Notes: a model not told the origin generated them from the letters alone. Shown: positions 1 through 42,301, counted from the first letter of the stretch. The stretch is DNA of 42,301 bases from Klebsormidium nitens (GCA_000708835.1 DF237650.1:1-42301), one strand, 5' to 3'. Made by a program: numbers and translations.

Positions 1-53
1 AGGCGGCCGCGGCGCAAATAGACCGCCGGCCGCGACAATCCGCAGCCCCCAGC

Positions 54-447
54 CAGTGTTCGTGGCGAAACCTAATTGATTTCGCCAATTAGGTTTGCGC
101 ATTAGTTTGCGCATATTCGCGCAAAGGGAGGAGTTTGCGCAGGCTGGCGAAATTAAGCGCGGCCGCGCGGTCGCGCGTAGGCGCGCGGCGCGGAAACACC
201 TGTGTCAATGACGTTTTGGGCCCAGGAGCAGTTACTCTTGATCTTGTATGACCAGTCTGCCTTGAAGGCAGCTAAATAGTTGAGTTAGCGTCAGACCAAT
301 ACCGATTTCGGCACCAAGTTATAGGCTGAGGCGCCCGAAATTGCATAAGCATACAGATAATTTCGCCAATTTCGCCAATTAGGGTGAATTTGCGCTTCAG
401 CAATTAGTGTTTGCGCATTTCCGAAAACAATTTCGCCACGATTACTG
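54..447. mobile_element. hAT-like non-autonomous element (MITE), 394 bp
   Basis: 17-bp imperfect TIRs: CAGTGTTCGTGGCGAAA at 54-70 and the reverse complement of 431-447, CAGTAATCGTGGCGAAA (15/17). Perfect 8-bp TSD CCCCCAGC at 46-53 and 448-455. Internal TTTCGCCAATT and TTTGCGCA subterminal repeats. CAG start plus 8-bp TSD is typical of hAT. Confidence 0.88.
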
Positions 448-1330
448 CCCCCAGCCCCGGGCGGCAAAGCATCTAAGCAGAGTGCAGGTCCTGCAGGTGA
501 TTGTGTACATGTCGGGTGCTCCTCAGCTATCGGTACTGAATTCCGTGCAATGCTTGTGTCAAAGGGGTACAGGTTTGCTACACAAAGCTACACAGGGTGT
601 ACCATCCGGCCTCGATCCACGTCGTGTACAGCAGGACCTTCTCGTACACATGTCAGACTAGCCATGCCCAAGTGGTACACAAGCTGTACACGACCACGAT
701 GTGTACGGCTCTGATACACGAATGTATCGTATCCACACCTCGGGGAGTTTCGTGACGTTGACTCCCCGTCTTTTTACCGACACGACTTTCGCCCTCGGTG
801 CACCCCGCGCTTCGCAGGCCGTCTCAATTGCCTGCTTCACTTCGTCGGCCCCCCCAAGCTGGTCGACCACTTCCTGGGAGAGTTTGAGCTCTCTGCTGTT
901 GACGTTGCTCCCGATTTGCATTGTGCTGCGAAAGTTCCAGTCTGGCGCCGCCGCACCTAGGTTCTTGAAGCACTCCGCTGCCGCCAGACAAGGGGCGTCG
1001 GAGGGGAAGGCTAGGTAGAACAAGGGTGAACGGATTCCGTGCCCTCGTCGTCCTCCAGAGAATATCTAACCAGGACGTGGCGGGGCAGGTCGGTTAGGCT
1101 GGAGATCCTCAGGCTCTACGTACGTTTTAATATCTCTATAGGCTTGTGCAGTGCTCAGACTCGGAGGCAGACGTTAAATTGTCATTTAGCAGGCGCTGCC
1201 GGGAGCCCATGTTGCCCTGCCGCCTCAGGCTGTGGGCAGCTGCGAAGCAAGAAAGGTGGCGGCACGGTGGCTGCATCAGAGCTAGAGGAGAATTCTGAAT
1301 CGTCGTTGTATTGATACCTATGCTGGAAAT

Positions 1331-3992
1331 ATGACGCTTCTTTCCTATTGTGGATACGCCCTCATTGGTTTGGGACCAGCGGGGGTTCTGCTTGGCACAG
1401 TTCTACGGAAACCATTTCTTCTTATAGTGGTCCTTGCCAGGTGCGTGCACGACCATGATCCCACCTACACTTGTCATTGCTTAGAATCATTGCTGCTTGG
1501 TGGTGCCAAGTTCGAAATTAGGGTTTGACCACTTCTTGCCCAGCGGCAGTATTAATGCTAGATTGAGCACTTTTCTGCCCCATTGTCCATAGAACCTCTG
1601 AAAGTGGTGTTTTAGTGCAAGTCACCTTGCCTGAAAGAGCCTCATAGAGACATTTTTCAATGTTTTAAAACGTCTGCCGTACACTGGATCATTCCAGAGA
1701 TGACTGCATTGTGTCGGAGTGCTGTGTGTCGGTGGCAGACAGACCCAATTGTGCTGATGTGACTCGCTCTGTCCTGGCATTGGGAAATCTAACGTGCCAC
1801 CAAGACGAACTCAAGATCCTTCTTTTGCAGTGCATTTTTCTGGCTCCTCACTTTGATGCTCATTGGAATACCGGCGAAGTTGCTTCTGGTTGCGGAAGGA
1901 TCGTCTCCACTTCTGGTCTTCCTCCTGCTGTTGTCTGTGTCAGTCCAAGAAAGCGTCCGATGGATTTACTGGAGACTATGCAGGTGAACATCTCATCACG
2001 CCATCTTCAGCGTTTGAGAGCTCTTCTAGTCTGTATTAGGGTAGCAAAAGTAGAGGGCTATGGGGGGTCCATCACAATCACTCTGTATGCATGCCTTCCT
2101 TGGTGTTTGGGTGGTATGACGTTGGGACTTGTTCACTGATCCTATGTTGGTGACAAAGGCAGGGGAATTCAACTGATCCGGTCCCACTCCCTTCTCTAAT
2201 TGTGACGATTTGGGGAAAACAGAAAGGGATCCGGTGGCAATGGAAGGCCCGACGTTCACTTTTGTATTTGCTCTTTTTTTAATGTTTATGTCTGATGCGC
2301 AGGTTTACAGAAAGTGCACTCGATGCTTTAGCAGAGAAGCAATCAAAGGCAAAGCTATCTGCTTTGGACAAGCTTTCCATCTACCTTGGTGAGTAAGATC
2401 TTGACAAGGTCCCGTGCACTTTGGTTGTGGCATTTGCATCCGTGTTGCATTGCGTGGAGACCGCTCTCTATCGCCGTATCCGGACACCTACGAATCGTGT
2501 CCAATCAAACTGTAGTGAGTCGTAAGGCTCTGAACACAGTTGACGTTATCAAAAATGGGGCATAAAGAGAGCGCATATGTCTTGGCTCGTTAATCTGGCG
2601 CCCTTCCTTGTGGTTGCGCGCTAAACGAAGGTGCGTGTGCCCCTCAAGATCGTAGAGCCACCTGTGTCTGTAGCGGTCAGCATCAAGATGTAGGCTCCCC
2701 GCTTACATAGTCGTTGTTCGACCATGGGACCTTGTCACAGAGTCCTTGGTCGTGGCCTTGTATTTTATGTACGTAAGGCACGTAATTTTCATGCAATTGC
2801 ACTCCGCTGTCCCCTCATAGTACTCAACTCCTTTCTTTGCTAGCGAGCGGCCTGGGCCATGGTCTTGCTCATTCTGCCATGTTCTTCTTGGCCCTTCTCA
2901 CTCCAACGCTTGGGGCTGCCACGTACTACCTGGAGGGTTGCCCTGAGGTGCCGTTCTTCTTAGCAGCAGGTATGCGAAGCTCGTGAAGCGCGCTTAAACT
3001 TGTCAACAACTGCTGTGTTCTTCGAGTGTTTGCGAAACGCTTTTCCGAATGTCTTGGAGGAGTTGCTGATGCGCTGCAAAGTTTCCATGTGAGTAATACA
3101 CAAGTTGTCCATACAACGCCCCTTGAAGCGCACTGGTTGATGTTTCCTCTCCTGCAGTTTTGGCCTCTCTTGGCTTTCTGGTTCTGCATACTTTCTCGAT
3201 GGTGGTCGCACTCGATGGCTATGCAAGGAAGAAGCCGAAGCAGGTGCTTTTCGTACTGGGCCTTCATTACGCCGCTGCTTTACTGGTGAGTATGCCAACA
3301 CAGTTTGCCAATTCGAAAATGCTTCATTGGTCCAAGTCCAGGACTCAAGGTCTTCGCAGCTTACGCACTTTCGTATTGGCAGGTCCCATTTGTCTTTGCT
3401 AGGCATGGAAGTTGGTTCTTGTGAAAATACGCTGGAGTGGAAATCTTCGATTATTTTCGGTCCTCTGAATGCGGAATCGAGCAGCATATGTTCAATCTAA
3501 GTATTTGGCTAATGCGCCCTATTCGGACGATTCTGTCTTGAAGGGGCAAACCCGAAATCTGATTTTAAAGTCAGTTAACCTAGTATGCGGCTGCTCCGGG
3601 GCGTCGGTTCTCACTGTCACGTTGAAAGTACCATCAGGAGACGAGCCGAGCGCTGCACATGTTACACACGTGCGGCCGCAGACTGGATTACATAGTCCGA
3701 AATTGGATATTGGGTTGCCCGTCCATAACCAAAAACGTCCGAAACAGGGCGTACCAGTCTCAAGCAGCTGATTAATAGTGCGCATTTGAGTATTGGAGAC
3801 TCCGATTCTGAGTCTGATTTGATGCATATTTTCTCTTGTACTCTGCAGATGATATCAAGTACCTTAGCTTCAGGTTGCGCCTTCAGTATTACAAGCTCGT
3901 TGTGTTGCGGGTTTGTGTCGTTAGTAGCATGTGCTTTCTTGCTTTGGCATCGGACAAGCGGTTATGTGCCCTTGAGTATTGAGCCATCATGA
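1331..3992 (+). CDS. APH1: Gamma-secretase subunit APH-1, about 248 aa, 6 exons
   Basis: Exons 1331-1440, 1831-1983, 2303-2388, 2844-2969, 3158-3285, 3849-3992; all GT-AG with consistent phases, 747 nt. Motifs GYALIGLGP..RKPFL, GLGHGLAHS (GxxxG) and LHTFSMVVALDGY match plant APH-1 as recalled. Confidence 0.93.
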
Positions 3993-4232
3993 TCCACGAA
4001 CTCCTCGCACCGGTGGACCTTTCGACTACTGATGACCCGCTATGATCTTCCTTACCCTCTCCATGCCAGCGGGATTCGACAGGCATGTACACCTACGGCC
4101 AACTTTGAAAGATTTTCAAATGCATGTGAATGATTTACCACTGCCAACGTCTCCTGCAAGATACCCGCACGAGAAACTGACTCAGTGACTTGGGCTTGAT
4201 TATCGATCAGGATTCGAAATAACAAACCTCAA

Positions 4233-4367
4233 GATGGTCTCTTTTCAAATACGCCGTAGCCAGTTCCGTTCATAGGCTTCTCATGGCACACGAGATTGCC
4301 AACGAGTGCCTCTGATGGTCTCTTTTCGTACTCGCCGTAGCCAAATAGGCCATAGGCTTCTCATGGC
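4233..4367. repeat. Imperfect direct repeat pair (about 55 bp, period 81 bp)
   Basis: GATGGTCTCTTTTC..CGCCGTAGCCA..CATAGGCTTCTCATGGCA occurs starting at 4233 and again at 4314. Confidence 0.75.
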
Positions 4368-4758
4368 ATACATGTATGAAGTGTGTCTGTCCTTAGACTC
4401 TTAGACCTAATCTTCTGCATCTTAGGCAATGCTCGACTCTACCAACAAGGTTCTAAATATCCCAGACCGAAGCTGTCAACCAAGCTACCGTACACTTCTA
4501 CTTTATGCTGGTGAACGCCACCAACTTACGTTGGTCGTACGGAAGGAAGATCGCCGTGGCGGCATGGGTATGTAGAACCTGGTAGAGTCAGCAACTTTGG
4601 CTACGGCAAATGGGCGGCAAATCTTAAGCAATCCAGGTCGGACACGCAACGCGCCGGGCCGTTAAAATATTAAAATGCCTGATGGTCACTTCGTATTAAT
4701 GAACGCGTGCACACCCAGGTGCATAGCGCATGCAAATGCCTCGGATTAGGGCAAGAAA

Positions 4759-5558
4759 TGGGCCCCGGACCATGCATATTAGCATACGGTCTACAAGGAT
4801 TTTGAGGCCGTGGCATACGGCATATCGACCAAAAACTGATTTGGCGTCCGGCATATTGGCATCCGCAATATGCCAATATGTCTAAGATAGTCTAATGTTC
4901 AGTGTATTCTGGCCCTGAATGTCCTACACTCCGAATCCGAATGTTTTGATATCTTCTGGCAATAACAATAACAAGCTATGAGCTAACAATACCAGCTATT
5001 ATTTATATACCGTATACGTCATATACCGCATATTTTGTCAGGTTATGTGCTGTTAGTTTCGGAAAAGTCGCTTGAATTATATAGAGAAAACTTAGACAAG
5101 AAACTCGAAAACCTCTTGAAAAATGCGAGGCGTATATTTATTTGGACCAGCTCGCTTATGGTCTTTTGTTGAGTGCAGGCTGCCCCGAGGTCCTCAAATT
5201 TGTCCGGTAGGACCTACCATACGGGCCAGCGCCCAAAAATTACATGCTCACCAAACGGAGTCCCTCGCATTTTTGTTGTCATAAATAGCTAAATTTAGTG
5301 TTCTTGCAAATAGTGATCGAACATATTACAGTCTGCCTCGGAATCCCCATGAAACAGGAAATCGGCAGGAGAATTAAGTGTTTGCGGTCGTTTTTGAGCT
5401 GTATACGGCCATTTTTAGCCCAAAAAGCAAAGATGTAGCATATATGCTGATTGCATATTGCATAACCCAAAAAAGCGCGCTCGGCATATGGCATAACGGC
5501 CAAAAACTCGGCTGGCATATGGCATATTGAAGTCGAAATATGCATGGTCCGGGGCCCA
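4759..5558. mobile_element. 800-bp non-autonomous TIR element with TG..CA ends and 6-bp TSD
   Basis: Perfect 22-bp TIRs TGGGCCCCGGACCATGCATATT at 4759-4780 and 5537-5558. AAGAAA flanks both ends directly (4753-4758, 5559-5564). Multiple GGCATAT/ATATGCC subterminal motifs in both arms. AT-rich non-coding core. Confidence 0.88.
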
Positions 5559-5958
5559 AAGAAACAATCATACCGTCAGTGGAGGCGTTCCGCCGCATGG
5601 ACGAAGTTCTGCCGGATTCCGCCTAACTCTGGCATGAAGCACCGCGGCCGCGCTTAGCCTAGCCGAGGGTCGCGCGCTAGCGGCCGCGCTAAGCTTGAGC
5701 CTTGGACTCGGAGCTCCAGCGCCACAAGTTACAACGCCGACGGTTGTGGCAACCTGGACACAACATATTGAAGCGCGACGCATTGCATGGCATGGTGGCT
5801 TGTTTTCTCTTCAAGTTCTCATGTTGGTGTAGCAGGTGTTGTTGTTTAGGTAGCGCATAGCAGAACTGAGGAGGCTGTACGAGCGCTTCCATCTGTCCTT
5901 TGCAAGCGCTGCATCGAGTTTTTCAAACTCATCTGTCGGTAGCTTTTTCTTGTGCAAA

Positions 5959-8900
5959 ATGAAGACGATTGGAAACGCTGCTGGGGTCGATGACGAAGGT
6001 GCAGACAAGTACAACAAAAAGTCAAGAACAGCAAGGTGAGCCCCACTTCTCAACTCTTCGCTTTGCTGTCAAATGATTTCATGTGATGTTGTGCTTCTTG
6101 TTTTGGAGATTGATCACGCCAATTATCGATTTGGCCATGTTTTCTGTGCTTTAAGCTGATTCTTTGCCTTGACTATGCAGCCAATTACCTCAGCTCTCCT
6201 TCTATGGATCTGGGAAGTTCCTGCGTATGTTGTGCGTGTACGCCGTCTACCAGTACCTGGAGACCACAAGCGCATCCTTGATCCAGTTTGTCTTCTGGTG
6301 CCTGCTCGGGTCTGCCCTGGCGTTCCTTGTCATTCAGCAGCCATGGAAGGGCAGACCACTGCCATCTAGCCAGGTGAGCGGAAGTCGGAGCACTTGCTGT
6401 CAATATGGGATCACATCTTGAATGTTGGCGCTTTTCTGTCCACTGCCATTTTCCAATCAATCAAACTTGATTTGATTGGAAACACCATAGATGACCCGCT
6501 CTGACGACGTCTTGCTTTGATTTGCAGTGGGCACCTACAGTGATCAATGGGTTTGTTCTAGCGATGTCTCTGCTGCTGTGGGGCCATGCGCTGCGGACGT
6601 CAGGCGTCATAAGGTATTCTTGACCATCTGATGATCAGAGCTTAGGAAAGCCTCCGATAGATTATGACAAGCAACCATACGATTTTTTCCTGGATCAATT
6701 ATCCTAGACAGCAGACCTTCTCATTCAGTGTTGTCCCTGCAGTCGACTCCCTGACGCTCATATTCTGGGCACATGACATTGAATGATTGCAAAGCTTGAC
6801 AAGATTTAAGCGAATCGCACCCACTCTTCAAAGAACGGGCTTCGCGCGTGGGGTTGCAATTAGGTTGCTGACTGTACAACCTGTGCCGAAGGATCTCTAC
6901 TTATTGCCTCACCATCATCATCTGTTGCTGTACAGGACTATAGTTGCAGAATATGCTGGAGTTGCTGTTGGAGGCATCTCCATGCTGTTCCTGAGCAAAA
7001 GGGGAAACCGTGCACGGAAGGTGCGTGCTTCATTGCTGTGGCTGAGGGTCAAGATACTAGGTTGCAGCAAGTGTAGTTGTGTCGCGTACAGAAAAGCACG
7101 CAATCTATTGCATGGTGGAGAGAATCCTTTGGATGTTGGGGGACAGTCAGATACTGATATTGCGCATTCTTGTCTATCTTTCTTTTCAACAGATCCAGGG
7201 CCTCCTCAGCCTGGCCGCGGCTTTCTTCATGTTCTCACGGGGGTGGTCGTCGGCTACATCCTCGCCCTTCTTGAAGCTTCGCCAGCTCGTGAACAGCGAT
7301 ATGCAACCCGCCACCAGCGACTCAGCGGACGCTGGACAAGTCTCTATGCTGGTTCCCGTGGCAGCTGGCCTCATGGCTGCTGCGCGGAGGCTGCTGGCAC
7401 GGCGGGTAGCTCTGAAGGTGCTGCCTCTTCCGTACAAGCCATTTGCTGCACTGTTGAGGTTGCATCTTGCTTCTTATGCCTGTCAGAGGAATTGCAAGAG
7501 GGGCTCGTGGATCTTGTGTTTAGAATTCTACCCTGCACGAGTTGCGTAAGGATGCGGCCCAGGCATCACGCGCTATTTTACGCTAGTTGCCTGACATAAA
7601 ATTTATTGTTCTCTGTGCAGACGCAGAGCAAGAAGCGGATGCAAGCGATCACTGTGATCTCTGCAGCTCTCTTCATGGCACCGATGGCGTTCTTCGAGTA
7701 TCTTAGCCTGGTAAGCAAGCGGGCCGTTTTTTTTTGGTCTTTTTGCCTAGAAGGATGTGCAGTTGGAGACGCCTTCTTTCTTGTGACTTCGTTACTGAAA
7801 GATTTTCAAAGCAATATGGACCTGAATCGAATGAGCAAAAGGCACTCAAAAGTTTCCTATTTCGTGCTTCGTGCAGGGGAACTCCGAGGGACAACCGTAC
7901 GCAGGATCAGTCATTGGTGTGCACTTGGCCTTCATTGTCTTCGGTATCGTGCTCCACTTTTACGTGGAGAGCTTTGGGGAGGACAGGTAGGCTCCAACTT
8001 CAATTTTGAATTCGTTCCCCCTGGCTGTGTGATATATCAAATAAGCAGTATGCTTACAACTTGTGGAAGGCGATATGTGTCCGTCAGACCTTCTCCTCTG
8101 GTGGTTGCCACGAAACTGAGGCGTGTTTCCGCCGCTTCCTCTTTCGTTTTCCACGTTCTGGTCTTCTTCAGACACACAAATCTGGGTCTTGCTTTGCAGG
8201 CTTAACATCAACTCTTCCTCCCCAATGAGCGTGGCATTTACGCTTGGCTCTGTAGCGGCAGTCGAGCTGTTCAACAAGGGCGACTTCTCTGTGTTGGGGT
8301 TTGCACTGTGCTCCTCAGTGCTGGCGCTTGGTGAGTATCTTCCAAAGACTTTTTCTGCCAGGTCTTGCCAACCAGATTCTTGCATGAAATATGACATCAA
8401 CCGCGTCCTTCACCGCCGATCTGAAGCATAGAACACTTTACAGAGTCGTTTGTCTTTCTATCTTCAGAATGTTGCCGGTCGAGCTCGACTGTGTAAGTCG
8501 ACCTTCTCTAGGTTACTGAGACGTTTGTCCTTTCGCCAGGGGTTCACTTGTCGGGCTCAGTCGAGATATCCAGGAGGGAGGCTGCAGCGATTGGTCTGGT
8601 GCCGGACGACAAGGAGAAGCAGAGGAGGGGGGCGACCGCCCTGCTCCCTGTAAGCAGGCAATCCTTCAATTCTGTGCTTGTACCTTCAGTTTCGTTTCTG
8701 AGTGTAAGGCAACCTCTATTTGTTGCTTGTTCTTTTGGTCGAAGTTGAGCGGAGGCCGCAGTGATGAGAACCGGGTGCTCCTCGTGCAGGGCCCCGTGGC
8801 GCATCTGTGGGCGGACCAGAAGTCGAGAAAGATAGCAAGTGCGTAAGAAAAGTCTCATGTCATCGAAAGTCGCTGTGTGCTGGAAGCTGTGCTGAATTGT

Positions 8901-11900
8901 GCAAAAGATACTCAGTGTCGCTTCCATCTAATTTTCAAGGTCGAACGATCCGGGTCAGCCAGCCTAAGAGGGCTGAACGCAGCTTTGCTTGGAATTTTGG
9001 GAGGAACCGTGAAGCATCCTGTAATAGGCACGGCGAGTCAGTCGTCCCGAACTGGAATCAGCCATCTAATCGCGACAGGCACCACGGTTCCTCGTTTTCT
9101 GAACTTCCACTGCCTCGCTGCTGATGATGAGTAGCTCATGGAGAAGAGGACGCAAATCAGTGTAGGCTTTTGCATCGAAGATGTTCTTGTCTGGTTGTCT
9201 ACTCTAAAGCTGCGGTCTGATCGTCCCTGTCTGTGGTCTCCCCTGCGCAGGTTTTCTCCTCATAAACACCATCTTCATGGTCGTGGAGTTCGTCTACGGA
9301 TTCTTCAGCAACAGGTGAGGCTCCACATGATACTCCTGCTCTTGCACGTTCTATAGATCTCATGACTGCCCATCCTCAAGGCAACGTGCCCTTGGCCCTC
9401 GGCCCTTGGTTTGGTCGGGTCCTTGATAGTGCTTTTGGAAAGACTCTGATCGTTCCCCTGATCTGAGATTATATCTGAGTGCTTTTTTCCGGAGCTAACA
9501 GTCCTCTGCAGTCAGTTTTGTTGCGAACAGGAAATGTTGAAGCTGAACTGAGCTACTGTTTCCCACTTCCCGCAGCTTGGGACTCATTTCCGACGCCTGC
9601 CACATGCTCTTTGATTGCGCTGCGCTTGCAATCGGTCTGTACGCCTCCTACATCGCCCGGCTGCCGTCAACAGCCAAGTACCCCTATGGGTGAGCCCACC
9701 CGCCTTGTCCCTGCTGTTTGCGATGGTGCACATGCTACACAGGTGCCGTTACATTATTCGCCCTCTCTCTTAGCGGTGTTGGACAGAACTTTATGATAAC
9801 GACAGAACTTTTTGATAACGCCTCTCAGTTTTGAGCGCTGCACCTTTCTTTTGAAGATTGTTTGAGTGGCTGTGTAGCTTGTCGACTTTCTCACGCTCCT
9901 TCCTTTGAATGAAAATCTACGTGCAACCATTTGATCCGACACTGTGCTTGTCAAATTCGTTCTGGCTCGCAAGGCGCTTGTTTTATCTCCCTGCGCTTAC
10001 AGCAGTTCACCTTTTTGCCGTATGCAGGTACGGGCGGTACGAGGTGCTGTCAGGATACGTGAACGCCATCTTCCTGGTGTTTGTGGCGACGTTGATCATC
10101 CTGGAGTCCATCGAGCGTGTCCTGGAGCCGCCCGACATTTCCACCGACAAGCTGATGCTCGTCTCGGTCGGCGGCTTTTTGGTCAACATGATCGGCTTGC
10201 TCTTCTTCCACGAGGCGCACATGCACTCGCACGGCCACGACTGCGGAGGGGGGCATTCACACAGCCACGGTGGGCATTCACACGGCCACGATCATTCGCA
10301 CCAGCACGATCACGAGCACGGGCATGCGCACGAGGGACATGCGCACAGTCACGAGCACGGGGAGACGTGCAGCGGGGGGCATTCACACCACGATCACGAT
10401 CATGGCCACAAGCACGACCACGAGCACGGAGCCCATTTACACCATGATCATGACCATGACGGTGGGCATGCACACAACAGAAGCGAGCATTCCCACGATC
10501 ACACACATGCCCACGAGCACAAGCATTTACACGAGCACGGGCATGCCCACGAGCACGAACATTCGAACCCAAAACACGAGCATTCACACCATGAGCACGA
10601 GCACTCCCCCAGCCCTGGCGCGCACCAGCACAGCCCGAGCTGCGATCACGGTCACAGTCACGACCATCGCCACAGCCACGATCACGCTCACGGCCACACT
10701 GAGGGGGCTGCTGCGCAAGACGGGGAGAACGGGCACGTTCAAGTGCATGGGCATGAGCAGCAGCCGGGCACGCCGGAGAGTCGGTGGAGCGAATCGAGCC
10801 TTGCTCAGGGGGGAGGAACGGCGAAGGGGGACAGCCACGGGCACGCCCATGGCGACGAGGAGTTCCAGATCAAGAGCCGGGTGGGGCGGCACGCGCACGG
10901 TCACGAGGAGCGGAGCGCGTCCCCGCAGGAGCCCAGTTCGCATTTACACCACCACGTGAAGCTGGAGGAGCCTGTTCACACCCACAGCCATGCCCATCAC
11001 GGGCACTCGCACGAGGACCACAACATGCGGGGGATCTTCTTGCACGTGTTGGCGGACACGCTGGGGAGCGTCGGGGTGATCATCTCCACGGCGCTTATCC
11101 AGTACTGCGGGTGGGTGCTGGCGGACCCGGTGTGCAGCATCTTCATCAGCCTGCTCATCGTGAGCAGCGTCATCCCGCTGCTGCAGACCACAGGGGAGCT
11201 GCTGCTGCAGCGCGTGCCGGCCAGCCTCGAGCGCGACGTGCAGACGCACCTCGGCACGGTGAGCAACGTCTTCCTAGCCGTCGGGGAAGTCTCTGTCCGT
11301 AGGTTGAGAGTGAGTCAAGCGGAGATGATTGAAGGCGCAGGGTCAGAAGCAGCAGCGCAGCCGCAAGGTCAAGCTGGAGGTCGATTTGCGGTCTTGTCCG
11401 TGGTTTACTTATCAGGTGTGCTGAACTCCGATCCGGATTGAGGCTTTCGAATCTTTCGGTGGCACGCGCTGCTCGCGTTGGCTTCGCTGGCTCGCAAGTT
11501 GCGCACGGTGGCAGTTTTTGCCCAGATCGACTCACTTTTCGTGCTTGTACAGTATCTGGCGATTGATTCCTAGCGAATAATTCAATGGTCTGTCTAACGT
11601 CCCAATGAAGCTGGGTTCGAGATTGTTCCTGACACTCGCTTAGCTGTTCTGGCATCTGCAAGAACCTGACATCTTTGGCGATCGTCCTCCAGGTGGACGA
11701 CATGGAGGGCGTGCTAAGTTGTCGGAAGGCCCACTTCTGGAGCTTCACCCCCAAGATGACGGTGGGCAGCCTGTGCGTCAGGGTCACGCAGCGGGTGAAC
11801 AAGCAGGATATCAGGTTGCGCATCGCCAACCTCTTCAAGTCAGCGGGCATCAGCCATCTGACAGTGGAGGTGAGGTTGGACTTGCGCCTTCTTGCTGGAA

Positions 11901-11952
11901 GTGCTGGAGAATGGTTCTTGCGACGACTGCTTATCTAAAACAGGTTTCGTAG
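5959..11952 (+). CDS. MTP12: Zn-CDF cation diffusion facilitator, MTP12/ZnT5/Msc2 type, about 916 aa, 15 exons
   Basis: Exons 5959-6035, 6181-6373, 6528-6613, 6936-7020, 7193-7417, 7621-7710, 7877-7986, 8200-8330, 8540-8649, 8790-8838, 9251-9314, 9576-9689, 10028-11258, 11693-11869, 11944-11952 (last micro-exon tentative). Phases consistent. KSRKIA.FLLINT, SLGLISDACHMLFD (HxxxD), YGRYEVLSGYVNA and NMRGIFLHVLAD (HxxxD) match Arabidopsis MTP12 and ZnT5 as recalled. Confidence 0.92.
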
Positions 11953-13374
11953 GATTGGAGAAGCGGAGTAAAGTCAAGACCAGGCTGGGCGTGGCGTTGC
12001 TTTTATGGAGCGATTGTGGCTCAGACACATTGTCGCTGCGGTGAATGTGACGAAGGTTCTTCCGAATGCAGATTGAGGACGATTCGGCGACGGATGGCTT
12101 GTATGGGGCATACAGCCCGTCAATACGAAGCCCCAAGACGCGTTTCATTTGGGACCCCCCCACCGGACCCAACACGCCTCGAAGCGGGTAGTTAGAAGAA
12201 GTTTCCGTGCACCCAGTCGTTTGCCTGAGGGCTTATTTTGTTCACCTGTCCGAAGCTGCGCACTAAAAATGCTGTTGCTTGAGAGTCCTTGTCCTCACAT
12301 GGTCCGCTTCTCATCGAAGCAAAGCCACTTGCTTTCTTATTTTCATGTCTGATTTTCATGCACTAGACTTGGGCTCGTACTTGGGCTGATTTTCAAATGG
12401 ACTTTGCTGACTTCTATCACCGTTACACCGCTCTGGCCTACATCCCAGGATACTTGCTGATTTACCTAGAGCATGTCAGAACTGTGTGGTAGAGCTAGTG
12501 CAGCTGCTAATATTGCAGACCAGGCGCCTCATGCCAGCTTATGCGCACACTGCTTTTACAGTGACGGTGACAGGTTTGACTTGCTACTAAGCAGGCAGAT
12601 TGCATTCGATGGCTTTGCGGCCCGGCGGCATGATTGAGTTGATTCAATTCGATTTGATTCGATCCATGGCCGTGATCATGAATCCATGCAGTCACCTTCA
12701 ATGCTCACACACCGTCTACAAATCTGCATGGCTCTAGCTATCTCTTAAGAGCATGGAGTGTCGATCCTTGTAACAATCATGGCCGCGGGCCGCTGCCGTC
12801 GACTTAGTGCAAGTGCGCAGAATCCACGAGGCGTAGATCGTGGTCAATAGATCTGCACCGTTGTTCATTAACCCGCGGCAGATGCATGCAATCGACCATG
12901 CGCGCGCAGCTTTAAGGGGCCCGCGTATGGTACAGAAATTTTCATGGTGAGAGTTACATATGCTCCAAAGTCGATTGCAAAACCGATCCGATCAACACTT
13001 AATCCTGGTGCGTGCATGCATGCAATCATGGAAGTTGATGCTCATTATGTCATGCATGTGCCGCGCACATGTGTCACTGGCCCGCGCGTAACAATGGCAT
13101 CCGACAGAACCGTCGATCAGTGGCATGTACATGTACTCCATTGTACGTCGTCGTGCAACACCGAGCTGCAGTGCAGGAACGGGGATTGAGCTCTAGCCGC
13201 CCCATGCAAGGCTCTGATAAAAAACGTGGCATGCAGCCATCAAGGATAATTTAGCAACGCGCAGTGATTCTAATGCAGACAGTCCTGCATCGCATGGCAA
13301 TCCCTCTTTCGAGTTGACGTCGATTGTTTTGAATGCGGGGCCGTAAGAAGAGAACTCGTCAAAGTCAATCATGT

Positions 13375-16300
13375 CTATCTTTTCAAAAAAAGATTCTCGT
13401 CCTGTAATTTATCGTACAAATGTTCAACGAACTCAGCATAGCCGTTGTAAAACTTCGTCGGCAAGGAAGGCCCGTCCGGTATGGACCATTCCGACGCTTG
13501 CGACCACCGGGGATGGGGAACGTCCGGATTCACCTAGCAAAGGAGAACAATTCCGCATGGGTTCCAAATGTTTGCCCGTTTTTGTGCAAGTGGAAGGCAA
13601 GCTTTCACGAAGTCGGGCTGGTGGCTCCAACGGGGCAACTTATGGCCGCAAGCAGCTCGACAGTGAGCAGTCAGGAAGAACCAAAGCGCAAATGGCATTG
13701 AGATGAAAGGCAAAGGCAACACGTGTTGACCAGAGTCCCGCAAACTCGTAAACGCCCCGCAAATTGAATCGCGCCGCAACGGCGGGCTTCAAAGGACAGT
13801 CTGTAATATCCAACCAAAACGGATTGTCGGCAAGAAAAGCTTTCCCTCAAGCATTTCGAACCCCACGTTGCTCGGAACAGTCTTTTGAAATATTCTAAAA
13901 AGCAAATGCGCGGTCTCAGAACGACTCTCACGTTCGCCCAGAAGCCGTACTCCACCCCGTCCGCCTTCTCCCAAAAGGTGCGCGGCCGCTCCGCAGTGTA
14001 GCTGATGCGCACGATCGTCTTGATCGACTTGAAGCCGTACTTCCAGGGGATCACCAGCCGCAGAGGGGCGCCATTCTGCAGCAAAACCGCCGGTGCTTGA
14101 AGTGTGCGGAGACGGAATACATTACCAGACCGCAGACAGCATGTAAGTAGTAGGTGGCCGAAGAATGCTTTGGAGGTTCTCAAGGAGTGGCAAAACTGAA
14201 GAAACAGTCCCTCTTAAGGAGGCAGGGACAAACCCATTGACTGCTCCACGGTCTGCTTGTTTGGATTAGGCCAGATACTTCAGTTGTCCAAGCCCTGCTA
14301 ATCCTGACGACCTTGGATTTGCGTCCTGTAAACTGAGCCCTTCTTGCAGGGGCCTAGCTACTACATCATCTACCGTACACTGTGCATGTTTAGAGTAGAG
14401 CGGCTCTCACTGAGGACTCATGAGAGCCGGGTGGATATTTCATACTCAAGACAGCGATTGAAAGCAGCCCATGTTTGATTGTCATCAGAGTATTAGGAGA
14501 CGTCTCTGGACTCTCATGAAGAAACCGCTGAGAAATGCGCACGGCCACGAAGGCGAGCCTCGCGCAGAAGACCGTCAAAAATCAATGCTTCGAGGAAAAA
14601 GCATATAATTTTCGCACACTCAGATACATCAAACTTTCAATCCCAGATGATCTTGAGACTGCGTCTTGACTTCCATTTTGCACAAACTGCCCACCTGCGG
14701 CGGCAGCGGCTGCTGGAAGATCCCGACAGCCACGAACGGAGCGTTTTAACCCTGGGTTTACGCTTTCAGTCAATCATTACTCATAATGTATGGCGCTTTA
14801 CCCTCTTCTCGAATCCAGAGATACGCCATTTTTTTAAAACACCAACCTGCGGCGGCAGCGGCTGCTGGAAGATGCCCACGGCCACGAACGCGAGCTCGTT
14901 GCGCGCCTCCGCGAGCGTGAGCGCCTCCACGTACGGCCACTGGTACGCGCTGAACGCGCTGGCGGTCGCTCGGACGGCATACGATTCGAAGCGGACGTAC
15001 TGAGCGTCCGCGGAGGGGGGGACCATGTCCAGCAACCGAGAGAGGGGAAAGCCGATCCACGGGACGACCATGCTCCACGCCTCGACGCACCTGGGGGGAA
15101 GAGAAAAATGAAGGCGATGAGAGAACGGCCCGTAAATAGGCAGACAAACTGCTCCGCAAGGTGCTCGCTCGAAAAAAATTCGGTTTCGATTGCATAAAAG
15201 GGAGTAAAGTCAGGAGACTCGAGCGAGTGGGCGGTTCCGAGTTGGATACGGGGGACAATGCAAACCGGTATAATGGCCGTGAACCGCGGATCCCTCGATC
15301 GTTCTGACGTTTGGAGTGATCCGACGCACCAGGCGGGGAGCGGCACATGCGAGAGGAAGAACGCTCGTGCTCTGTAGCGACTCTCAGAATCAAGAGAGGT
15401 GAAGCTGGTCCGGCACGGCGCCCCCTCGGAGCCGAGGAAACCGTCGCAAGCACACTTTTTCTTCTTCGCACCCCCGGGAACTCTATGATTTGCAAGTGAT
15501 TCAAGCAACGCGGGCAGATCCAGCAAGGATCTTACGAGAACTGTTACAATCTTGGCTGCGTTAAGGCCCTGCAGCTAGCATAAGCGCGAGTTGGGCGACC
15601 TAATTGCTGAGGTGCCAGCCCATTTCCGCCCCCGCTGGCATCTTCCGGACACAAAGAACACCTGAGACGAACAGTGAATCGTGGGCTCCGAACCCTTCGT
15701 TGAGATCTGCCATTTTTCAAACCCAGGAAGTTTGAAAAACCAGGCCCCGAGCCCGACCTGTGCCTGTAGAGGCGCTCCTCTAGCGGGCCGGTGTTTGCGA
15801 GCATGGTGGCGAGGTTCACGTCCAAGGAGGCCCCGTCCTGCGTCAGCCCGTCGAAGCGCACGGTCCAGGCAGGGTTGGGCGTCATCCCGATCGCGGCTGC
15901 ACGAGGCCCGATGAACTTAGCTACCTGCGGGGAAACGAACTGTGTTCGAAACCCCTTTGTCGAACAGTGTTTTTGAGGCACTGCTATACGGTACAAACCT
16001 TTCAGGAGCATGCATGGGGAGAGGTAAGGTTAGGGGGTCGATCCTGGGTCATACTTTGGAAGAGAGACGAAGCTGGAATGTGACATCATGCGGGCCAGAG
16101 CTTCTGGAAGTTGCGGTGACAGCTCGAAGGCGACCAGTTGGGAAGCGGGGGCGGCGAACATCGACCTGCGAACTGGCCCAAGTTCGTAGCCTACTTGCAG
16201 GCGCCGCGGACCAGCAAGATGAAGCCACAAGTCAAAATCCGGGAAAATGCCAACGATGGCATATTTGCTGAACCTCGAAACAGACACACTTAGAAAACTG

Positions 16301-17549
16301 CGTGCTTCAAAGGGGGTTTGATCAAAATGAAGAGACCTAAGCTTCAATCCCCCAATGATTTGATGTGAGTTGAGATTGACATTGATGTGAATCAAGTCAA
16401 AAACAAACATAGCACAAGCTGATTCATTACTGAAAAAAGGCCGTCTGTCCAGAGCGACTGGCGCACAAAACTCGTTTGGGAAAAGTCCTTCCCTCCACTC
16501 CTCAGCTGTTCTCAGACTGCACCATCCGCTTTAGAACTCAGAACCAGTACACTTTGGGAGATGCAAGTTCGACATCTTCCGTGGTTGGGTTGCTGTGTAA
16601 AAGCCTACAGGAGTCTACGTAGTTTGCTGACAGATTTTACCAAGGAAGTGGGTTTTTAAGTGCAAGGAAGTGACTCACCCTCTTGTCTGTCGAGAACTCG
16701 AAGAAGTTGTTGTAATTGAAAACAGTCTCTGTGGCCGTGATGTCCCTGTCATCTACTGTGTAGTGCAGGTTTCGGGGGACCCCTTGAAAGAGCGAATCTG
16801 GCAGCCGGGCGCTGAGGTTGAGGCGGGACGTCGCCAGATGCCCTGGTGAAGGAAAGGTCGAGAACGAAGTATTAGATCAGCAAGTGCAGAACCCTGTGTC
16901 CTAGTGGCGAGCAGCAGACACGTTCCTACCAGTAGAACCTTGAAAGGAAAGACGTTCCAGTCTTTCCATGTGAGTGGTCAGGCGTTGCATCAATCTCCTG
17001 CACATTGGACCACTGACTCACAAAATCTACAGCGCGACACTTGGAAACAGATTGGGCGCCTTCTCTACAAAAACTCGGCAAAGTGTTCTTGAAAACCGTT
17101 ATCTCCTTCAGGATTGCTAAACGCTCAGCACAGTCGACTCACCGGGTATGCTGTCATGAAACCCCGACTCGGCTGACACTGCCAGATATAAGAATACTCC
17201 CCCTCCCACAACCCCACATAATAGCACCACCGATGTTACCACAAATCCCGCCAGGTAAAGCAGTTCCCTCCAGGCAGACCGCCTGTGAAACTCCCCCCTC
17301 AACAGGGCCTCGTTGTCCCCATCCTCGGACACACTGGCATCAGGGGCCTTGTTGGGGCCGTTGTCGACTTCAAGAGGCAGTCTGTGAGAAGGGGCAGACG
17401 TCCCAACACCATCTGTGGAGCACAGAATTCAACACTCGAAAGATCCTGAGAAGGGGTGTGTTCCAATTGAGCAATTGAGGCATCTTGAAGTGTGCTGGGA
17501 GGGGCGGGGCTCATTAATACGTACATGATCGTTCGCAAACTGCCAGCAT
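13375..17549 (-). CDS. msrP: MsrP/YedY-family molybdopterin protein-methionine-sulfoxide reductase catalytic subunit, spliced, with N-terminal membrane anchor
   Basis: Exons (high to low) 17412-17143, 16842-16679, 15924-15758, 15090-14847, 14075-13932, 13533-13375; GT-AG with consistent phases. The first exon is uncertain (17549-17525 proposed; an ATG|GT at 18147-18145 is also possible). Motifs [54 protein letters not shown] and [22 protein letters not shown] closely match E. coli YedY as recalled. Confidence 0.93.
14535..14890 (-). repeat. Degenerate tandem copies of the 3' end of an MsrP exon, including its splice donor
   Basis: Exon segment 14847-14890 is repeated at 14695-14738 (41/44 identical, followed by its own GT donor). 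A shorter, more degenerate copy lies at 14535-14558. Confidence 0.85.
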
Positions 17550-18631
17550 CTTGTACACCTAAGAGATACTATGATGAACTCCATTGGCAGAAGAACGGTA
17601 GTGGTGGTCTGCCAACGACGAGTCACGATTGGCTGGCGCACAGTGATTATGCTTAAATCTAATTGAGTGGTCCTGACCATGGTGAATGACCGCACCACTG
17701 GTGCACCCTTGAATGTATGTTTATCCTATGCAGCCGATTCCACCGTATCCTCTTCCCCGCACTTTCAAGTTTTGCAAGTTATTCAGCATAGCAAATTTAT
17801 CGGGCTTTGCGACCAGTCAAGCGCGCGCATTACTGCCACCACATTGGTGGCATCCCCAGAACAGAATGAAGAAGCAGAGAAACCCACTTGCCTTCAACGT
17901 CGCTGCTTTCTTCTCTTGCCGTGCGCACATAGCTGCCCATGTTCCTCTCAATTCAATCAGCTAGGTCGCCCCTTGACAAAAATCAGCACTTTGCAGGCAC
18001 CAAAGGACTAAACGAACTCCCAGTATCACACATGCAAGGCTGAGCTGTCCTCAGTTGACCAAAATCAGAAAAGCACTGCTTATCCATCTTCTTCCTCAGG
18101 CCTGGCCTGCTTTGTACAGTTGAACTTCGACCGCCATTCCTCACCATGGCGCGCTTCACGAGGAACAATGTGAGCAGCTTGCAAAATCGTTAGGTTGTCG
18201 AATCTTCAGGCTGAGTAGAGCACGGTTTTCGGGTTCTGCAGCGCCGCCACCTGCGCCCGAAAATTGCGATCAACCAAGATCCTGGCGACCATCTAGAAGT
18301 CCGTGCCCCTCTAGTAACCTGCCCCTGCAACGCGAGCTTTTTAAGCGTTCCATGAGAGGGTCATTATCCAGAATCCACCTCATGCACACGTGGTCCACGT
18401 GGCGATTGCTTCCCCGTGGCTGCACACTCGCCAGCTGGGGGGTCACGTACGCCCCATTTGCAGGGCGTCAATGGCTTCCTGTGAGGTTCTTCTCATTCTT
18501 CCTGAGATCAGATATTTCCTTCTGCTCGTTTCCCAGGTGCCCCCCGCTGGCGGGCCGCCATGGCGCTTGCCAGGCACCGGAGGCATGGCTGACGTTGACA
18601 GTGACGTCAAGGGCGTAATTTGAGCCCCAGA

Positions 18632-21600
18632 ATGGCGGTCAGCAGCACCGCCGCCACCACGCGCAGCGCTTGGCTGCAGGCGGAAGGGTGTGGGATCGGG
18701 AGGAATGCCCATGGAACGGGGCAAACAAACGTAGAATGTGGGTTGATGGGGGGGATGCAATCTTTCCGGGGGGGTGGGCACAGCAGCTGGCCAAGCTGCT
18801 CGTTTCTGGGGGCCTCTGGAGCTGTCCGCAAGCTGAACGCTTTTGGTGGAAAACCGTTGGGGCGATATGCGGCGCATTCCTCTCTGCGAGGCCGCTCATG
18901 GAAGCCGCTTGCGGTGAGGTCTGAGCTTGCTTCTTCGGACACGCCTCCGCCAAAACTGGACCAAAACCCTGAGTCTGGTGTGAAAGCGGCTCCGCCAGAA
19001 GCAGACGAAAACCCTGATTGTGAAACCCCCGCCCCCTCCGCTGGGCGGCGTGCATTTCTAGCGTCCGGCGCCGTCCTCCTCACCGCCGCCGCCTGGCAAA
19101 CCTCTGCTCGCAGCGACACTCCGACCCCAGCCCCTAGACGGCTTACCACCCGCGCTGAGCGAAAGAAGATGAAGGCCGAGGCGGAGGCGGCTGCCGCGAA
19201 GGCGCCTCCCCGTCCCGAGTCTAGGGTGTATGACTCGTCGGTTTTGGGGGAGCCCACGAGTCTGACGTCGAAGGAGGGGGTGTGGAAAAAGCTGGCGGGG
19301 AGCAGGGTGGTGTATCTGGGGACCACGGAACGGGTGCCTGTGGCGGAGGATCAGGTGGGCGGGTGCTGAAGGTTCGGTACGCCAAGGGGGTTGCTTCTGA
19401 ATTCTCCATCACTGGAACACGATAAGCCTCTGTCCGGCTTTGCAAATATCTAATCCGAGGTTGTTTTGCAGCTTCATTGTCAAAGTGTTCAGTGCACTAC
19501 AACTTAAGTCGTCCATGTAGTTTGATGTTAGCTTGTCAGGCATAGCTCGGGATTTTATGTACTAGTGCGGCCGGCTGTCTTCGAGAGAAAAGGTGGTTGC
19601 ACTTTGAGGACTCTCGATGGCATCCGGATTTCGCCGCTTGCTGGCCCTAGCTGACGCCAGCTGACAATTCTCATGTGCAACCATCAACAGCAAGTGATTT
19701 GCCGTTCTGGTTGTCTCCATGAGATTGCAGCTCGCGCTGACCGTCGCCCACATTCCCCCCTCTGCAGGAGCTCATCCTTGAAATTACGTCCAAGCTGCGC
19801 AATCTGTGCTTCAAGGAGAGGCGGCCTGTGACCATCGCCCTACAAGTCTTCCCTCGCACGCTGCAGGAACCCCTCAACTGGTACATGGGCTACAGGTCAG
19901 CGAGCTTATGCGCCAAGGTTGCGCCCTTATATTTTCAATGATTCACTGTGCCTTGCGAAAGTCTCTGTAAATCTGCATTCAAGTCGGAATGGACGCCCTT
20001 CGCAACAGAATGATGTGGCAGAACTACTGTCCAGTGCTCCAGCATCGGGCCCGCCCGTGTGTTTATCTACCTCTGTATGCTGCACATGAAGCGCCTCTTA
20101 GGCATTGACGGCGCCCGATGGATTCGTGCTCTTTCGACCAAAGCTCCCCACTATTCCGACCCTTCCATTAGCTCCATCAAATACCGCCCTGTCACCCCTC
20201 ATGAGGGTGCTCCCGCCCTGACCCCCCCCCACATACCAGACTTGCAACGGGTCTTTCTATCTCCTCATCAGACACTCATAGAATTCTGATTTCCCCCCCA
20301 GGCTGACCGACGCCCAGCTGCGAGCATACGTGTATTACTGGCCCGAGGAGATGTTCCTGCGCTACCTGCCCCTCCTCAAGTACTGCCGCGACAACGGCGT
20401 CCGCCTCTACGCGTGCGGCGTGCCCTCCCAGATCCTGCGCACCGTTCTTATCGACGGCGTCGAGGGTCTTTCCCCTGAGGACCGGAAAATGTACGCACCT
20501 CCGAAGAAAGGCGGGGGGCTGCTCGCGCTGAACACAAGCGCGATCCAGGTGGCCGGAGACATGCCGGGGCCGCCCTCGGCGTCGATCACACTGGAGAGGA
20601 CCTACTTCCGCTTTGCCCAGGTGCGGATTTCGAGACCGTCGTTGGTCGCACCCAGGAGTCGCAAACGAGGATACCCTGGTTGTTGATTGGTCCGGTCGTT
20701 TGCGTGAAGCGGCGAGAGCGAACTGACTGCGAATACGTTGACCCACGATCAATCAGTATATTGACAGCTGGAAGTGCAGACGGTACAACGGCTTGTGAAG
20801 TCGGCTCCTCAGAGGCTTCCAAACCGGGTCCCAACATGAAGGGTGTCAGCCGTGCACTACGGGAAACAAAGGGTTAGAGGCGAAGCTTCCAAGCACAGAC
20901 TTTGTGCGAGACGAACACTGGAAAAATCTCACTTCTTTGATTTAGAGTCACTGCAGCCTCACGTGCTTTTCGACAACTTCTCATATCCTCAGACTGGCAA
21001 TCGTAACAACCTCTCCTGGTTTTCCTCTCCCAGGCTCGTTCCGTCGTAGATTACAGCATGGCCCTCGCCATCGCCGAGGGCATCAACGCGCAAGGCAACA
21101 TGGGGGTCATGATCGCCGTAATGGGCGCCAGTCACACCGCGTACGGTTCGCGCGGGCAGGGCGTGCCGGCGCGGCTGGCGGGCAAGCTGAAGCGGCAGGG
21201 GCAGACGGTGGTCATGCTCAACCCCGAGGCGCAGTACAACCGCAAGGAGGGGGACGTGCCAGTCGCGGACTTCCTCTGGTGAGCGCGAGGTTGTAAAGCG
21301 CTGGTAGATGGAAGAAGGGCAGATATCGGTTGAGATTATTCTTCCTCTGTGGTGTGATTTGGGCGAAAATTGCTTCGCTGTCCCACTCACTATACGGCTT
21401 GAAACGCTCGATCCATGTGTGGCCTGTGGACGGTCCGAGGGGTCCCCCGGACGTGCCGAGTGGGGCTGAGGCCACTCTCAACCCCGCAAATCTGGTGAAA
21501 CTCTTTAGCTGAAAGCAGAAGAGGATTTTGAACAGATATATCACATCTCCCTTCACCCCCTCTCCTTGCCAGCCAGTCCTCACGCTCCAAGGTGTGTGTG

Positions 21601-24600
21601 CACAGCCAGTTGGAACGAGGAGACAATATGAAGTGCGGAGAGCAGCGCGCAATCAAATCAGCTCAGTTTCCCTGGCCTTCCCACCCCCGGCAGGTACTCC
21701 GGCACCAAGGTGTGCACGCGCAACTGCTTCGACCGTGCGGAGGTGGCGCGCGTGATGGACGCGGCGGGGCGCGTGCGCGAGGCGCTGCCGACGGACATCC
21801 AGGCGGGGCTGGACCAGGGGCTCATCCCACCGGACGTCCTCAAGGACTTCTTCGAGCTGCAGAGCTCGCCGCTCATGGCCTTCTTCACCGAGCGCTTCCA
21901 GGGCCTGCGCGAGAGGTGGTGAGTGCCCGGGGATCCGAACCGGGGAAAGGCGCTTCGGAGGCAATGGCGGGTCGGGGCGTGCGTTGGAAACCTGGAGGGA
22001 CAGTTGTCAAAGCTTGCGCTGCCAAAGTCTGCGATATTGCGGGACAGCAGAACTGCTTGATTGAAAAGTGGGATGACGAAGAAAACTTGTGGCCAAGGCT
22101 TTTTTCTGTCTGACAGCCGTGCTGGGCTTCACGTTTGCCGTTAGACGACCTACCCGGGTCTTCGGTTACGCGGCGTGTACGATCATCTGGCGTATATGCG
22201 CATCATCATTGCTAAAGAAGTGATCTATGTGTTGACCGCTTGCTTGTTGGGTGGTTTCTCGAGAGTGTCAGAATCCACGGCTCACGCTCGATAATATTGC
22301 AGGCTGGCCGACCCCCGCTTCCTTCAACGCCTGGGCATCGAGGAGGCCATCTCCATCAGCACCACGCTCGCGGCACAGTACCAGAAGCGGGGGGCCAAGT
22401 TCTGGAGTAAGCGCACCCCCCTGCTGGCGCGTTTTGCGAGTTCCATTAATCCCACACACTCGCCAACGAGTCGCTGTGTCGCTCACACCGGTCACTAACA
22501 ATCGATTGTTCCACTCCAGTGCAAGGGCGTTTCGAGCATCTCGAGGAAACGTCACTCAAGTCCTAATCCCTTCCACCACTTAAGTTCAAGGCCTTTAGAA
22601 CCCCTCTTCCATTCCTTCAATCTCGCGACTGCGCTGCGGCCATGTTCAGTTTTCCCCGTACGATTCGCAAAAGAACCTCTCATTCCACCTCCCTTTTGTG
22701 CCCCCACTTGCCGAATGATCATAAGTCATAATACTCATAATCATAGTCATAATCATAACCATAATCATAATCATATCGGTCCCCCAACCCCCAGGCGAGC
22801 TGGAGTACGTCATCACTGACGTGTCCCGCGGCGCGGTCGTCGACTTCTTCACGGTGTGGCTCCCCGCGCCGACGCTCTCCTTCACGCCCGTCGACGAGTT
22901 CGGGGCCAGCGGGTTCCCGACGCTCTTCTCCGGCCTCCCCGAAAACGCGTTCCAGCGAGGGAGCCTCGGGCGGCACTGGGGGCTGCGCGAGCGCGCGCTC
23001 GCAGTGCTCCTGGGGGGCGCGAAACTGTTCCTGGTCGGCGCGGTGTCGAGCGTCGGGACCGTCGCGATAACCAACGGGGTGAAGGGACTGCAGGAGCGGC
23101 TACGGCCGCAGGTACGGGTTTTTGCGCTTTCGGAGTTGCGAGCTTTTCGTTTTTAAAGGACGTAAAAGCTGTAAATTCAAGGCAGGGGTGTGATTGGAAG
23201 TGCGCGCGTGTGAGTCTTGGATGCGTGGTCGGGGCGCTTGTCGTGGTCTGTACCGTTGCCGTACAGTGCGATCATTGCATCAGCGAGCTTCGAGACCCGC
23301 AGATTGAGGAGCATCGTACCGTATAACGAACGAACGACGGTAGAGTCCTGCGTGATTCCATGTCCCTCGGTGGCTCGAAATTTCGACAAGCTGCTCATTT
23401 GGAGCAAGACGCGGCCGCCAACCAAGAACTCGACAATAATGAGACTCGCTTTCGAGCACGTGCTGTCGGGAAAGCTGCCTTCAGGAAGGACGACTCTGCT
23501 TTCTCTGCGCCTAAAATATGGTCGTTCACTTCCCTTGCTCTTGAAGAGACGCTCTCCCAATCCTGACGTCGGCTTTGCTTGATCCAGGTCGAGAAGCCTG
23601 ACGCCGTGAAGCGTTCCCCGGTGTTCAAGACCGCCTTCGTGTACGCCTCCTTCTTGGCCACGTCAGCCAACCTGCGGTACCAGGTGAGAGGCCGCAGAAG
23701 CGGCGCCGCCGGGGCCAGTTGCCACGTGTCATTAGGAGTCGGGATCCGTATAATTTGTGCGCGCACGTAGGGTACCTCGAATGGAGGCAGGTTTGAGCAG
23801 CGTTTCCGACTCTCGGCAGCGTTTCCGGCTTTCCGTCTTCCCCGGAACAGCTCGTTGAGCGCCGTGCTGCTCGGTCGACCCGTCGCAAACATGGTTTCTA
23901 ATGAAACGTTCTGACGGACTTGTTTTCATTCACAAAAGCCTGATCCAACAGTGCACTTCCGGTCTCCATAACGGTCAACACTAACTTTCGCTTCGCTGGC
24001 TTCAGGCCATTGCCGGCATCGTCGAGAACTGGGTGGCGGACTACTATTTGGCGCCCTGGCCGCTCGCCGGCGCCGCGCTTTCTTTCACCGCACGCACAGT
24101 CAACTCCTTTTGGGGCACTGCGGTAAGCCTACGCTCCTTTCCGCTCCGCGCGCACAAAGTGGCTGACATTCGTGGATCGTCGGCCGGGCTAAGGTTTAAA
24201 CACGCGGCTGCTTCAGTGCGTTTGTTCTGGGCTTGCACAACGCTGGGCCAGCTATGAGATGAGGTCTCTCCTACTTCGAGTCGAACAAACGCTGCTGTTG
24301 CACGATTCTTTCCTATTCCCTGCGGATCTTCTTGCGTCGTACGTGGAGTGCCCGTCCAGTTTCTTCGCTGCTTCCTTCATCCGCTCATCAACCAGGAGTC
24401 GAAGTAGAGAGGAGTTTTTCTTTCTTTGCAGCAATGGATCGACCTGGCGCGCTGGGCTGGGCTCCAAGCGCACAAAGACGAAATTGTGAAGCCCCCCGAA
24501 ATGGGCATTCCCAAGCCCCCCCTCCCCGGCCTCCCGCTCACAACCACCGGGGAAGACAACTTCCCGGTGACGGGGGGTCACTCGACCGCTGATTCTGCGG

Positions 24601-24857
24601 AGCATCCACCCCCCCACGAAGTCGAGGCTTCGACATCGCATAAAATAGAAACTAATAAAGAGGTAACGGTGGGGAACGGTGCGCATGACCATGTTTCCGG
24701 GGGTAACGGGCATGGAGAGTCGCACCAGAACGGCTCCGGGGGGGCAAACGTGACTGACAAAGTAGGGGGGCAGATCGAGGATGTTGTAGACGACCCTGAT
24801 CTAACTTTGGTTGCAGCCCGGGGCAAAGAGTCGGCCTCTCAAACGGGGAAGGAGTAG
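18632..24857 (+). CDS. RER5/RER6: RETICULATA-RELATED 5/6-like plastid protein (ChaN/DUF399 haem-uptake-like domain plus DUF3411), about 899 aa, 10 exons
   Basis: Exons 18632-19354, 19768-19895, 20302-20620, 21034-21278, 21694-21918, 22303-22406, 22795-23111, 23588-23683, 24006-24122, 24432-24857; 2700 nt, phases consistent. Transit-like N-terminus, then a Tat-like signal [17 protein letters not shown]. Motifs [56 protein letters not shown] and SANLRYQAIAG. Confidence 0.9.
22719..22775. repeat. Imperfect (CATAAT)n microsatellite in RER intron 6
   Basis: About 9 units of TCATAA/TCATAG/CCATAA ending about 20 nt upstream of the 3' splice site at 22794. Confidence 0.85.
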
Positions 24858-26083
24858 CTCGATTGAGTTTTTTCTCCCAGGCTTGACCCGGATTGGATTT
24901 GCGTTGACGGTGTGCCGGCAGTGTCGACTGCATGGAGGCAACCGTTGTCTGCTTTGTGCTGAACTGCGCCGCTTACAAGCTTTTGCTCCAGCGATCAGCT
25001 TAGCTCTCAGACGTCTCAACAGCCTGACATTACCATTTGCAGAGCGTAAATCACAACAGAAGTACTTCCCAACGTCTCCAGAGAAGCACGCGTGCGGCCA
25101 TGTGTATATTGTACACTGATGCCAACACAATCTCGCCATCGGAGCATGCTTGCATGCTGTGCCGGGCATCTGAGCCCAGAGCCCAGGGGGTTCCGGTGGC
25201 CGATCATGCGATCGGACTGGAAGTCGTGTTGACGTTCGGACACCCAACATGCATGCACGGAATTGTTGGATCAGCGGCGCCATATGCGAAATTGCAGCTA
25301 TAGCGCTGGGCCGGCATACATGTGCAGCCACAGGCCGGCCATGCTCAGTCGTTAAACATGATGCACTATTTACCGCATGCTCCTCAAATCAGTAGCTGTC
25401 CCGAATTCGTAATTGAAGCTGATTGCAGGCTTTGTTGAAGCCCTTCAGACACCAGGCTTCCGTTCATGCGATTACCACGAATCTTTGTACTGAGGCTGCA
25501 TGCCGGCTAGGGGCGGCCTGTGTGCAATCCTTGACCGTACTAGCTATAGTGACTCGATTTATCAAACCAATAGTCACCTTGTCTCGAGCTGGGCACAGGT
25601 ATGACAGCTTCGACGTAACTAGCGCTGTATGCAATGAACCCTCAAGGTGCACATGGCACAATTGAATTATTCATGTACGGAACATTGCATGGGCTGTGCA
25701 AACGTGGAGCCTGCATAGGCTCGATGTCGGACAAGACCAAGCGCCTTCTTCAGTGGGAATGACAAGATTATTGACTGCAGAAGCTGGACTCTTAAGAAGT
25801 CAGCTAAATGTACGGGATATATAATCCCAAGTCTGCTGCACAGATACTCGTTGTCCTAGTTGCATTCCCTACCTGACAGCGCAAATCCACGCCAAGTCCA
25901 GGCCCCGCTCTCCGTGCAGTAAAATGTAACCATGGGCGAGATGTCCATTGACTCTCAGGGCCTATCTATACAGCATCTTTGCAGGCGCACCGCCCAGATG
26001 TTCTAAATCTAGCCGGCCCGCTGGATTCTTACTGGTACACGAGCCTATTCCTAAATAGAACCACTACACACTCGACCGCGGCA

Positions 26084-29000
26084 CTACGTCGGCGCGCCGA
26101 GAGCGCGCCCGATCGCCGTTTTCTGCTCCGCGCTGAGCCGCGCCGGGAACTTTATGTCAAACTTGACCCGCAGGTTGCCCTTCTTCCCGGGCTCCTTGGC
26201 GATCGGCATCCCCTCCCGCGGCACCACCTTCTCTGTCGTTGGCGTAATCACCTCATTCGCGGGGATTGTGAGCGTCCGCCCGTCGAGCGTCTTCACCGAG
26301 ATCGTGTAGTCGCCAAGCGCCTGCGCGAGCGAGATCCGAAGCGTGGTGACGAGGTCGTTGCCGTCGCGCTTGAACGTCGGGTGCGGCTTCTCGTCGATGA
26401 TGAAGACGAGGTCGGCGGGGACGACGCCCGGCTGCTCGTTGCCCTTCTCGGGGAAGGTGATCTTGGTGCCCTTCTTCCACCCGGGCTTCACCTCGATCGT
26501 CAGGATCTCGTCCACTGTCATCGTCTTTCTGCAACAAGGAAGACGGGACTTGTCAAGATCCACTTCTTAGGAGGAGCCCGCGACTGACGGGGTCTTCGCT
26601 GGTGAAGAACGGCAAAGGCCACCGTACCCTCTTGGCTAATTGTGCAACTCTACTGTAAGGTTAGGTAAGACGCACAGTTCGGGTCCAACCAGCGGTATTG
26701 CAACGAGGGTTCCGCACAAGCTCCCAAGTCCAGTAGAACTGGCTCTTGCTCGGATCTCGTATCATTACACATTCCTGGCGATGATTCTCTACGGGTTATA
26801 ACGAGGGTTGATGCCAGATTATGGGGCCCAAGCCACTAAAGATTCAGGAAGCAGCTTTCACCACCATCGTCGATTTTCGCAAGATCTTTCTTTCGTCGCA
26901 TTCCAGAGTTTCTGCGCCTTCTTGCAAACAACCTGCTCGTCTAGACAAAATAAGCTGCTCGACACCCCCCACCGAGTACAGTAGATACCGTGTGCCCATC
27001 GACAAACGTTCACGGAAGCATAAGAGACGAGTATACTTTCTGCATCAGCCTAAGCTCTTGATGCTTGGACGATAGATTCTCTGACCAGAACCGCTTACTG
27101 CGGGTTTCTTTGTGCATCCGACTTTTGAGGATATGTCTCAGCAATGCCTGCTCAATCTGCTTCTATAGAGAGAATGAGCTTCGCGCTCAGCACAGCATCT
27201 TCTTTGTTTGTGTCACCATCTTGCAATCAGGTTCAGGTATTCCGTACCCGCTATGATAGCCAGAGTAACAAAGCTGCCCTTTGGAAAAGCCTCTGCCACC
27301 AACCTCACCGAGGTGTCTCATTGTAAACCCACGAACGATTCTCAAAGACAACCATGAAACGGCATAAGGAAACCAGCAGCCAGCGAAAGATCAGAGACTC
27401 ACCCAGAGGGGTCTGCGATTTGGCGAGAGATCTTCATTTTCCGCGTGGAGCCCGTGTACAGCTCCTCCAGCGAGCACTGCAGCTTGTTCTCCAGCGCCTG
27501 CGCCTTCTTTGGGCCCGGCGCCGGCCCCCCCCCACTGCCCCCCATCCCCCCAAACATGCTCTCCGGACCCATCCCCCCAAACCCGCCGAAATCCATTCCC
27601 CCCATGCTGCCCCCCCTTTGGGGCCCTCGCCGGTCACCCCCCATCGCTCCCATCCCGTGGCCCCCAAAACTGAATGGACTGGACCCCCCGAAAAATTCCG
27701 AAAAGATGTCCTCTGCGGCCCGGGGGGTGTACCGGAAGCTTGCGCCACCGGCCCCCCGCCGTTTTGGAACGGGCTCGGCCCCGCCCCTGGAGGGGGAACC
27801 CCCTTTAGGCCTTCCTCGCCATACTGGTCATAGACAGCTCGCTTTTGGGGGTCACTCAGCACCTGACAGAGAGCAGGCCGCGTTGAGTGCTGATTGGAGA
27901 CGTGCATTTAGCAAGAGATTGGGGTAAGAGGGGGAGTATGCAGGCTGTGTGCAGAGAGTCGAAGAAGGTAGCCTGAGCAAAGGTGCAGGAAAACTGATAC
28001 AAACCGTCATGAGGCTCTACTGAAAGGTCAGTGATGTGGATGAATCTACGAACTTGCACTCTGACAGAGCACATGTTCCGCGTGTGATTGAATCCCTGGT
28101 GAGAAACAGGTATGATTTACTTGCCAGCATTCAGCTTGGCCCTGGGGTCTGGACAAATCTCGAGCGGGCAGCCCACGTGAATGAAAATCAGTAGGACAGG
28201 ATGCCACTCTTGATGCAGACAAGTAAAGTGATGCAGACAAGTAAAGTGCACGCAGCAATCACAGCGCACTTGAGAAGTCGGCAATAACGAAGTGGCCGAA
28301 TCAGTGACCAAAGCTTTTCTGACGTAGCAAAACACAACCGGCGCAAATTGCTGCCTGAGGGAGACCGCCCCGCAACTTTTCGCGAGTTGATTGAGCCCGA
28401 ATTGACGGCGTCCTGCTCAACAATGCCGGAAACAAGACCCAAAAACAGGCCCATGGCAAAATATCAAAGCACGTCCACCCAAACGGCAGCACGTACCAGG
28501 TTATGCACACATGTGAGTGGTTGCAGACACTAAGGCACAGCTACAGATCGTTTCATGCCAGCGGGGAACAGAATGCATGGAAAACCCTAGATTCACCCTA
28601 AAACCAGACGTTCCATGGTGACAGCGCTGAACCAACTAGGAAGGTTGCAGTGCACAGGCCAATTGACAGCTTCCTCCTTCCGACCTTAGCTCTGCATGAA
28701 CCGAGGGCCATGCAAATCTCAACACGTGTGCATACCAACAGCCCTTTCCTTCGTAGATCGAAGAAATGGTTGAGCCTCCTGCTCCTGAGCTTCATCAACA
28801 AAACCAAAAGAGACAGCTTTTCTTACGATGTTCCCTACACTCTGGGAAGAGGCTTGCTGACATGCACGCAACAGCAAGCAAGCCCGCCAGCAAGCAAAGA
28901 TAAAAGCACAACAAGTCTTGTCAGCAATGAGGCTCCCTCCCAGTCGAATTTAAAACTAGCTAGTCACCCGCCCAGAGTCAATAGGTCCCTTCCCAAGCGG

Positions 29001-29717
29001 CAACATTGCTGCACTACTTTTTGCGGCCAGGCGGCCAGGAAAGCATAAGGCAGATTAGCAAATGACACAGTCAATAATGCAGACAGAATAATTTGGACAA
29101 GTGCAAACCAAAATATCAAGCCGAAGCTGGCGGTCATTGACCGCGAAGCATTACCATTTCTAAAGCTCCTGTTTCGCAGCACGATATCACAAAACTACTA
29201 CAAAACACAAAACATCTTACTCAACTAGAGTACAAGGAAAGTGCTCCAGAAAGCGGCAAAGTGCAAAAATTACCACATTCTCGGGCACTACCTTGAAAAA
29301 TCAAGGAATGAATGAATGAATGAATGAATCTTCGCCCGGTGCCGAGCAGCATGCAGCGTGCAAAGATGTACTAGTGACTCAGGAGGGAGGATGCAAAGAT
29401 ACTTACATCGTATGCCTCCGAGATCTGCTTAAACTTTGCCTCTGCAGCTGCCTTGTTATCCGGATTCTTATCTGCACAAACAGAGCGCTAGATGAGTTTG
29501 GGAGCTCTGTAACCCACATTAAAAGTTACACCGTGGCTCTGCGCAACTTGAGGGGATGTGAAGCCTCCTTGCTCAGAATCCACTGCAATCGAGATGATTC
29601 CAGCAGAGACCGCGTACCTGGGTGCCATTTCATGGCCATCTTCCGATAGGCCTTCTTAAGCTCATCTTCCGAGGCGGTCTTTGGAACTTTCAGCAGACTA
29701 TAATAATCAGCCCCCAT
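26084..29717 (-). CDS. Type II DnaJ/Hsp40 (J domain, G/F-rich region, C-terminal domain; Sis1/DNAJB-like) with an apparent 1-nt frameshift in exon 3
   Basis: Exons 29717-29618, 29471-29407, 27862-27403, 26528-26084. [20 protein letters not shown]|DKNP (HPD split by an intron), [23 protein letters not shown]. No zinc finger. Exon 3 is 460 nt but its splice phases require 461. Confidence 0.9.
29308..29329. repeat. (GAAT)n microsatellite in DnaJ intron 2
   Basis: About 5 consecutive GAAT units. Confidence 0.75.
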
Positions 29718-30211
29718 CGTGACAGACTACGCCCTGGACGTACTCCTTTTCCTTAATAACGACGTCTCCTCGTCTTTTCTGATTGCGAAAAGCACCTACG
29801 CCGCACTTAATCAGATTTGTGATATTGCCTCTTCGTTCAAACGTTCAAGCACTCAGGGCTTCCCAAAAGGAGGCTCTAATGCGTTTCAACATTCAGGATC
29901 GGCAAACTTTCTTCGCCTCTCAGACTGGCCGCCTTTGTCTTGTCACCCTTGCCTCCCTCTCTCGAGTCATGTGCATTGTGCTAGAGCTGTAGCCTGTAGT
30001 CTGAAGAAGCCTCATTCAAAATGCTCAAGAAGGGTGCGCAGCGAATTAGGGCACTGGTTTTGAGCTCGCTGTTTGACTTCATCATGAAGAGGAGTCACCG
30101 GCTGGAAAGTTGTGCGCCCGACCAGCCTGTATACACCGGGTGGCCGGTGATCCCTATTATGGTACGCACCGTGCTTACTTGGCTAACTTTTGGGCTCGCC
30201 AACTCTGCAGA

Positions 30212-30226
30212 TGAAGCTTCTGGAAC
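30212..30226. promoter_or_regulatory. Perfect three-unit heat shock element (nGAAn-nTTCn-nGAAn) in the divergent promoter region
   Basis: TGAAG CTTCT GGAAC, located between the DnaJ ATG (29717, -) and the first DJ-1/PfpI ATG (30670, +). Confidence 0.55.
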
Positions 30227-30669
30227 AACCAGTTGTAATCACGGTAGGTACTGGAAAGCTACCGGCTAGTGAAAACCCCCCCGGGACGGTCACCAGGCCG
30301 GGACGGGCACCTCCCTGGCCCGCCTGGTCAAGATCGATCGACCGTCGATGAGTGGCTGGAAGCACATGCACCGTTCAATCTAGCGAACCCTAAGTCCTGG
30401 ACCGGACCAGGTTCGTTGCGGGGCCAGCTGGCAAAATGGCGCAGATCGAGGAGGAAGCAGAGCTCGGAGTCGAGGGGAATGCGCATTCTTTACAATTTCT
30501 TCCAGCCTGCCCCTTTGGTGATTTCCGTGAGGCATTTGCCAGGGTCTTGCAAAGTTTGAGCAGGAAGACAACGGCTGTGTTGCTGCGCTTTCTCGATTCC
30601 CCACCTCATTCAGAAAGGAGGCAGTAGTTGGACATTTTTGAACGTTGGACTCTACTTTGTGTGGCAGCT

Positions 30670-33414
30670 ATGACAAAGTCCGTGTTGATCCTCTCAACCT
30701 CCCGTGAGAAGCTGCCTGTTGGAAATGGTGACAAAAAGCTAGGGGCCTTGTGGTGAGCTTTTCTTCTTGTCTTATCATGTGGGGCTGTTTGTCAGTCACC
30801 ACAAGCACCAGTCCATAATTGCCTGGGCAGTGCATTGCTTTCCCCTCTGCCGAGTTCCAGCCCTCTTCTAAAGGGTTCTCAGCGACACGGGTTTTACACT
30901 GTGCAGGAACCTAGTGCATGCGTGAAGTTCATGAAGTCGTTATCTTGATTGGAGATGTCATCTTTGACAGTGAGCTGCTCATCTTGCCGTTGTGTGGAAA
31001 CTGTCTCTTGGCTGACTGAATGCCGGTCAACCCCAGTGGTATTTGTCCTCTATTGGACAGTAATTGTCTGCCTCCACACTTATTGCTTACTGCAGAGGTG
31101 TATATCTGTGCATCTCAGGTTGGAGGAGCTGGCGGCTCCCTACTTTGTTCTAACGGAGGCTGGCTTTGACGTCACGGTTGCATCTGTGAAGGGTGGCAAG
31201 ATTCCCGTAGGTACGTCGTGATCCTTTTTGAGCAGTTGACCATGTTTCAGCAGGTCATTGCCCCACGTCGCCAGAGGTTAACGAGGCTTCTGAGAGCTGC
31301 CCTTCCAGCGAGAGGACCCCTGCAAAGACGCCTTGCGACACAGTGCTTGCAATTTGGTGTCAGCATTGCCAGGATTACTTGCACGAGTCCGCTTTCAAAC
31401 TTATGTAACTGGTCATCCTTGTTCTTGCAGATCCAAACAGCCTTTCAGAGGGTTTCAAGACTCCCGATTGTGAAAAGTTTCTTGGCAATGGTGAGTTGGA
31501 GCTTTATTGAAGTAAGATTGGTTGAATTCTGACTTCTGGTTCTTGGACATTCCAGGGCTCAGAGAGGTTGCGATGTCGTTTTTCATGAATGTTGGTATGT
31601 GCTGTGCCAGTCCGTTTGCTGGAGGGCCTTGCAATCAAGCATAACGGCCTTTTGCACTAGCCTGATGCTTTGCTTTTACATCCTAGTGGCATCTTGAATG
31701 TGTAAGCAAGGTACAGCCTGCAATCAGGAGCCATCTCTGGCTGATGATCGTGTACTTTGTGCCTGTTGACAGGTTACAGACATCACTGTTGGTTTTCTTG
31801 TAGAAAATAATCAGAGATAACTGACAGATATACAGACATTTGAAGTACGGTTTGTGGTTGCATCGCTCAGTACCTCTTTTGGATCTATGCAGAGAAGACG
31901 AAGAAGCTCATTGAGGAGTCAATCGCACTCAAGGATCTCGACAAGACCTTTGATGCAGTGTTTCTGCCAGGTACGTCTTATTTATCCGATTTTACACAGA
32001 GCTTAACTTTTGAGTACCTTCCCTGCTCTCTGAACTCTCATCACGCAAGGGCAGGCTTAATGGAGCAACCAACTGTCCACGGTGCCTGTTTGTATCTCAA
32101 AGGTCAGAATTCTTTTCTTGTGGAATTTTAAGGAAGCGGTCATGAATTCTAACATCTGAAGCTCAGTTTTGGGCACCAATCGCTTTGTCTTGCAGTCAGC
32201 TAGACCCTTTCCTTGCACTGCTTTTCTTCCTCTTCTTCCTCAGCCTGTGTTGTCAGGCAACTGGTGAGTAGAGTCAGGCAACCTGTTGTCTTTGCAGGTG
32301 GTCACGGTGCTTGCTATGACCTGAACACGGACCCGAATGTGATTGCCCTTCTGGAGAAGCAGTGGGCGGCAGGTGGGGTGATTGGTGCCGTGTGCCACGG
32401 ACCCGCAGGCCTCATCAAGCCGCAGCAGCACAGCGGCGACCCCATTGTCAAGGGCAAGAAGGTGGGGCGTGGGTCCTATCCTTGTTCAGAATTTTTTGAT
32501 CTCTGAACTCCAAGACCTCTGAACTCTGGACTCTGAGATATCTGGAAGCGATGGTATACAATCGCGATGGTTGAAGCTGAACGCTTGTCGTTGGGGGTTC
32601 AAAAATCGATTCCTAGCTGCTTCATTCGTAGAACCAACTCGAGAGGTGAAGTCAGATTGTCCCCTGGAGGTCTGCTTCGGGTCCTTTGACAGATACCGTG
32701 ACCCGTTGGCCCGACAATTGCTCATTACGAAGTGACTTATTCGATCCTGCCCCTCAAGGGCTGACCGCCCCAGTTTGTACTTATTGGCTTGTAGTCTAAT
32801 TATTCGGTCTTCGTTTATGGAACCTGAATTCATTGAGATTGCTCCGAGGTCTGCCCAATCATTTGCTCAGCATTGGCCTGTTCCGTATGTCAATGCTCAA
32901 GAGTCAATGAGATGACCCCTTCATAAGCTGGATTAGTGTTGTGCTCTCTTCAGGTGACGGGCTTCAGCAATTCGGAGGAGGCTGCGGTTGGAATGACCGA
33001 CGAAGTTCCCTTCTTGCTGGAGGACGCACTGAAGGAGCAGGGCGGGATCTTCTCGGCAGGGCCAGATTGGGTAAGCCTCTTCGAGTCAAGCAGATTCGAT
33101 GCGTGTCGGCCTGTTGATTTTCAGTAGATGGTAGCGCGTGTTATGTTGCACTCACCCGTCGTGCTCATGTTGACAAAAGAGCTGCAAAAGACAGCCTCCA
33201 TTTGTAGTCATGTTGGGGGATTTTACTGAACGACGTCTAACGTCCTTCCTCTTTATTCGAGGGGCTCGCTTTTTCAATGGTGGGCTCTGATGTTGAACTT
33301 TTGTGTTATTTACAGGGGCCGTATGCTGTTGCCGACGGCAACCTGATCACTGGTCAGAATCCTGCCAGTTCGTCTGAGGTGGCTAAGCTGATTGTGAAAG
33401 CCTTGTCGACTTAG
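30670..33414 (+). CDS. DJ-1/PfpI (class I GATase fold) Hsp31-like protein, putative glyoxalase III/deglycase, paralog A, about 230 aa, 7 exons
   Basis: Exons 30670-30752, 31119-31210, 31431-31490, 31893-31970, 32298-32461, 32954-33070, 33316-33414. Motifs WLEELAAPY, FLPGGHG, AVCHGP (Cys-His), VTGFSNSEE, VPFLLED and LITGQNPAS. Confidence 0.92.
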
Positions 33415-34826
33415 ACAGGTTGAATTGCACGAATCTTTTCGAAGCGCTTTGGTGTCGAGGTCTTTTGGTCAACTCGACAATCAAGCACGGCTCGGGCAGC
33501 CGCAATTTTACCGGTTTTGAGAATAAGCAATAATCAGTCAGGTCCTCTTCCCTTCATAGCAGCGGCCCGGTTGACAGCAGAGACTTCCGGTTGCATTTTC
33601 GTAAACAGCTGTGGTAGGACTGGTCTATATTGATTGCAATGCCGTACTTTAAGACGGCACGTTAGCAGAGTGCCGGGAACCGTGCGCAATAGGACAACCA
33701 AACGTCTCACAACCATGTGACGGTGCAGAAAAGGTATGGATGGCTTCGTTCAGCATACCGGCACGCATGTGTGCTGGGATGTGTGCATAAAAACAGACAC
33801 CAACAGGTAGATGCCACATATGCATGCATTGTAACGGGACACAACAGGCATCTCACATGACCGCTGCCGCCGTTTACTCGTTTTCTGCTTGCACATGCCA
33901 ATAGCTAGCTTTGGTCAAAAACATGTTCAAAGCGCCTTCAATGAATGTGTGCAGAAGTTGCAATTGGCATTGGCATGAATGTAGCTTCTGAGGTTCATCT
34001 GTGTAGCGAAGCTTGCAGTATACTCCGGCCCGCATGGAATCTTTGAATCTATTTATATATTTTTAAGTGGTCAAACGCAGGATGGCGTGCAGCATCCATT
34101 GCTCGGGGGGTCCAATTACATGCAAGCTAGTGCATGCCAACATGGTCCAATGATCAATATCTCCGGGGCAGATCTTACTGAACGCGCGCCGGGGCCAGCG
34201 CTGAGTGCGTCTTTTCTGACATGCATGAGGAGCTCCCGTCGAACTTGTGCACTTGCCAAAGTCTGCTAGCTGCTTTGGCCTCGCTTGCCTCCGACGCTTT
34301 GGAACTCTCCAACATCTGCCTTCTGCGTGCATGAGATGCGTGAGTGTGCTTAGGAGAGACACATGCTAATGGGGAGCCCTCGAAGCCGTACAATTCGTGG
34401 TATTTACAAAGACGACCGTCATTTTGACGTCCTGCCAATGATGAAACAGCATGACCGATCATGATCGTGCATGAGAGGGCTGATCCTGATTTGGCGGTGA
34501 CTGTACGGATCTGACGCACTGCGCATGGTGCTGAAAGAATCTCGAAAACACAAACCTTCGCTTCGAAGCATCAAAAGTCGTTCGAGCTTGCAGAGTGTTC
34601 TTGATTCTGCATCGCAGGCCTATGACTCCGCACAAACAGCAAAGGATCAAGCGCGCTTTCTCCATTCGCCTTTTCTTTCCTTATCATCCGCCCCTCGCTC
34701 CTGAGTAAGACGCGCCGCTCTTCTTAGTGAAGAAACAGCGTTCGAGAGGAGCGCTTTGGCCGCCGGCAGCGCTTGCTTTCGAAAAGGGAAGAACAGGGAT
34801 AGCCGCACAGAAATTCACCTGCCAGG

Positions 34827-37800
34827 ATGACGAAGTCGGTGCTCTGTATCTGCACGTCGCACGAGCAGCTCGGCTCCAGCGGGAGGAAGACGGGGCTATG
34901 GTGAGCGCGCGCGCGCAATGTCAGAAACAGAACTAGCAGTAGATTCCTTAAGCTCTGAAGCCGGACCTTCTTTGCTTCTGTACACAATAGTCAGAGGTTC
35001 TAGAGATGTCTAAGGGCATATTTGTGCTTCTTCGCATCCTTCCCCTCCTGTTCGTCTTTGTCCTCTGTGTCAGCTTGACGAGTCAAGATGCGAACGAACG
35101 AAGTCAAGCCGGTTGCGCACAGAGAGGATGCAAGAACCTCGATTGCGAGCAGAGTTAGATTTCCTGGCCTGGCTCGTTTGTCTTTGGCCCTGAAACTGCC
35201 ATGCCCTCGTGCACTGTCCTCCAAATTCCCACTAGGGCCAGTCATCTAAGAGCATAAACCGGCCTGCATCCGTAGAGATCAAGCCACCCCCTGCATTCCG
35301 TCGAGCATCAAGACTTGTACGAATGTTATGAGAGAAAATTTCAAAGCCAAGACGTCTTCGTGCATGCAGGCTGGAGGAGCTTGCGGCGCCCTACTTCAAG
35401 TTCAAGGAGGCCGGCTACAAGGTCAAGATCACCAGCGTGAAGGGGGGGAAGGTCCCGCTGGGTAAGACTCAGGTTCATACCCCCCCTGAATTAATGTTTC
35501 GCACAAAGAGGCCGAGGAACTCTTTGTCCCATTATGCAGCTTCCCGAGAATCGAGGCAGGATGTTGTCGACAAGCGAGTTCTTTTGAGACCAGAAAAAGT
35601 GGTTGAAAGAGGAGCCATTCTGGACTCAGGTTGAAAATCACGCAAGTGTTCAGGATAGGGTGGATTGTGTAGCCCCGAACGAAAGACAAGTGGATTGAAT
35701 CAGGGACTGCTCTCTGGCTGGGGATTGGACTCAAGCGGGATTGTTTGTTTTCAACTAGAGAGGGTCAAGTCGGAGAGATCGAACCTCACCGCGTGCAAGA
35801 TCAATGGTTCTTCCCGTCTTCTTGTGCGCAGACCCCCGGAGCCTTGAGGAAGACAGGAAGGGGCCCCACAGCAAGAAGTTCCTCGAGAGCGGTGAGGGGG
35901 CCCTCCACGATGACGTCAGCACTGGCTGCATGCTGACGCAAATCTGAATACCAGAGCGGAACCTTTCTATAATACGAAGCAGCTCGGATGGACTATCTTT
36001 CGTCGCTCCGAATTCGAGCTGCCAGTCTCCAGTTGGAAAGGAACTCAACTCTAGAAACGGCGGTCATATGCAAGACTCAGTGGGATTATAGAAAGCGAAT
36101 GAGAAGATTGCAGATCGACGATCTCGTGCCGCGCAGATGAGACCAAGAACCTGCTCAACGACACCGAGTCGGTCAGAGACGTCAAGGACGTATACGACAT
36201 CCTCTACCTGCCGGGTATGGGTACACTCTCCCCTTCTTTTAGACTGACGATTTCTGCATTTCAGACCAGAAAACACCCTCTCTTTGCCACAACCTAAGCG
36301 CGCTGCGAATGACAGAATGACCTGACAAGTCGAATCTGACAGCTTGCTTCCAAACGGTTCAAACCAAGGACACTGGTTCTCTTTCTCCCCGCCCAACATC
36401 CTACTCTTCTTTTTCCCTTCTTCTCTTTTCCCCCCCTCATCTCAGCAGTCAAAGATATGACGCCACCGGAAACTTGCAAAGGCTCATTCTCTGCTAGTCA
36501 ACACTGCAGACTTGTAGGCCGTCAGACGGAACTTGTGGCTTCACACGATTGTGCGAAGACGCTGACCTGCCCGCCCAATCGAAAATTCCAATCCCTAGGC
36601 TGTCACAGCCGCCTTCGTACTCTTCAAAAGCTCGGTGTCAGATCGAGAGGTCAAAACGCCGGCGAGTCTGACCGCCCGGTTGGCCATCTCTACGCTGTCA
36701 CCAGCGCCTTCTTTACCCTCGGAGAACTGAAATTCAGGGCAATCAGTGTCAGAGAACCGGCCATTCCTGACCGCCCGGTTGGCCGTTTTCCAGGCGGGCA
36801 CGGCACCATGTGGGACTTCACGACGGAGCCGGTGAAGGAGACGGTGAAGCGGCACTACAAGGCGGGCAAGGTGCTGTCGTCCGTCTGCCACGGCCCGGCG
36901 GGCTTCATCAAGCCGGAGGACGACAAGGGGGAGCCCATCGTCAAGGGCAAGAAGGTGGGCGCGCGCGCGCGTCTCGGGAGGCGTTCGGAGTGAATTGCGC
37001 AGATCGGTATTGGGTTCAGTGTGGATCGGTCTCTGTATTTCATCCGTACGTCCGAATCTTGCAAGCACGGAGTCGTGGTGAGTCCTGGAGGATATTCCAG
37101 TACTCAGAAGCGTTTTGCAGTTTTTTCTGTCGCTGGAGGTGTGGAATCAGAGCTGGCGTGGGGGAGGCTTCGCGGCGTGCATTCAATGTCGAGAATCCTT
37201 GAGAGAAGATCCACTGGGTTATATCTCAGCAGACTGTGGCAGGAGGCTTTCGTTTGCAAGTGCACGGTTCCCTTCTCGACACTCTGAACGTGCGGTTCCT
37301 CGCAAACAAGAAGAAAACTTGCGGGTGATGATCTCAGATTTGCCACGCGTTGTGACTAAGCGGTTGAAAAACAATCAAACAGACAAACAGGGCGCCTTGT
37401 AGGATCCAGCCCTAGGAAATCCCACGAGCCCCAAGCCTCTGCAACGCGAAATCTTTAAACTATCCCAATCGCCTCGCAGGTGACCAGCTTCAGCAACTCG
37501 GAGGAGAAGTCGATTGGGGACATCGACGCGGTGCCGTTCCTGCTAGAGGACGCGCTCAAGGAGAGGGGCGCGCTCTACCAAAAGGGGCCCGACTGGGTGA
37601 GCCGAAAGCGTCAAAATCCGGTTCCTCTTAACGGGTTTGGGTAACGGGCAGTCGGATCAGGTTACTTCTGTCTAGGCCGCTTCAGCCCGCCACCATAAGA
37701 CTTGGAACAACCCTTAACGAACAGATTACAAGAATGAATTCCTTGGTCAAGCGGCGGCTTGAAAATCACTGATAGGGACCGTATGGGTTCGCGGCTACAC

Positions 37801-38364
37801 ATTTTCACCTGATCTTAACTCGGCTCCTTGCAATCGTGCTTGATTAACGGGCGATCCAGGCATCTTACTTGATCAATGGGCGGTTCATCAGTCTGTGGAC
37901 TCCTCGAGCCGGCCCCCGAGAAATCGACTTCGCTTTTGACCATGATTGGTCAGCGGACAATTCGTGCTCTTGATTTGTCGGTTTGTGTAGCAATGGGGCG
38001 CCTGACAAGTAACTAACCGGGACTGCGACACGGGGGGCCCAAGCGAGCAATCCTTGCAATCAATGGCGTTTGAAGACTACGTGCGTTTAAGGATCAAGGA
38101 GCGAAGTCGGTTAATGGCCGGTTACGAATACGTGTGGAAAGCGACTTTTGGGACTTGCTTTTGCCTCTGTCAGCTTGCTTTTGCCTCCAGGTTGAGTGTG
38201 AGAACTCAAAAAGCATGATTGCTCGTATGGACCAATTGCTAACCGCGAGCGCCGTCTTTGCGCAGGGCTCCTTCGTGGTGGTCGACGAGCCGTTTGTGAC
38301 GGGGCCCAATCCGCAGAGCGCGGAGGAGGTCGGCGAAGCGACCGTCAAGCTTGCCGGCAAGTAG
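34827..38364 (+). CDS. DJ-1/PfpI Hsp31-like protein, paralog B, about 226 aa, 7 exons
   Basis: Exons 34827-34900, 35370-35461, 35832-35891, 36137-36214, 36794-36954, 37480-37596, 38266-38364. Motifs KTGLWLEELAAPY, YLPGGHGTMWD, SVCHGP, VTSFSNSEE and VTGPNPQS. Intron positions and phases are the same as in paralog A. Confidence 0.92.
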
Positions 38365-39480
38365 CGGGCGTCGCCTCTGCAAGGCTGCCAGTAGTAGGTG
38401 CGGACCGGCGCGGATCTGCAGCGTAGAGAGTAGGAACAGAAGAGAGTGGGCGGCAGTCGTGTATAAAGGAGAAGAACTTTGATCCAGCGTGCGATTTGAA
38501 TCGGCCCTAACAAGAAAAAGCTGCCGCTGATCTCCATATTAACGAGAAAGAGAAAGGCCACTTTCTCGATCCGAAAAGACGAGCTCTTAAACCTCGGTTT
38601 CGTTTTCTGTTGATAACATTTCCGGAGCCCAGACGCCTTGGGCGGCAAAGCTTCTAATCAAAAGCTTAATCAATGAGACTTGAAAGCAAGCCGATGGCTG
38701 TTGCCTTCAAACGTGAGCGCACATGTCATGCATGATCTCATCAAGGGAACTTAGCTCTGCGCACGACCGACCTTGTCATTAGCAAGCATACCGGCATACT
38801 GTGGAAAGAACCATAAGCGTTAGTCTTTCGAGCGGCATCTGCATATCGTATGCGACGGTGGGCCAATTGGCCCACCGTCGTTAATGTCGTTAATGTCGTC
38901 ATCAATGTCCGGCCCGTCGTCCAGCCAACTACGACCACTAAAAGCTCTATAGACAAGCCTAGCGCTGTGAAACCATCGGGGCCCATGTGAAAAGCATACG
39001 GTTAGTACTGCATATACTAACCCATGCATGTGTGCACGACACTCAGTGCATGTCAATATTTCTGGAATGTTTCTACAAGTTCAGAATAATCTACGTCGGA
39101 GTTCTTTTGGATGCGCGTAGATGACTTCAATAGCATATATCAGAACTTCAAATGCATATCAGAACGTACAATAGCGGCTGCCTGGCGCGACTGATGCATT
39201 GAATTCAAATTGAGATTTGCCGACGGTTCGGACAGTGAGTTGCACGGTACCCAATGCAAGGCGACAGACAAAGATGTAAATGGGCACTGACAACTAAATC
39301 AGCCCTTTGAAACCAATTGATTTGGACTGCAATCAATCACGTGCAACCGACTAAAGCTACCCTGTTTGTTAAGTACCATATGTACAGTTGGCACTTGTTG
39401 TTGAAAGATGGTCGGCGTAGGATTGGGAACTAAACATTGACTGAAAAGACGGTGTACACTGAGAGCTTGCAAGCTGCTCG

Positions 39481-41251
39481 TTACATCCAACCATCCCCGC
39501 CCCCCCAGTATGGATCATCCAACTGTTTTACGATCAGCCTGCTGTACCCGGCTGGTATGGCCGCTATGCACGTCCGCACTATCCCTGTCGACCGACTCTT
39601 TACCTCTGCATCCGCTGCACCCGTTTCTTCTTTCGTTATCTCCATCTGGATGCGAAAAGCAGACGTTTCAAAACACACTTACACAGACCCAGAAGACTTT
39701 AGCTTACGAAGAACGTTCTTGCATCGGAACCAGAGAGTAGAGTATATACTTGTCCCTGGTTGGATTCGGTAGATCAGGATGACATTGCCATCTTGCGTTC
39801 TTGGAGCATATTCAAAATCGTTTCTGATGGCGGCCAAATATTCAGTGCAGAATTCCGAGGACAAGCTCAGTAAGTTGTTGAGAATCAACAAATTCTGACA
39901 CAAGGCGTTGTAGATCCCTGCTGCTCTGGGCTCTTGAATGCTCAAGTTGAAGGACGGATACACAAGCTGGCAAGGGAGACCCAGACCCACCTCGCAGGTT
40001 CCGCATGATCCTGACAAGCAGCTATGCTGCACAGAGATGCCGCAGCGCTCCGCGACCTGCACAATCAAAAACCTCATTTGGCCCTGAAGTCTTGAATTCA
40101 ATCGATGAGACTTAGAGAAGAACGTCGAAACCGTGAAAGAAAGTCTAAATCATGCATGACTTGGGAAAAAGAATACAGACAACGTCTCTTTGATCCTGGC
40201 GATCGGTTGCGCCGCAAAACACGGCTTGATGATATTGGAACCAAGATAAGCATCTCCAAGTGTCTGAGATTGTTGTATGTGCTTTTGCCCAGTCAAATCA
40301 TCACAGACCGCAGATTCATTGGGGATGCAGCAGCTTGGATCAGCTTTCAGAGCAAATAACCTTTCAAATCACATTTCCAGAAAGTCTCCTCCAGCTTAAT
40401 GAAGGGAGAGAGCGTACCTGCATTATGTTTTCACCCACTTGTGCTCTTGTACACACACCTTCCGTTTCAAACTCTACCAGGACCTCGGATCTTCCGGGAG
40501 GGGCCTCATGCTGTCAGAGGAAGAGTTGCATTAATAACATAGTCTCAAGGGGAGTGTCTGTTTGGGAACTACAAAAATACTTTTAGCTAGCCAGACGCTG
40601 GTTCCCAACCAGTCGGCCACAGACCACGATTTCGACTTGTAACCATCAGAATCTCCATCACACGGTGATCTCCCCTAGATCCTCATAGAAGCATGATTGC
40701 CAAGCTCCCCCTTAGCTCTCTTGTTGGCGGCAGAATTTCACGCTGAAGGTACTCTCACCCGCTTGAATCGCATGGGTGCTAAACTGGAGGGCTCTACTCG
40801 CATCGATCAGAAGGCAACTTTGTGGGAACCCTTCAAAATCATCCCCTTCAAACTTCAAAAACCCAGAACTCAAGAAAAGAGCTCAATTTCATGAATCAGA
40901 AAAGGTGTGCCTGTTCGAGGACTCACTTGTTGAGCTGCAGCGGAGACTTTTTGCCGTGCTCGTGATCCAGCCCCCCGGGGTGAACAATAAAGATGGTGGT
41001 GGTGGTTCACCTGGGGGTAAATCCTGTTACGTTCTAAGAACATCTTGTCTCACAGAGCATTTGCAAACTGCATATGAGGAGCTTCCTGCTTCACGCAAGT
41101 TGGACGGAGTGGGACAGAACCCTTCTCTGACAGAGAGCACCTGAGCGGTCTTCTGAAAATACTCACCACTCACGTTTTGGAGCAGAACATGACGCCTACG
41201 GGAGAATTCTGCTTGGGATAGGCAGCCAGCATTTGCCACCACCGTCCCCAT
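39481..41251 (-). CDS. Small 2Fe-2S ferredoxin-like protein with putative plastid transit peptide, about 161 aa, 5 exons
   Basis: Exons 41251-41174, 41010-40927, 40510-40418, 40056-39991, 39645-39481; all phase 0. An upstream in-frame ATG exists at 41407. GENIMQVAERCGI, C-x4-C-x2-C (CLSGSCGTC), a distal RTC, and a DDPYW end. Confidence 0.85.
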
Positions 41252-41518
41252 CGAGCGTTGAAGGATGCCGGGATTGAGCACTCTTGGAAACAATGAAAGA
41301 TTTGAGGGCCGACTGCAATAGAAAAGCCAATCAATGTCCAAACCGTGCGGCTGCGGGATCGTGGATGAGACACACGGCTGAGACATTGAGTTGGAGGGGG
41401 ATATCATATTGATCGCTTTGACTTCCTGTTTGAAGACGAGAATGGCCGACCTTCAATGCTACCATGCCGCCCCCATGAGTTTGGCAGGGGCTACGAAATT
41501 GTGCTGGGCTTAGCTCAC

Positions 41519-41549
41519 TTTTCAGGGTTTTAGGGTTTCGGGGCTAGGG
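41519..41549. repeat. Degenerate telomere-like / telo-box repeats
   Basis: TTTTCAGGG TTTTAGGG TTTCGGGG CTAGGG, i.e. AAACCCTAAAACCCTG on the minus strand, upstream of the ferredoxin gene. Confidence 0.5.
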
Positions 41550-41836
41550 CATATTGGTGGCCATGCCCCCGCCATGCCACACACAGAGCAATTGACTCCT
41601 GAGTCACCTTGTGTCACGTGTGCAAATGTGCCATAATGGTCCTGAAACAGATCAAATTAACAAAGTTAGTGTTGAGATGTTACAACTTACCATCCTTGAA
41701 GTGATGCAATACAAATACCGTAGATAGTAGGATGGATAGCAGAGTGAGCTTGAGAGGCTACGCCTGTATAGTACGTGAGCCAGCTGCGTGCATTCCGCAA
41801 TATGTTGAAGATCAAAGTCGAGTGGCAATGATACTA

Positions 41837-42147
41837 CCGTAGTGGAACGTAATGATTCCGAATGGTCAAAAATTACAATTATTTTATCGAATACGACCTC
41901 AGCTTCTCAATTAATTTCTTAAATACGACCCCAAATCCGAATTGGGCCGGAATCGTCCCCCGAGCGCTTTTCTGCCCCACATTTGTTTGTTTTCTACCGA
42001 CCGGTTGTACTTTTTTTAAATCCGAACGCCCTTTGAGCAATTATTTTTAGAATGCAAAAATCCACTTTCCGAACCCAAAAATGAGTTTCTAACTTTCCGA
42101 CGGCAAATAATTATTTATTTATTCGGAATCATTACGTTCCACTACGG
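41837..42147. mobile_element. Tc1/mariner-type MITE, 311 bp
   Basis: Perfect 27-bp TIRs CCGTAGTGGAACGTAATGATTCCGAAT at 41837-41863 and 42121-42147, flanked by TA on both sides (41835-36, 42148-49). AT-rich non-coding interior. Confidence 0.9.
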
Positions 42148-42301
42148 TATTGTTAGTTGAGCAGCGGCGAACATGTTCCAAAGCAAATGTTAACCACATG
42201 TTAACCCGAGTCCATCCGATCGTTCTTTCAATTATCTGGCTCATGACTTATAATTGCTTTGTCCGCGGATGAACGCTCTCCTATATTTATCCCACGACCG
42301 G

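Follow-up and report, generated by a model that had tools for sequence, protein, structure and literature searches.

An expressed, intron-containing MsrP/YedY-family gene in the nuclear genome of the alga Klebsormidium nitens, predicted to encode a membrane-anchored molybdoenzyme

MsrP (YedY) of Escherichia coli and Rhodobacter sphaeroides is the periplasmic protein-methionine-sulfoxide reductase of the MsrPQ system. The two characterised bacterial proteins share 50% identity with each other, and MsrP relies on a molybdenum cofactor (Moco) and membrane-delivered electrons to reduce both diastereomers of methionine sulfoxide (MetO) (10.1101/243626). MsrA and MsrB, whose substrate (protein MetO) is presumably also that of the protein described here, have an unrelated fold and chemistry, use thioredoxin-type reductants and are stereospecific. 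Molybdenum-dependent MetO reductases are treated as a bacterial speciality in one account (PMC7402097), none was found in 683 fungal genomes (10.1101/2021.02.26.433065), and the five molybdenum enzymes counted in eukaryotes do not include MsrP (PMC10637980). One review asks explicitly if oxidising compartments of eukaryotes, e.g. the ER or lysosomes, might harbour an MsrPQ-like system (PMC6316033). An earlier note on the DNA studied here had placed MsrP outside the usual plant molybdoenzyme list. We found no paper that counts it among eukaryotic molybdoenzymes, and none on eukaryotic MsrP/YedY or an algal clade of it, in a search whose coverage mostly excluded subscription journals, so that absence is not proven.

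The DNA analysed is a stretch of 42,301 nucleotides from K. nitens (DF237650.1:1-42301, hereafter the window), in which the earlier note had recognised an apparently intact, intron-containing gene of the MsrP/YedY type in a eukaryotic nuclear genome. Six exons lie on the minus strand, as do all gene features below, between 17412 and 13375; they are consistent in phase, free of stops and separated by five GT-AG introns, as the note had it. When the junctions were checked against RNA, all five introns appeared as exact joints in spliced contigs of four runs from four independent studies, with zero sequence differences. The first exon had been mis-called, with the upper end of the gene set at 17549. 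Beyond exon 2, which they leave at 17412/17414, the RNA contigs run into sequence that matches the window uniquely at 17894-17923, which places the true coding exon 1 at 17940-17892, covering Met1 through base 1 of codon 17, in agreement with the public protein GAQ90908.1. Its ATG is at 17940-17938, an in-frame TGA lies 15 nt upstream, and the 5′ UTR extends further upstream. Intron 1 (17413-17891, 479 nt), the sixth intron of the gene, is of the non-canonical GC-AG type (GCAAGT...CACAG) and is supported by loose contig ends that match, in four runs and four studies. The ATG at 17549, followed by GT, is unused and falls within intron 1, outside the mRNA; a start there with a 25-nt mini-exon was ruled out by the RNA contigs.

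The full model thus has seven coding exons and six introns, ends with a stop codon at 13377-13375 and continues into a 3′ UTR of at least 145 nt (13230-13374), spliced contigs reaching 13230-13290. Its 398-aa product is letter-for-letter identical to GAQ90908.1, publicly named "oxidoreductase [Klebsormidium nitens]". The gene is transcribed and correctly spliced, and it is almost certainly a real and functional member of the MsrP family encoded in the nucleus of K. nitens. It had already been annotated publicly, under an uninformative name.

The whole protein scored 323.5 bits against NF003767, the NCBIfam MsrP equivalog (cut-off 207), over profile positions 62-318 of 320, while the SorA/SorT models scored far under their cut-offs. 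The exon translations are colinear and gap-free on this profile (61-86, 95-133, 135-219, 220-267 and 268-318 of 320). By profile match and RNA contigs, exon 3 (16679-16842) holds a linker and opens the catalytic domain (YNNFFEF), exon 4 (15758-15924) runs through EERLYRHR and ends inside the Arg217 codon, and exon 7 (13375-13533) encodes the C-terminal part ending in NGY. Exon 5 (14847-15090), with joints confirmed in RNA, corresponds to positions 135-219 and to residues 102-188 of E. coli YedY (PDB 1XDQ; E 3e-18), and exon 6 (13932-14075), carrying the pterin-region motifs, aligns with 1XDQ residues 189-236. The motifs read by the earlier note, YRHR|CVEAWS (where intron 4 interrupts the Arg217 codon as AG|G), NGAPLRL and KYGFKSIK, are all present. 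Cys218 (codon 15089-15087), within a 15-residue stretch of exon 5, aligns with Cys102 of YedY, and this Mo-ligand column is invariant in 60 of 60 aligned sequences. Of 68 columns with ≥95% conservation across 83 bacterial MsrP sequences, 63 are retained; the exceptions are Y-to-F154, G-to-A273, Y-to-F291, G-to-Q292 and S-to-T318, the last four being common in the eukaryotic clade described below. By its sequence the protein belongs, within the sulfite-oxidase family, to the MsrP/YedY branch, and it keeps the Mo-ligating Cys and nearly all family-invariant residues.

Two exon pieces match Pfam PF00174, which is the sole Pfam match of the whole protein; Mo-co dimerisation, cytochrome b5 and FAD domains were not found in the Pfam search. 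The PF00174 Moco fold and a Cys-ligated Mo centre are shared with plant and animal sulfite oxidase and assimilatory nitrate reductase, whereas the K. nitens protein is without those additional domains. With YedY it has in common a single Moco domain, the absence of a dimerisation or haem domain, the Mo-ligand Cys and the signature motifs. An AF2 model (pLDDT 79, >90 over most of the domain) gave 1XDQ/1XDY as the best Foldseek matches (E 6e-30, TM 0.88, rmsd 2.3-2.5 Å, identity 44-45%), while sulfite oxidases and nitrate reductase (1OGP, 1SOX, 2BIH) reached a TM of ~0.35 at 17-21% identity. A YedY fold with no sulfite-oxidase dimerisation domain is thus predicted.

An ortholog from a related alga, a second species, is carried by L001 (L001-L003 are SRR14092358-60). 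Its exon boundaries are identical to those of the K. nitens gene, and the neighbouring CDF-transporter gene is syntenic; the genes flanking the K. nitens locus are eukaryotic. The exons share 71-85% DNA identity between the two algae while the introns are unalignable, and at a dS of ~1 the dN/dS was 0.13 over the catalytic exons and 0.15 overall. The gene is conserved under purifying selection.

We propose that the Moco domain would reduce protein MetO, and possibly other S-/N-oxides, in an oxidising, thiol-poor compartment, and we lean slightly towards protein MetO as the main substrate. Phe154 (codon 16702-16700) bears on this assignment. Unlike bacterial MsrP, which reads NNFYEF, the K. nitens protein has Phe here in place of a Tyr that is invariant in the 83 bacterial sequences and in 19 of 20 eukaryote-type sequences, and that the sister ortholog keeps as well; we found no paper on the structural role of this Tyr. 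The substitution could lower or alter activity. YedY was first characterised in vitro with small S-/N-oxides, and the K. nitens protein and its ortholog form a pair on a long branch of ~0.5 substitutions per site, so that together with Phe154 a case can be made for the same fold doing another job, either the reduction of DMSO, TMAO, free MetO or similar small molecules or redox sensing; the Tyr-to-Phe change would then be a sign of substrates being handled differently. Yet the closest ortholog keeps the Tyr, 63 of the 68 conserved columns are retained, the score exceeds the MsrP equivalog cut-off and purifying selection is strong, and we regard such a change of job as unlikely.

Bacterial MsrP is a Tat substrate. 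The N-terminus of the K. nitens protein differs: in place of the Tat signal region (NF003767 positions 1-61, unmatched) it has an acidic tail of ~60 residues and a single membrane helix, both assigned to exon 2 (17143-17412) from hydropathy, the AF2 model and the L001 ortholog. The first 66 residues include 14 D/E, with an acidic-dileucine motif (DNEALL) at residues 49-54; RR(60-61)SAWR follows, then a hydrophobic helix of ~30 residues (~67-95; AF2 helix 51-86) and AVSA|E. In a crude hydropathy scan the helix was the only hydrophobic one, and its more positive flank was the N side. GDxEALL, RRSAWR and LYLAVSAE are conserved in the ortholog while the remaining tail has diverged, and the linker in exon 3 bears one conserved NLS sequon (Asn115). 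When residues 1-130 served as an Atlas query, only generic single-pass anchored proteins came back. The bacterial Tat signal may thus have become an uncleaved or cleavable signal-anchor that would leave the N-terminus cytosolic and the catalytic domain outside or in a lumen, and the acidic tail with its conserved [DE]xxxLL motif may direct the protein to its place in the endomembrane system, whether cell surface, endosome or vacuole. An extracytoplasmic location is more likely than not, which would put the protein, like periplasmic MsrP, on the non-cytosolic side of a membrane.

The RR pair, hydrophobic stretch and AVSA|E also resemble a Tat-type (thylakoid-lumen) signal, which counts against an endomembrane location. 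On that reading the N-terminus would be a bipartite presequence with a surviving twin-arginine signal as its second half; the enzyme, folded and Moco-loaded, would cross the thylakoid membrane by cpTat and repair photo-oxidised proteins of the lumen. Within exon 2 the two orthologs agree best in RRSAWR, the hydrophobic stretch and LYLAVSAE; bacterial MsrP is itself a Tat substrate, and Tat would handle the export of a cofactor-loaded protein. Against this, the acidic residues of the tail are unlike chloroplast transit peptides, and the RR pair comes after 59 residues of acidic tail and before a hydrophobic segment of ~30 residues that is anchor-like and exceeds typical Tat h-regions, so that the arrangement is not that of a Tat signal. 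The LNR and DOMON-b561 modules of the relatives are ones usually met in the secretory pathway or at the cell surface, neither the tree nor the 80 best GTDB matches revealed a cyanobacterial affinity, and we know of no Moco in plastids. We consider a lumenal MsrP of this kind improbable.

The electron donor of the membrane-anchored, extracytoplasmic enzyme that we favour is approached through its relatives. Proteins from Pyramimonas, Cymbomonas, Neomeris and various transcriptomes and metagenomes fall in the same clade and have, as in K. nitens, a C-terminal MsrP domain; the short forms among them also share the N-terminal cytosolic tail and membrane anchor. Most of them, unlike the K. nitens protein, have an LNR module (Notch-type, extracellular) directly ahead of the Mo domain, and many are fused to DOMON and cytochrome b561, some with two cytochrome b5 in addition, K. 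nitens being the minimal form. The Cymbomonas protein KAK3270999.1 bears the public name "cytochrome b561 domain-containing protein". In all nine fusion proteins a crude hydropathy scan gave six peaks between DOMON and the Mo domain, so that the two come to lie on the same side. Neither an LNR nor a b561 module occurs in the K. nitens protein, and its partner and sidedness are therefore transferred from these relatives.

In bacteria MsrP works with MsrQ, and the earlier note had described the family in these terms; the pairing does not carry over to this locus. Unlike in bacterial MsrPQ, no msrQ stands beside the gene, and MsrQ queries found no MsrQ-like sequence in the window (E ~1 or worse), whereas two bacterial control loci (L029 and L044) had msrQ directly downstream of msrP. 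DOMON or b561 genes were likewise not found in the window. Rather than from MsrQ, electrons may reach the enzyme from a cytochrome b561/DOMON-type haem protein that is encoded by another gene and would hand them over across the membrane, a proposal that follows from the physical fusion of this module to MsrP in several relatives. Carriers of the CYBDOM/cytochrome b561 type would act as functional analogues of the di-haem MsrQ; as they are fused to MsrP in clade members and absent from the K. nitens gene and window, their pairing with it in K. nitens is put forward by analogy. We advance a b561-type donor tentatively, as an idea with nearly an even chance of being right.

Taken as a whole, a single-pass membrane-anchored enzyme of the MsrP/YedY branch, extracytoplasmic, MetO-reducing and fed by b561, is the explanation that we think probable. 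We know of no route for Moco into the secretory pathway, so that an extracytoplasmic Mo enzyme made at Sec61 poses a cofactor-loading problem. More tentatively, green algae, and probably other protists, may possess an extracytoplasmic MsrP in which DOMON-cytochrome b561 modules, in some cases alongside cytochrome b5, have taken the place of MsrQ, as fusions in certain lineages and as a separate protein in Klebsormidium. If so, MetO would be repaired without thiols at the cell surface or in the endomembrane lumen, probably driven by ascorbate or NAD(P)H, and some new route would have to bring Moco, or a protein already loaded with it, across a eukaryotic membrane. The green-algal MsrP clade would then constitute a sixth eukaryotic molybdenum-enzyme family.

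The K. nitens gene and its algal relatives offer a concrete, expressed candidate for an MsrPQ-like system in oxidising eukaryotic compartments, and a dated case in which the Tat signal of a bacterial periplasmic enzyme has seemingly been turned into a eukaryotic membrane anchor. Extracytoplasmic protein repair in algae, the feeding of a Mo centre by b561/DOMON and the Moco route to a non-cytosolic compartment become testable questions. The reach of the finding is limited in that the protein was already public under its generic name, and since the family seems missing from the usual plant molybdoenzyme lists it may be confined to some algae.

As for origin, the K. nitens protein, the L001 ortholog and 19-20 eukaryote-type proteins, most of them taken from Logan/ENA/JGI and classed as eukaryotic by domain architecture, formed one clade (SH-aLRT 96 in a 111-row tree; UFBoot 99 and SH-aLRT 93 in an 82-row ML tree). 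Named members are Pyramimonas obovata, P. parkeae, P. sp. CCMP2087, Cymbomonas tetramitiformis (KAK3270999.1) and Neomeris dumetosa (or a relative). The gene therefore belongs to a monophyletic eukaryotic (green-algal) MsrP clade. The Cymbomonas MsrP domain is intronless, which makes shared intron positions with K. nitens uninformative. A profile built from an alignment that included three alphaproteobacterial sequences returned results dominated by bacterial MsrP and told nothing about eukaryotes.

The nearest labelled bacteria to the clade were alphaproteobacteria, and no cyanobacterium appeared among the 80 best GTDB matches, which leaves the endosymbiotic (cyanobacterial) source that had been suggested as one option without support. 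The ML tree proposed for finding the donor did recover the eukaryotic clade with alphaproteobacterial types adjoining it, but since the bacterial sampling comprised best matches only, it does not fix the donor lineage. The broader suggestion of a bacterial gene gained and domesticated holds in that the enzyme is of bacterial type, with six introns, spliced RNA, a dN/dS of ~0.13 and eukaryotic flanks; a private gain by Klebsormidium does not fit the clade. Such a recent bacterial transfer into the Klebsormidium lineage would agree with best full-length database identities of merely 45-50%, many of the top matches being alphaproteobacterial, and with the patchy distribution in Viridiplantae. It is nonetheless very improbable, given the grouping with all other eukaryote-type MsrP at the support cited, the six spliceosomal introns in a nuclear gene (unlike bacterial MsrP), an N-terminus laid out, as in Pyramimonas and Neomeris-type proteins, with a tail, RR or basic residues and one anchor, and a second-species ortholog at a dS of ~1. 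The gene is very probably a member of an old eukaryotic clade.

That the assembly is contaminated with bacterial DNA, or that the gene is a decaying pseudogene, is suggested by nothing beyond the bacterial look of the domain and can practically be dismissed in view of spliceosomal introns removed in the RNA of four studies, an intact frame, a CDF-transporter neighbour that is syntenic in the second alga and a dN/dS of 0.13. As a minor feature of the locus, intron 5 contains an unused 49-nt duplicate (14690-14738) that matches, at 92% identity, the 3′ end of exon 5 together with its splice donor; this copy is absent from the spliced RNA contigs. A second, weaker copy of the same exon end lies at 14527-14558.

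When the three minus frames of 13300–17700 were translated, MsrP-like sequence was found in six stop-free blocks, bounded in consistent phase by canonical GT and AG sites, as an earlier note made from the sequence alone had proposed. The motifs named in that note, around the molybdenum-ligating cysteine and at the pterin contacts, were also found, and intron 4 lies inside the Arg217 codon, directly before the Cys218 codon at 15089–15087. Parts of the stretch occur in 20 public runs, and contigs from four runs, each of a different study, were aligned to window positions 13200–17800; we take these runs as RNA because the contigs show joined forms. In each of the four runs there are contigs that skip the same five predicted minus-strand introns (13534–13931, 14076–14846, 15091–15757, 15925–16678 and 16843–17142) with exact joints, and the plus-strand ends CT..AC of these introns correspond to GT..AG on the strand of the gene. 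Over the MsrP gene, zero sequence differences were observed between the RNA contigs and the window.

The start was the part of the earlier model that had to be replaced. Instead of reaching the proposed ATG at 17549, the RNA contigs leave the genome at the 5′ edge of exon 2, and their continuation matches the window uniquely at 17894–17923, so the first coding exon is placed at 17940–17892 (minus strand), with an in-frame TGA 15 nt upstream of its ATG. Intron 1 (17891–17413, minus strand) is of the GC-AG type with the donor GCAAGT, and the ATG followed by a GT at 17549–17523 inside it is a decoy that gave rise to the sequence-only call. The corrected CDS has 1197 nt and encodes 398 aa. A homology search returned an identical protein of 398 aa, GAQ90908.1 (A0A1Y1IRZ5), so that the gene is already in the public annotation, but under the uninformative name “oxidoreductase [Klebsormidium nitens]”. 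Intron 5 also holds partial copies of the last ~30–50 nt of exon 5, at 14690–14738 (92%, including the exon 5 splice donor) and 14527–14558 (84%), both absent from the spliced contigs.

The assignment to MsrP held up in profile searches. The six exon pieces, scanned separately, match one NCBIfam model, the MsrP catalytic subunit NF003767, on which they are colinear and abutting (61–86, 95–133, 135–219, 220–267 and 268–318 of 320), and two of them match Pfam PF00174. With 323.5 bits, the full-length protein clears the cut-off of the MsrP equivalog model (207), and its scores on the sulfite dehydrogenase models stay far below the respective cut-offs. Its only Pfam match is PF00174, with no dimerisation, cytochrome b5 or FAD domain found in the Pfam scan. 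Cys218 aligns to Cys102 of E. coli YedY and exon 6 to YedY residues 189–236, and 63 of the 68 columns conserved at ≥95% in 83 bacterial MsrP are kept. At the Tyr of the NNFYEF motif, which all 83 bacteria have, as do 19 of 20 eukaryote-type proteins (the algal and similar proteins that group with the K. nitens one) and the closest ortholog, K. nitens has Phe154 (TTC, 16702–16700), with no variant at this codon in the RNA contigs of the four studies. An AlphaFold2 model built from a 60-sequence alignment has a mean pLDDT of 79, and most of the catalytic domain lies above 90. This predicted model superposes on the E. coli YedY structures 1XDQ and 1XDY with a target-normalised TM of 0.88, an rmsd of 2.3–2.5 Å and 44–45% identity, whereas TM is only about 0.35 against sulfite oxidases, sulfite dehydrogenases and nitrate reductase. 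By sequence, key residue and predicted fold, the K. nitens protein is an MsrP-family enzyme; it is neither a sulfite oxidase nor a nitrate reductase.

Three Logan contigs, L001–L003, were reached through a fragment with 77% identity to exon 5 (SRR14092358, SRR14092359 and SRR14092360). L001 carries the ortholog from a related alga, with exons 2–7 present and the same boundaries; exon DNA is 71–85% identical to the window and introns are unalignable. The adjoining gene for a CDF (cation-efflux) transporter, an intron-poor plus-strand ORF at 9909–11441 (510 aa, Pfam Cation_efflux), is syntenic on L001 (about 6290–8480). The two MsrP proteins are 74% identical over 376 aligned codons, and dN/dS (Nei-Gojobori) is 0.15 overall and 0.13 in the catalytic exons, at a dS of about 1.0, a clear case of purifying selection. 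This and the spliced RNA rule out bacterial contamination and a pseudogene; the gene is a genuine one that is both expressed and conserved. The relative of K. nitens appears in three runs of one series. The same exon-sized ORF is also found on JGI metagenome contigs of 42–51 kb, labelled “YedY” by prokaryotic gene callers.

With exon 5 as the query, an exhaustive HMMER search returned 925 representative proteins, and the best full-length homologs are only 45–50% identical to the spliced K. nitens protein. Eukaryotic homologs include transcripts of Pyramimonas obovata, P. parkeae and P. sp. CCMP2087, a genome-encoded protein of Cymbomonas tetramitiformis, and Neomeris dumetosa with a related EukProt transcript; further plainly eukaryotic matches are long proteins from the exon 5 search. 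Endosymbiotic gain, one of the origins suggested earlier, does not agree with the best 80 matches among GTDB species genomes, which are mostly Alphaproteobacteria with a few Gammaproteobacteria and others and include no cyanobacterium, nor with the old algal clade in the trees. A tree of 111 rows has a single branch (SH-aLRT 96) that splits all 88 bacterial rows from the 23 eukaryote-type rows, among them the K. nitens protein. On a second data set, enlarged by every near-full-length representative among those that most resemble the K. nitens exon, IQ-TREE placed the K. nitens protein, its L001 ortholog and all eukaryote-type proteins in one clade (UFBoot 99/SH-aLRT 93), neighboured by two bacterial-type sequences and then by an alphaproteobacterial group at 94/88, which is only a candidate donor. 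The K. nitens pair sits on a long branch of about 0.5, and some caution is due for its placement. The proposed bacterial gain and domestication thus stands in that the gene is, by its sequence, of bacterial type and ancestry, spliced and conserved, but a recent gain, or one by Klebsormidium alone, is contradicted by the shared clade. The simplest reading of the trees is one old acquisition, present in Chlorophyta and Streptophyta and followed by many losses, though the gene may also have moved from eukaryote to eukaryote.

In bacteria, MsrP leaves the cytoplasm through Tat, and its electrons come from MsrQ, a membrane haem protein whose gene lies beside that of MsrP; our bacterial control loci confirmed this adjacency. 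Both features are absent from the K. nitens gene: the signal part of NF003767 is unmatched, and the expected partnership with MsrQ found no counterpart, with no MsrQ-like sequence and no DOMON/b561 gene in the window. In many relatives the Mo domain is immediately preceded by an LNR module of the Notch type; others are fused to DOMON and cytochrome b561, with two cytochrome b5 domains added in some. Nine such fusions (P0286, which is Cymbomonas KAK3270999.1, P0308, P0397, P0047, P0066, P0036, P0159, P0046 and P0030) are single chains with DOMON, cytochrome b561, often LNR, and a C-terminal MsrP domain; P0030 also has the two b5 domains. In all nine, the stretch from DOMON to the Mo domain showed six peaks in a hydropathy scan, which would put both domains on the same, non-cytosolic side, with the b5 domains in a predicted cytosolic loop. 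The fusions look as if eukaryotes had replaced bacterial MsrQ and MsrP by one chain, in which the b561 haems would take the place of MsrQ, a eukaryotic re-invention of MsrPQ.

The K. nitens protein begins with a 59-residue acidic tail, followed by an RR pair, one hydrophobic helix of ~30 residues, AVSA|E, and a linker with one NLS sequon before the Mo domain. The tail diverges between the two orthologs except at APSHxLPLEVD, GDxEALL (an acidic-dileucine type motif), RRSAWR and LYLAVSAE; the predicted membrane anchor and the conservation of these motifs were confirmed. Targeting to the thylakoid lumen, with Tat retained, is possible, but fits poorly with the acidic tail and with the domain partners of the relatives. 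The charge distribution favours a cytosolic N-terminus with the catalytic domain outside, as the relatives also suggest. We infer the function, location and partner of K. nitens MsrP: the enzyme probably acts on a membrane's non-cytosolic face and takes its electrons from a b561-type donor, and this minimal form would depend on a separately encoded b561/DOMON partner. The main difficulty of such an extracytoplasmic model is cofactor loading, since Moco is not known to be delivered into the secretory system by any pathway.

Reviews list five molybdenum enzymes in eukaryotes (PMC10637980), Mo-dependent MetO reductases are described as bacterial (PMC7402097), and one review asked whether the ER or lysosomes might have an MsrPQ-like system (PMC6316033). 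Our full-text literature search found no description of a eukaryotic MsrP/YedY, and no paper describing the combination of DOMON, b561 and molybdopterin domains. The enzyme family is known, while its eukaryotic, membrane-anchored, MsrQ-less form and the b561-fused relatives appear to be undescribed. Elsewhere in the window, a 178-aa plus-strand ORF at 36457–36993, with a weak, sub-threshold DJ-1/PfpI match (21.6 bits, cut-off 26.6), probably represents a single exon within a larger gene.
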